A DNA stretch of 52,514 nucleotides from Candidatus Pacearchaeota archaeon (GTDB lineage Archaea; Nanobdellota; Nanobdellia; Pacearchaeales; GW2011-AR1): assembly GCA_050124795.1 (NCBI GenBank), contig JASFEO010000007.1, positions 1 through 52,514 of the forward strand, in the 5' to 3' direction. The notes under the pieces were generated by a model. That model saw nothing but the letters and a program-made list of their open reading frames with translations. It had not been told where the DNA came from and did not search any database. Shown here one piece after another: positions 1 to 52,514 of this stretch. Each line of letters begins with the position of its first letter. Position 1 is the stretch's first letter. Position numbers and translations under genes: made by a program.

Positions 1-123
1 ATCAAAAGAAAGTACGGCGGAGAAGTTCGGGCAAAGAAAATTAAGGGAATGCAAGCAGAAATATTTTTGAAAGGGATTGCACACAATTTAAGCCTTGCGG
101 CTTAGGAGATTTTCAGTGGAGCC
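1..123 (+). mobile_element. 3' end of an IS5-family-like transposase (open frame 1..105) plus probable right terminal inverted repeat
   Basis: Frame 1 reads IKRKYGGEVRAKKIKGMQAEIFLKGIAHNLSLAA*, resembling the C-terminal IKRKxG...AHNL motif of IS5/DDE transposases. It is followed by GAGATTTTCAGTGGAGCC (reverse complement GGCTCCACTGAAAATCTC, an IS903-like end). Truncated by the window edge. Confidence 0.7.
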
Positions 124-128
124 TATCA

Positions 129-212
129 TGCGGAGTAAAGGATTCGAACCTTCGTAGGCACTAAGCCAACAGATCTTGAGTCTGTCCCGTTTGACCGCTC
201 CGGCAACTCCGC
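129..212 (-). tRNA. tRNA-Leu(CAA)
   Basis: Cloverleaf GCGGAGT/ACTCCGC-A; anticodon arm ACAGA-CTCAAGA-TCTGT; long variable arm; GGTTCGAATCC T-arm; no encoded CCA. Confidence 0.95.
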
Positions 213-272
213 ATAAAAGTAATTAAAAACTTCAATATAAAAAACTTCTCATTCTAATAATTTTTTAAAAAC

Positions 273-992
273 CTATTTTACCTTCTTACCAACTTCACTC
301 AAATCTTTCTTAAGAATATCTGCAGACTGCAAAATCATTTCTTCAGGACTTATCTGGCCAAATCCTTCAACAGTTATCATAAGTTCTTTAGTAGGAGCAA
401 ACTTAATGGAATCCTTGCCTTGTTTTCTGCAAAGTTCTGAACATGCTTCACACATATCACACAATTCAGGCTCACTAACTTCAACCTTGTTCCCTTCAAC
501 TTTCAAAATATTTTTAGGACAAACATTCACAACTTCCTTAACACAATCCTTGTCAATTGAAACATCAAAAACATTTCTGTAATATATAATCCCTGGTGAA
601 TACTTTGAATGTTCAACTCCCCGCCCCAATCTTGCAATCCCTTTAACACTCATTTCCTGTCCCTTGTTAAGAAGCGTAATTGGAGTTTTTCCGTAAACAA
701 CTTTTGCATCTCCTTTAAATTCCTCAGCATAAACATTTCCCTCTTTTTTCACATTCAAATTCATTTCAATTTCAGTCTTTGAATTCATGCTTTTAAGAGT
801 GTTCAAAACAATCAAGCCAATTCTGTGCGCAACAGTCTCGTCATAAAGAGCAGAATCATTTTTTGAAATCTCAACTTCATCAATAGCTAAAATCGGAATC
901 TGCATTGCATATCTTCTAACTGCATTTGCCAAGCTCTCACTAATTTCAGCCTTAAACATAATTGTATTGTCTTTTTTGTTTATTAGTTTCAT
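273..992 (-). CDS. rpoD: DNA-directed RNA polymerase subunit D (Rpo3) with ferredoxin-like Fe-S insert
   Basis: ANAVRR, NDSALYDE..AHRIGLI, EHSKYSP and CDMCEACSELC motifs; downstream of rps11. Confidence 0.95.
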   Translation of the reverse strand: MKLINKKDNTIMFKAEISESLANAVRRYAMQIPILAIDEVEISKNDSALYDETVAHRIGLIVLNTLKSMNSKTEIEMNLNVKKEGNVYAEEFKGDAKVVYGKTPITLLNKGQEMSVKGIARLGRGVEHSKYSPGIIYYRNVFDVSIDKDCVKEVVNVCPKNILKVEGNKVEVSEPELCDMCEACSELCRKQGKDSIKFAPTKELMITVEGFGQISPEEMILQSADILKKDLSEVGKKVK

Positions 993-1048
993 TGTATTTA
1001 CCCAATTTTCCTGACTTTTAAAGTTTACTACTTTTGCATAATTCTTTT

Positions 1049-1525
1049 TTACGGTCTTCTTCCACGCCTGCCACCTTTCTTCTTTGGTCCTCCGCGCGGA
1101 TGTCTTGTTGTGTCAAGAATATTAATTATTTTAAACCCGGAACGAGATAAACTTTTAATAATTGCATTTGCTCCTGGTCCTGGTGCAGGATTTCTCGTCT
1201 TAGCCCGAATTCTAACATAAAGAGAAGTAACACCCATGTCCTTAATACTCTCAGCAATTCTCTTAGCAATAAACATGGCAATAGTTGGATTTGCCTTCAA
1301 TCTGTCCTGCTTAGTTGTCATCCCCCCGGTAACCTTGCAAAGAGTTTTCCCGGACATGTCTGTAACATGAACAATTGTATTATTAAAAGAAGTATAAATA
1401 TTCACAACAGCCTCAATATCTTTTTTAGGCTTAGATTTTTTAACCTGCGATTTTTCAGCAACCTCTTTTTTAGTTTCAGTTTCCTGTGGTTTTTCTTCTG
1501 TTTTTTTAATTTCTTCTTTAGTCAT
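1049..1525 (-). CDS. rps11: 30S ribosomal protein uS11
   Basis: IYTSFNNTIVHVTD, PGPGA, KKKGGRRGRR. Confidence 0.96.
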   Translation of the reverse strand: MTKEEIKKTEEKPQETETKKEVAEKSQVKKSKPKKDIEAVVNIYTSFNNTIVHVTDMSGKTLCKVTGGMTTKQDRLKANPTIAMFIAKRIAESIKDMGVTSLYVRIRAKTRNPAPGPGANAIIKSLSRSGFKIINILDTTRHPRGGPKKKGGRRGRRP

Positions 1526-1526
1526 T

Positions 1527-1832
1527 TTATTCTAATCGGCAATATGGCAAATTCAAAGTTGCTTTTGCCATTTCTTCGTTTAGTTTGATTCTCTCTTCCT
1601 CCTCAACATTCTGAGTATAATCTCTAAAGTTATTTATATTGTGTGTAATTCCTGCAAAATTTTCTTCAGGGTTTTTTGAATCTCTTCTAACATCTCCAAT
1701 AAATTCTCTTATATAATCTCTTGAAGTTTGTGCATCCAGATTCGGATTAAATGACGAAGGTCTTCCAATTCGTTTTCCTTCATATATTCTCTGATGTAGT
1801 GAATGCATCCATTGGCATTCTTTTCCAATCAT
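1527..1832 (-). CDS. orphan hypothetical protein inside ribosomal operon
   Basis: 101-aa ORF coupled by an ATGA overlap upstream and TAAAATG to rps11. Confidence 0.65.
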   Translation of the reverse strand: MIGKECQWMHSLHQRIYEGKRIGRPSSFNPNLDAQTSRDYIREFIGDVRRDSKNPEENFAGITHNINNFRDYTQNVEEEERIKLNEEMAKATLNLPYCRLE

Positions 1833-2104
1833 TCTTTCTTTTCCTCCTCAGCATTTTCTTTTAAAATTTTTTCTATAAAATTTGCTTGCTCTCTTAAATA
1901 TCTTACTCTATCTTTTGAATCTGCAATAATTGTCATTTCTGAAGATAGTTTTGAACCAGGACTAAAAGCAAATCTTTCTCCACTCATAAGCCTTGCTCCC
2001 AACCCTTCTTTCATTTTTTCTACATACATTATTCCAATGTCTGACTTATAAAAAGTATTTTCTTGCAACAAGTTTCCAAGTTTATCTAAATATTCATTAC
2101 TCAT
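1829..2104 (-). CDS. orphan hypothetical protein inside ribosomal operon
   Basis: 91-aa ORF overlapping the rps4 stop, with a G-rich RBS-like stretch upstream. Confidence 0.65.
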   Translation of the reverse strand: MSNEYLDKLGNLLQENTFYKSDIGIMYVEKMKEGLGARLMSGERFAFSPGSKLSSEMTIIADSKDRVRYLREQANFIEKILKENAEEEKKE

Positions 2105-2621
2105 TCTCCCTTACCCCCCCAACTTCCTCTTCTTTAACTTCTTTTGGTTTTTCCTCAACCTTTTTAATTTTTTTCTTTTGCTCCTTTTTTGAAATCTTGT
2201 CCTCCATTTCTTTTGGAACAATATACGACGGCACATCAACAACTCGTCCATCAACCAAAATTTTCTTATGAGTAATAAGTTGCCTTGCACCCTTAATTGT
2301 CGTTGCTAACTTTTTATTGAAAACAATTGTCTGAAGACGTCTATCCAAATAATCTTTTTTATCAAGTCCCAAAACATCTGCAATAGAATTAACATCCAAA
2401 CCAATTTTCTGCAGCCTCTTAAACAAAGCCTCCTGCTCTTTTGCATCAGCGCGAATCAACTTCTTTGCCTTTTCTCTCATTGACTTAATCTTTGCTTCAG
2501 CCTTCCAAATTTCTTTTTTATTTTTCAAACCAAACTCTTTCTTAATCCCCGCTTCTTCATCAATTCTCATCTTGTCAAACGGCCGCTTTGGTTTTGAGTA
2601 TTGTTTATGTTTTCTTTTCAT
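2097..2621 (-). CDS. rps4: 30S ribosomal protein uS4
   Basis: PKRPF, FGLKNKKEIW, LDRRLQTIV, ARQLITH. Confidence 0.96.
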   Translation of the reverse strand: MKRKHKQYSKPKRPFDKMRIDEEAGIKKEFGLKNKKEIWKAEAKIKSMREKAKKLIRADAKEQEALFKRLQKIGLDVNSIADVLGLDKKDYLDRRLQTIVFNKKLATTIKGARQLITHKKILVDGRVVDVPSYIVPKEMEDKISKKEQKKKIKKVEEKPKEVKEEEVGGVRENE

Positions 2622-2917
2622 TTTATTTCTATCCCCCTTTCTCTAAGGCGACAATATAGTCTGGAACCAACTGCCTGATATTCACATCCCATTTTCCCAT
2701 TCCAAACAGATGAACCTTCTTGAATAAGTGCGATATAACTACTTAACTCCTCCATTTTCTTTCTCCATTCAAAAGGAAGGGTGTTGTCTGAAGGATCTTC
2801 TAATTTTTTTAGATACCTTCCAGCTGTTATAAGGCACTTTTTCATTAATCTTTCTCCACCTTCATTTGCTCTGTCTATCTTTTCTTTTTGCCTTTCTTCG
2901 AAATTTTTATAGCTCAT
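2618..2917 (-). CDS. orphan hypothetical protein between rps13 and rps4
   Basis: 99-aa ORF coupled at both ends and flanked by a 13-bp direct repeat. Confidence 0.7.
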   Translation of the reverse strand: MSYKNFEERQKEKIDRANEGGERLMKKCLITAGRYLKKLEDPSDNTLPFEWRKKMEELSSYIALIQEGSSVWNGKMGCEYQAVGSRLYCRLRERGIEIK

Positions 2918-2926
2918 TTTATTTCT
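2618..2926. repeat. 13-bp direct repeat TCATTTTATTTCT (2618-2630 and 2914-2926)
   Basis: Exact copies read directly from the sequence. Confidence 0.85.
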
Positions 2927-3404
2927 TCACCTTTTGCTTCTTTTTAATTCCTGCGCCCTTTCTTCTGTTTCTTCTAAAATTGCTTCTTGTTCTTTGTCCA
3001 CGAAGCGGCAAGTTTGCAGCATGCCTGAATCCTCTGTAACTTCCCATTTGCCTTAATCTCTTAATATCAAATTCTTTTTGCAATTCCAAATCAGAACTCA
3101 CCAAATGCTTGTCCTCGCCGCTTGCAAAATCTTTTTGCCTGTTCTTTAAATAAACTGGTAAATCAGGATTCTTCAAAAATTCAGTTATCTTCTTAATCTC
3201 TGCATCATTCAAAGTTCCAACTTTTTTATTCTTGCTAATCCCAAGTTTTTTGCAAACAGCATTTGACAAACTCCACGAAACACCTTTTATTTTTGTCAAC
3301 CCTGAATAAACAGTCATAGCTCCCTCAATATCCTTTGACAAAATTCTAACTATTCTTTCCTTGTAATTTTGTTCTGGTTTTTTTATTTCTTGTGTTGTTT
3401 CCAT
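2919..3404 (-). CDS. rps13: 30S ribosomal protein uS13
   Basis: LTKIKGV, NRQKD, SYRGFRH..NLPLRGQRTRSN. Confidence 0.96.
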   Translation of the reverse strand: METTQEIKKPEQNYKERIVRILSKDIEGAMTVYSGLTKIKGVSWSLSNAVCKKLGISKNKKVGTLNDAEIKKITEFLKNPDLPVYLKNRQKDFASGEDKHLVSSDLELQKEFDIKRLRQMGSYRGFRHAANLPLRGQRTRSNFRRNRRKGAGIKKKQKVKK

Positions 3405-3405
3405 T

Positions 3406-3939
3406 TTATCTTACAAATAAATTATGCCTCTCAAATTCTGTTAATTCCTGAAAAATTCTTTTTTCAATTGCTCGTTCAGGGTCAGGCAAATTTTGGATTC
3501 GCTCCTTCATGTCTTCAAACGACTCAAACTCCTTCTCATTTCGCTTTTTTAAAATTTCCTGCATGTGCTTTTTTCCAAACCCTGGCAATAATTCAATCTG
3601 GTGAATTCTTTTATTTATTGCATCCGCAGTATTAAAAAATTCTAAAAACTTTTTATCCTCATGAACAATTTTCTTTATTAGTTCCTTAAGTTCTTCCTTT
3701 GCAGGTTCTGTTAATTTCTCACGAGGAAGGCGCCCTAAGATATAATAAATCTTATCCCGTTTTCCCTCGCCAATATAAACTGTTTCTCCCCGAACCAAGA
3801 CAATTCCTTTTCTTGGCACAAGTTCCAAAAGAGTTAAATTACTGGTTCCAACTGCCTGCGCTATAGGCATCATTTTTTTCTCCAGTGGATAACCATTTGG
3901 TAAAGATTCTAAGATTATTGCATTTTCTTCTTTTGCCAT
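3406..3939 (-). CDS. DUF655 family protein (OB fold + helix-hairpin-helix)
   Basis: AQAVG..LTLLEL, VYIGEGKRDKI, HQIELLPGFGKK; conserved position after rpoF. Confidence 0.9.
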   Translation of the reverse strand: MAKEENAIILESLPNGYPLEKKMMPIAQAVGTSNLTLLELVPRKGIVLVRGETVYIGEGKRDKIYYILGRLPREKLTEPAKEELKELIKKIVHEDKKFLEFFNTADAINKRIHQIELLPGFGKKHMQEILKKRNEKEFESFEDMKERIQNLPDPERAIEKRIFQELTEFERHNLFVR

Positions 3940-3947
3940 TTTTTCTA

Positions 3948-4250
3948 TTAACTAAATTCTTTAATTGCTGAAAGTATCTTGTTTGTTTCATCCTCATCCA
4001 AACCCACATCAGTAAAAATTTTATTTAATTCATCTTTATCACTTGGCAAGTTGTCAATAAGTTTCGCAATGTGCTTGTCATTCATTTTCATTAAATCAAG
4101 CCCGGCTAACTTTTTTCTTAATTCCTTTGCATCCTTTGTTTTCATTACCTTGAACTTTTTTATAAAACCAATCAAATCTGAATTTGTATCTTTATCTAAA
4201 TATTCACTGGCTTCACTCATGCTCAAAACTTGTTTTTCTTCAATTGTCAT
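3948..4250 (-). CDS. rpoF: RNA polymerase subunit F (Rpo4)
   Basis: KLIDNLP..DELNKIF; rpl21e-rpoF-DUF655 synteny. Confidence 0.85.
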   Translation of the reverse strand: MTIEEKQVLSMSEASEYLDKDTNSDLIGFIKKFKVMKTKDAKELRKKLAGLDLMKMNDKHIAKLIDNLPSDKDELNKIFTDVGLDEDETNKILSAIKEFS

Positions 4251-4506
4251 TTTGTTGTTTTATTTTCTTTAAATGAATCGGCTCAATTAAAAAACCTTTC
4301 TCTTTATTCTGGTCTTTAATTCCTATTAAATAAGCCTTCCCTCGTCGCTCTTTTACAGTTCCGGTTTTTCCCTGCAATCTCTTTGGAAACCTCGGCTGCA
4401 TTGAAACTTCCCTTACAACTGAGACAGCATCACCTTTTTCAAACCTCTGAAAATATCTGCCAAGTTTCAACTTTCCGCGCGTTCTCACTGGTTTTTTATT
4501 TACCAT
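4240..4506 (-). CDS. rpl21e: 50S ribosomal protein eL21
   Basis: FEKGDAV, P..RLQGKTGTV..RGKAY, PIHLK. Confidence 0.93.
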   Translation of the reverse strand: MVNKKPVRTRGKLKLGRYFQRFEKGDAVSVVREVSMQPRFPKRLQGKTGTVKERRGKAYLIGIKDQNKEKGFLIEPIHLKKIKQQNDN

Positions 4507-4545
4507 AATTAATTCAAAAATACCTTATTTAAAAACCTTATCTTT

Positions 4546-4761
4546 TCATAAATTGAACTGATTTTCAGAATTATTCATCTCACTTTGCTCAATCTTCACA
4601 GAAGGCGTATGGCACAAATCCCCTCTCTCTTTTGCATCACTCATATTTTGTTTTATTGCATTAAACATTTTCTCCCCCCAAACTTTCATGCCGCACTTAT
4701 CACACACAGTTATTTGCCTATCATCAGTTATTTCACAACCACAATACATACATTTTTGCAT
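4546..4761 (-). CDS. small zinc-finger protein
   Basis: CMYC...CDKC. Confidence 0.7.
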   Translation of the reverse strand: MQKCMYCGCEITDDRQITVCDKCGMKVWGEKMFNAIKQNMSDAKERGDLCHTPSVKIEQSEMNNSENQFNL

Positions 4762-4839
4762 TTATCCTTGCACCTTTTTTAATCAGGTTTCAAGAAAAAT
4801 CATCTTTAAAAATATTTGTATGCATTTTCGCGGAAAAAT

Positions 4840-5211
4840 TTATCCAGATTTTTTACTTGCTTTATTATAGATTCTAATTGCATACGCCAAACCTTTCTCT
4901 TTTTGGATTTTCTTAAAGCATTCTTCTGCATTATCTAAATCTTCATGGCTTGGTATTTCCGGAGCCAATACAATCAATAATTCATCTTCATTAGATACGC
5001 TAGACACGATAATATGAGGAACAAATGAATAAAAAGAATTTGGATTTTTTCCTATCGCATAAAAAGGATTATAATTTAATTCTTTTGCTTTTTCATAATG
5101 AGCTTTTTCATGCAGAATAATCTTTTCTGCAATCTCGGGAAATTTAGAATACTCCTCTTTAATATACTCACAAAATGCTTTCTCATTACGAAATATTTTT
5201 TCTAAATTCAT
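4840..5211 (-). CDS. hypothetical protein with HExxH zinc-peptidase-like motif
   Basis: ILHEKAHY plus downstream LAPE..S.ED. Confidence 0.55.
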   Translation of the reverse strand: MNLEKIFRNEKAFCEYIKEEYSKFPEIAEKIILHEKAHYEKAKELNYNPFYAIGKNPNSFYSFVPHIIVSSVSNEDELLIVLAPEIPSHEDLDNAEECFKKIQKEKGLAYAIRIYNKASKKSG

Positions 5212-5213
5212 TC

Positions 5214-5513
5214 TTAATCAAGTAACTCAGGTTTATTCCACGCTTGTTCAAGCCTTCTTTTAATTTCATCTTTGTGGGTTGCATTCAATTCAAAATAAAT
5301 CCCAAAATCAATCTCTTTTTTAATAATCCTCTTTTCATCAACTAATTCATCAAGATTGCTTTTAAATTCATTATATTCTGGATTTCTTGAAAAATTTTCT
5401 TCAAAACATTCTTTAACTTTTCTTGCCAAGTCTGGATAATATCTTCCTTTGATTCTAAGCATTTCTAAAATTGCTTCTCTATAATTAAAATTTTCTTCAT
5501 CATCAATATCCAT
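5214..5513 (-). CDS. hypothetical protein, possible winged helix
   Basis: 99 aa; helical N-terminus then LDELVDEKRIIKK..GIYFEL; TATA ~25 nt upstream. Confidence 0.55.
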   Translation of the reverse strand: MDIDDEENFNYREAILEMLRIKGRYYPDLARKVKECFEENFSRNPEYNEFKSNLDELVDEKRIIKKEIDFGIYFELNATHKDEIKRRLEQAWNKPELLD

Positions 5514-5635
5514 ATTCTTATTTGAAAAACTAATTTATAAATTTTATTTATTAGTTTTGTCTGATAAATCCAATAAAAAATTTCTCAAATTTTACTAATA
5601 ACAACCTTTTTAAACTAAAATAATGAGTTATTATC

Positions 5636-5833
5636 ATGATAATCCCTGTTCGTTGTTTTTCATGCGGAAAGCCAATTGGTCACTTGTGGGAAGAATTCAA
5701 AAAACGAGTTAGCGAAGGCGAAAACCCAAAAAAAGTAATGGACTCTCTCGGACTTGAAAGATTCTGCTGCAGATCAGTATTCTTAGGACAAACAGATTTA
5801 ATTGAACTTGTTGGAAAATTCAAAAAGAGTTAA
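5636..5833 (+). CDS. rpoN: RNA polymerase subunit N (Rpo10)
   Basis: MIIPVRCFSCGK...RFCCR. Confidence 0.97.
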   Translation: MIIPVRCFSCGKPIGHLWEEFKKRVSEGENPKKVMDSLGLERFCCRSVFLGQTDLIELVGKFKKS

Positions 5834-5861
5834 AAGTAAAAATCTTCTTCAGAAAATTTTA

Positions 5862-6128
5862 TTATCTTATCCTCCATTTATTTTCCTCTTTACAATATTC
5901 ACAAGTTATTGTTAAAAAATCATTTTTTATTCTAATGCTTGATTTAAAAAAAGGTCTAAGACAATTTTTGCAAAAAAGTTTTCTTTTTTCCCTCAAGGGA
6001 ATATTATGCTTCATTGCAAAACGTTTTATTTTTTTAATTTCTTTAGAAGATTTACTTTTAAAATTTTCCTCTGAAAAAAATTTCTCAATCTTTTCTACAG
6101 CTTCTTTTTTTGAAATTTTTTTTACCAT
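5862..6128 (-). CDS. rnp4: RNase P protein Rpp21 (Rpr2 family)
   Basis: AMKHNIPL..KRKLFCKNC...ITCEYC zinc ribbon. Confidence 0.8.
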   Translation of the reverse strand: MVKKISKKEAVEKIEKFFSEENFKSKSSKEIKKIKRFAMKHNIPLREKRKLFCKNCLRPFFKSSIRIKNDFLTITCEYCKEENKWRIR

Positions 6129-6173
6129 AATTAATTAAATAATTTAGATTATAAAAATCTAATTAAAATAAAA

Positions 6174-6287
6174 TAAGACAGCATTGATGATTCGCAGCTT
6201 GTCGGCCACTAAAACAAACAACGCAATTGACTTAACTTCTGGGTTCGGAAAGAGACCAGGTGTAGCCCAATTACTATGGCTGTCTTA
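6174..6287 (-). rRNA. rrf: 5S rRNA, stand-alone
   Basis: Terminal helix TAAGACAGC/GCTGTCTTA; conserved CCATAG, ACACC and CCGAACCCAGAAGTTAAG. Confidence 0.92.
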
Positions 6288-6348
6288 AAAATATTCAAGA
6301 TTTTGACTTTATAAAACTTTTTATACACTTATTTCTCAAGTATTTCAT

Positions 6349-6432
6349 GCGGAAGTGCCGGAGTGGACAAACGGGCTGGATTAAGGCTCCAGTGGCTTAG
6401 TGCCTGCGAAGGTTCGAATCCTTTCTTCCGCA
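6349..6432 (+). tRNA. tRNA-Leu(AAG)
   Basis: GCGGAAG/CTTCCGC-A; anticodon arm CTGGA-TTAAGGC-TCCAG gives U33-A34A35G36-G37; Leu-type variable arm the same as in tRNA-Leu(CAA). Confidence 0.9.
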
Positions 6433-6520
6433 TTTTCCACTTCTCTTTACCAGAACATCATAATTGTATTGAAAGAATTATTGAATTAGTCAAAGACGAA
6501 TTTTGAGTGAATTTGAGACA

Positions 6521-6742
6521 TTAATCTTCATATGTAATTATGCGAATAGTATGTGGAACATCAATAACTTCTCCAAGCATACCTTGATATTTATCAGAAT
6601 AGCTTTCCCTTACTATAGATCTTCTTTCAATTTTATCTTTTACAGAAAAAATTTTCTTAGCATTTAATGCATTAACCATCCCATCAAGAGTCTTAAGGGC
6701 TTCTTCTCCAGTTCCGAGTTGTATAAATGTTTTTACTTTCAT
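6521..6742 (-). CDS. hypothetical protein
   Basis: 73-aa ORF with TATA-like box ~25 nt upstream. Confidence 0.55.
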   Translation of the reverse strand: MKVKTFIQLGTGEEALKTLDGMVNALNAKKIFSVKDKIERRSIVRESYSDKYQGMLGEVIDVPHTIRIITYED

Positions 6743-6802
6743 GTTTTTCTCTTAATCCTTTGATTTATAAATTTTATTGTGATTGGTCTTAATTCAGGTT
6801 TT

Positions 6803-7075
6803 CTATATAAAACTCATCAATCCTTTTTGAATCAACAAAACTCCTGCAATAATATTAATCCAAATTGGAACTGAAAAAAATATTAAAAATAAAATAATAA
6901 TTCCCGCAAACAAATCAATCCCGCTTGCAAAATTCTTAAACAAACCAAAACTCGCTTTAACAATTAAAACAATTCCAATAAAAATCAAAACCTCATTTGG
7001 AAAACTAACCAATCTATTAAACATCATAATTATTCCTGCAATTAAATCAATCCCACCTAAAATCTTGACCAGCAT
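6803..7075 (-). CDS. small membrane protein with internal repeat
   Basis: Hydrophobic; GIDLIAGII / GIDLFAGII duplication. Confidence 0.75.
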   Translation of the reverse strand: MLVKILGGIDLIAGIIMMFNRLVSFPNEVLIFIGIVLIVKASFGLFKNFASGIDLFAGIIILFLIFFSVPIWINIIAGVLLIQKGLMSFI

Positions 7076-7114
7076 ATTTTTTAAATGAAGATTCTCTTTA
7101 AAAATTGTTTGAAT

Positions 7115-7189
7115 GCGCTCGTAGCTCAGTCTGGATAGAGCGCTTCCCTCCTAAGGAAGAAGCCGTAGGTTCAAATCCTACCGAGCGCG
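7115..7189 (+). tRNA. tRNA-Arg(CCT)
   Basis: GCGCTCG/CGAGCGC-G; CTTCC-CTCCTAA-GGAAG; GGTTCAAATCC. Confidence 0.96.
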
Positions 7190-7278
7190 TTTGATTTGAA
7201 TCCTACATAAACTCAAGAACAATTTATTTTCGTAAGTCGGGCAATTCCGTGGTAGAAGCATAATCCTACCGAGCGCGT
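7190..7278 (+). repeat. tRNA-linked mini-element 1 ending in a 17-bp copy of the tRNA-Arg 3' end
   Basis: AATCCTACCGAGCGCGT at 7174-7190 and 7262-7278; inverted T-arm copy at 7193-7206. Confidence 0.8.
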
Positions 7279-7324
7279 AAATCATAAACTTTATTAAAGC
7301 AGATTTCACTAAATATTATAATAA

Positions 7325-7396
7325 GCGTGGATAGGTCAATGGCTAGACTTTCTGCCTTCCAAGCAGACGATCCGGGTTCGAATCCCGGTCCGCGCA
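7325..7396 (+). tRNA. tRNA-Gly(TCC)
   Basis: GCGTGGA/TCCGCGC-A; TCTGC-CTTCCAA-GCAGA; GGTTCGAATCC. Confidence 0.95.
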
Positions 7397-7493
7397 TGGG
7401 GATGAGAACCCGAGGGTTCGACGAGTGACTTCGTGGTAGAAGTATCGCCTGCACAGAACCTTCGTGCGAGGTCGCGAGAACCAGTCCGCGCAT
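7397..7493 (+). repeat. tRNA-linked mini-element 2: GC-rich, multi-hairpin, ending in a copy of the tRNA-Gly 3' end
   Basis: CCAGTCCGCGCAT (7481-7493) vs CCGGTCCGCGCAT; inverted T-arm copy at 7399-7412; internal hairpins. Confidence 0.75.
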
Positions 7494-7500
7494 TTTGAGA

Positions 7501-7719
7501 ATGATCAAGAAAAACACAAAAATAATTTTTGAAGGAGAGAAAGGAGATTCAAAAGAATTAATTGGAGGAATTCCTCTTTCTGTTGGTGAGATTGTGAAAG
7601 TTACAGAAGAGGATTCAGACCAAGCAAAAGATTTTGAAGTAACAGATAAAAAAACAGAATTTTTTTTAAATGGCGAAGATCAAATTGCAAATATCACTTA
7701 CATACTAAAACAAAAATAA
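7501..7719 (+). CDS. hypothetical protein
   Basis: 72-aa ORF from ATG 7501, coupled to secF by TAAAATG. Confidence 0.65.
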   Translation: MIKKNTKIIFEGEKGDSKELIGGIPLSVGEIVKVTEEDSDQAKDFEVTDKKTEFFLNGEDQIANITYILKQK

Positions 7720-7720
7720 A

Positions 7721-8593
7721 ATGGAAAACAAAAAAAACTGGCATGACAAAAATTACAAATTACTACTTTTAATTCCTGCAGCAATTTTAATCATCTCCTT
7801 ATTTTATCTATTTAATTTTTACTCGCAAAATAATTCTTTTTTCTATAAAGACATAACCCTAACAGGCGGAACAACAGTAACAATTTATGACTCCATTGAC
7901 ACTTCAAAACTTGAAACTGATTTATCTTCTCAACTCGAGGACTTATCAACCAGAACAATTTATGACTTTGTCACAAAAGAACAAGAAGCAGTAATAATTG
8001 AAACTCGTTCTGACAGCGAAACTTCCAAAACAATTCTTGAAGATTACCTAAATTATGAATTAACAACTGAAAACTCAAGTTTTGAATTTACTGGTTCATC
8101 CCTGTCTGAAAGTTTTTTCAAACAATTAATGATTGCAATTTTAGTTGCATTTGCATTCATGGCAATAGTTGTCTTTGTAATTTTCAGAAATTTTGTCCCT
8201 TCAACTGCAGTTATTATTTCAGCATTTGCAGATATTGTAATGACACTTACCCTCGTGGATTTATTTGGAATTAAAATGTCAAGCGCAGGAATAGTTGCAT
8301 TTCTTATGCTTGTGGGTTATTCAGTTGACACAGATATTCTCCTGACAACAAGAATTTTAAAAAGGCAAAACTACACATTGAATAAAAGAATCTTCGGAGC
8401 ATTTAAAACAGGAATGACAATGACCCTGACTTCATTATTCGCTGTCCTCTTTGCATTATTTATTGTAAAATCTTTTTCACTTGTCCTCACTCAAATTTTC
8501 ACAATCCTCGTCATTGGTTTAAGTTTTGACATTCTCAATACATGGATAACAAACGTATCAATATTAAAATGGCATGTGGAGAAAAAAGAATGA
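7721..8593 (+). CDS. secF: protein translocase subunit SecF
   Basis: DITLTGGT, GYSVDTDILLTTR; six transmembrane segments. Confidence 0.95.
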   Translation: MENKKNWHDKNYKLLLLIPAAILIISLFYLFNFYSQNNSFFYKDITLTGGTTVTIYDSIDTSKLETDLSSQLEDLSTRTIYDFVTKEQEAVIIETRSDSETSKTILEDYLNYELTTENSSFEFTGSSLSESFFKQLMIAILVAFAFMAIVVFVIFRNFVPSTAVIISAFADIVMTLTLVDLFGIKMSSAGIVAFLMLVGYSVDTDILLTTRILKRQNYTLNKRIFGAFKTGMTMTLTSLFAVLFALFIVKSFSLVLTQIFTILVIGLSFDILNTWITNVSILKWHVEKKE

Positions 8594-8618
8594 AATTAAA
8601 TCTCATAGGAATTAAAAA

Positions 8619-10154
8619 ATGAAACTCGGCTGGAAACTTTGGCTTTTAATAATTGTATTATCTTTTTCACTTTTATCAATTTTTGTGTCATCAAACGGAA
8701 TAAACTTTTTAGAAAAAGGAGTAATGATCACAAGTGTAAAAACAAACACAAGTGCATTTGACTCCGGATTAAGAGAAGGACAAATCATTGTTTCTATCGA
8801 CGGAAAAACAATAGACAATCTCCAAGACTATGCAAATGCCTTAAAAGATAAATATCTAACCGAAGAAAATGTAAAAACAATTATAACAACAAAAGAATCA
8901 GAAATAATTTTATTTTCTTCAGTTGCTCCTGAGATTACAGTCTCAGAAATTCCAAAAACAAATATTAAAACAGGTCTTGATTTGTCAGGCGGGGCAAGGG
9001 CGCTGGTCAAGGCAGAAGGCAGGGACTTAACACAATCAGAATTAAATGACTTAGTTGACATAACTTCTAATCGCCTTAATGAATTTGGTTTAACTGATTT
9101 ATCAATCCGCCCTGTTTCAGATTTAGAGGGGAATAATTTTATGTTAATAGAAATCGCAGGAGCAACACCAGATGACTTAGAAGAATTAATTTCAAAGCAG
9201 GGAAAGTTTGAAGCAAAAATAAAAAATGAAACAGTCTTTATCGGAGGCGAGCGGGATATTACTTCCGTCGGCAGAAGCGGTCAGGAAGCTTATATTGAAA
9301 ATCCAGTGCAGGCAAATGACGGAACATATGTTTCAAACTTTAGATTTAGTGTTTACTTAAGTGAAGAAGCTGCAAAAAGACACGCAGAAATAACCAAAAA
9401 TTTATCAGTTAATTCAACCCCTCAAGGGAATTATTTATCTGAAAAACTTGACTTTTATATTGACGATATGTTCCTTGAAGGTCAGAGTCTACTTATCAGC
9501 GAAGGATTAAAAGGAAGAGTCACAACCCAAATTTCAATTTCAGGTTCAGGAACAGGTGCAACCAGAGACGAAGCAATAGAAAATGCAGAAGCTGACATGA
9601 AAAAACTGCAAACTATTTTAATCACAGGAAGCCTGCCATTTAAATTAGAAATAGTTAAACTTGATACAATCTCTCCAACTTTAGGTGAGGAATTTGTTCG
9701 CTCAATTTTATTAGCAGGCTTGGCAGCATTACTAGCAGCATCAATTGTTATTTTTATTCGTTACAGAAAAATAAAATCCTCAATTGCGATTATTGGAATA
9801 AGTATTTCTGAAATAATAATCATTTTGGGAATTGCCTCATTCATTGAATGGAATCTGGACTTGCCAAGTATTGCGGGAATCCTGGCAACAATCGGGACTG
9901 GTCTTGACGATTTAATAGTTGTTCTTGATGAAACAAAACAGGGTTCACACTTAAGCATAAAACAGAGGATCAAAAGAGCATTTGCAATAATCTTAGGAGC
10001 ATACTTTACTTCATTAGTTTCTTTGTTCCCCCTATTATGGGCAGGCGCAGGATTATTAAAAGGATTCGCAGTCACAACAATAATCGGAATTAGCGTTGGG
10101 GTTTTAATTACTCGTCCTGCATTTGCAGAAATTGTGAAAAAGTTTGAAGAATAA
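8619..10154 (+). CDS. secD: protein translocase subunit SecD (with PDZ-like insert)
   Basis: GLDLSGGAR, ISPTLG, IGTGLDD..DE, LKGFAVTT. Confidence 0.95.
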   Translation: MKLGWKLWLLIIVLSFSLLSIFVSSNGINFLEKGVMITSVKTNTSAFDSGLREGQIIVSIDGKTIDNLQDYANALKDKYLTEENVKTIITTKESEIILFSSVAPEITVSEIPKTNIKTGLDLSGGARALVKAEGRDLTQSELNDLVDITSNRLNEFGLTDLSIRPVSDLEGNNFMLIEIAGATPDDLEELISKQGKFEAKIKNETVFIGGERDITSVGRSGQEAYIENPVQANDGTYVSNFRFSVYLSEEAAKRHAEITKNLSVNSTPQGNYLSEKLDFYIDDMFLEGQSLLISEGLKGRVTTQISISGSGTGATRDEAIENAEADMKKLQTILITGSLPFKLEIVKLDTISPTLGEEFVRSILLAGLAALLAASIVIFIRYRKIKSSIAIIGISISEIIIILGIASFIEWNLDLPSIAGILATIGTGLDDLIVVLDETKQGSHLSIKQRIKRAFAIILGAYFTSLVSLFPLLWAGAGLLKGFAVTTIIGISVGVLITRPAFAEIVKKFEE

Positions 10155-10199
10155 ATTTTCCTAAGTAAGCCTTAAAAACCAATTTTCTTTTTAAATTAA

Positions 10200-10667
10200 A
10201 TGTATATTAAACACCATGTAATGCTCGGAATTTTATTCTCAGGAATCTGCTTTATTCTTTTTCCAAGAATTGGTTTGGTTTCAGCAGGAATTATTTTTTT
10301 GTCCTCAGTCTTAATTGATTTTGATCATTATTCTTTTTATGTTATAAAGAAAAAAGATATCAGTTTAAAAAATGCTCACAAATGGTTTATGAAAAATGTG
10401 CAAATAATACATTCTTTTCCAAGGCAAAAAAGAAATAAAATTTATTGCGGATTTTATTTTCTGCATGGTATTGAGGTTTTGGTAATCTTGCTTTTCTTAA
10501 CAATTTTCTCAAAATATTTTTTCTTTATTTTCATTGGATTTTCTTTTCATCTACTTTTGGATTTTTTTGCAGAATCTTTTTGGATCGATCGGTTTGACAA
10601 ATTTTCGATAATAAATGATTTTTTCAAATTTAAAAAATTGGGGTCTATTGATGATGTCAAAGATTAA
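10200..10667 (+). CDS. membrane metal-dependent hydrolase-like protein (YdjM-like)
   Basis: HH, DFDH, LHGIE and HLLLD motifs. Confidence 0.7.
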   Translation: MYIKHHVMLGILFSGICFILFPRIGLVSAGIIFLSSVLIDFDHYSFYVIKKKDISLKNAHKWFMKNVQIIHSFPRQKRNKIYCGFYFLHGIEVLVILLFLTIFSKYFFFIFIGFSFHLLLDFFAESFWIDRFDKFSIINDFFKFKKLGSIDDVKD

Positions 10668-12195
10668 TGAAGGGGATGAAATTAACAAGGGATTAAAATT
10701 ATTAGTCAAATCCTCTTTTGTAGTTTTTATTGGTTTATTTTTATCTAAGATATTAACTTACATATATAGAATTCTAATTGCAAGGCAATTTGGTCCAGAG
10801 GTTTATGGATTATTTTCTTTGGCGCTTGTAGTAGTTGGATGGTTTATTGCAATCTTCTCTTTTGGGATTGTCGACGGGATTTTAAGATATTTCCCTCACT
10901 ATCGGGGGGGAAAAGAATTAGGAAAAATTAGCTATGTATCAGGGCTTTCAATGAAGATACTTTTATTTTCTGGGATTTTTTCAGGAATCCTCCTTTTTTA
11001 TTTTTCTTCTTTAATTTCAATGAATATCTTTCATAATCCTTCACTAGAAATTTTTCTAAAGATATTTGCAATTTTGATTCCGTTTTGGATATTTAGCAAT
11101 TTTTTTATATCTATTTTAAGAGCATATGAAGAAATTGGTTTATATTCTTTTATTATAAATATCCTCCAAAATATTGCTAAAGTCTTTTTTTTAATATTCT
11201 TCATTTTCCTTTACTTCAATTCTAATGCAGTTATTTTTTCACATTTTCTAGGAATTTTTTTAATTTTTGTAGTTTCGTTATTTGTTTGTAAAAAAAAGTT
11301 TCCAGAAATTTTTTCTTCGCATAAAATTAGTAAAAATGAAAAGCTAAGAGTAAGAAAGTCCTTTTTATCGTACTCACTTCCACTGATGTTTACAGGAATA
11401 ATCTCGAGTCTGTTTTATTGGATAGATTCTTTTTGTATCGGTTATTTTAAGGATGCAACCCAAGTGGGATTTTACAATGCTGCAGTCCCAATTGTACTCT
11501 TGATGATGTTTGTACCCGAATTATTCACCCAGTTATTCTTTCCATTGATAAATAGGGAATTCGCATCCAGAAATATTGAAACTGTCAAGCAATTGAGTAA
11601 ACAGGTTGGAAAATGGATATTTATCTTTAATCTTCCATTATTATTTATTTTCATCCTTTTTCCGGGAGCGATAATCAATGTTCTATTTGATTCTGAATAT
11701 CTTATTGCAGGGAACGCCCTGAGAATCCTCTCGATTGGCTATTTCTTCTCAAGCCTTTTTTATTTGTCAAATAATCTTCTTGCGATGACTGGGAGATCCA
11801 AATTGCTTTTAATTGATTTGGCAATCACAACTATCCTTAATCTTATCTTAAATATATTCTTGGTTCCGAGATTGGGTATTGATGGAGCTGCAATTTCAAC
11901 AACAATTGTTTGGGTATTATTATCTTTCTCCTGGTTTTTCCAGTCAAGATATTTCACAAAAATAATTCCTTTAAGAAGAAAAATGGTTAAAATCTTTTTT
12001 GTTTCCCTAGTACCCTTATTTTTACTCATTTTTTTAAAACAGATTGTAGAAATAAATCTTTTATCAATGGCACTCTTGGGATCTTTATTTATACTGACTT
12101 ATGTACTTTTAATTTTTATTACTGGATGCTTAGACAGAAATGATACTATGATTTTAAAAAGTTTAAAAGAAAAATTAAATCTTAAATTTAGTTAA
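10651..12195 (+). CDS. Wzx/MOP-family polysaccharide flippase
   Basis: ~14 transmembrane segments; ARQFGPEVYG, ID...IGYF...VGFYNAA, GIDGAAI; start moved to 10651. Confidence 0.92.
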   Translation: MMSKINEGDEINKGLKLLVKSSFVVFIGLFLSKILTYIYRILIARQFGPEVYGLFSLALVVVGWFIAIFSFGIVDGILRYFPHYRGGKELGKISYVSGLSMKILLFSGIFSGILLFYFSSLISMNIFHNPSLEIFLKIFAILIPFWIFSNFFISILRAYEEIGLYSFIINILQNIAKVFFLIFFIFLYFNSNAVIFSHFLGIFLIFVVSLFVCKKKFPEIFSSHKISKNEKLRVRKSFLSYSLPLMFTGIISSLFYWIDSFCIGYFKDATQVGFYNAAVPIVLLMMFVPELFTQLFFPLINREFASRNIETVKQLSKQVGKWIFIFNLPLLFIFILFPGAIINVLFDSEYLIAGNALRILSIGYFFSSLFYLSNNLLAMTGRSKLLLIDLAITTILNLILNIFLVPRLGIDGAAISTTIVWVLLSFSWFFQSRYFTKIIPLRRKMVKIFFVSLVPLFLLIFLKQIVEINLLSMALLGSLFILTYVLLIFITGCLDRNDTMILKSLKEKLNLKFS

Positions 12196-13153
12196 TTCCT
12201 GCTCTGACAAGGTCGTGTATTCTGATTATTCCTATTGCTCTTTTGTGATTATCCACAACTGGTAAAACAGGGATCTGGCTTTCTCTGTCTTCCATAACAT
12301 GAAGAGCTTCTGTCCCCAGTTTATCTTTATGGATGTGTATTGGGTTCTTAGTCATAATTTCAAAAACTTTTTTGTTGAAGATATTCTCATCTAATTTGGG
12401 CAGCAGTCTTCTTAGGTCTCCGTCAGTAATTATTCCTACCAAAATTCCTTCTGAGTCAATCACATTAACTGCGCCCATCCTCCTTGAACTAATTTCAAGG
12501 ATAGCATCCCTTACTAGTGAATTCTCATTTATCAAAGGGTTTTCTTTTTCTTTATGCATTATATCCTCCACTCTTAATGAAAGTTTTTTGCCAAGACTTC
12601 CTCCAGGATGTAAAAGCGCAAACTCTTCAGGTCGTAAATTTCTTTTTTTAAGTAGGCACATCGCAAGTGCATCACCCATCGATAAAGTTAACGTTGTTGA
12701 CGTTGTCGGAGCAAGACCCAATTCTCCTGCTTCCTTTTTATGATCTATTCTTAACATTACATCTGAAAGTTTTGCTAGTTCTGAAATTTCATTCTTTGTT
12801 ATGGAAATAACTTTAATTCCTTTTCTTTTTAAAAAAGGAATCAGATTGACTACTTCCGCAGTGCTACCGCTGTTTGAAATAGCAATTACAATATCTTCAT
12901 TATTTATCATCCCAATATCTCCATGCAGGGCTTCAGTCGAATGAATAAAAAAAGAAGGGGTTCCAGTGGAAGCAAATGTCGCAGCAATCTTCTTTCCTAT
13001 AAGTCCGGACTTTCCTAATCCTGTGATTATAACTTTTCCCCTGCAATTGTAGATGAGTTCAACAGCCTTTACAAAATTATCATCAAGCCCCGTCGCCAAA
13101 TCCCTTAATGAGTCCGATATTTCCAGTAAAATTTTTTTCCCTTCATCCATCAT
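12188..13153 (-). CDS. kdsD: arabinose-5-phosphate isomerase (KpsF/GutQ: SIS + 2 CBS)
   Basis: TGLGKSGLIGKKIAATFASTGTP, EALHGD, APTTST, HPGGSLG, TDGDLRR. Confidence 0.95.
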   Translation of the reverse strand: MMDEGKKILLEISDSLRDLATGLDDNFVKAVELIYNCRGKVIITGLGKSGLIGKKIAATFASTGTPSFFIHSTEALHGDIGMINNEDIVIAISNSGSTAEVVNLIPFLKRKGIKVISITKNEISELAKLSDVMLRIDHKKEAGELGLAPTTSTTLTLSMGDALAMCLLKKRNLRPEEFALLHPGGSLGKKLSLRVEDIMHKEKENPLINENSLVRDAILEISSRRMGAVNVIDSEGILVGIITDGDLRRLLPKLDENIFNKKVFEIMTKNPIHIHKDKLGTEALHVMEDRESQIPVLPVVDNHKRAIGIIRIHDLVRAGIN

Positions 13154-13967
13154 TTTTTATTATCTCGTCTATTTTTTTAACTTTTATTAAAAGGTTTCTT
13201 AGGTCTTTTAATTTTATCATATTCGGCCCGTCGCATAATGCTTTATCAGGGTTATCATGAACTTCCAAAAATAATGATGCTATTCCTGTTGATGTTGCTG
13301 CCAGACTTAATGGTTCAACAAATTCTCTCTGGCCTCCTGAAGTTGCCCCTTTCCCCCCCGGCAACTGTACAGAGTGGGTTCCATCAAAAACAACTGGATA
13401 GCCAAATCTCTTTATAATAACAAGTGAACGCATATCAGAGACTAAATTATTATACCCAAAACTAACACCTCTTTCAGTAATCATTATTTTGTCATTTCCT
13501 GTATTTTTTATTTTTCCAATAATATTCTCAACATCCCATGGTGCTAAAAATTGCCCTTTTTTTACATTTATTATTTTTCCTGTTTTTGCTGCTTCAACAA
13601 TTAAATCAGTCTGCCTAGATAAAAACGCAGGAATCTGCATAACATCAACAACCTCTGCAATCTCTTTTGCTTCTTCAATTGAATGAACATCTGTTAAGAT
13701 TGGCAAACCTGTTTCATGTTTTATTTTTTTAAAAATTTGAATTCCTTTATCAACTCCTGGCCCTCTGTAAGAATCAATCGAACTTCTATTTGCCTTGTCA
13801 TAAGAAGTCTTAAAAATTAAATTGATGTTTAATTCATTTGCAATCTTTTTTAATTCTCTTGCCATAAAAAGAACATGTTCTTCACTTTCAATAACACATG
13901 GACCAGCAATTAGGACAACAGGAGAATAATTAGAAATATAAAAATCTTTCAACTTAATTTTTTTCAT
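13143..13967 (-). CDS. kdsA: KDO-8-phosphate synthase, metal-dependent type
   Basis: AGPCVIES, KANRSS, PAFLSRQTDL, KKGQF, DGTHSVQ, CDGP; start moved to 13967. Confidence 0.96.
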   Translation of the reverse strand: MKKIKLKDFYISNYSPVVLIAGPCVIESEEHVLFMARELKKIANELNINLIFKTSYDKANRSSIDSYRGPGVDKGIQIFKKIKHETGLPILTDVHSIEEAKEIAEVVDVMQIPAFLSRQTDLIVEAAKTGKIINVKKGQFLAPWDVENIIGKIKNTGNDKIMITERGVSFGYNNLVSDMRSLVIIKRFGYPVVFDGTHSVQLPGGKGATSGGQREFVEPLSLAATSTGIASLFLEVHDNPDKALCDGPNMIKLKDLRNLLIKVKKIDEIIKNDG

Positions 13968-14030
13968 AATCAAGAATCTTTTTTTTAGTATAAAAGCTTT
14001 GTTGAGGTTTGATATATTCATTAAGGATAA

Positions 14031-15197
14031 TTAGATTAATTCCTCTGAACCTATTGAATAAGTTGGTTCAGGATAAATGTATTTTGAAATTGTGTAATTA
14101 GTAATCCAACCGGAGGTACAACTCGAAGGGGAAGAAGAATCAAACCCAATTAGCATATAACTCACATTAAATCCGATTGTTCCATCCCCTACGATAACCG
14201 ATTGTGTTGCATCTAAAGTCTGTCTTGCTTGGTCAAGATAATATCTGGCATTAAAATTTGTTCCTAATTTATCCAGTTCTACATAAACTGTTTGATTTTC
14301 TGTTAGTATATAGGAATCATTATAAGTCGATGTCGAAGTAACTTCACGAATAACATTGTTTGTTGAATGTTGCCCTCCTGTAAGGATATTCGGAGTTCCT
14401 GACCAAATGTCTGCGTGGTTATCTGCGTATCCAAAGTATACTGCCGCATCATCCTTTGTTATGTTGTAAACTGCAGACATTGAGAAATTTGATAAACTTT
14501 CTGTTTCTTTCCTAACTGCTTCTCCGCCACCATTTCTGCATAAATTTGCAAACTCAACTCTTTTTGAGGATGTGTTAAGTGTGACTGTATTGTTGTCATC
14601 AACTTCAGTCCACTCACTAAAGTCACTCCCATCTTCCCCAACTATATGCGCTTTTGCAATATCTTGTGTTGTGGTTGCAGAAGGATTTCCATAATAAACA
14701 TAAACGCAGTTATCTGAACTGCTTGGTATTAGGTTATCCTCAATTCTTACATGAACTCTTGCCTCTGTTGAATTAGCAAAGTAAATCCAATATCCATATT
14801 CTGAATTCTCAGAGCAATTAAGAAATCTTAAGTCAGAATAATCTGCATTCATGCTTGAGTTATAAGGTATTATTAAATCAATTGTGTAATTATTAATTGA
14901 ACTTCCCGAATTTTCTGTAATATTGATTCTCATTTTTTTATTCCAATCCGACCAAGGATTAATTTCCTTTATAATAACCAACAACCCACTCTCAAAAGTT
15001 AAATTATAATCTTGTCCATTTTTATCAGTCAAGGTTATGCTAAAGTCTTGTCCTTCTTCTCCACCCCCTGTATAATAATTATCAACTTGAATGCTTGAAC
15101 CTGGAGAAATTGAACCATAAACAGCAATAGTTCCGAAGATTAAAAAAAGTGAAATCATAAAAAAGATTTTATTTGTAAGCAGTTTTTCACCCCTCAT
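14031..15197 (-). CDS. secreted DUF2341-like surface glycoprotein
   Basis: Signal peptide; MNADYSDLRF, YVYYGNP; many N-x-S/T sequons; C-terminal PEPTYSIGSEE. Confidence 0.8.
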   Translation of the reverse strand: MRGEKLLTNKIFFMISLFLIFGTIAVYGSISPGSSIQVDNYYTGGGEEGQDFSITLTDKNGQDYNLTFESGLLVIIKEINPWSDWNKKMRINITENSGSSINNYTIDLIIPYNSSMNADYSDLRFLNCSENSEYGYWIYFANSTEARVHVRIEDNLIPSSSDNCVYVYYGNPSATTTQDIAKAHIVGEDGSDFSEWTEVDDNNTVTLNTSSKRVEFANLCRNGGGEAVRKETESLSNFSMSAVYNITKDDAAVYFGYADNHADIWSGTPNILTGGQHSTNNVIREVTSTSTYNDSYILTENQTVYVELDKLGTNFNARYYLDQARQTLDATQSVIVGDGTIGFNVSYMLIGFDSSSPSSCTSGWITNYTISKYIYPEPTYSIGSEELI

Positions 15198-15238
15198 AAC
15201 AAGTGAAATATATAATTGTTTATAAATCTTTTTCCTTG

Positions 15239-16816
15239 TCATCTAATCAATTCTTTTTTTTCTAATCTTTTTTTTCTATATATTTTTCTTAGTGGGTAAT
15301 AAAGCTCAAAAATTTTTAATAAGTCATAAAAAGAATATTTTACTCTCTCAGAGAAATCAATTAAATAAAGTAATCTCCAAGGGTCTATTTTATTATTGTA
15401 CAATTTTTTTATTATTGAAGGTCTAATTCCAAGGTGAGTATAGACGAGAATTAATGACTTATATAAATCCCGTTTTTCTTTAACTTTTATATCAACAGAA
15501 AATCCATCCCCAATCATTGCTTCTCCCTCGATATCTTTCTCACTAATTAGGCCTCTACCTAAAAGTTTTTTTGTTAAATCTGTTCCTGGAAAATGAATCG
15601 CTGAAAAAAGATTCAATTCAAAAGGCCTTTTTAATTTTAAAATTAAGTTTAATAATTCTTCTTTATCATTCTCTGTTTCACCAGGGATATCTACCACAAA
15701 ATCATACTTTGGTTTTACTCCATATTTATGTAAGATTCTATCTGCCTTAAATATTTGTTTATCTGGAGTGAATCTATTAAAAAGATTTTCTCTTACTCCC
15801 TTCCAATGTTGTATCCCTACACTCGCCCCAATCAACCCTGCTTTACTTAATGCAGAAATATTTTCTTCATTTATTGAATTTGGAAAAGCTTCAACTACAA
15901 AAGGGAGATTTATCTCTTTTCTATATCTTTTTGAAAATTTTTTTATCCATTCAATATCAGTAAGAAACAAATCATCAAGGAAGATTATTGCATCAACTCT
16001 TTTCCTATATTTTATAATCTCTTTTAATTCCTCTATTACTTTATTCACACTTTTTCTTCTAAGAAAAGGTCCGCAGCCTTTGTAAAGTTTTCTGAATATA
16101 TTGTTGCTGCAAAAGTCGCAGGTAAATGGGCACCCTCTTGAAGTCATGTATGTTAGGTGAGGATTTATGTTCATGGGGTCAAAATTCCCAACACCTTTAT
16201 TGTTAATTTTATACCTTTCATCAGAAATGTAATCCATTCTTTCTTGTTTGGAACAAGTGAAGTCAATTATATATTTCTCTTTATTAGAATAGTCTAAATT
16301 GGGCATTTTTTCAACATTAACCAATTTACCTCTTTTGTTTTTTACAACTTTTCCCTTTCTTTTATACCAAAGATTTTCTATTTTATTCAAAGGTTCTCCT
16401 TTTGATAGTTGATACAGGGTATTTTCTCCTTCTCCAATGCAAACATAATCCGCAGTTTTGATACACTCTTCAGGATTGACTATTGCATGAGAACCTCCCC
16501 AGATAACTTTTGTTCCCAATTCTTTCTGAATTTTTTCTGTTATCTGTTTTGCAACCTTGTACAATGTAGATACAACTGAGATTCCCACTAAATCCGATCC
16601 CTTTACAAGTTCAACCAATTCATCCATTTCCTTATCTAATGGTTTTTTAAATCCACAAATTATTTGTCTAAAAGAATACCAATGAATCCAGTCTTTAAAG
16701 AATATAAGTTTTACCTCTACCTTTTTGCTTTTTAGAAAGGCGTGAACTTGTCTCAATCCTAAATCATCGTACCCATAAGGAGAAATTAAGGTCACTAACT
16801 TTTTCTTTTTCGCCAT
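15239..16816 (-). CDS. B12-binding radical SAM protein
   Basis: WGGSHA..P, GEGE, SRGCPFTCDFC, DDLF, FPGT. Confidence 0.92.
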   Translation of the reverse strand: MAKKKKLVTLISPYGYDDLGLRQVHAFLKSKKVEVKLIFFKDWIHWYSFRQIICGFKKPLDKEMDELVELVKGSDLVGISVVSTLYKVAKQITEKIQKELGTKVIWGGSHAIVNPEECIKTADYVCIGEGENTLYQLSKGEPLNKIENLWYKRKGKVVKNKRGKLVNVEKMPNLDYSNKEKYIIDFTCSKQERMDYISDERYKINNKGVGNFDPMNINPHLTYMTSRGCPFTCDFCSNNIFRKLYKGCGPFLRRKSVNKVIEELKEIIKYRKRVDAIIFLDDLFLTDIEWIKKFSKRYRKEINLPFVVEAFPNSINEENISALSKAGLIGASVGIQHWKGVRENLFNRFTPDKQIFKADRILHKYGVKPKYDFVVDIPGETENDKEELLNLILKLKRPFELNLFSAIHFPGTDLTKKLLGRGLISEKDIEGEAMIGDGFSVDIKVKEKRDLYKSLILVYTHLGIRPSIIKKLYNNKIDPWRLLYLIDFSERVKYSFYDLLKIFELYYPLRKIYRKKRLEKKELIR

Positions 16817-16918
16817 ATAAATCTCTCAACATCACTCTTTTTAAAATCTTCTGTGATTAAAAGCATTGATAATCTTTTATACGCAATATTTAAAAAACTA
16901 CAATTTGCTTACTTCTAC

Positions 16919-17656
16919 ATGACCGCATTTGCAAATAACTTTAATTTAGGAGATGCCCAATACTGGATGGGAATAACCAGAGAATTTGAATCTTTTATTC
17001 CTAAGAACGAACCCTTGAAAGAAATAATTCATAAAACCCCTTTTGGAGAAACAAATGTTTCAAATGTTTTTGCGCTTTGTTCTACAGAACGAGACACACT
17101 CTCAAGAACAGGACTTCTGCCAATAGTATTTAATCTTCCTGAAAACAATAAATATCAATTAAAAGAATTTAAATCAGAAGAAGAGTTTGTTTTTACACTA
17201 AAAGAATTTCATAAAATTATGCACTATCATTACTTAATCGCAAATAAAATTAAATTAAAAGGCGCTCATGGACAAGACTTTCCAGAAGAGTGCTGTTATC
17301 CCTCAAGCATTAACATAGCCTTTTCTGCTTTCAGAAGAGGGCATCTTTATACAATGCTTTTTGGAACAGATGACAGAAAACACGTTTATGTTGGGTTCCC
17401 CTTTAGATTAAAGAAGTTAGAAGGAATTGCTTTGTTTGACCCAACTTCAGACCAATATTCAACAAAAGATTTTAATGTTCCAAAGAATATGGTTTTTTTG
17501 GAGAAAAAAGGAGGGAATTTTAATCCTGGTTACAAAAATCTTTCTCCTGGGATTTACCTCACCTCTGACCACCTGAAATCAAGTCTTAGATATAATGAAT
17601 GGATGTTTGGAAGGGATGCAAAGGGATTTTTAGAAAAAACTTTTGCAACCGCCTAA
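16919..17656 (+). CDS. hypothetical protein, possible papain/transglutaminase-like Cys-His-Asp fold
   Basis: FPEECCYPSS...KHVYV...FDPTSDQY; ATG 16919 has a TATA upstream. Confidence 0.55.
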   Translation: MTAFANNFNLGDAQYWMGITREFESFIPKNEPLKEIIHKTPFGETNVSNVFALCSTERDTLSRTGLLPIVFNLPENNKYQLKEFKSEEEFVFTLKEFHKIMHYHYLIANKIKLKGAHGQDFPEECCYPSSINIAFSAFRRGHLYTMLFGTDDRKHVYVGFPFRLKKLEGIALFDPTSDQYSTKDFNVPKNMVFLEKKGGNFNPGYKNLSPGIYLTSDHLKSSLRYNEWMFGRDAKGFLEKTFATA

Positions 17657-18372
17657 TTTCTTTTCATAATCTCCCTAACTCTTTCTAAGTCTTCAGGAAT
17701 GTCAACACCAATTGATTCATTTTTTGTTTCAACTACTTTTATCTTAAAACCATTTTCAAGAGCTCTTAATTGTTCAAGTGATTCAGCCTTTTCCAATGTT
17801 GTCTGTCCCATCTTTGAAAATTTTAATAAAAAATCTTTTCTATAAGAATACAACCCAATATGCTTGTAAGTTTTACCCTCGTTTCTTTTGAAAGGAATTT
17901 CTGACCTTGAAAAATATAATGCAAAACCTTCTTTATCTGTGACAACCTTTACATTGTTTTTGTCTTTTATATCCCCCTTATTTTTTAATTCAATTTTTAA
18001 TGTTGACATGGCAATCCTTGAATCTTTTATCATTGGTTTTACTGCCAAGTCAATATCTTTTGGATTAATTAAAGGTTCATCTCCTTGGATATTAACGATA
18101 ATTTCTGCATCAATTTTTTTTGCAACTTCAGAAATTCTATCTGTTCCTGTTTTGTGTTTTTTTGAAGTCATTATAATCTCCATTCCTAATTTTTTTGCAA
18201 TATCAAAAACTTTTTTTTCATCTGTAGCAATAATTACTCTTGTAAGAAGCTTGCTTTTCTTTGCCTGATTATAAACATGCCATATCATTGGCTTTCCATT
18301 TATTTCTTCTAAGACTTTCCCAGAGAACCTTGTAGAAGAATATCTTCCAGGGATTATTCCAACGATGTTCAT
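17653..18372 (-). CDS. kdsB: CMP-Kdo synthetase
   Basis: IPGRYSSTRF.GK, TGTDR, NIQGDEP, ALYFSR, HIGLY, ESLEQLR. Confidence 0.96.
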   Translation of the reverse strand: MNIVGIIPGRYSSTRFSGKVLEEINGKPMIWHVYNQAKKSKLLTRVIIATDEKKVFDIAKKLGMEIIMTSKKHKTGTDRISEVAKKIDAEIIVNIQGDEPLINPKDIDLAVKPMIKDSRIAMSTLKIELKNKGDIKDKNNVKVVTDKEGFALYFSRSEIPFKRNEGKTYKHIGLYSYRKDFLLKFSKMGQTTLEKAESLEQLRALENGFKIKVVETKNESIGVDIPEDLERVREIMKRN

Positions 18373-18995
18373 TTTATCTTTTCAAATAAAAAATAATCTT
18401 GCTTTTTTATAAATTTAAATCTTAATGTTTTCAGGGTTATTACGTAATTCCATAAACTGCTTGGCTTGATTAATTTAACTTCTCCAAATCTTTCAATTGT
18501 TTTTATCCACCATCTTCTGTTTCTTTGTGTAACATGCAAATCTTTTCCGCCTTCTTTAAAATCACTTGGACCGTATTCAATTGTGAAAAATAAATATCTC
18601 CTAGAAACTCTTGACATTTCTTTAATTGCTCTTGGAATTTCATTAATCGGGATATGTTCCATAACATCTGTGCAAAAGGTGATATCAAAACTTTTATCTT
18701 CAAACTCCAAATTGTCTGCACTGTTTTTTTTGACAAGTCCTTTTTTTACTAAATCTCTAAGCTGATTTTTTATTAAATATTCAGAAGTCTCAACTCCCTT
18801 GCAACCATAACCTTTTTTTAAAAATTCTCTAACAGAATGTCCGGAGCCACAACCAACATCGAGAATTGTCTTTATTTTTCCTCCCACGAGATTTATCAAT
18901 TGGTTTGTTCTTTTTAATCCAGGTGATGCTTCGCTTCCAAAGTATCCTTCAAGTTTATACAATTCATCATATCTTTCTTGTTCCTTTTTACTCAT
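18369..18995 (-). CDS. class I SAM-dependent methyltransferase
   Basis: ILDVGCGSG, SFD..FC.DVMEH. Confidence 0.9.
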   Translation of the reverse strand: MSKKEQERYDELYKLEGYFGSEASPGLKRTNQLINLVGGKIKTILDVGCGSGHSVREFLKKGYGCKGVETSEYLIKNQLRDLVKKGLVKKNSADNLEFEDKSFDITFCTDVMEHIPINEIPRAIKEMSRVSRRYLFFTIEYGPSDFKEGGKDLHVTQRNRRWWIKTIERFGEVKLIKPSSLWNYVITLKTLRFKFIKKQDYFLFEKIK

Positions 18996-20791
18996 TTTAA
19001 TTTTCTTAATACCTCTAAAATTCTCTTGCTTTCATTACCATCTGTTTTGTAGCAATAAGCGCCAAGGAAATTTTTTATCCCTTTTTTTAAGTCTTTATTT
19101 TTTAATGAAAGAATCGCTTTTTTTAAATCTTTTTTATTTTTTACAGAAACCACTGAATTGTATTTTGTGTAAGGAACAATTTCCGGTCTGTTCAAAAGAT
19201 TAACACTAATTGAATTTTTTCCTAAAAACATTGAATCAAGTATTGTTGTAGAAAAGATTGCTATTAGGCCCTCAGAATAATTAATTAAATCTGAAATGTT
19301 TAGATCATAAACAATTCTAACGTTTTTTGCATCAATCTCTTTTAAAAGCGAATAATGGAGTGTTGGCTTCTCTCTTGGATGAATTTTAAGAATAAATGTC
19401 TTCTCAGGAATCCTCTTTGCAGTTTCAATACATGCTCTCAAAAATTGTTCTTTTTCTTTTTCTCCAAAAAACCCCCCAAATTCAGAAGTTGCCACAATTA
19501 TTAAAGAGGTCTCATTAAGGATTCCAAGTTTTTTATAAAGTTCTTCTTTTGAGATTTCAATCTTTGGTTTTACAAGCCTCATATTTCCAGTTATACTTAT
19601 TCTGTCATCCGCAACACCAAAATTCTCAAGATATCTTTTTGTTTCTTCTCCCCAGACCGCTATTTTGTCTGCTATTAATGGAATGTACCCTCTTCCGCAT
19701 GGGTCTTCAGAAACCCCGTTTTGAAAAAGAAGTGTTTTTACTCTATTTTTTTTGCCAGAAACAACTGCAGTTCTTGTTACTGGAATAACATCATCCATGC
19801 CTACAACGTAATCTATTCTCTCTTTTTTGTACAAATTGTCATAGCACCTTTCATATAGGGCAATCCAAGGAAGTCTTTTTTTTAGAAAGTATAACAAATC
19901 TTTTTTTATAATTTCTGATAAATCATATTTTTTGTAGAAAAATGTTTCTTTAGGAAAATCCTTTTTGTTAAATTTTCTAGTAAATTCTTTTGAAAATTTC
20001 TTTACCTCACCTAAATCTTCTTTTTCTAGATAATCTCCAAAAGATACAAAATTTATCCTCTTATTTCTTAATTTTTCTTGCATATCTTTATTTGTTGCAA
20101 GAACTATGCATTCCTCCCTTCTTTGTTTTATTATCTCCTTGACTAAATTTTCTATACGTGAATAATACAGTTCATCAAACCCAAGAATTAATATTCTTTT
20201 TTTCTTTTTTTCTTTTAATAGGTTTCCTGTTTTTACAAATTCTATTCTTTTTATCAAGGGGAGATCATAAAACCTTGCAGCAAATTCAAAATTTTTAACA
20301 AATCTTTCAATAAAGTTCTGCATGCCTTTAATACTAATAATCTTTTTTGAATCTTTATTAAATATCAAATTCACAAAATTTCCAAACTTTGAATCTAGGA
20401 AATAAACTCCTTTTGGATTTTCAGTTTTTTTTATATTTTCAAGTAAAATTAAATTTTCAAAATAATCTATTAATGTGTATGAAAATTCTTCTTCCCCTAA
20501 GAAACCTTTTTCTCCGATTGAGAGGTTTTTTATAATCTTCTTTGCAAAATCATTTGCAATTTTGTATGTATTAGTATATTCAAAAATATAATCCCCAAAA
20601 CTTTTTGCAAGGACTCCATGGAGGTTAAGTTCCAATTTTGTTTCTGCATCTGCAATTATGAGCAAATTTTCTTCTTTTGAAATTTTAATTATTTTGTTTA
20701 AGATTATCTTCCAGATAGATTTGTTTATTTTCTTGAAAGCTTTCCATTCTGGGAATATGTTCTCCTTTTTTATTATCATTACTTTTTTCAT
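18992..20791 (-). CDS. GT-B protein of capsule/TagF/sialyltransferase-like type; candidate Kdo transferase
   Basis: FQNG, DKIAVWGE, ITGN.R, LKIHPRE (HP motif), STT; co-oriented upstream of kdsB. Confidence 0.65.
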   Translation of the reverse strand: MKKVMIIKKENIFPEWKAFKKINKSIWKIILNKIIKISKEENLLIIADAETKLELNLHGVLAKSFGDYIFEYTNTYKIANDFAKKIIKNLSIGEKGFLGEEEFSYTLIDYFENLILLENIKKTENPKGVYFLDSKFGNFVNLIFNKDSKKIISIKGMQNFIERFVKNFEFAARFYDLPLIKRIEFVKTGNLLKEKKKKRILILGFDELYYSRIENLVKEIIKQRREECIVLATNKDMQEKLRNKRINFVSFGDYLEKEDLGEVKKFSKEFTRKFNKKDFPKETFFYKKYDLSEIIKKDLLYFLKKRLPWIALYERCYDNLYKKERIDYVVGMDDVIPVTRTAVVSGKKNRVKTLLFQNGVSEDPCGRGYIPLIADKIAVWGEETKRYLENFGVADDRISITGNMRLVKPKIEISKEELYKKLGILNETSLIIVATSEFGGFFGEKEKEQFLRACIETAKRIPEKTFILKIHPREKPTLHYSLLKEIDAKNVRIVYDLNISDLINYSEGLIAIFSTTILDSMFLGKNSISVNLLNRPEIVPYTKYNSVVSVKNKKDLKKAILSLKNKDLKKGIKNFLGAYCYKTDGNESKRILEVLRKLK

Positions 20792-20792
20792 T

Positions 20793-22262
20793 TTATATTC
20801 CTGAACTCTTCTTGAGAAAATCCTTGACTTTTGCAAATAATTTCAAACTTGCTGTTTTTCTATAATAATAATTCAGATTCTGACTTGATCTTATTTTTGT
20901 AAGCATTGTTTTTACAAGTAATCCTAAAAGAGGTTTTTTTCCTTTGTATACATTATAATCAAACCATATATAATTTTTCTGTATTTGTTTTCTGCTAAAA
21001 CCTGGAAGATCAAGTGTTGCTTTTGCCCTCTCCATTTTTGTGTCAAGAGGTTCTTTAAGTAAACCTTCTTTTTCACATAATTTGTAAAGATCTGTTCCTG
21101 GATAAGGAAAAAAAATTGAAGTAAAATGCCAGTCTGGAAGAACCTTTCTGTTGACTTCAAGGGTCTCTTTGAAATCCTCAAAGGTTTCTCCTGGAAGCCC
21201 AATCAAATTAAAAAGTGCAACTTGAAGACCATATTTTCTTGCAAGTTTTACAGCATTGATAATATCTTCATTTGCATAATGCCTTTTTAAGATTTTGGAG
21301 CGAACTCTTTCACTTCCTGATTCAAGACCAATGTTGATAAACCTGAAATTTGCTTTTTTGCATGCAATAAAAAGATTTGTAAAATCCGTTTTTGGGGTGA
21401 CTCTTAAATTTACTCCAAATGAAAGAGGTCCATCAAAATCTTTGTTCATCTTTTCAATTTCTTTGCAAAGTTCAATTGCCCATCTTTGGTCAACTCCAAA
21501 ATTTTCAACTTCTAAATAAATTTCTTTTTCATGAGGGTTATTTTTTCTTATTTCTTTTATTTCCTTAATAATACTCTTTGCAGATCTCATTCTTACATAA
21601 GTTCCTGAAGCCAATTTCCTGAAAACATGATTGCAACAATAAGCGCATTGAAATGGGCAACCCCTTCCAAGCAAAACAGGATTTCTTGAAAATTTTTGAT
21701 TCTCTGTCCATTCTTCCCAAATTTCTCTATCTGGAAAAGGCAATGAATCCAAGTTTTTGATAAAATCTCTTGTAGGATTTTTTTCTATTTTTCCACCCTT
21801 ATTTTTTATCCAGAGATTTTTTATTTTCAAGGGAAACCTCTTTTTTTCAAGTTGATTTACTAATTCTTGAATTGGTTCTTCTCCTTCGCCAATACAAAGT
21901 GCATCAAAGCCTTCTTTTAAAATTTTTTCAGGATTAATAGAAACATGCGACCCACCAATTACTAAGAAAATCTCTGGATGGCTCTTCTTAATGTATTTTG
22001 CAATCTCTGCAATAAATGGATATTGTGTGCTTACCGAAGTAAATCCAATTAAATTTGGTTTAAATTTTTTCATTATCTTATCAACAATCTCTTTATTTTT
22101 GTCCTCAAAAACTCTGCTTAAAACACATAACTTTGTTCTATGACCTTTTTTTTTCAAAAATGAAGAAATATATGAAATTCCAAAGTGCATTTGTTCAGGA
22201 GTTCTCAAGGGCTTTTCTGTTGATTGCACTTCATCAGTTGAATAGATAAGTAAAATATTCAT
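20793..22262 (-). CDS. B12-binding radical SAM protein
   Basis: GGSHVS..P, GEGE, GRGCPFQCAYC, GLESG, PYPGT. Confidence 0.92.
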   Translation of the reverse strand: MNILLIYSTDEVQSTEKPLRTPEQMHFGISYISSFLKKKGHRTKLCVLSRVFEDKNKEIVDKIMKKFKPNLIGFTSVSTQYPFIAEIAKYIKKSHPEIFLVIGGSHVSINPEKILKEGFDALCIGEGEEPIQELVNQLEKKRFPLKIKNLWIKNKGGKIEKNPTRDFIKNLDSLPFPDREIWEEWTENQKFSRNPVLLGRGCPFQCAYCCNHVFRKLASGTYVRMRSAKSIIKEIKEIRKNNPHEKEIYLEVENFGVDQRWAIELCKEIEKMNKDFDGPLSFGVNLRVTPKTDFTNLFIACKKANFRFINIGLESGSERVRSKILKRHYANEDIINAVKLARKYGLQVALFNLIGLPGETFEDFKETLEVNRKVLPDWHFTSIFFPYPGTDLYKLCEKEGLLKEPLDTKMERAKATLDLPGFSRKQIQKNYIWFDYNVYKGKKPLLGLLVKTMLTKIRSSQNLNYYYRKTASLKLFAKVKDFLKKSSGI

Positions 22263-22284
22263 TTTAATAAAATTTGTAAATTCT

Positions 22285-23976
22285 TTAAAAAGATTTGGAT
22301 AAATTTTCAATTCTTTTATAAATTACATAATCTCCAAATTGCACATCATATTTAAATTCTTCTTCAACTATTTCTTTTACTTTGCCGTCGAGTCTCTTTA
22401 AGTCTTTTGGATAAAACTGCATAAATTTAACTTCTTGATTTTGTGTCACATTTTTTATGCAATCCTCAGAATTATAACAAAGCATTGAATTATACCAATT
22501 TGTATTATCACTATTTCCAAAATAATATCCAACATGAGGAAATAAAAAAAGTTTGTCTTCTGAATTTGCGTTCTCTCTTAAATAATTTAGAGTGTTTGTC
22601 AAATCTTCATGCGAGTCTCCGTAAAGATTATTTGTTGAATAAGGTTTTGTTATTTGCATAATCCCTATTGATAAGAAACTAACAAAACTTGCAATAATCA
22701 AAATCTTAATGAGTTTATTCTTGTCACTCTTCCACCCCTTATAAAAAATAAAACTCAAAATCAACGGAATAATTAAGATATCAAAATTAATAATAACTTT
22801 CATTGCAAGGTCAAAATAATTTTTTTGAGTAAATGCTTCATTTACCTCGGGGATATAAGGGTCTGCGACTAATAAAAAATAATTAATTGAGATAAGTAAA
22901 AGAATTGCAATCTTTAAAAAATCTTTCTTACTAAATTTTATTTTTTCTATTATTGGTGAAATTGTTAGAATCATGAACGGAATAAACTCAAGATAATATT
23001 TTGGAAAATTCCATCCATAAGTTCCGATTGGAACAAGTTCAAACAGCGTCATAACACTAACTAAAATAGGAAGCATTAATTTCTCATTTGTTTTCCATTC
23101 CTTCCTCTTAACATAATTAAAAATTCCAATCAAATATAGGACAAACATGCTCGGAAGAATCCAGAAAATTAATTGTTTCATTGACCATACTGAAGTTAAA
23201 ATTGCTTTAGAAGGGTTGGATAACTGTTTTAAAATTGTTCCAATTATTGAACTATGGGTGAACATTCTTGCAAAATCAACATTAAAGAAATTTGCATATA
23301 AATAAACTAAAATAAAAAATAATGCTGAACCAACGGAGATTATCAGCAATCCGTTAAAAAAATCTTTCTTGGGTTTTTTTGTAAAAATCAAATACAAAAA
23401 TAAAGCTGAGGCAATAATCGGAACACCTTGGATTTTAGTTATCCAGATAAGCATAAAAAATAATGAATTAATAAAAATCCTATTTGAATTTTTAAGATAA
23501 AAATAAGTAAAGAGAAGCATTGTAAATGGAAGGATGTTATCCAGGTCAATTAGATAAGACCCTTGCATTATTAAAGGAACAAATAAAAATAAGACATATG
23601 AAATAATAAGTGTTTTATCAGAAATATCTTTGTTAATGAGTTTTAATACTTTAATTATTAAAAATCCAGACAATAAGATAAAAACCATTCCTAAAGTATT
23701 TAATGCAATTGGTGTTTTGAAGACGAAAAGAATTAATGCCCAAAAATAAAAAATAAATGGGGGATGATTCAAGGTCACATCACTTCTGTGTTGAAAAAGA
23801 TCATAATCTCCAATTGGTTCTAAATGGTTTTCTATTAACCCCACGGAGCCTAAAATATTATAATAATTATCCCCCCTCTCAAGCGTTGAATGAGAAATAA
23901 AAATATTTAACAAGACAAAAAAAATAAACAAAACTGAAGTTATAACAAAATATTTTTTATTAATTCTTTTCTCCAT
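22285..23976 (-). CDS. multi-pass membrane protein, GT-C-like glycosyltransferase
   Basis: >12 transmembrane segments, HPP motif in first loop, soluble C-terminal domain. Confidence 0.7.
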   Translation of the reverse strand: MEKRINKKYFVITSVLFIFFVLLNIFISHSTLERGDNYYNILGSVGLIENHLEPIGDYDLFQHRSDVTLNHPPFIFYFWALILFVFKTPIALNTLGMVFILLSGFLIIKVLKLINKDISDKTLIISYVLFLFVPLIMQGSYLIDLDNILPFTMLLFTYFYLKNSNRIFINSLFFMLIWITKIQGVPIIASALFLYLIFTKKPKKDFFNGLLIISVGSALFFILVYLYANFFNVDFARMFTHSSIIGTILKQLSNPSKAILTSVWSMKQLIFWILPSMFVLYLIGIFNYVKRKEWKTNEKLMLPILVSVMTLFELVPIGTYGWNFPKYYLEFIPFMILTISPIIEKIKFSKKDFLKIAILLLISINYFLLVADPYIPEVNEAFTQKNYFDLAMKVIINFDILIIPLILSFIFYKGWKSDKNKLIKILIIASFVSFLSIGIMQITKPYSTNNLYGDSHEDLTNTLNYLRENANSEDKLFLFPHVGYYFGNSDNTNWYNSMLCYNSEDCIKNVTQNQEVKFMQFYPKDLKRLDGKVKEIVEEEFKYDVQFGDYVIYKRIENLSKSF

Positions 23977-23977
23977 T

Positions 23978-25438
23978 TTATCCAATCCTCGAAGACAATT
24001 CTCTTGCTAAGATTCTGTCAATTGGAAATTGATAAATATTTTTTTCAAATCTCAATTTTGCAAACGGGCGATAAATATCTGCTAAAACTTTGAATAATTT
24101 TGAATTTATCTTGTAATCATTATTTTTGCTTGCAAATAAACTTGCGAATTCAAAGTTTCTTAACATTTTAATTCTTTTCTTGCCAAGCCAGGGTGAATGA
24201 AGATAAGCAGTTTCATAATTTATATTCGCCCATTCCTCAAGATTCTTTGGTTCATAAAACCCGTTTTTTATTGCAACTTCATAAAGCTTTGTTCCGGGAT
24301 ACGGGCAATAAATCAAAAACAACGGAAGAAGATTTGGATTATCCTTGCTCAGTTTAATTGAAAATCGCACAGTCTTTAAGAGTTCTTTTTCAGTTTCTGT
24401 TGGAATTCCCATAATGAAAGTATACTTTGTTTTATGAAAAAATTTAGCAAGTCTTTTATTAACTTCAATGACTTCATTTATTTTAACATCTTTTGAAATT
24501 AATTTTAAGATTCTATCAGAGCCAGACTCAATCCCTACATCAATATCAATGCATCCTGCTTTAACAGCTTTTTCTAATAATTCATCTGGCATTCTTTTAA
24601 GAGTATCAATTCGTGTTCCGAGTAGCCCCCATGAAAATTTCCATCCTTTCTCTAAAATTCCGTCGATAATTTCTTCAAATCTTTTTACATTGGCAGAAAA
24701 ATTGTCATCCTGAAAATAGATGCTCTTCACACCTAATTTTGTAAGAGCATTCTCAATTAAATGCAGAGTCTTTTTTGCAGACATTCCTCTCCACCTATTT
24801 TTATAATAAACCGTGTTATAACAAAAAGCGCATCTATAGGGGCAGCCTCTTGAAGTCATAAGAGTTATACTTTTTCCATGCCCAATATTAAATCCATAAT
24901 AATTCTCTATCTTAATTAATTCATAAGGATAATCTTCAAGCACATCCAAATCTTTTATCAATTCTCTTTCTTCAGTTTTTTTAATTTTTCCTTTATCCTT
25001 ATAATATATTCCTTTGACTTTATCCAAGTTCTTTTTGTTTTCAATTGCCTGGATCAATTCAAAAAATGCAAAATCTGCTTCCCCCTTAACAACTACGTCA
25101 ATATACTTGTTTTCAATAGTTTGTTCAGGCAGTAAAGATGCATGAACACCCCCCCATACAACCGGGACTTTAGAATTTTCCTTCACGAATCTGCTTGCTT
25201 GCAATGCATATCTTATTTGCGGACCGGTCATTGAAGTAGTCCCAAAGAGCAGCGCGCCCTTAAGTTCTTTTTTCAAAATTTCTTTCCAGTTTCTTTCAAT
25301 TCTTTGGTCAATAATTTTAACTTCATAACCTTTTTTATAAGGCAATGCAGCTATTGCTAAAAGAGAATCCGGAGGTCTCGCCCCTGCGAAATCCCATTCA
25401 CCTGTTTTAGGCTGTAGTAAAACAATTTTTTTCTTCAT
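23978..25438 (-). CDS. B12-binding radical SAM protein
   Basis: WGGVHASLLP, SRGCPYRCAFC, DDNF, GIESGS, PYPGT. Confidence 0.93.
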   Translation of the reverse strand: MKKKIVLLQPKTGEWDFAGARPPDSLLAIAALPYKKGYEVKIIDQRIERNWKEILKKELKGALLFGTTSMTGPQIRYALQASRFVKENSKVPVVWGGVHASLLPEQTIENKYIDVVVKGEADFAFFELIQAIENKKNLDKVKGIYYKDKGKIKKTEERELIKDLDVLEDYPYELIKIENYYGFNIGHGKSITLMTSRGCPYRCAFCYNTVYYKNRWRGMSAKKTLHLIENALTKLGVKSIYFQDDNFSANVKRFEEIIDGILEKGWKFSWGLLGTRIDTLKRMPDELLEKAVKAGCIDIDVGIESGSDRILKLISKDVKINEVIEVNKRLAKFFHKTKYTFIMGIPTETEKELLKTVRFSIKLSKDNPNLLPLFLIYCPYPGTKLYEVAIKNGFYEPKNLEEWANINYETAYLHSPWLGKKRIKMLRNFEFASLFASKNNDYKINSKLFKVLADIYRPFAKLRFEKNIYQFPIDRILARELSSRIG

Positions 25439-26369
25439 TTTTGCATAAATCTTTATACCATTCAATTGTTTTTGCAAGCCCTTTATCAAGCGAATATTTC
25501 GGTTCCCATCCAAGCGACCTTAATTTAGTGGAATCAATCCATTGAGTTTCAATTTCCTTAAACTGGGGCGGGGTCTTGAATATCTGTATATTCTCTTTTG
25601 GATTTTTTCCCATCATATTGCAAATCTTTTCTATTAAACTTCCCATTTTAAGATGCTCTGTTCCTCCGCAGCAATAGACTTCTCCTGGAGAACCTTTTCT
25701 CGATACTGTAACAAAAGCATCTGTTGCATCATCAACATAAACAAATTCTCTTACAAAATCAGCAACTCCTTCATTTAATAAAGCAGGTTTTCCTTTTGCT
25801 AAACGCGTGATTGTGTTTGGTATTATTCTTGTCATATTTGGGTCTCCGGGACCATAGAGGTTTGAACATGCAACAATTTTAGTGGGGACATTTTGATTAA
25901 AAAAATAAGATTGTGCAAGAATTTGCTGACATGCTTTTGAAGTTTCATAAGTGTATTTCGGATTTAATGGAGTTGTTTCTGTATACGGGGGGGGAGAATG
26001 CCCAAATGCCTTGTCACTTGTAGAAATTGTAACACTTTTGACTGTTGGTCCTGAAACCCTCACAGCTTCAAGAAGATTGGCAGTTCCCATTACATTAACA
26101 TTAAATGCAGAATAAGGGTCATTTGCACATGTCCTGACAATTGCCTTTGCAGCGAGGTGGTAAATTTCATCTATTTGCTCATCTGCAATTACCTCTCTCA
26201 AAAGATTATAATCTAAAATAGAACCTTTAACAAATTTATCTGGTTGATTCGGCATTTTCATTAATTTCGTTCCTCTGCCAAATCCGATAACAGTGTTTTC
26301 AGAAGATTTCAATTTCCCAACAAGGTTATTCCCTATAAAACCATCACTTCCTGTAATTAATATATTCAT
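25407..26369 (-). CDS. NAD-dependent nucleotide-sugar epimerase/4,6-dehydratase
   Basis: TGSDGFIG, HLAA, TSDK, YETSK, NLYGPGD. Confidence 0.92.
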   Translation of the reverse strand: MNILITGSDGFIGNNLVGKLKSSENTVIGFGRGTKLMKMPNQPDKFVKGSILDYNLLREVIADEQIDEIYHLAAKAIVRTCANDPYSAFNVNVMGTANLLEAVRVSGPTVKSVTISTSDKAFGHSPPPYTETTPLNPKYTYETSKACQQILAQSYFFNQNVPTKIVACSNLYGPGDPNMTRIIPNTITRLAKGKPALLNEGVADFVREFVYVDDATDAFVTVSRKGSPGEVYCCGGTEHLKMGSLIEKICNMMGKNPKENIQIFKTPPQFKEIETQWIDSTKLRSLGWEPKYSLDKGLAKTIEWYKDLCKNEEKNCFTTA

Positions 26370-27127
26370 AAATTTTTTAAATTTATACTACTTTTAAAGA
26401 TTTGTGTGTTAAAAATATTTTTTTCTTTAATCATTTTCCTCTTTAATCTTACTAATTCTGCAATCATCAAAATAGGAGTGTGCAATTTCATTCGGGTTCC
26501 TTCTTTATGTTCCCATGCAAGCGGCAATTTATAGATGCTGTTCTTTTTTTTCTTTGCTTTATAAAGTAATTCTACATCAAACACCCACCCTGTTGATTTT
26601 AAATCTTTAAATAAATCTTTGGCAACATTTTTTTTGAATCCCTTAAATCCGCATACAGTATCCTTTATCCCAATAGGAAAAACAACATTTGCTAAGATGC
26701 TAAAAATAGTTCCTGTCAAAACTCTTAAAGGGGGCTGTTCTATTTTAGAATCCTTAGAACTTCTGTTCCCAATAACAATATCAAATCTCTCTAATCTTTT
26801 GGTCATTCTTGGAATTTCTTTTGGAGAAATTGAACCATCAGCGTCAATAAAAAGTATGTTATCCCCTCCTGCTTCAAGAACCCCTTTTCTTACTGCATAA
26901 CCTTTTCCGCGGTTTTTTTGATAAGTTATAATCCTGATTTTTTCGGCTATTGATGAAATTTTCCTTATATCTTCTAATTTTTTCAGGGTTTTATCCTGAC
27001 TTCCGTCATCAACAAAAATTATTTCGTAATCTTCTAATTTTTCATTTGCAAATTCAATTAAATCTTTTGCAAATTTTTCAATTCTTTTTTCTTCATTATA
27101 TGCTGGAACTATTATACTTAATTTCAT
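26366..27127 (-). CDS. GT2, dolichyl-phosphate glycosyltransferase-like
   Basis: PAYNEE, VDDGSQD, NRGKG, DAD, DT.CGFK, FDVE. Confidence 0.92.
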   Translation of the reverse strand: MKLSIIVPAYNEEKRIEKFAKDLIEFANEKLEDYEIIFVDDGSQDKTLKKLEDIRKISSIAEKIRIITYQKNRGKGYAVRKGVLEAGGDNILFIDADGSISPKEIPRMTKRLERFDIVIGNRSSKDSKIEQPPLRVLTGTIFSILANVVFPIGIKDTVCGFKGFKKNVAKDLFKDLKSTGWVFDVELLYKAKKKKNSIYKLPLAWEHKEGTRMKLHTPILMIAELVRLKRKMIKEKNIFNTQIFKSSINLKNL

Positions 27128-28578
27128 TTCCCTCTAACCAAGAACAACCCCCTTTTAATAGCTTCATTAAATCCCTCCCTCTTTGAGTATGCAATAAACT
27201 TTCCAGCTAACTCTAATTCTCCTTTTATCGATTTTAAAATTCCCCTCGGTAGCCACTCAAAAAAATCCTTAAGTTCATCATACTTTTTTGCTTCATTAAA
27301 TATTTCTGGCAATCTTCTCAATTTTAATTTCTCATCTGTTGTCTGAAAAAGGCACATATAGTGGGCTTTTTTTCTTTCCCATTTTGTAAAATCTTTTGTC
27401 TCAACAGTTGGTTCTTCACAAATAAAATCATTATCCCTTTGGCTTGTTTTGCCAATCTCATTATAAAAAACTCCATTATTTTTCATAAACCAATGTCTCA
27501 TGGGGGTATTCTTATAGGGGATTGCCATGTTCCAAAAAACACCTGGGGGGTCATGCTTTTTTACAAATTCTATTGTTTTTTTAATTCCTTCAAGATTATC
27601 TTTTGGAAGACCTATAACAAAAGAGAGGTTGCCAAGCATGTCATGCTTTTTTAAGAGTGTGATTGCATTTTCAATATCTTTTAATGTTTCCCCTTTGTTT
27701 ACCAGTTTAAACACCTCTGGATTTGCAGACTCAACTGCAACTCCCATTGACTCACTACCAGTTCTTTTTAGCAAAACAACTAATTTTTCTGTTACGTCAT
27801 CTCCTCTAACGTTTAGTACTGAGAGCCTCATCCCAATTTTTCTTTTAGAATAAAGTTCCAGAAATTTATAGAATCTGTCCTTTATTACCAATGCATTATC
27901 ATCTTGGATTAGAATGTGCAGATTTGGATTTAGATTTTTTTTTGCCTCTTCTAGTTCTTTTATGCAATCTTCTTGGTCTCTTGCTCTCCATTTTTTTTGA
28001 CTAACATATGCAACAGGACAAAAGCTGCAGTTGTAAGGACACCCTCTTGAAGTCATTATTGGATAACCTCTTATCTTCTCTTTTCCATAAAAAGAGCGGT
28101 AGTCAGGATAAGGAATTTTGGTTATATCCACTATTTTATCTGATTGAATAATCTTTGGCTTTATTTCTCTTTTGGAATTCTCAAAAATCGAATTCACTAT
28201 GTCTTCTGCTTCTCCCCTTACAATATAATCAATATCAAGATTATTTTCTAAGTCTTCTGGATAAAGACTAGCATGGGGTCCTCCAACAACAAGAGGAATT
28301 TTTTTGTTTAAGCTTCTTATCTGTTCTATAATCTCTTTTGATTCTTTTGTATTAGCAGTAATCATGCTCAGACCAATTGCATCTGGAGAAAATTTTTTCA
28401 TAAAATGTGTAACTTGCGGAGCCTTATGAATCAATTGGTAATCTACGACTAAAACTTTATGCCCCTTTTTTTTTAAGATTGCAGCCAATATTGCAAGCCC
28501 CATCTGGGGAGTATTCACATAGCAAGTTTCTCTGCGCGGGTTTATTAATAGAATTTTTTTTGAAACGAATTTTTTCAT
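27124..28578 (-). CDS. B12-binding radical SAM protein
   Basis: VGGPHASLYP, SRGCPYNCSFC, DDN. Confidence 0.92.
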   Translation of the reverse strand: MKKFVSKKILLINPRRETCYVNTPQMGLAILAAILKKKGHKVLVVDYQLIHKAPQVTHFMKKFSPDAIGLSMITANTKESKEIIEQIRSLNKKIPLVVGGPHASLYPEDLENNLDIDYIVRGEAEDIVNSIFENSKREIKPKIIQSDKIVDITKIPYPDYRSFYGKEKIRGYPIMTSRGCPYNCSFCPVAYVSQKKWRARDQEDCIKELEEAKKNLNPNLHILIQDDNALVIKDRFYKFLELYSKRKIGMRLSVLNVRGDDVTEKLVVLLKRTGSESMGVAVESANPEVFKLVNKGETLKDIENAITLLKKHDMLGNLSFVIGLPKDNLEGIKKTIEFVKKHDPPGVFWNMAIPYKNTPMRHWFMKNNGVFYNEIGKTSQRDNDFICEEPTVETKDFTKWERKKAHYMCLFQTTDEKLKLRRLPEIFNEAKKYDELKDFFEWLPRGILKSIKGELELAGKFIAYSKREGFNEAIKRGLFLVRGK

Positions 28579-28599
28579 GGTTTATGACAAAACACATTG

Positions 28600-28607
28600 T
28601 TTATAAA
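28600..28607. promoter_or_regulatory. bidirectional TATA box TTTATAAA
   Basis: Centre is 25.5 nt from both divergent ATGs (28578 and 28629). Confidence 0.65.
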
Positions 28608-28628
28608 GATTGTTGGTTTTAATTTTAA

Positions 28629-29753
28629 ATGAAGATTCTGTTTTATGATTGGAGTTTGCACATTATTGGAGGGGGGCAAAAAGTAAATTGCAAAATAATG
28701 GAACATCTTGCAAAAAAAAATAATGTAGATGTATTAACATTATATCCTTTAAATAAAAAAACTCTTGAGGGCCTTTACAAAGTAAATCTTTCAAAAATAA
28801 ATTTTTCTTATTTAACTGATAATAAAAAAATACACTCTTCTTTGATGAAGCTCTTTTTATCTAAGAGAGTATCAGAACTTTCCAAAAACTATGACTTATT
28901 TTTTAATGCTGATGGCCAAGAAGCAATAAAACCTTTGGCTAAAAAAAATATAATGTATTGTCATTTCTTTGAACGTCTTTGGTATCGCTCACCAAAAAAT
29001 TTTTCAGATCTTGTTAAATTAACTTTTCTATGCCTTTTAAGAAAATTTTATGGAAATTTTTCAAAAAAATACAAAATTTATTGCAACTCTTTTTTAACAA
29101 AAAAATGGTTAAAAAAAGAATGGGATGTTGATGCAAAAATTATTTATCCTTTTGTTGAGTTACCAAAAAAAGTTTTATTTAAAAAAAAGAACTTAATAAT
29201 TACTGTTGGAAGATTAACTTCTGACAAAAATTATGAATTTTTTATTGAACTCTTTAAGAAATTTTATGATTCTTCTAAAAAAAATTATAATGCAATAATT
29301 GTTGGGGCAGTAAATGATGATTCGCTTGATTATTATAATGAATTAAAAAAATTGATTAAAGATTATCCAATTGAAATCAAAAAAAATCTTAACACAGAAC
29401 AACTTTCAGAATTATATTCTAAATCAAAGGTTCTCATTTCTGCAAAAGGTTTAAATATTGATGAAAATAAAGACCCCACTTCTGTTGAAAATTTCGGAAT
29501 GACTGTAGTTGAAGCAATGGCTCATAGTTGCATCCCTTTAGCAGTAAACAAAGGAGGGTATAAAGAGAGTATTGTTAATGGAAAAAATGGATTTTTGTTT
29601 GAAAATAAAGAAGAAGCTTTAAAAAAATTAAACCTGCTTTTAGATAATGAAGAATTGAGAATAAAAATGAGTAAACAGGCAATAGAAGATTCAAAAAAAT
29701 TTTCTCTTGAAAAAATGCAAAAAGAGATTGATAAACTAGTTAAGGAACTTTAA
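28629..29753 (+). CDS. GT4 glycosyltransferase
   Basis: VGRL..DK, ENFGMTVVEAMA. Confidence 0.92.
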   Translation: MKILFYDWSLHIIGGGQKVNCKIMEHLAKKNNVDVLTLYPLNKKTLEGLYKVNLSKINFSYLTDNKKIHSSLMKLFLSKRVSELSKNYDLFFNADGQEAIKPLAKKNIMYCHFFERLWYRSPKNFSDLVKLTFLCLLRKFYGNFSKKYKIYCNSFLTKKWLKKEWDVDAKIIYPFVELPKKVLFKKKNLIITVGRLTSDKNYEFFIELFKKFYDSSKKNYNAIIVGAVNDDSLDYYNELKKLIKDYPIEIKKNLNTEQLSELYSKSKVLISAKGLNIDENKDPTSVENFGMTVVEAMAHSCIPLAVNKGGYKESIVNGKNGFLFENKEEALKKLNLLLDNEELRIKMSKQAIEDSKKFSLEKMQKEIDKLVKEL

Positions 29754-30391
29754 AATTTTTTTCTATTTTTCCAAACTTTTATATTATCCCTCAGTTTTTT
29801 TATAAAACCAAAATTTCTTATAATTTTTCTTCCAATAATGTAAATTGGATTATAAGAATAAACAGGATATTTTTTTATTTTCCCTCCCCACCTTAATTTA
29901 AATTTGTTAATATGATAAAGTTTATCGTCTTTTCTGGTATTAAGTTGATATCCTCCAAGATCAAAAGTTTCAAAATCATTTTCCCCCCCCCATTTTATTA
30001 TCGACCAATATAAAAGATTATTTGGCTGATATTTCAAAAATTTATGAATTGAGGCATTTAAAAAAAGTATAATTTTATTTTTCTTAACTTTTATAACTGC
30101 TCCTGCAATTAATTTGTCCTCGAGAAAACATGCAAAAAGTTTTCCCTCTTTACATTCTTCAATCGGAATCGGAACAATCTTTCCATATTTGCATGTCTCT
30201 TTGTAAATCTCATAAAATTTCCCCCAGGATTTTTCATCCTCTTTAATTTCAATTTTTAATCTGGATTTCTCTGCTTTTTTAACGCCCCATTTCGCATCTT
30301 TATCAATTGAATTCCAAAGTTCTTTTTCACTTTTTCCTTTTAAATCAATTTCAATTGTTGCCTGAACATCGCGAAAGCCTTTCCATTTCAT
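29750..30391 (-). CDS. FemAB-like GNAT protein
   Basis: WGVKKAEK, PNNLLYWSIIKW, FDLGG, FKLRWGG. Confidence 0.85.
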   Translation of the reverse strand: MKWKGFRDVQATIEIDLKGKSEKELWNSIDKDAKWGVKKAEKSRLKIEIKEDEKSWGKFYEIYKETCKYGKIVPIPIEECKEGKLFACFLEDKLIAGAVIKVKKNKIILFLNASIHKFLKYQPNNLLYWSIIKWGGENDFETFDLGGYQLNTRKDDKLYHINKFKLRWGGKIKKYPVYSYNPIYIIGRKIIRNFGFIKKLRDNIKVWKNRKKF

Positions 30392-31113
30392 TTTACCTCC
30401 TTAAGCCTCATTATTTTAATTTTTCCCTCTTTTTCTAACTTTTTCAGAAAATGAATAACCTCTAACAAATTTTTATTATTCTTATGAGTAAAGTCATGAC
30501 TTGACAATAAATAAACCTTATCACTTTCCAGATTATTCAAAATTTCTTTTTTTATTTTCTCAATTTCCCTTTTATTCGAATTTCCTTCAAACCAATTTGA
30601 AACATTTACGCAGGTTATCCCCTCTTTTTTTAACGGTTTCCCTACAGAGTTTTTATGAAAATGTTTAATCGCATTATTTTCCCCCCGATAAACACAATGA
30701 GAATACTTTTCTTTTTTTAATAATTTGAAAATTCTTTTTGGATTTTTTACATCTTCAATCATCCACATTGGAGCATTAAATGACCTTAATTTAAACTTAT
30801 TTTCAATTTGTTTTTTTAATTTTTCATCGTCAAGCAATGTTAATGGAAGATGGTTCAATGAATGATAACCACATTCAATAAATTCTGCGCCTTTTATCGG
30901 CTTAAACAATCTTCCCACAATCATTAAGGTCGTTGGAAATTCTTCTCTAACTAAAGTTTTATAGACAACTTCAAAACCAAATCTATTGTATCTAAAATTT
31001 TTAATTAGATTATTTATTTTTCCCTTTAATTTTTCAAACCCATTCCATCTGGGGTTTTTCTGTTTAAATGAAATAAATCTCTCGCAATCAACAACAAGAA
31101 CAACTCGCAGCAT
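30388..31113 (-). CDS. polysaccharide deacetylase-like (NodB fold) protein
   Basis: VDCE, GYHSLNH, SFNAP, SHDF; start moved to 31113. Confidence 0.7.
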   Translation of the reverse strand: MLRVVLVVDCERFISFKQKNPRWNGFEKLKGKINNLIKNFRYNRFGFEVVYKTLVREEFPTTLMIVGRLFKPIKGAEFIECGYHSLNHLPLTLLDDEKLKKQIENKFKLRSFNAPMWMIEDVKNPKRIFKLLKKEKYSHCVYRGENNAIKHFHKNSVGKPLKKEGITCVNVSNWFEGNSNKREIEKIKKEILNNLESDKVYLLSSHDFTHKNNKNLLEVIHFLKKLEKEGKIKIMRLKEVK

Positions 31114-31134
31114 ATTTTCTTTTATAGAAATAAA

Positions 31135-31142
31135 TTTATATA
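31135..31142. promoter_or_regulatory. bidirectional TATA box TTTATATA
   Basis: Centre is 25.5 nt from both ATGs (31113 and 31164). Confidence 0.6.
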
Positions 31143-31163
31143 GTTTTTCCTCACTATTTAATA

Positions 31164-31868
31164 ATGGATAATAAAAAAATATGGTCAGGTTATGTTCATG
31201 AATGGAATGATTCTTTTCTAAATGATTTTGACTCAAAAAAAGATTTCTCAGGCAACAGCAACATAAGATTTTTATTAAAAGTTGCAATGAAAAAAGACAA
31301 GATTCTTGATCAGGGTTGCGGAATTGGCCAATACCCTCTAACTGCATACAAGCTGGGATTCAAAAATGTAACTGGTCTTGATTTTTCAAAGGAATTAATT
31401 CGCGCTGCAAGAAAAAATGCAGAAAAATTAAATTATAAAATAAATTTTATAGAGGGAGATATAAGAAAAATGCCATTTGAGAAATCTGAATTTGATATAG
31501 TCATCTCTGCAGGAATTGTTGAGCATGTCCCTGAAACAAAATTGGCAATTGCTGAAATTTCAAGAGTTTTAAAAAATAAAGGATATTTAATAATTCATGT
31601 TCCCCAAAAAATCTCTGTCTTTACAATCACTAAAAAAATCCAGCAATTTTTTGGTCTGTGGAAATGCGGATATGAAAAATCTTTTACAAAAAAATATTTC
31701 TCCAATCTTCTTAAAAAAAATAATTTTGAAATAATTGAGTTTTCTCTTCCCCCCTTTAGAGCAGGAAAACATAAAATTCTCGGGGGGGTTTTAGAAGTTC
31801 TAGACAAACCCCTTCATGCTCTTGGTTTTGGGGGCCATCACATGAGTTTTCTGTGTATGAAGAAGTAA
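31164..31868 (+). CDS. class I SAM-dependent methyltransferase
   Basis: ILDQGCGIG, GLDFS, GD...MPF, VEHV. Confidence 0.92.
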   Translation: MDNKKIWSGYVHEWNDSFLNDFDSKKDFSGNSNIRFLLKVAMKKDKILDQGCGIGQYPLTAYKLGFKNVTGLDFSKELIRAARKNAEKLNYKINFIEGDIRKMPFEKSEFDIVISAGIVEHVPETKLAIAEISRVLKNKGYLIIHVPQKISVFTITKKIQQFFGLWKCGYEKSFTKKYFSNLLKKNNFEIIEFSLPPFRAGKHKILGGVLEVLDKPLHALGFGGHHMSFLCMKK

Positions 31869-32336
31869 TTTAAATTCTTAGACAGAAATGCTTTTTCAGG
31901 TTTACTGAAGACACTTTAGACTTTTTTTAGAATTAATCTTGATATTTTGTGAAACATAGTTCAATTTTGTAAAGATATATAAAACCTTTTTTCCAAATAA
32001 ATCTTATGGATAAAAAAGGGGCAAATATAATTTTAATCTTCATCCTATTTATTTTTATCTTCTCCATTGTTTCTGCCACTGATGCGCCGTTATTAATTTA
32101 TCGGCAAAAAGCACTTGTTGCTCAGGATAAAATTGAATTATCACATGATTTTTCAGTTTCTCTCTTCGGTGGCTCTGCTTCTTATTCTTATCCTCTTGAA
32201 ATTCCCGAGGGGGTTAATGGATTAAAACCAAATGTTCAAATTTTTTATAATCATCAAAAATTAAAAGACCCTCAGACATTTTTAGGTTCAGGCTGGGTGT
32301 TAGCACATTGTGAAACGTTTGGGATTTTTAACTTAA

Positions 32337-33233
32337 TTAAAACCTCAACTCTTCTTTCTTTAAAATATCTAATAAAAATTTAACAAATCCTCTTAAATTT
32401 CCTCTGTATTGGGCATCTTGTAGAACTTCATAATATCTAAATTTATTCTTCTTAGGAATGTTTACCATAGGGGATTTATTTTTATACAAAATAAAATTCA
32501 TTAAGAGTCTTCCGACTCTGCCATTACCGTCGACAAAAGGATGAACTCTTTCAAATTCAGTATGAAAATGCGAAGCTAAAACTAAAGGATGGATTTTCTT
32601 TTTGTTTGTAGAATACCATCTTAATAAGGTAGCCATTTGTTTTGGAACTTCATGAGGTTTTGGAGGAATGCTCCTTCCGACAAAAACCTGAACAGTTCTA
32701 TATCTTCCAGTTTGAGAAACCAAGTCTTCTCTTAAAGTATTCGCGACAATAAACATATGCAGTCTAAGAATAAATTCTTTGGTTATATCTCCTTTGTAAT
32801 TAAGCATAAAATCAAATGCTTTTTTATGATTTAAAACTTCATGAATTTCTCTTAATGATTTTTGTTTTGGAACAATTCCTTCAAAAAGAAGGTGGGATGT
32901 TTCATCAAATGTAAGTGTATTGCCCTCTATACCTGTAGAGTCATGAGTAAATAAAGAAGCAAAAGCCTCGTAACGATTTTGAAAGTTCTCTTTTGGTTCT
33001 TTTGCAAAATTTACTTTAAGTTCTCCTAAGAATTTTTCTTCATTTGGAGTGAGGGCAACATCAAAAATACTTAGTTTTTTATCTGCTTCTTTTTCTTTAT
33101 TTGCAAGTTCTTTTTTATTCAAATTGATTCCCAGATAAATTCTTTCTTTTGTGACCTTTCCATTTACCTTTACAGATTTTACTCTGTAATAATATTTTCT
33201 TTTATTCTTTTCTTTAATCTCTGTATACACCAT
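32337..33233 (-). CDS. Fic-domain protein, class II type, with basic N-terminal extension
   Basis: HPFVDGNGRVGR catalytic motif; STGIEGN inhibitory motif. Confidence 0.95.
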   Translation of the reverse strand: MVYTEIKEKNKRKYYYRVKSVKVNGKVTKERIYLGINLNKKELANKEKEADKKLSIFDVALTPNEEKFLGELKVNFAKEPKENFQNRYEAFASLFTHDSTGIEGNTLTFDETSHLLFEGIVPKQKSLREIHEVLNHKKAFDFMLNYKGDITKEFILRLHMFIVANTLREDLVSQTGRYRTVQVFVGRSIPPKPHEVPKQMATLLRWYSTNKKKIHPLVLASHFHTEFERVHPFVDGNGRVGRLLMNFILYKNKSPMVNIPKKNKFRYYEVLQDAQYRGNLRGFVKFLLDILKKEELRF

Positions 33234-33241
33234 GAGTTTTA

Positions 33242-33283
33242 TACGTCTACCTTATTTATAAATATTTCTTTTTGGTGGACGTA
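33242..33283 (-). promoter_or_regulatory. Fic promoter: TATA box flanked by an inverted repeat (candidate operator)
   Basis: TACGTCTACC...TTTATAAATA...GGTGGACGTA (9/10 inverted match). Confidence 0.6.
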
Positions 33284-33342
33284 ACGTAGTCACCATATTT
33301 TTTAGAAAGAATTAAGAATGATAATCTCTTAAAATTAGTAGG

Positions 33343-33447
33343 ATGGAATTTGAAAAACCTTCAATGCAAACAGTTTTTGTTCTTGGCGGAATTTTTGCAC
33401 TATGGTTTGTCAAAGCAAAAGCCTTAGACCCCTCAAATGTTTCATGA
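33343..33447 (+). CDS. 34-aa hydrophobic peptide inside the insertion
   Basis: MEFEKPSMQTVFVLGGIFALWFVKAKALDPSNVS*; below the ORF-track cutoff. Confidence 0.35.
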   Translation: MEFEKPSMQTVFVLGGIFALWFVKAKALDPSNVS

Positions 33448-34045
33448 TATCGCTCGAGTCGGTCGGGGCGTTTGCACAAACATATATTGGCCGTAATGTT
33501 GAAGATAGTTTTAGTTATACTGGTGATGATAAATATTTTTTATACTTTAATGGAAATTATTATGATTTAGTTTATATTGGAAGCGGGGAATATGCCACTA
33601 AACGAGATACATTTATGAAGATAACAAAAGAAACTAGCGGGAACAATACTTATGATAATTATTGGCTTGTAAAAACCAAAGATGGCACAAATTATAGATT
33701 GGGTTACAATAACAATTCTGAATTGGTCTCAAATTTGCAGGATTATGCTGTGAGATTGAGTGTTGATTTAATTCAGGATACCTATGGCAATTCTATTTTT
33801 TATGATTCTTATGAAGATGAAAGTCTTTTAGGTTCAAATATTGATTCAACTTCTGTAAAATGGAATGGTTTTTACTCTTATGCCCATTATCAAATAACTG
33901 CTCAAAGAATTGACAATATAACTGTCAAAGATTACATCTGGCCTGAACCAACTTATTCAATAGATTCAGAACAATCACAATAAATTTTGTACAGAATACT
34001 TAGAATCCCTAAATCTTTATAAGGAGTAAACTATTCCCGAGTTTT

Positions 34046-35521
34046 ATGGCAATTAAACCAAAAAAGATCCTATTTGTTTATCTCGGAATAGAAAATGAAT
34101 CATTGGGTATAGAATACCTTTCCGCAGTGCTTAAGAAGCATGGTCATAAAACAGATCTTATTTTAGAATATCCAGAAGAAAAAAATTTTAAAGATAGATT
34201 ATATAAAAGAATAAATGAATTTAATCCTGATTTTATTGGTTTTTCAGTTGTTACAGATGACTATTCCTGGGCGTCTAAAACTGCAAAAATAATCAAAGAG
34301 GAATATTCTATCCCGATTATTTTTGGAGGGATTCATGTGACTTCTTGTCCTGAAGAAGTGATAAGCAATAATTTTGTTGATTATATTGTAAGAGGAGAAG
34401 GAGATGCTGCCCTTCTTGAAATAATTAATAATCCAAAGAATACTAAAATTAAAAATATGTGGACAAAAAAGGGGGGAAAGATAATAAAAAATCCAATTAG
34501 ACCCCTTGTTACTGATTTAGATAGTTTGCCTTTTCCAGATAGAATGCTTTTCCATAAAGAAGCACCTTATCTTAGCGATGTATACCATTGCATGACCAGT
34601 CGAGGTTGCCCTTTCCATTGCACTTATTGTTTTAATAATTTTATGAAAAAATTATACAAAGATAAAGGGTCTTGGTTAAGAAGAAGAAGTGTTGAAAATG
34701 TTATTGAGGAACTTAAGATAATGAATAAAAACTTAAATTATAAACAGATTCTTTTTGTTGATGATTCTTTTACAAGCAATGCTAAATGGTTGAAAGAATT
34801 TCTTAAAAGATATAAAAAAGAGATAAACGTTCCATTTAAGATTATTGCCCATCCTCTTTTAATTAACGAGGAGATAGTTTCATTATTAAAAAAAGGAGGG
34901 TGCATTAGAATTCAATTAGGAGTTCAAACTCCTATAGAAAAAATAAGAAAGGAAATTTGCAAAAGACACGATTCTAATAAAGCAATTGAAAAAGCAATAA
35001 AGATTATCCACAAGTATAAAATAATGGTGCAGATCGACCATATCTTTGGTTTGCCTTCTGAAAAAGTTAAAGACTATGAAAAAGGGATAGAATTTTATAT
35101 TAGACTTAAACCTAGTTTTATCTCATCTTTTTTCCTGCAATATTATCCAAATACCGAGATAATCAATGTTGGAAAAGAATATGGATTAGTAACTGACGAG
35201 GAAATTTCTGAGACCATTAAAGGTAATGTAAGTTATATGGATATGGTCCATAGAAGAATATCGAACAAAGATATTCTTGCAATTTCTAAATTTTTCTGTT
35301 GGATTCCAATTCTGCCGAGAAACCTTAGCAGATTTATATTAAGAAAAAAATTATATCTTAAAATATTTAAAAATAATAAATTAGATAAAATAAATAAAAT
35401 CCCTTATATGTTGCAGCATCTTTTTTCAATTGAACTAATAAAAACAGCTATTTTATCAAGAAAAAGAAAAAAAGATATGAAGGATTACAGGAAAATTGTT
35501 TTCAATAAGAATAATTCTTAA
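34046..35521 (+). CDS. B12-binding radical SAM protein
   Basis: FGGIHVTSCP, GEG, SRGCPFHCTYC, DDSF. Confidence 0.92.
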   Translation: MAIKPKKILFVYLGIENESLGIEYLSAVLKKHGHKTDLILEYPEEKNFKDRLYKRINEFNPDFIGFSVVTDDYSWASKTAKIIKEEYSIPIIFGGIHVTSCPEEVISNNFVDYIVRGEGDAALLEIINNPKNTKIKNMWTKKGGKIIKNPIRPLVTDLDSLPFPDRMLFHKEAPYLSDVYHCMTSRGCPFHCTYCFNNFMKKLYKDKGSWLRRRSVENVIEELKIMNKNLNYKQILFVDDSFTSNAKWLKEFLKRYKKEINVPFKIIAHPLLINEEIVSLLKKGGCIRIQLGVQTPIEKIRKEICKRHDSNKAIEKAIKIIHKYKIMVQIDHIFGLPSEKVKDYEKGIEFYIRLKPSFISSFFLQYYPNTEIINVGKEYGLVTDEEISETIKGNVSYMDMVHRRISNKDILAISKFFCWIPILPRNLSRFILRKKLYLKIFKNNKLDKINKIPYMLQHLFSIELIKTAILSRKRKKDMKDYRKIVFNKNNS

Positions 35522-35533
35522 GCCCGAAATTTC

Positions 35534-36361
35534 TTATACACTCTGTCGCCCTTCAAAAAACCCTTTCCAAAATCCTCGACAATAAATTATATTCACAACC
35601 AATGAAATAGGAATCCACAATAAACTTTTTACTCCTAACTTTTTATAAGGGAACTTAATTAAAAAAATTGGCCACCCTAAGATTGGAATTGATTTTATTA
35701 TCCCAACAAACCAGTTTGGCATCTCTCGACCATAAATTCTCACTAAAGCTCCAAAGCCATTACTTATCTGCAATTCTTTTTTGAACCTGTTTTTGAAAAT
35801 ATAATCTTTTTTATTTTTCCCTGAACTATATTCATGATAATGCAAAATCTTTACATCAGGATATGCAATTTCTCCAATTTTTTTTAGCTTAATCCACGCA
35901 TCAAAATCTTCCCCTGCAGTCTTGAATTTCTCTTCTTCAAAAAAACCAATCTTCTCCATTGCGCTTTTTCTGTAAGCGCATCCTTTCTCATCCATTAACG
36001 GGGTTATAACTCTTTGTTCTTTTGCAGACATTATTTTTGCAAGTAAGTCAAACTTTTCCCAAAATTCCTTTGGCAATTCAACCTTGCTCACTGTTGCAAC
36101 AACTTTACTCTCTTTAAATGGTTCAATTAAATTCTTAAGCCAATCATCTGATGCAGGAACACAATCCTGGTGCAAACTCACAACAATCTCAGTCTTTGCT
36201 TTTCTTATTCCATAATTAAGCTGTGCTGATAAACCTCCTTTTCCCTCAACCTTAATCACATTTATTCTCCCGCCGTATTCCTGCCTTTTTATTGCTCCAC
36301 CAATTTCTTTTAAAATTTTTTTGTCAGGATTATAAAGCGGAATTACAATTGTTACATCCAT
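35534..36361 (-). CDS. GT2 glycosyltransferase
   Basis: VIPLYN, HQDC, GEDFD. Confidence 0.85.
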   Translation of the reverse strand: MDVTIVIPLYNPDKKILKEIGGAIKRQEYGGRINVIKVEGKGGLSAQLNYGIRKAKTEIVVSLHQDCVPASDDWLKNLIEPFKESKVVATVSKVELPKEFWEKFDLLAKIMSAKEQRVITPLMDEKGCAYRKSAMEKIGFFEEEKFKTAGEDFDAWIKLKKIGEIAYPDVKILHYHEYSSGKNKKDYIFKNRFKKELQISNGFGALVRIYGREMPNWFVGIIKSIPILGWPIFLIKFPYKKLGVKSLLWIPISLVVNIIYCRGFWKGFFEGRQSV

Positions 36362-36380
36362 GTAGTTATAATCAAAAGAT

Positions 36381-36390
36381 TATTTAAATA
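36381..36390. promoter_or_regulatory. bidirectional palindromic TATA box TATTTAAATA
   Basis: Centre is 24.5 nt from both ATGs (36361 and 36410). Confidence 0.65.
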
Positions 36391-36409
36391 TCTTCTTTAT
36401 AATTAATCT

Positions 36410-37531
36410 ATGAAAATACTTGAACTCACAAATTTTTCTGCAGGCGGCTGCGGAGTCTGGCAAAGAGTAAAGCAAGAGTCTTTGTTGCTTTCTAAAAATC
36501 ATGATGTAAAAATTTTTTCATCAAACTTTACAAAAGGTTCTGAAAAAACTGCTTCTTCAAAAGATAAAATCGGGGACATTGAAATAAAAAGATTTCCTGC
36601 AAAAAAATTAGGAGGAGAAAGTTTCAGTAAATGGAATTTTGAAAAACAAGCAATTAAATTTTCTCCCAACATAATAATTGCTCATTCCTATAGGCATCTT
36701 CATACAACAAAAGCATTAAAGTTCGTAAAAAAAATTAATGCAAAAGTCTTTCTTGTTACTCATGCTCCTTTTGCAAGAAATAAAAATCGCTCTTTCATCC
36801 AAAAATTAATTGTAAAATCTTATGATTTTTTTATTGGAAAAAACACCATTAATAAATTTGATAAAATAATCGCAATAACAAAATGGGAAATTCCTTATTT
36901 GCTTTCTCTTGGATGCAAAAAAGAAAAAATAGTTTATATCCCGAACGGAATCCCAAAAGAATTTTTTATTGAAAAAAAACAAGAAACTGAAAAAAAACAA
37001 ATACTTTTCATGGGAAGAATTTCAAAAATCAAAAATTTAGAAACACTGATTTCTTCTTTAAATTTAATTAAAGACAAAAAAATAAACTTAAAAATAATTG
37101 GTCCTGCTGAAAAAAATTATCTTCGTGAACTAAAACTTTTAATTAAAAAATTTAATCTTGGAAAAAAAATTGATATCTTAGATAAGCCTTATGATAAAGA
37201 AGAACAAATCAATGAATTAGATTCTTCACTAATCTATGTTCTGCCGAGTATAAGTGAAGCAATGCCTCAGACTTTAATCGAAGCAATGGCAAGAAAAAAA
37301 ATTGTGATTTCAAGTGATAATCCCGGAACAAAAGAAATAATAACAAATGGAAAAAATGGATATTTGTTTAAAATAGGTGATGAAAAAGATTTGACAAAAA
37401 AAATTGATTTAGCCTTTTCAAAAAACCAGAATTTAATCAAAAGAGATGCAGAAAAATCAGTTGAAAAATTTAAATGGGAAAAAATAATTAGGAAGTTGGA
37501 GAAATTAATTAAAGATAGTCTTGCTCAATAA
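36410..37531 (+). CDS. GT4 glycosyltransferase
   Basis: IPNG, GRISKIK, EAMPQTLIEAMA. Confidence 0.92.
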   Translation: MKILELTNFSAGGCGVWQRVKQESLLLSKNHDVKIFSSNFTKGSEKTASSKDKIGDIEIKRFPAKKLGGESFSKWNFEKQAIKFSPNIIIAHSYRHLHTTKALKFVKKINAKVFLVTHAPFARNKNRSFIQKLIVKSYDFFIGKNTINKFDKIIAITKWEIPYLLSLGCKKEKIVYIPNGIPKEFFIEKKQETEKKQILFMGRISKIKNLETLISSLNLIKDKKINLKIIGPAEKNYLRELKLLIKKFNLGKKIDILDKPYDKEEQINELDSSLIYVLPSISEAMPQTLIEAMARKKIVISSDNPGTKEIITNGKNGYLFKIGDEKDLTKKIDLAFSKNQNLIKRDAEKSVEKFKWEKIIRKLEKLIKDSLAQ

Positions 37532-37562
37532 TACTTTTAAAGCTATTTTTGCAGAAAGTTTT

Positions 37563-39452
37563 ATGAATATCTTGATAATTAAAACAGGCGCCTTGGGAGA
37601 TGTTCTCCGGTGCACGTTTATTGCACAGGCATTAAAAGAAAAATATAAAAAACAAAATCCCAAAATTTTCTGGCTAACTTCAAAAGAAGCAAAGCCATTC
37701 TTCCTTAACAATCCTTATGTGGATGAACTTTTTTTTAACCATGACGCAGACTTAAAAAAAATATCAAAAATAAAATTCGATTTAATTGTTAGTCTTGAGG
37801 AATCTTCTAAATTAGCAAAATTAACTTCGAATTTAAAGCCTAAAAAGATTCAGGGATTTTATCTAAAAAATGGGAAAGTTGTTTCTTCAAAATCTGCTGA
37901 AGAATGGTTTAATATGTCTGCAATTGGTCCGAAACCTGAAAATGATATTTTAAAAAAGAAAAATAAAAAAAACCATAATGAACTTATGTCGGATATAGTC
38001 GGAATCCCAAAAGAGAGGTATCTGCCTTTTTTGAGATTGACTAAAAAACAAAAAAATATTGCCAAATCTTTTATGGAAAAACATAATCTCCTGCGAACAG
38101 ATTTCATAGTCGGGATAAACACCGGGGCTGCAGACAGGTGGCCAAAATCACTTTCTATAAAAAAGACTGTAGAATTAATAGAAAAGATTTACAAAAAATT
38201 TAATGCAAAAATCCTTCTTTTTGGAGGTCCAAATGAGATCGAAAGAAATAAAGAAATAATTCAATTGGCAAATGCCCCGATAATTGATACCGGGTGCGGC
38301 AATAATCTTTATGAATTCCCTGCGTTGATAAGTTCCTGTAGTTTGTTCATCACCTCAGACAGTCTCGGTCTTCATATTGCTCTCGCCCTAAAGAGAAAAG
38401 TTATATGTCTTGTCGGGCCAACCTCTGCATCTGAACTTGGGATGTATGGTTTAGGGAAAAAAGTTATCTCAAAATCCAATTGCACCTGTTGCTATAAAGC
38501 TGATTGCAAAAGTATGGAAAAAATAAATGTAAAGGAGATAATTAAGTCTGTCTCTAATTTAACAAAACAAAAAATAACCTTTCTTATAACTGCATTTAAG
38601 GAGCCAAAAACAATTAGTGCATGCATAGAATCTGTATTAAACCAAAAAACAAGTAAAGAATATGAAATTTTGATTTCTGCTCCTGATGATGAAACTCTTA
38701 ATGCAGCAAAAAAATATAAGGATAAAAATATAAAAATATTCAGAGACCCGGGGCGAGGAAAAAGTTATGCGCTAAACCTAATTTTTTCCAAATTAAAAAC
38801 AGATATCTTAATCTTAACTGACGGGGATGTTTATGTTGGCGAAAATTCTGTTGAAAGTATTTCTAATCTTTTTTTAGATCCAGAAATTGGATGTGTATCT
38901 GGAAGACCTGTTCCTCAGGAAAATAAAAAAACAAAATACGGTTATTGGGCAAATTTTTTATTTGACTCTGCGCACAGATTAAGAAAGGCTGCTTTTTTGG
39001 ATAACAAATTCCTTGAATGCTCAGGATACCTTTTTGCATTTAGAAAATCTTTTATTAAAAAAATCCCTCTCGACGTAGCAGAGGATACAGTAATCCCTTA
39101 TCTCTTTTGGCAAAGAGGTTATTCAATAGGTTATGCAGAAGATGCAAAAGTTTATGTAAAAAATGTGGATAATCTCAAAGATTGGATAGACCAAAAAATT
39201 AGAACTTCAAAGGCCCATGAGACATTAGAAAGATATGTGGATACAAAGACTACTCCGAGGGTAAAATCTTTTAAAACTGAAAGCAAAGGAATAAACTGGT
39301 TATTAACATATCCAGATAGCTTTAAAGAATTCTTCTGGTCATTGCAATTAGCTTTTTCAAGATTTTATATGTGGGCAGTTGTTTTATTTCATACAAAATT
39401 TGCAAAGAAGAATTACACTGATGCATGGGAGAGAATTGAATCCACAAAATAA
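37563..39452 (+). CDS. GT9 (heptosyltransferase-like)-GT2 fusion
   Basis: ILIIKTGALGDVL, NPYVD, SDSLGLHIALAL..GPT; then TAFKE, GKSYALN, TDGD, AED; start moved to 37563. Confidence 0.88.
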   Translation: MNILIIKTGALGDVLRCTFIAQALKEKYKKQNPKIFWLTSKEAKPFFLNNPYVDELFFNHDADLKKISKIKFDLIVSLEESSKLAKLTSNLKPKKIQGFYLKNGKVVSSKSAEEWFNMSAIGPKPENDILKKKNKKNHNELMSDIVGIPKERYLPFLRLTKKQKNIAKSFMEKHNLLRTDFIVGINTGAADRWPKSLSIKKTVELIEKIYKKFNAKILLFGGPNEIERNKEIIQLANAPIIDTGCGNNLYEFPALISSCSLFITSDSLGLHIALALKRKVICLVGPTSASELGMYGLGKKVISKSNCTCCYKADCKSMEKINVKEIIKSVSNLTKQKITFLITAFKEPKTISACIESVLNQKTSKEYEILISAPDDETLNAAKKYKDKNIKIFRDPGRGKSYALNLIFSKLKTDILILTDGDVYVGENSVESISNLFLDPEIGCVSGRPVPQENKKTKYGYWANFLFDSAHRLRKAAFLDNKFLECSGYLFAFRKSFIKKIPLDVAEDTVIPYLFWQRGYSIGYAEDAKVYVKNVDNLKDWIDQKIRTSKAHETLERYVDTKTTPRVKSFKTESKGINWLLTYPDSFKEFFWSLQLAFSRFYMWAVVLFHTKFAKKNYTDAWERIESTK

Positions 39453-39545
39453 AACGCATAATCTTAGTCAAATCTTTTTTGCAATTTTAAAATTCTGTAT
39501 TTAGCAATACAAAACAAATAAAAACCAATTTTCTTTAATCAATTT

Positions 39546-41075
39546 ATGGAAGAATATTTATCTGAAAAAACTTTTGAAGAAAGAACTAAAAAAATAAAAA
39601 AGTGGTTTTCAAATAATTACAATCTAGCGCTTTTTTTAATTTTATTTTTTGCTTTTGCTATACGGCTTTATTATTTTTTTCAAACTCTTAATCAGCCTCT
39701 TTGGTGGGATGAAGCAGAATATATGCTTAAAGCAAAATCACTTTTTTTTGGCACTCCAACAACAGGCTGGGCTGCTCAAAGAGAAATTTTCGTTCCAGTA
39801 ATATGGGGTCTTTTGTATTCAATAATCCATTCTGAATTTCTCCCAAGACTGCTGCAGATTTTCGTTTCTCTTTCTGCAGTTTTATTAACTTATCTGGTTG
39901 GAGAGAAAATTTTCAATAAAAAAATAGGTCTTATTGCTGCATTTATCATGTCTGTAAACGCAGTTCATCTTTTTTTTACAGTAAGACTTTTAACTTATCT
40001 TTGGGCGCCTGCATTTTTTTTATTGTTCTTTTACTATTTTTGGAAAGGTTACGTTGAAAAAAAGGGAAACAAATATTTTTACTTTTCAGCAATAATCGCA
40101 GCAGTAGGAATTTCCATCTACGGGTCAATGGCCTTCGCAGTATTAATAGTTTTTTTATTTTTAATATTTACAGAACAGCATAAATTTTTATTCAAAAAAG
40201 AAATCTGGATTGCTGCAATCATCGGGCTTGTTGCATTGATTCCGCAGTTTTTATATAATTATTTTTCCTATGGAAATCTGGCTTCGCGTTGGACTGCATT
40301 CGCTAAGAACGCAGGGGCAGTAAAACATCCTGAACAAATTTTGAGTTACTTTAAAATGTTCCCGCATTTTTTCGGAGACACTTTTGTAATCCTCATTGTT
40401 GCGGGGGGATTGACATCATTATTTTTAATTTTCATTTCATTTGATTTTATATTAAAAAACAAAGACAAAAAACTTAATGCCTATCTTTTTGTTTCTCTTT
40501 GGGCGTTGGTTGTTTTAATATTCTATACCTATGCAGCTTATTCAGGTGAAGCAGTTTATGATGCATTTGTCATGCCTGCCTTCCCCGCTTTGAGTTTAAT
40601 TGCAGCAAGCGGAATTACTTTATCCTATAAATTTTTAATGAATAAAAAAATTGCTACATTTATCATAATTTTAATTTTGGCATTAGGGGGTTTTTTTCAA
40701 ATTTCTTATGCCGATAATTTAATCAAAAATAAAATAACTTCTTTTGATGCTGTCGCAAAAGCAGGACTTTGGATTAAAGCAAATTCATCTCCTGACGCAA
40801 TTATAATCTCGCAAAGCACACCGCAAAATACTTATTACAGCGAAAGAGAAACTTATGGAATAGCGAACTCCTCAGAAAATATGATTTTGAAGTTCAAAGA
40901 CCTGAAGCCTTCTTATTATATTGCTTCAATATTTGAAAATTATCTGGATTATGGACTTAATCTCCCGAATGAAAATAAAGATATCTTTACGCCTGTTCAG
41001 GTATATTATGCTGATGCGCAAAAAAAACAACCCTCCTTAATTATCTATTCTGTAAATTCTTCAAACTTTGACTAA
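39546..41075 (+). CDS. GT-C glycosyltransferase (PMT/ArnT-like)
   Basis: LWWDEAEY after the first transmembrane segment; multi-pass membrane protein. Confidence 0.85.
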   Translation: MEEYLSEKTFEERTKKIKKWFSNNYNLALFLILFFAFAIRLYYFFQTLNQPLWWDEAEYMLKAKSLFFGTPTTGWAAQREIFVPVIWGLLYSIIHSEFLPRLLQIFVSLSAVLLTYLVGEKIFNKKIGLIAAFIMSVNAVHLFFTVRLLTYLWAPAFFLLFFYYFWKGYVEKKGNKYFYFSAIIAAVGISIYGSMAFAVLIVFLFLIFTEQHKFLFKKEIWIAAIIGLVALIPQFLYNYFSYGNLASRWTAFAKNAGAVKHPEQILSYFKMFPHFFGDTFVILIVAGGLTSLFLIFISFDFILKNKDKKLNAYLFVSLWALVVLIFYTYAAYSGEAVYDAFVMPAFPALSLIAASGITLSYKFLMNKKIATFIIILILALGGFFQISYADNLIKNKITSFDAVAKAGLWIKANSSPDAIIISQSTPQNTYYSERETYGIANSSENMILKFKDLKPSYYIASIFENYLDYGLNLPNENKDIFTPVQVYYADAQKKQPSLIIYSVNSSNFD

Positions 41076-41837
41076 CTTATATGCAGCCCCATTATAGTAT
41101 TTTTTATTCAGTCCAAATATATCTTCCATAAAGCTGCTTAGATAAAGTGGATAAAACAATAACCCGAGGAGAATTTTATTTTTGTATATCTTTTCATTTA
41201 TCTCAAATGCCTTCTCAACAATCTTTCCTGAGTATGGTTTCACTTCTTTTATTTTAAGATTGTTTTCTTCAGCCAATATTTTAATATCTTTAATCCTATA
41301 GCCAATTCTCTCGTGGCCATATTTTTTTTGATTTTTTAAATTTTGTCTTGATACAGAAGGAACAGTTAAACATAGTATCCCGCTTTTTTTCAGGACTTTT
41401 GTTATTTCCTGAAATGCTTTTTTATCTTTTTTAATATGTTCCAAAACATCAGAGCAAATTATGAAATCAAAACTATTGTCTGGAAAAGATAAATTAGTTA
41501 AATCTTCAACAGAGAGTTTTAAGCCTTTAGTCTCTTGTTTTAAAAAATTAATTCTTTCAGGATTAATATCTGTTGAATAAACTTCAAAATTTCTTTTCTT
41601 TAATTCCAATGAATGAAGCCCGTATCCGCAGCCCGCATCAAGGACTTTTTTTCCAAAACTTTTTTTAGGTAGAAACGAAAAAATCCTTTTTGCACGTATT
41701 CTTGATTCTATATGCGGAAGACCGATAATCTTGAATGCAAGTCTTGTCAGAAAATTGTTTTTTAATTTAAATTTTACCCCGTCTGCAGAATCTATATCTA
41801 TTTCATCAAATTCTGCTAATGCTGATCCATGGAACAT
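41061..41837 (-). CDS. class I SAM-dependent methyltransferase
   Basis: VLDAGCGYG, SFDFIICSDVLEH. Confidence 0.9.
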   Translation of the reverse strand: MFHGSALAEFDEIDIDSADGVKFKLKNNFLTRLAFKIIGLPHIESRIRAKRIFSFLPKKSFGKKVLDAGCGYGLHSLELKKRNFEVYSTDINPERINFLKQETKGLKLSVEDLTNLSFPDNSFDFIICSDVLEHIKKDKKAFQEITKVLKKSGILCLTVPSVSRQNLKNQKKYGHERIGYRIKDIKILAEENNLKIKEVKPYSGKIVEKAFEINEKIYKNKILLGLLFYPLYLSSFMEDIFGLNKKYYNGAAYKLVKV

Positions 41838-41932
41838 TTTCAAGAAAACTTTTTCTTTCTTTTAAATATTTATATTCTAAAATTATTAAATACACTATAA
41901 ATATTTATAAAGCCTTTTTTTCTCCTCAAAAA

Positions 41933-42655
41933 ATGAAACTCTCTGTGATTATACCTGCATATAATGAGGAGAAAAGAATTGAAGAAACATTAAGAGATGT
42001 GAACCAGTATTTATCTAAAAAAGATTTTTCTTATGAAATGATTGTTGTAAACGATGGTTCAACAGATAACACAAAGCAGATAGTTGAATCCTTCTGTGAT
42101 AAAATCCCAAATATGATGTTTATTGATAACAAAATTAATTCTGGCAAAGGCTCAGCAGTTAAACAAGGAATGCTTGCTGCATCTGGTGATTACAGATTAT
42201 TCATGGATGCAGACAATGCAATAAAAATAAATCATCTTGAGAAATTTCTGGCTGTAATAAATGATTATGATTTGGTTATAGGTTCAATTGAACTTCCTGG
42301 TTCTAAAAAATGGCAGGAGTACAAAGGACTTAATAAAATTTATAGAAATCTTTTTGGGAAGCTCTCAAAATATCTGATTCAGGTAGTGAACTTATGGGAA
42401 ATTAGGGATACTCAAAGAGCATTTAAATTATTCAGAAAAGATGCTGCTAAAGAGATTTTTTCAAGACAAACAATAGACCGTTGGGGATTTGATATAGAGC
42501 TTCTCGTAATCGCAAAAAAATTAGGTTACAAAATAAAAGAACTTCCTGTTGAATGGATAAATCCTTCGGGGAGAGTAAATTTCAAAAGTTTTCTAAATAC
42601 CTTTTTGGAGCTTTTTGAGATAAAAGTTAATTCTTTTTCAGGGAAATATAAATAA
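41933..42655 (+). CDS. GT2, dolichyl-phosphate beta-glucosyltransferase-like
   Basis: PAYNEE, NDGSTD, GKG, FMDAD, DTQ..FKLF, WGFDIE; start moved to 41933. Confidence 0.92.
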   Translation: MKLSVIIPAYNEEKRIEETLRDVNQYLSKKDFSYEMIVVNDGSTDNTKQIVESFCDKIPNMMFIDNKINSGKGSAVKQGMLAASGDYRLFMDADNAIKINHLEKFLAVINDYDLVIGSIELPGSKKWQEYKGLNKIYRNLFGKLSKYLIQVVNLWEIRDTQRAFKLFRKDAAKEIFSRQTIDRWGFDIELLVIAKKLGYKIKELPVEWINPSGRVNFKSFLNTFLELFEIKVNSFSGKYK

Positions 42656-43083
42656 TCACTTTTTTTGAACGCCCAAAATAAAGAACCAAAAAAAGCTATT
42701 GGAATTGAAATTAATATCCCTGAGAAAAATGCAATATTTGCATTCAGGGAAGTCTCCCCGAGAAAACCCAGCACCAACCTTGCAAGATTAATCCTTATCA
42801 AAAATGCAATCCCGTAAACACTTAGCCATTTTACTATCTGATTTTTTAGGGAATATCCTCTTGCAGAAAAAGTTATATTCCTGTTTACACTAAAATTAAA
42901 AATCATCGAGATTATCCACGACATTGTATTGGCGATTACAAAAGTCACACCAAACTTATAAAATAAATTAAAAAAAGACCAGTCAATTGCAAATGCGCTT
43001 ACACCAACAAAACAGAAAAACAAAAATCTAAAATATTTTTTATGCTTAATAAAAAAAGAATGTTTTTTTATTTTATTTATCAT
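42526..43083 (-). CDS. GtrA-family lipid-linked sugar flippase
   Basis: FCFVG, FNFSVNRNITF, WAF; four transmembrane segments. Confidence 0.88.
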   Translation of the reverse strand: MINKIKKHSFFIKHKKYFRFLFFCFVGVSAFAIDWSFFNLFYKFGVTFVIANTMSWIISMIFNFSVNRNITFSARGYSLKNQIVKWLSVYGIAFLIRINLARLVLGFLGETSLNANIAFFSGILISIPIAFFGSLFWAFKKSDYLYFPEKELTFISKSSKKVFRKLLKFTLPEGFIHSTGSSFIL

Positions 43084-43084
43084 T

Positions 43085-44080
43085 TTAAAATATAGTCCCT
43101 CTAAAAATTACAAGCCCCAAAATAATAATCATAACTTGAAAAGAATTTATTAAATAAACAACTTCTGCTTCATATGCCTTGTGACTTTTTTTAAATCTCT
43201 TTAGCAAATAAACTGCGATATGTTCAAGCCCATAGAACTTTTTATAAGGGACTTCTAAACTTCCATCGCTATTTAATTTTGCAAAACTTTGTTTTTCTAA
43301 TTTTCCTCTTAGTTTTAACCCTGTCTCAATTATATATGGAATAAAAAAGAAGATAGCAATTTTTTCAATATTTCCTAAAATTGCAATTGTTGCAATCAAT
43401 GCGCCGATTGAATAAGTCAAAACATCACCTGGAAAAATCTTTGCGGGGGTTTTATTAAAAATTAAAAATGCAAATAAGCATGAAACCATTATAAACGCAA
43501 TAAATGCAAGCCAATTGTTTTCCATAATTCTTGCAATTATTGCAAGACTTGTTAAAATTATAATCCCCTGGCTTGCTTCAAGCCCATTGTATCCTGCCAG
43601 GAAATTAAACGTGGCAGTTGCGCCGACAATTCCAATTGGAATGAAAACTAATGGATAAAGTAAACCAATTTTAACCCCAAAGATTATTGATTCTCCTGCG
43701 TTAATAACCACAAGGGGAATTGATGCAAAAATTAAAAATAAAATTCTTGTTCTTTTTGTTAAACCAATCTTCCACCCTAAAATGTCGTCGATAATTCCAA
43801 TAAATGAAACAATCATTACAACTGAAAGCAGGGCGAACATTTCAACAAATTGATTCATGTCATGAAAATAAAAAGTTTTTAATGCAATATAACTTAAAAT
43901 TCCGAGAACAAAACCAAACAAAACACAAACCCCCCCCGCCTCGCTTACTTTTACTTTCTCGTTTTTATGGATATCCTTGCCGACAAGTCCGACATCTTTT
44001 GCTCTGCGAATCCAAATCGGAGTAAAAAACAATGTCAGAAAAAAACCAACTAAAAGAGATATCACCAATATTAATTCCAT
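43085..44080 (-). CDS. aglH: UDP-GlcNAc:polyprenol/dolichol-phosphate GlcNAc-1-phosphotransferase (AglH/Alg7-like)
   Basis: GKDIHK..EAGG, GIIDD, NFLAGYNGLE, PAKIFPGD. Confidence 0.9.
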   Translation of the reverse strand: MELILVISLLVGFFLTLFFTPIWIRRAKDVGLVGKDIHKNEKVKVSEAGGVCVLFGFVLGILSYIALKTFYFHDMNQFVEMFALLSVVMIVSFIGIIDDILGWKIGLTKRTRILFLIFASIPLVVINAGESIIFGVKIGLLYPLVFIPIGIVGATATFNFLAGYNGLEASQGIIILTSLAIIARIMENNWLAFIAFIMVSCLFAFLIFNKTPAKIFPGDVLTYSIGALIATIAILGNIEKIAIFFFIPYIIETGLKLRGKLEKQSFAKLNSDGSLEVPYKKFYGLEHIAVYLLKRFKKSHKAYEAEVVYLINSFQVMIIILGLVIFRGTIF

Positions 44081-44130
44081 TATTTAAATAGATAAATTAG
44101 ATTTTTAAACATTGCCGAAGTTAAATCCAT

Positions 44131-46860
44131 CTACAATTGCCATTCTAAATATTTATTCGCGTTTTTATCAATATACTCTTCTTTAATTTCTTCTTCACCA
44201 GTATATTCAATTTCCCAGATTTTTATTGGTCCCTGCAAACCTTGATAATAAACAAAATCAGGCATTGTCAAACCCTGGGAATTCATGCTTTCGATAATTA
44301 AATTTTGTTCTGTATGCGCTAACTTAAAATTAGGAAAATTGTTAAACGGATCGTCCAATAAATAAACCTGCGCAAACAATCCTCTTAAATCTCTTTCAGA
44401 AATAAATAAAATTGCTCCGAGTCTGTTTACACTATTTGTATTAACATTTGGGATAATTTTTGCGCATGCTTCAACACCCTCGCCAAAATCAATCATTCTG
44501 TCTTCTACATAAAGGTATCTCAAATCAATTTTGTGTTGCTGATTATTGGAAACAATAATTGCATAAGGCTGCTCAAAATTTGTTTGGTTATTCTTGTTTT
44601 GAATTGGAACAATTATTGCTCCAACACCTGAACTTTTTGAAGGGAGCAAAATCTCTTTTTCCCCTTCTTTAATAACTAAATCCTCATCAAGAGCAATTCC
44701 CCCCCTATAAAAATAAATTGTTTCATTATTTGTTTCTTGTGTCTGGGTTTCATCAATTAAAAAAGTTCCAAACCATGAGTACCTGTCATAATTTTCATCA
44801 CTTCCTATAATTGAAAACGCCCCGTACTTTCCGATATCTGAAGAATCAATTAAAAGATGTGTTGCATTATGGTTATATAAAAATTCTAAGGAATCATGTT
44901 GATTATTTCCTGTTAATACTAGTCTTCCCATTAAATAATTCCAGTATGTAATTGCATTTCCCCCATCAACAACTGTTGCGCGCTCTCCAATACTCTGAAC
45001 CCAATAGCCATAATCCCACCAGTGACCAAACACCGCATTTTCAGGAGTTTCATTTCTTACCCATTCCATTGCTTTTTGCCATTGCTGATTATAATAACTC
45101 GGAACAAAGTTATATGCCTGAGCCTTTACATTTGTATAATAGTAGTTAAATGAAAAAATGCCTGCAATTAAAATCAAAACTGCAAAAACTCCAAACATCC
45201 ATTTTTTTGTTTCATCTTTTGTTTTTAGAAATTTTGAACATATTTCTTCAATCAAAAATCCAACAAAAATCGGTGCGACAACTGCCAGAACCATTACAAG
45301 TCTTACCGCTCCTCTTGCTGAGAAAACCGTCAATAAGAATAATGCAATCAACAAGATAAATTCATAATCTATTTTTTTGAATCTCTCATCCCCTTTTTTG
45401 TAATATTCAATATAATAGTAAACAAGATATCCTGCAAAGACAATCGCCGAGATATAATAAAATGCTTTACTTATGAAATTCTCTCCATTAAATAATCCTG
45501 AAGAAGAATATCTTGAAAAGATCATTCCTGAGAGGAAAAATAAAAACCATCCAGTCAAAATCCATGATTCCTTTTTCTTTATTTTGTTTGTCATCTTTTT
45601 AAATAATACAATTGAACCGATAAAAAACATCCAGAAAAATAATGGAATACTCTTTACAAATGGTCCGAAATTTTGGACCCATTCCTTAAAATCCGGCTGT
45701 CTATTTTCTGCAACAGTTGTATTCCATCTTCCCTGAATTGGTTTGAATATTTTCTGGTGAATTGAAATCCCCTGATCAATTATAAATGAAGGACCAAAAA
45801 CAAGGGAGGACAAAATAAGGATTAAAATAAAAGCCACAATAATTGAAAAAATATTTTTTGGGATTTTTGTTTTTCTTAATAAATTAATTTTAGATAATTT
45901 TGTATTCCATAAAATAAAATGTACAGCAAAAATAAAAACCGCTATAAAGGCAGGAGCAGTGCTTAATGAAGATAAAAGCCCTGTAAAAGTGAATCTATTG
46001 GAAAATACAGTTATTACAGTAAATGAAGTAAAGAGCCATGCCAGGTAAATCAAAAATTCTTTTTTCCCAATCTTGTTAAAGATAAATGCAATAATCCCCG
46101 CCCCCCCGATAGGGATGAAAACATAAAGAAGGCCCCCCCAGATTAATCCAAGACATGCAGCGCTGACACCTGACAATATGGAAAGCGTGATTGCAGTTCC
46201 CAATCTTTTGCTTTTCCATCCTTTTAAGAAAAGATAAAGCGCAAAAAACATAAAGAAAAAACCTGCAGATTCCTTTTCAGGAATCCCCGCAACAGTTCTT
46301 GATAAAAATGATGGAACCACAATCATAAAAAATGTTGAAATAAGCGCAATTATATTTGACTTAATTTGGCTCTCTTTACTTTCTCTCACAAATATTTCCC
46401 TTACAAATAAAAAGAAAGCAATTACGGTAAAAGCAAACATTATCACCGGAAAAATCACAGCTGCAAATTCAACATTTGGTGCAGCCCCAAAAGAATTTAA
46501 AATTTTGTAAGTCCATACAATCATATGCGGCAAAAGAGTTGTTTCTGTTGTTGTATCAAAACCTAACGGAACATTTCTTAAAGTATCTATCCTCGGCAAA
46601 AATCCGTTCTCAACAATTGTTTTTGCATAACGCGTGAAAAGCCACGGATCTAAATCAGGTCCCAGTGTCCATGTGTTTGTTGTTATATCCCATAATCCAG
46701 GATTTCCTCCATGATCCTGCATAGGCAAACTTCGAATGTAAATTCCAAGAATTATCGCGATTATTAAAATAGCAAAAACCCAAATTTGTTTATTGCGAAA
46801 AAAATTAAATACCTTCTTTTTTCGCTCTTCTAAATTAAGTTCTTCTGAAAAATCCTCCAT
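44131..46860 (-). CDS. aglB: oligosaccharyltransferase AglB (STT3)
   Basis: DLDP, TVAE, WWDYG, DIGK; N-terminal membrane domain. Confidence 0.96.
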   Translation of the reverse strand: MEDFSEELNLEERKKKVFNFFRNKQIWVFAILIIAIILGIYIRSLPMQDHGGNPGLWDITTNTWTLGPDLDPWLFTRYAKTIVENGFLPRIDTLRNVPLGFDTTTETTLLPHMIVWTYKILNSFGAAPNVEFAAVIFPVIMFAFTVIAFFLFVREIFVRESKESQIKSNIIALISTFFMIVVPSFLSRTVAGIPEKESAGFFFMFFALYLFLKGWKSKRLGTAITLSILSGVSAACLGLIWGGLLYVFIPIGGAGIIAFIFNKIGKKEFLIYLAWLFTSFTVITVFSNRFTFTGLLSSLSTAPAFIAVFIFAVHFILWNTKLSKINLLRKTKIPKNIFSIIVAFILILILSSLVFGPSFIIDQGISIHQKIFKPIQGRWNTTVAENRQPDFKEWVQNFGPFVKSIPLFFWMFFIGSIVLFKKMTNKIKKKESWILTGWFLFFLSGMIFSRYSSSGLFNGENFISKAFYYISAIVFAGYLVYYYIEYYKKGDERFKKIDYEFILLIALFLLTVFSARGAVRLVMVLAVVAPIFVGFLIEEICSKFLKTKDETKKWMFGVFAVLILIAGIFSFNYYYTNVKAQAYNFVPSYYNQQWQKAMEWVRNETPENAVFGHWWDYGYWVQSIGERATVVDGGNAITYWNYLMGRLVLTGNNQHDSLEFLYNHNATHLLIDSSDIGKYGAFSIIGSDENYDRYSWFGTFLIDETQTQETNNETIYFYRGGIALDEDLVIKEGEKEILLPSKSSGVGAIIVPIQNKNNQTNFEQPYAIIVSNNQQHKIDLRYLYVEDRMIDFGEGVEACAKIIPNVNTNSVNRLGAILFISERDLRGLFAQVYLLDDPFNNFPNFKLAHTEQNLIIESMNSQGLTMPDFVYYQGLQGPIKIWEIEYTGEEEIKEEYIDKNANKYLEWQL

Positions 46861-46861
46861 T

Positions 46862-46996
46862 TTATCCATCAATTAAATCCTGCGCATTAGGCTCTTTTAC
46901 AATTCCTTCTTTCCCGCAATAAGGGCATTTTCTCGGGACATTTTCAATTTTCCCCTCGAATTTATAATGGCATTCTTCACAGACAAATTTAACCAT
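46862..46996 (-). CDS. 44-aa zinc-ribbon protein (not in the ORF track)
   Basis: MVKFVCEECHYKFEGKIENVPRKCPYCGKEGIVKEPNAQDLIDG*; TAAAATG-coupled to aglB. Confidence 0.8.
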   Translation of the reverse strand: MVKFVCEECHYKFEGKIENVPRKCPYCGKEGIVKEPNAQDLIDG

Positions 46997-47043
46997 GCAT
47001 AATTTAAAAAATATTCTTATTTAAATGTTTACTAAATGCGAAA

Positions 47044-47904
47044 TTACCCAAAAAATAGCGGAGTTAAATAAACTTCCATTGCCGCTGCTAAAACCAAAAT
47101 TACAATCGCAATAAATAATAAGATAACTGTGTTCTCAATTATTCTTAAGAATTTCCCGTCTTTAAATCCGTGGCGCATTACACCAACACCAAAAATTCCT
47201 CCTGCAAGTGCAGTTATAAAATAAGCAGTAATTTCAGGAAAACCATGAATCATATATCTTAAAATTCCAAATGGGATTTCTGTTATTTTGTATCTTGTGA
47301 AAATTCCAATTGCTGAAGCAATCACACTTGCATTCCAAATTAAAACAAAAATCGCACCTGCTCCAAAAATCAATGAAAACAAAAGAGTAAAAATCATAAC
47401 ATAAACATTATTTTCTAAAATTGACAAAAACCTCGCCTCTTTTGTTGCAGAACCTGTTGCTGTTTGAAAATTAGTAAAATCATGTTGAGCCACGCAGTCT
47501 TCAATATTGCCAGGGCTATTTATCATGCAGTAGGTTTCTATTTGAAAATTAAGTAAATTCGAATTTTGTAAAATCATAAACCAAAAACTAAAAGCAATTA
47601 TAAATCCTAAGAACAACCACATAAATCCATAGATAGCGTCGCTGTGAGTCTTCCAAACTCCAAAAAACCCCTCAATTTCTTCATCTTCAACTTCTTCTTG
47701 CTTTATCATAAAATAAATATAGGGCAAACTAAACATGACGCAAAATAAAACAACAAGCATTCCAGAGGCATTTGACAAAACAGGGTCGCTTCCAAAAAAC
47801 CAGTGAACTAAAATCAAAGATAATGATGCATAAATAAGGCCTACAAAAAACATTTTCCACGGCCCAGCCTCTGCACTCTTAGGATTTATTATCGCCTCTA
47901 ACAT
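47044..47904 (-). CDS. SpoIIM/DUF95-family membrane protein
   Basis: ILENN, WNA, HGFPE..AY, AAAME. Confidence 0.85.
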   Translation of the reverse strand: MLEAIINPKSAEAGPWKMFFVGLIYASLSLILVHWFFGSDPVLSNASGMLVVLFCVMFSLPYIYFMIKQEEVEDEEIEGFFGVWKTHSDAIYGFMWLFLGFIIAFSFWFMILQNSNLLNFQIETYCMINSPGNIEDCVAQHDFTNFQTATGSATKEARFLSILENNVYVMIFTLLFSLIFGAGAIFVLIWNASVIASAIGIFTRYKITEIPFGILRYMIHGFPEITAYFITALAGGIFGVGVMRHGFKDGKFLRIIENTVILLFIAIVILVLAAAMEVYLTPLFFG

Positions 47905-47990
47905 AATTAATATAGGAATAAGGATTTTTTAAAATGTTTGTTTATTCTCATCACATAAATCTTTAAATAATACTAAACCTAATTTTTATT

Positions 47991-48374
47991 ATGGCAATTA
48001 GTGATTTAAAATATATGCGTCTTAACCGAATGTTAAACCTTCAATGCAAAATTCCTCTTAGGGAAGGAGGCTTAATTAGAAAAAGAGGAGGCGGAAAACT
48101 AAGATTGTCCTTTGCGACTATTCCAAATGAAAATAAACTTAATGAAGAACAAACAAGAGAAATTCTTGAAGACATTGCAGAAGAAGGATTATCTGTTTGT
48201 TATATTGATAAAAAAACAAAGGCTCTTGATAGTTTCGCGTTTTCTTCACAATTAACTCTTCCTGAAAAAGGCTATGTTGTAATGAATGAAAAAACTCCTT
48301 TAATCTATCTCGCAAAAGATAAACTTCCTGAAGATTATGTTGAATTCTTTGATAATTTAGCAACTGCGTTTTGA
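47991..48374 (+). CDS. hypothetical protein
   Basis: 127-aa ORF with TATA ~25 nt upstream. Confidence 0.6.
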   Translation: MAISDLKYMRLNRMLNLQCKIPLREGGLIRKRGGGKLRLSFATIPNENKLNEEQTREILEDIAEEGLSVCYIDKKTKALDSFAFSSQLTLPEKGYVVMNEKTPLIYLAKDKLPEDYVEFFDNLATAF

Positions 48375-48412
48375 ATAATTACATTTTTATACGCCCTCTT
48401 CTTTTCTTATCA

Positions 48413-49228
48413 ATGAACAAAAGAGGGAAATTCAATAAAATAGTTCGCGACATAAAGTCAGTAAAAATCCAAGGTGCTCGCAACGTCGCAAAAAATGCTT
48501 TAATTGCTTATTCCTTGATTCCGACGGAAAAATCAAAAAAAATTCTTCTTTCATTAAGACCAACTGAACCCATGATGGAAAATGTTCTTGACATGGCAGA
48601 AAAAAATCAGGACTATAAAAAAATATTGCAGCACTTTGACTCGGCGCAAAATGAAATTAATGAATCAGTTTTCAAATTAATAAAATCAGGAAATGTAATT
48701 TTTACTCACTGCCATTCAACAAATGTTATTAACGCTTTAATTTTTGCAAAGAAAAGAGGAAAAAAATTTGAAGTTTATAATACTGAAACCCGCCCGTTAT
48801 TCCAGGGAAGAAAAACAGCTAAAGAATTAAGAAAAAATAAAATTAAAGTTACAATGTTTGTTGATTCTGCTTTGGGTGTTGCCCTTTCAAATGAAGACGG
48901 AACAAAAAAACCAAACTTAGTTTTTCTAGGTGCAGATGCCTTGACAAAAAAAGGAATAGTAAACAAAATCGGAAGTGAAGTAATTGCAAGAATCGCAAAA
49001 GAAGAAAAAATTCCAGTTTATATTATTGCTGATTCATGGAAATATACAAAATCAAAAGTTCCGCGAGAGCAAAGAAAATTAAATGAAGTTTGGGACAATG
49101 CACCTAAGGGAATAAAACTAAAAAATCCTGCTTTTGAATTTGTCAAGAAAAAATATATTTCAGGAATTGTGAGTGAATTTGGAGTTATGAAATATGGGGA
49201 ATTTTTGAAGAGTATGAGAAAATTCTAA
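48413..49228 (+). CDS. eIF-2B-family protein, ribose-1,5-bisphosphate isomerase-like
   Basis: IQGA, RPTEP, THCHS, ETRP.FQG, GAD, NKIGS, NPAF; start moved to 48413. Confidence 0.85.
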   Translation: MNKRGKFNKIVRDIKSVKIQGARNVAKNALIAYSLIPTEKSKKILLSLRPTEPMMENVLDMAEKNQDYKKILQHFDSAQNEINESVFKLIKSGNVIFTHCHSTNVINALIFAKKRGKKFEVYNTETRPLFQGRKTAKELRKNKIKVTMFVDSALGVALSNEDGTKKPNLVFLGADALTKKGIVNKIGSEVIARIAKEEKIPVYIIADSWKYTKSKVPREQRKLNEVWDNAPKGIKLKNPAFEFVKKKYISGIVSEFGVMKYGEFLKSMRKF

Positions 49229-49253
49229 ACCAATTATCTCTTTTTAAGAATTA

Positions 49254-49916
49254 TTATAATCCATCACCTATTTTCAAATAAATTTTTTTGTTTCCTAAAA
49301 TTGTCTGGCCAAGATAATTATTCCACAAAGATTCAGCAATAGCAAAAGACTCTTTGGTTTTTGTTCTGAGGACTTTCTTGATATTTTTTAGCATTTGTTT
49401 TTTTGCTCTGTTGTGCGCTTCTTCTGAAGAGTTGCCTTTTATTATTGACAGCGGAACAAGATTTGAAGATTCTAAAAATAATTTTGCAGTCTTGTCTTTT
49501 ATTGGATTTCCGACCCAGTTTTCATTATAATAAAATTCAAAAGGCAAGGTATAGCCAATAAAACATCCATTAGAATTTTTAATAATTTTTTCTCCAAGAA
49601 TTGAGGCTGCTTCGCATGACCGCGCATAAACAATTCTCTCTTTAAGAATTTCTTCATTTTCTCCTGCCGTGACAATGATTTCATCTTTATGCCCTGCAAT
49701 TGCTTCTTCACTTCCATGACCATTTAAAAAAACCATTTTGCAATCAAGTTTATTCATGGCTCTTGTGAATTCTTCTTTGTTTACAGACTTGCCCTTGAGT
49801 GTTTTGCAAAATACATTTTTCTTGCGACAGACGTCTTCAATTGGCGCAGAAAAAATCGAGAGATATTCAGTGACTATGTCATGTCTTGGAGCAGTCAGCA
49901 AAATACCTTTTTTCAT
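49254..49916 (-). CDS. caspase/CHAT/gingipain-fold protein
   Basis: VFLNGHG and VYARSC (His-Gly/Cys dyad pattern), FIGY. Confidence 0.65.
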   Translation of the reverse strand: MKKGILLTAPRHDIVTEYLSIFSAPIEDVCRKKNVFCKTLKGKSVNKEEFTRAMNKLDCKMVFLNGHGSEEAIAGHKDEIIVTAGENEEILKERIVYARSCEAASILGEKIIKNSNGCFIGYTLPFEFYYNENWVGNPIKDKTAKLFLESSNLVPLSIIKGNSSEEAHNRAKKQMLKNIKKVLRTKTKESFAIAESLWNNYLGQTILGNKKIYLKIGDGL

Positions 49917-50162
49917 TTAATCTACAGAAACAAGGGCTCTTGTCAATTCTCCGCTTGCAACTGCTCTTAGAAATTGAAGATGCCTTTTTACTATCTGCCT
50001 CCCTATTTTATCATCTTCTCTAACATGGCGAATCATTTCTTCCTTATCCATTGCTCCATAACTTCCCATTGCAAGTTTAAGATTCGTTGGAACTTGCGCA
50101 TCAATCCTCGCAATAACTGAATTTTTTATTGTTTCACTAATTTCATTATCTTTATTTTCCAT
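49917..50162 (-). CDS. small hypothetical protein
   Basis: 81 aa, abutting the caspase-fold gene. Confidence 0.75.
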   Translation of the reverse strand: MENKDNEISETIKNSVIARIDAQVPTNLKLAMGSYGAMDKEEMIRHVREDDKIGRQIVKRHLQFLRAVASGELTRALVSVD

Positions 50163-50353
50163 TATAAAATAATTCCCTCCAATGCTTTTAAGATTTTCTT
50201 TCCGAGTTCAGTATTCTCCTTAATCTCAAGATATGCAGTATTCCATGTATATGATTTGTCATCAACCACAACAAGGATATCATTCCTTAAATCATCTGGA
50301 ACATTTGCATAAATCTTAAGAAATTCTTGCCTTTTGCTAAGATACTCTGCCAT
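50162..50353 (-). CDS. small hypothetical protein
   Basis: 63 aa, TAATG overlap with the next gene; own TATA. Confidence 0.75.
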   Translation of the reverse strand: MAEYLSKRQEFLKIYANVPDDLRNDILVVVDDKSYTWNTAYLEIKENTELGKKILKALEGIIL

Positions 50354-50403
50354 ATTAAAATAAATAAAACCGATTATATAAATTTATCTTAGCTTTCATA
50401 GTT

Positions 50404-50886
50404 TTATTTCTCACATTCACAATTCCCATCGTCATCACAAGTGCAATCTTCATCACCGCAGCCTTTGCATTCATGATTATGTTCATGCGAATGCACATGA
50501 GCAGACTGCGCCTCATCAATTAATTTCATAAATTCCTCATTTGTCTCATTCATTGCTTTTGTTAAATCCATTTTTGCTTCTTCTAACTTTTCAATTTGTG
50601 TTTCAATAATTTTTTTTGTCTCAGGAATTGTTTTCTTTACCATATTTCCCTCTCCAACATCAACTGTTAATTCTTCACTAACAAGTTTTGCCTTTGCAAA
50701 AATCCCCCGACCAATTGGCGCGAAAATTTCAGAATCCTTTTTTCCAACAAGTTCTGAAAGTCCTAAATTCAAACCACTCATCTCAACAATTCCCTGCTCA
50801 ACTGCCTGCAGCTGCTGCTGAATCTGCTTTAACTGCTGCTCAAACATCTGCAACTTAAACATCATTTCCTGCTGATTTTGTTCCAT
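50404..50886 (-). CDS. pfdA: prefoldin alpha subunit with His/Cys-rich tail
   Basis: Coiled coils flanking PIGRGIF..VDVGEG..V.K. Confidence 0.9.
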   Translation of the reverse strand: MEQNQQEMMFKLQMFEQQLKQIQQQLQAVEQGIVEMSGLNLGLSELVGKKDSEIFAPIGRGIFAKAKLVSEELTVDVGEGNMVKKTIPETKKIIETQIEKLEEAKMDLTKAMNETNEEFMKLIDEAQSAHVHSHEHNHECKGCGDEDCTCDDDGNCECEK

Positions 50887-50963
50887 AGAAAAAACTAAAA
50901 AAACTCTTGTTTTAAATCTTTTGATTTAACAAAAATTAAAAACCTCTTTAACTTAATTAAGTA

Positions 50964-51563
50964 ATGAAAATTTACAAACAAGAAACATCTAAATCTTGTG
51001 GAGTTGCGTGTCTAAGAAGCATAATAAATCATTATGGAAATAATTTTTCTGAAAAAGACATTTGGAACAAACACGTTTCTTTTCAATCAAAAACAGGAAT
51101 CTTAAATCCTATTCTCTGTCTTGGAGTAACTGCACTAAAATTTGGTTTCAATGCAACTTACATTGGATATAATCCAATAATCACAAACAAAAATAAATAC
51201 CCTGATTTAGAAAAATCACTAAAAGCAAAATCAAAAAATTATTTTGACTATGGAAAATCCATAATTGATAATGCATTGGAATTCTTGAAACTTGGAGGAA
51301 AAATAAAAATTGATAAATTAAATATAGAAAAAATCAAAAAACTAATTGATAAAAATAATTTTATTCTTGTAGAAGTAAAACCTGCATTTGTCAATAAAAA
51401 AGCGTCAATAAATTTTAATCACAAAGTGATTGTCACAGGATACAATAAAAAAGGATTTAAAATTCTTAACCCTTCTGATGCAAAAGAATACTTGGGGGAT
51501 TTTGATTCTTTTCTCCTCGCGTTTTATGCTGCAGTTCCAGAATTATTAATAATAAAACCTTAA
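50964..51563 (+). CDS. C39-like cysteine peptidase
   Basis: QETSKSCGVAC, HKVIVTGY, NP. Confidence 0.85.
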   Translation: MKIYKQETSKSCGVACLRSIINHYGNNFSEKDIWNKHVSFQSKTGILNPILCLGVTALKFGFNATYIGYNPIITNKNKYPDLEKSLKAKSKNYFDYGKSIIDNALEFLKLGGKIKIDKLNIEKIKKLIDKNNFILVEVKPAFVNKKASINFNHKVIVTGYNKKGFKILNPSDAKEYLGDFDSFLLAFYAAVPELLIIKP

Positions 51564-51580
51564 TCGCCTTTGGTGATTTT

Positions 51581-51801
51581 TTATTCAGAATATTTCTTCA
51601 ACTTTTCATCAATCCTTTTTCGCCTATCCTGAATCTCTCTTGGAGTTTCAACATGGAGATAACCAGAATTACCATACTCATCATTTGGTCCCACTTTGGG
51701 AGAATGCTCAAAAAATTCATCAGGCACTCTTTCATGATCCCACGGAACTCTCTCACGAGAAACCCTAATTGATTTTAATATATATATATTAATGTTAACA
51801 T
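51581..51801 (-). pseudogene. small ORF frameshifted in an (AT)6 tract
   Basis: ATG 51801 with TATA; removing one AT unit at 51778-51789 gives a 72-aa ORF. Confidence 0.5.
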
Positions 51802-51846
51802 TTTACCTAAATGAGTTTAAAGTTAATAAATTTTTCTAATAATTTT

Positions 51847-52317
51847 CTAACCAACCTTCAAATACTTTCCAACAAAATAAGTCACAATAATTACAAAAAT
51901 TGCAATTCCTAAATGCTCAAAAATTGCATTAATGCTTGATTGCCCCCTGGATTTTGAAATATAAAAACTTAAAATTATAATTAATGATAGTCCCCAGACA
52001 ATGCTCAAAATTACTGCCAGACCCAATTCAAAAAACAAAATAAAAAAAATAAAACTCAATGCAAAAACAAACTTTGAAAAAAATGTCGCAAGTGTTGCCT
52101 CCCAAATTTCCTTAATTGAATTTTTCTTTTCCCCCTCTTCAGAAATATGAATTCCGACTGCATCAGAAAGCGAGTCAGCAATTGCAATAACCAAAATCCC
52201 TGCAATCACAACAAACCTGCTTTGCGTTGAAGAATACAAACCAATAATCAAACCAAGAGTTGTAGTAATCCCCGAAGTCAGACCAAAACTAAAACCCTTT
52301 TTTATTGATGCTTTCAT
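51847..52317 (-). CDS. VIT1/CCC1-family membrane protein
   Basis: FGLTSGITT, ADSLSDAVG.HISE. Confidence 0.85.
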   Translation of the reverse strand: MKASIKKGFSFGLTSGITTTLGLIIGLYSSTQSRFVVIAGILVIAIADSLSDAVGIHISEEGEKKNSIKEIWEATLATFFSKFVFALSFIFFILFFELGLAVILSIVWGLSLIIILSFYISKSRGQSSINAIFEHLGIAIFVIIVTYFVGKYLKVG

Positions 52318-52440
52318 TTTTTATTAAAAGACTTTTTTCATTTAAAAATTTTTATTTCTTGATTAGTTCAAAAGATTGTTACTTTTTCTAAATAGTTACA
52401 AAACCAAAAGATTTTTAAAGTCTAACTTTATAAAAATTTC

Positions 52441-52514
52441 ATGGCACCAATTTATCAATTTAAGATGAGTGAAGATGAGGCAGAAGGATTTAGAAAACTA
52501 GGTTATAGTCCAAT
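52441..52514 (+). CDS. 5' part of a hypothetical ORF running off the window
   Basis: MAPIYQFKMSEDEAEGFRKLGYSP..., TATA ~25 nt upstream. Confidence 0.45.
   Translation, partial: MAPIYQFKMSEDEAEGFRKLGYSP

What the first reader, a model, noticed from the sequence alone, without database searches (positions are those of the whole stretch)
32303..33478. Transposase-less Fic cassette precisely inserted in a gene, with structured ends
Seen: deleting 32308-33478 (1171 bp, one GCACA copy) restores ...GWVLA-QTYIGR... in frame. The left end ATTGTGAAACGTTTGGG pairs with the subterminal right CTCAAATGTTTCATGAT on the host sense strand (13 Watson-Crick + 4 G-T pairs, no other mismatch). A GC hairpin (CGCTCGA..TCGGGGCG) lies just inside the right end. 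The excised-circle junction would be a palindrome with one extra base (CGTTT-G-CAC-ATT-GTG-AAACG). The empty site is TGTT-AGCACA-AACA. No recombinase is encoded in the insert. Inference: a non-autonomous cargo element moved in trans via a single-stranded or circular intermediate, or possibly removed at RNA level.
Basis: partly seen in the sequence, partly recalled or inferred. Interest (0 to 1): 0.75.

Follow-up and report, generated by a model that had tools for sequence, protein, structure and literature searches.

The report
Roaming Fic cassette splits archaeal gene
A 1.2-kb single-gene Fic cassette that encodes no recombinase, of a kind that tiny DPANN archaea usually keep stacked behind tRNA genes, has landed precisely inside a protein-coding gene at a look-alike of its usual tRNA-end target.

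Summary
Bases 32308-33478 (1171 bp) split an SpvB-N-like gene exactly: its two pieces abut residues 100|101 of a homologue. The end features are real. The 17-bp left/subterminal-right helix was reached by 0 of 2000 shuffles. The GC hairpin is not unusually stable. Its 12 bases TCGGTCGGGGCG are the 3' end of the genome's own tRNA-Glu(TTC).

In other DPANN loci the same promoter+Fic module lies next to tRNA genes. In 31 of 113 loci a tRNA lies within 700 nt, and all 31 have their 3' end facing Fic. In 27 of 85 distinct loci the module is bracketed by repeats of the tRNA 3' end, against 2-3 of 85 controls. Some loci hold arrays with toxin-antitoxin cassettes.

The host flank matches the insert's right-end 20-mer at 15/20. 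Only 4 of 2.12 million genome positions do that.

Best reading (0.55): a recombinase-less integrative cassette entered a pseudo-attachment site, moved by an unidentified enzyme in trans. RNA-level removal is not supported. No second copy, empty site or circle was found. Earlier notes of this scan describe similar DPANN Fic cassettes on other DNA.

The parts
32006..32307 (+). N-terminal piece (100 aa, with a signal-peptide-like start) of the interrupted SpvB-N-like gene
   Evidence: Aligns to P0002 residues 8-100, 40% identity, E 3e-27. The ORF runs on 25 codons into the insert and then stops.
32288..32307 (+). Pseudo-attachment site: a host 20-mer resembling the insert's right-end 20-mer
   Evidence: 15/20 identical to 33459-33478. 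Only 4 of 2,121,574 genome positions reach 15/20, and among all positions at 14/20 or better only the insert's own right end and this host flank end in GCACA.
32303..32307 (+). Left copy of GCACA, the shared core within or beside which the joint lies
   Evidence: All differences between the two 20-mers lie to its left, so the crossover is in GCACA or at its right edge.
32308..33478 (.). The 1171-bp insert (Fic cassette plus one GCACA copy)
   Evidence: There is no second copy in the 1.06-Mb genome.
32307..32323 (+). Left terminal inverted-repeat arm ATTGTGAAACGTTTGGG. Its first 10 bases also mirror the right terminus.
32337..33233 (-). Fic gene (298 aa, HPFVDGNGRVGR motif, SoFic-like)
   Evidence: PF02661 at 2.5e-23. 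PADLOC SoFic 2.9e-38 and PDC-S04 1.2e-39. 1872 relatives at E<=1e-10, most of the 120 listed exactly 298 aa.
33242..33283 (-). Cassette's own promoter region: a TATA-like TTTATAAAT flanked by the inverted repeat TACGTCYACC / GGTRGACGTA
   Evidence: Nucleotide homology to other Fic loci starts about 50 nt upstream of the ATG. Strong matches in the 401-genome search of the order cover query 2-49, about window 33237-33284. The promoter function itself is inferred.
33285..33432 (.). About 150 nt of non-coding DNA particular to this copy
   Evidence: No homologue in 142 Fic loci. Only weak short matches in 401 genomes of the order. No Rfam match.
33433..33449 (+). Subterminal right inverted-repeat arm CTCAAATGTTTCATGAT
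33459..33470 (+). tRNA-derived segment TCGGTCGGGGCG (T-stem 3' strand, acceptor 3' strand and discriminator of tRNA-Glu), lying inside the 'GC hairpin' 33451-33470
   Evidence: Identical to the 3' end of the genome's tRNA-Glu(TTC) at C10:43098-43171. GGTCGGGGCG occurs only at these two places in the genome. The same 12-mer is the repeat bounding the cassettes of the tRNA-Glu array in L149.
33469..33478 (+). Right terminus CGTTTGCACA, with the right copy of GCACA at 33474-33478
33477..33983 (+). C-terminal piece (168 aa) of the interrupted gene
   Evidence: Residues 1-110 align to P0002 residues 101-210, 55% identity, E 2e-36. SpvB PF03534 at E 0.0043, below its cut-off. In many listed relatives of 1,000 to 3,166 aa this stretch lies at about positions 100-220.

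Best explanation
The insert is a recombinase-less integrative gene cassette: its own promoter, a SoFic-like Fic gene and a short attachment region. It belongs to a family that DPANN archaea normally hold directly behind tRNA genes, bounded by 12-16-nt repeats of the tRNA 3' end and sometimes stacked in arrays with toxin-antitoxin cassettes.

This copy still carries the 3' end of a tRNA-Glu at its right end. I infer that it existed as a circle whose joint read ...TCGGTCGGGGCGTTTGCACA followed by TTGTGAAACG... I further infer that a recombinase supplied in trans joined it by one reciprocal exchange at GCACA to a chromosomal look-alike of that site, which happens to lie in the codons for the conserved G-x-G-W motif of an SpvB-N-like gene fragment.

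Shown: the precise insertion, the tRNA-derived end, the similarity between target and end, and the family context. Inferred: the circle, the single exchange and the enzyme. Candidates in the genome are XerA, a XerA-like paralogue, a 263-aa Ccr-like serine recombinase and two IS200-type TnpA. None is linked to the cassette by any result.
For: - Precise interruption: the two gene pieces abut residues 100|101 of P0002.
- The right end holds 12 nt identical to the own tRNA-Glu(TTC) 3' end, and the 10-mer GGTCGGGGCG occurs only at those two places in the genome.
- Target choice is not random. The host flank matches the element's right-end 20-mer at 15/20, a level reached by 4 of 2,121,574 positions. 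The others are the end itself (20/20), the tRNA-Glu site (17/20) and one more (15/20). Apart from the element's own right end, only the host flank keeps GCACA exactly.
- Family context: a tRNA lies within 700 nt of Fic in 31 of 113 loci (not de-duplicated). In 31 of 31 its 3' end faces Fic, and 13 anticodon types are involved.
- GC-rich repeats of at least 12 nt bracket Fic in 27 of 85 distinct loci, against 3, 3 and 2 of 85 in mismatched-locus controls. Spans are 945-1434 bp.
- Arrays: in L149 the tRNA-Glu(TTC) repeat recurs at 500, 936, 1930 and 2562, bounding a small-ORF cassette, a Fic cassette and a MazE/PemK cassette. In L141 a ParE-family toxin cassette follows Fic.
- Nucleotide homology between Fic loci covers only the promoter and the ORF, so the gene travels as a unit.
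- A homologue of the genome's tyrosine recombinases is present in the flanks of only 2 of 142 loci.
- The termini are structured beyond chance.
Against: - The ends of this copy were found nowhere else: not in the own genome, not in 142 Fic loci, not in 401 genomes of the order. The attachment-site reading therefore rests on one event.
- The joint here lies 4-8 nt beyond the tRNA-like segment. In canonical cassettes the identity blocks end 1-3 nt after the tRNA end and are sharp on both sides. This event is therefore not a copy of the canonical one, and those sharp, always locally matching repeats would fit a target-site duplication as well as an attachment site.
- The 17-bp terminal/subterminal helix is absent from all 26 other repeat-bounded Fic cassettes tested.
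- No recombinase is linked to the cassette.
- No empty site or circle was seen, though only contigs of one run were available.
- The own tRNA-Glu site, which matches better (17/20), is unoccupied.
Confidence: 0.55

Rival explanations
1. A single-strand (IS200/IS605-like, PATE-type) non-autonomous element. It would be excised and inserted as one strand by a Y1 HUH transposase acting in trans, landing 3' of the pentanucleotide GCACA, which also ends the element, with folded ends guiding cleavage.
For: GCACA lies just left of the element and forms its last 5 nt, and a hairpin-capable segment lies 8 nt from the right end. There is no target duplication beyond that. All four non-Watson-Crick pairs of the 17-bp helix are G-T on the same strand. 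The genome encodes two Y1_Tnp genes, at C26:1630-1992 and C27:8518-8871.
Against: The left end has no hairpin resembling the right-end one. The end hairpin motif of the C26 tnpA element (CGCAGCTCTGCTGCG) and the palindromes that flank the C27 tnpA are unrelated to the insert's ends. The element is single-copy. The right-end hairpin is not unusually stable and is explained as a tRNA-Glu end. The extended 15/20 likeness of the target goes beyond a 5-nt target.
Confidence: 0.12
2. A one-off accident. A cassette circle or fragment released from a tRNA-linked site, possibly of another strain, was captured by illegitimate, microhomology-assisted joining at GCACA. It is not an active mobile element and no dedicated enzyme was involved.
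For: The joint lies outside the canonical repeat block. This copy's ends are unique. The interrupted gene is itself only a fragment, about 215 aa of homology followed by an unrelated tail, of proteins that in many listed relatives run to 1,000-3,166 aa. An insertion there would cost little.
Against: Both joints are exact and reciprocal. The target is one of the three best look-alikes of the element's end in 2.1 million positions. The termini form a palindrome centred exactly on the joint (282 of 200,000 by chance), which microhomology joining does not predict.
Confidence: 0.18
3. A transposon-like unit that makes long target duplications, as casposons do at tRNA 3' ends. This copy would have carried along its old duplication plus 8 nt of flank.
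For: In canonical cassettes the repeats are 12-16 nt, sharp on both sides and always equal to the local tRNA across 13 anticodon types. A conserved cassette arm (ACGAGACTTA) abuts the distal repeat at tRNA-Ser(CGA) and tRNA-Ser(TGA) sites, and also in L084, whose tRNA was not identified.
Against: No Cas1 was found in the genome (completeness 90%). None of the 26 canonical cassettes has terminal inverted repeats. In the window the right-hand 'repeat' differs from the host at 5 of 20 positions, so it was not made by this insertion.
Confidence: 0.08
4. An intron removed from the host pre-mRNA, by the archaeal splicing endonuclease or by self-splicing.
For: The 17-bp pairing with G-U pairs lies on the host sense strand and brings the two junctions close together. 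A 4-bp helix flanked by two 3-nt bulges can be drawn at the junctions.
Against: That helix has at most 1 and 0 flanking base pairs. None of 726 arrangements has a full central helix with both outer helices. No group I or group II intron or any other Rfam family matches. The insert carries an antisense gene with its own promoter. Its relatives are DNA insertions next to tRNA genes.
Confidence: 0.03

Closest known systems
tRNA-gene-targeting integrative elements and their recombinase-less derivatives (cis-mobilizable elements, CIMEs; degenerate tycheposon remnants in Prochlorococcus islands)
   Same: Elements sit at the 3' side of tRNA genes, flanked by a full and a partial tRNA copy, and stack in tandem by repeated integration. 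Remnants with more partial tRNAs persist (passages of bioRxiv 10.1101/2020.12.28.424599). CIMEs were seen only as a term in the search listing and abstract of ICEberg 2.0, PMC6323972; what I say of them is recalled.
   Different: Here the unit is one gene of about 1.0-1.4 kb with its own promoter, and the repeats are only 12-16 nt. The same cargo is found at 13 tRNA anticodon types. An integrase homologue is almost never nearby (2 of 142 loci). This copy sits in a protein-coding gene.
Integron gene cassettes (attC / IntI)
   Same: Small, mostly single-gene units without a recombinase, stacked in arrays rich in toxin-antitoxin genes, with imperfect inverted repeats at the recombination site that act on one folded strand (recalled).
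   Different: The two arms are split between the two ends of the insert instead of both lying at the 3' end. The boundary heptamers GTTAGCA and GTTTGCA do not fit GTTRRRY. The cassette has its own promoter. The site is a tRNA end. No attC model was available to run.
IMEX elements (integrative elements exploiting Xer, such as CTX phage with its folded single-strand attP)
   Same: They encode no recombinase and are inserted by a host Xer enzyme. The attP is formed by two inverted sites folded in one strand, and integration needs only partial identity with the target (recalled). The genome has XerA plus a XerA-like paralogue.
   Different: The target is not shown to be dif, and the genome's dif site was not identified. 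No test links Xer to the cassette.
IS200/IS605 family and its PATE derivatives
   Same: No terminal duplication, insertion 3' of a short conserved word that resembles the right end, subterminal hairpins, transposase in trans (recalled). Two Y1 TnpA genes are in the genome.
   Different: The left and right hairpins are unlike each other and unlike those around the genome's tnpA genes. The element is single-copy.
SCC-type cassette arrays run by large serine recombinases (Ccr), and tRNA-end cassette arrays noted earlier by this scan in Patescibacteria and Alphaproteobacteria
   Same: Tandem small cassettes at one chromosomal site with short shared cores (earlier notes, unchecked). The genome has a Ccr-like serine recombinase (CcrB model 9.5e-40).
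   Different: That protein is 263 aa, about half the length of a Ccr. It lies among unrelated genes with no tRNA on its contig. No DPANN Fic locus examined was tested for a serine recombinase.

Membership tests
tRNA-targeting integrative element / recombinase-less derivative (CIME-like) | Bounded by direct repeats derived from the 3' end of a tRNA gene | tested here: inconclusive
   Relatives meet it: 27 of 85 loci against 2-3 of 85 controls. The window copy has the tRNA-Glu 12-mer only at its right end. The left side is a 15/20 look-alike in a protein-coding gene.
tRNA-targeting integrative element / recombinase-less derivative (CIME-like) | Lacks its own recombination genes | tested here: met
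   The only family match in the insert is Fic.
tRNA-targeting integrative element / recombinase-less derivative (CIME-like) | Mobilised by the integrase of a related autonomous element that uses the same site | not testable with these tools
   No autonomous partner was identified. Tyrosine-recombinase homologues occur in the flanks of 2 of 142 loci.
Integron gene cassette | attC site with paired R''/L'' and L'/R' boxes at the 3' end of the cassette and GTTRRRY at the boundaries | tested here: not met
   The arms lie at opposite ends of the insert (32307-32323 and 33433-33449). The boundary heptamers are GTTAGCA and GTTTGCA. The motif itself is recalled.
Integron gene cassette | Promoterless ORF expressed from Pc, with IntI next to the array | tested here: not met
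   A conserved promoter-like region lies upstream of Fic. No recombinase is adjacent.
IS200/IS605 PATE | Similar subterminal hairpins at both ends, recognised by one TnpA | tested here: not met
   The left end has no counterpart of the right-end hairpin, and the hairpins and palindromes around the genome's two tnpA genes are unrelated to it.
IS200/IS605 PATE | Insertion 3' of a conserved 4-5-nt word, with no target duplication | tested here: inconclusive
   GCACA stands left of the element and at its right end. One event cannot show a preference.
Archaeal bulge-helix-bulge intron | Two 3-nt bulges carrying the splice sites, separated by a 4-bp helix and flanked by helices | tested here: not met
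   None of 726 arrangements over 6 junction registers passes. The best has outer helices of 1 and 0 bp.
Group I / group II intron | Match to the family's covariance model | tested here: not met
   No such match at the gathering score or at E<=1.
Casposon-like element | Cas1 casposase, terminal inverted repeats, 14-15-bp target duplication | tested here: not met
   No Cas1 in the genome. The right-hand block differs from the host at 5 of 20 positions. None of 26 related cassettes has terminal inverted repeats.
Fic/DOC family, SoFic-like | Fic domain with the HxFx(D/E)GNGRxxR motif | tested here: met
   PF02661 at 2.5e-23, 83.2 bits against a cut-off of 24. HPFVDGNGRVGR is in the translation. 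PADLOC SoFic 2.9e-38. The NCBIfam SoFic equivalog scores only 41 bits against a cut-off of 550, so it is a relative, not an equivalog.

The most novel reading that the evidence does not exclude
DPANN archaea run an integron-like gene-capture system. Small self-promoted defence and toxin cassettes are shuffled by a chromosomal enzyme acting in trans on the T-arm/3' end of essentially any tRNA gene. On this reading the window shows an off-target event that lays bare what the enzyme needs: a G-rich acceptor-like stretch, then GTT-N-GCACA. The strand-specific G-T pairs of the 17-bp helix then suggest that the cassette site acts as a folded single strand, as attC and the CTX phage attP do.
Probability: 0.22. 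Interest if true: 0.8.

Novelty: new variant of a known kind. Interest (0 to 1): 0.58.

Why it matters
DPANN archaea have tiny genomes and few recognisable mobile-element genes, yet this Fic gene has 1872 close relatives at ever-changing places. A precisely bounded insertion outside a tRNA gene gives, for one event, both partner sites and the joint at single-base resolution. That is what a recombination assay needs in order to identify the enzyme. If one chromosomal recombinase serves many tRNA ends, it would be a gene-capture platform distinct from integrons in a domain where such platforms are barely known. I found no description of it in three full-text searches. These were word searches of open-access papers and preprints only, so this is weak evidence of absence.

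Tried and rejected
- Second copies: the own genome holds only the insert itself, and all other matches score 41 bits or less. There is no Fic paralogue.
- Ends elsewhere: in 401 genomes of the order only the promoter part matched strongly. The right-end half gave only short weak matches, with E from about 3e-5 upward. The viral collection was not scanned.
- Empty site or circle: one run, probably the source, held as contigs, gave one contig across the insert and no joints. Contigs drop rare variants, so this decides nothing. Exact strings of the two hypothetical joints are absent from the assembly.
- Host gene in relatives: not found with the C piece in 60 relatives.
- Terminal inverted repeats as a family feature: none in 26 cassettes.
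- GC hairpin as a stable structure: not supported.
- Fold of the circle joint: z -1.46 (RNA) and -1.19 (DNA) on the + strand, which is weak.
- Cas1 and TnpB: not found in the genome (completeness 90%).
- Recombinase neighbourhood: none of the three recombinase genes lies beside a tRNA gene.
- A dif-like reading could not be tested, because the genome's dif site is unknown to me.
- The shared GGGGCGTTTGCA(C/T)A between this insert and the closest Fic locus L073 is a lead to common ancestry of the site, but it rests on one pair.
Full report
**What is there**

The window comes from a roughly 1.06-Mb, 38-contig genome, 90% complete. Its Fic gene has its closest relatives in records titled Woesearchaeota, Pacearchaeota and Nanoarchaeota, so this is a DPANN archaeon.

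On the + strand an ORF starts at 32006 with a signal-peptide-like segment and stops 25 codons after 32307. A second frame, shifted by one base, runs from 33477 to a stop at 33983. Between them, on the - strand, lies a 298-aa Fic gene at 32337-33233 (PF02661, 2.5e-23). It matches PADLOC SoFic at 2.9e-38 and PDC-S04 at 1.2e-39. Base composition does not set the insert apart from its surroundings.

**Check of the observation**

The N piece aligns to residues 8-100 of P0002, a 240-aa homologue that carries a precomputed SpvB domain, and the C piece aligns to residues 101-210. The 1171 bases 32308-33478 therefore interrupt the gene without loss or gain of a codon.

In a search of 1.84 billion representative proteins the C piece found 258 relatives at E<=0.001. 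Many of the 150 listed are 1,000 to 3,166 aa long and match only query residues 1 to about 115, at about their positions 100-220. The interrupted gene is thus itself a short N-terminal fragment, or a short form, of a giant secreted protein family, with an unrelated 50-residue tail. I kept its pieces apart throughout.

The structural claims are correct as sequence facts.
- The 17-bp helix (13 Watson-Crick plus 4 G-T pairs) between 32307-32323 and 33433-33449 was reached by 0 of 2000 shuffles, 0 of 424 natural windows and 0 of 230 equally spaced pairs. Its duplex energy is only in the 4% tail.
- The termini mirror each other (9 bp plus one extra G). That happens in 282 of 200,000 random segments.
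- The GC hairpin is not more stable than shuffles.
- The 4-bp arms of the empty site are unremarkable.

**What the 'GC hairpin' is**

GGTCGGGGCG occurs twice in the genome: in the insert and at the 3' end of tRNA-Glu(TTC) at C10:43098-43171. The shared stretch is 12 nt, TCGGTCGGGGCG. This is the 3' strand of the T stem, the 3' strand of the acceptor stem and the discriminator base.

**The family**

The Fic protein has 1872 relatives at E<=1e-10, and most of the 120 listed are exactly 298 aa. I fetched 62 loci from reference genomes and 80 from metagenomes.
- Nucleotide homology to the window runs only from about 50 nt before the ATG to the stop codon. It covers a conserved promoter-like region with an inverted repeat around a TATA-like box, plus the ORF. 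The insert's 29-nt left end and its right-hand roughly 190 nt have no counterpart anywhere.
- In 31 of 113 full-length loci a tRNA gene lies within 700 nt. These loci are not de-duplicated, and at least six sequences occur in both collections. In all 31 the tRNA's 3' end faces Fic: 27 upstream on the same strand and 4 downstream convergent. Thirteen anticodon types are involved.
- GC-rich repeats of at least 12 nt (at most 1 mismatch) bracket Fic in 27 of 85 distinct loci, against 3, 3 and 2 of 85 when upstream and downstream flanks of different loci are paired. The spans are 945-1434 bp.
- The identity blocks are 12-16 nt in most cases. In the tRNA-adjacent loci they begin in the T-stem 3' strand, end 1-3 nt after the tRNA, and are sharp on both sides.
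- Several loci are arrays. In L149 the tRNA-Glu(TTC) end, the same 12-mer as in the window, recurs at 500, 936, 1930 and 2562. It bounds a small-ORF cassette, a Fic cassette and a MazE/PemK pair. In L141 a hairpin module, Fic and a ParE-family toxin cassette follow tRNA-Asn.
- A homologue of the genome's tyrosine recombinases lies in the flanks of only 2 of 142 loci.

**Why this site**

The 20 bases of host DNA left of the insert match the last 20 bases of the insert at 15 positions. Across both strands of the genome only 4 of 2,121,574 positions do as well:
- the insert's end itself (20/20);
- the tRNA-Glu site (17/20, ending in TCACA);
- the host flank (15/20, ending in GCACA);
- one further place (15/20).

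All differences between the two 20-mers lie left of GCACA, so the exchange took place in GCACA or at its right edge. The host stretch encodes the conserved G-x-G-W motif, and by chance it resembles a tRNA end followed by GTT-N-GCACA.

**Most likely mechanism**

A circular form of the cassette, carrying one copy of a tRNA-Glu-end site, was probably joined by one reciprocal exchange to this look-alike. The enzyme would have been supplied in trans. Candidates in the genome are:
- XerA (234.5 bits, cut-off 220);
- a XerA-like paralogue (200.8 bits);
- a 263-aa serine recombinase whose best matches are CcrB and CcrC;
- two IS200-type Y1 transposases.

There is no Cas1 and no TnpB. Nothing ties any of these genes to the cassette.

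Two points stand against this reading. The joint is 4-8 nt beyond where canonical repeats end, so this is not a typical event. And the sharp, always-local repeats of canonical cassettes would equally fit a long target duplication. The rivals, in order of weight, are a one-off microhomology capture, an IS200/IS605-like single-strand element, and a casposon-like unit with a carried-over duplication.

RNA splicing is very unlikely. No bulge-helix-bulge motif with flanking helices exists in 726 tested arrangements. There is no Rfam match. The relatives are DNA insertions.

**Comparison and novelty**

The closest known things are tRNA-linked integrative elements and their recombinase-less remnants. 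Passages of the tycheposon preprint describe partial tRNAs on both sides, tandem stacking and degenerate remnants. Integron cassettes, Xer-exploiting elements and PATEs resemble single aspects, but their defining features were tested and not met, or could not be tested.

Earlier notes of this scan describe Fic cassettes at tRNA ends of other DPANN genomes and one at the 3' end of a transporter gene, again without an integrase. I reached the tRNA reading before opening them, and they agree with it.

What this window adds is an insertion in the body of a protein-coding gene, with both partner sites readable, and a cassette with unusually structured ends.

**Seen in passing**

The genome holds 18 matches to a covariance model of a 60-90-nt hairpin. 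The model was built from 12 copies. In that alignment 96% of cells are paired and 7 of 13 pairs show compensatory changes.

Most copies lie directly 3' of tRNA genes, two of them in this window. Where I checked (7 tRNA genes, 6 examined in detail), a repeat of the tRNA's last roughly 12 nt follows. One copy is the canonical-position intron of tRNA-Gln(CTG). The hairpin occurs in 12 of 60 other genomes of the family and in 0 of 40 from other families of the order. No Rfam family matches it.

The hairpin shows that repeated tRNA 3' ends are a general trait of this genome, not only of Fic cassettes.

Noticed in passing
window 7191-7278 and 7397-7492; also G000 C1:58930-59070, C2:83941-84076, C3:78701-78884, C4:43384-43481 and others: A conserved structured module follows many tRNA genes and ends in a repeat of that tRNA's last roughly 12 nt. 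Its core is ..CGAGCAACTTCGTGGTAGAAGT, a variable loop, then ACTTCGTGCGAGGTYGGGAG. A covariance model finds 18 copies in this genome. It finds copies in 12 of 60 other genomes of the family and in 0 of 40 from other families. 7 of 13 base pairs show compensatory changes. No Rfam family matches it.
   Followed up: partly
G000 C3:77486-77621 (outside the window): The 63-nt canonical-position intron of tRNA-Gln(CTG) is a member of the same hairpin family. The modules behind tRNA genes therefore look like tRNA-intron-like elements sitting next to duplicated tRNA 3' ends. How they got there is unexplained.
   Followed up: partly
G000 C2:1146-1237 and C2:38165-38254 (outside the window): Two copies of the same hairpin family with a (CT)n apical loop lie away from tRNA genes. 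I did not check whether these are the same places.
   Followed up: no
L026, L037, L040, L042, L048, L049 (Fic loci of other genomes): The promoter inverted repeat (TACGTCTACA ... TGTAGACGTA) recurs immediately after the Fic stop codon, about 950 nt from the first copy. The next gene seems to carry the same operator-like promoter.
   Followed up: no
L025, L039, L084: Three different Fic cassettes share the arm ACGAGACTTA directly before the distal repeat. L025 is at tRNA-Ser(CGA) and L039 at tRNA-Ser(TGA); for L084 no tRNA was identified. The repeat itself differs between L025 and L039 and equals the local tRNA in each. This bears on whether the repeat is carried by the cassette or made on insertion.
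   Followed up: partly
G000 C26:1530-2070 and C27:8450-8960 (outside the window): Two IS200-like tnpA-only elements. The C26 element has matching subterminal hairpins (CGCAGCTCTGCTGCG-type) at both ends.
   Followed up: partly
window 33984-35521 and 27124-28578: The interrupted gene fragment lies in a cluster of glycosyltransferase-like and B12-binding radical-SAM-like ORFs. I judged this by eye from the translations and ran no family search on them.
   Followed up: no
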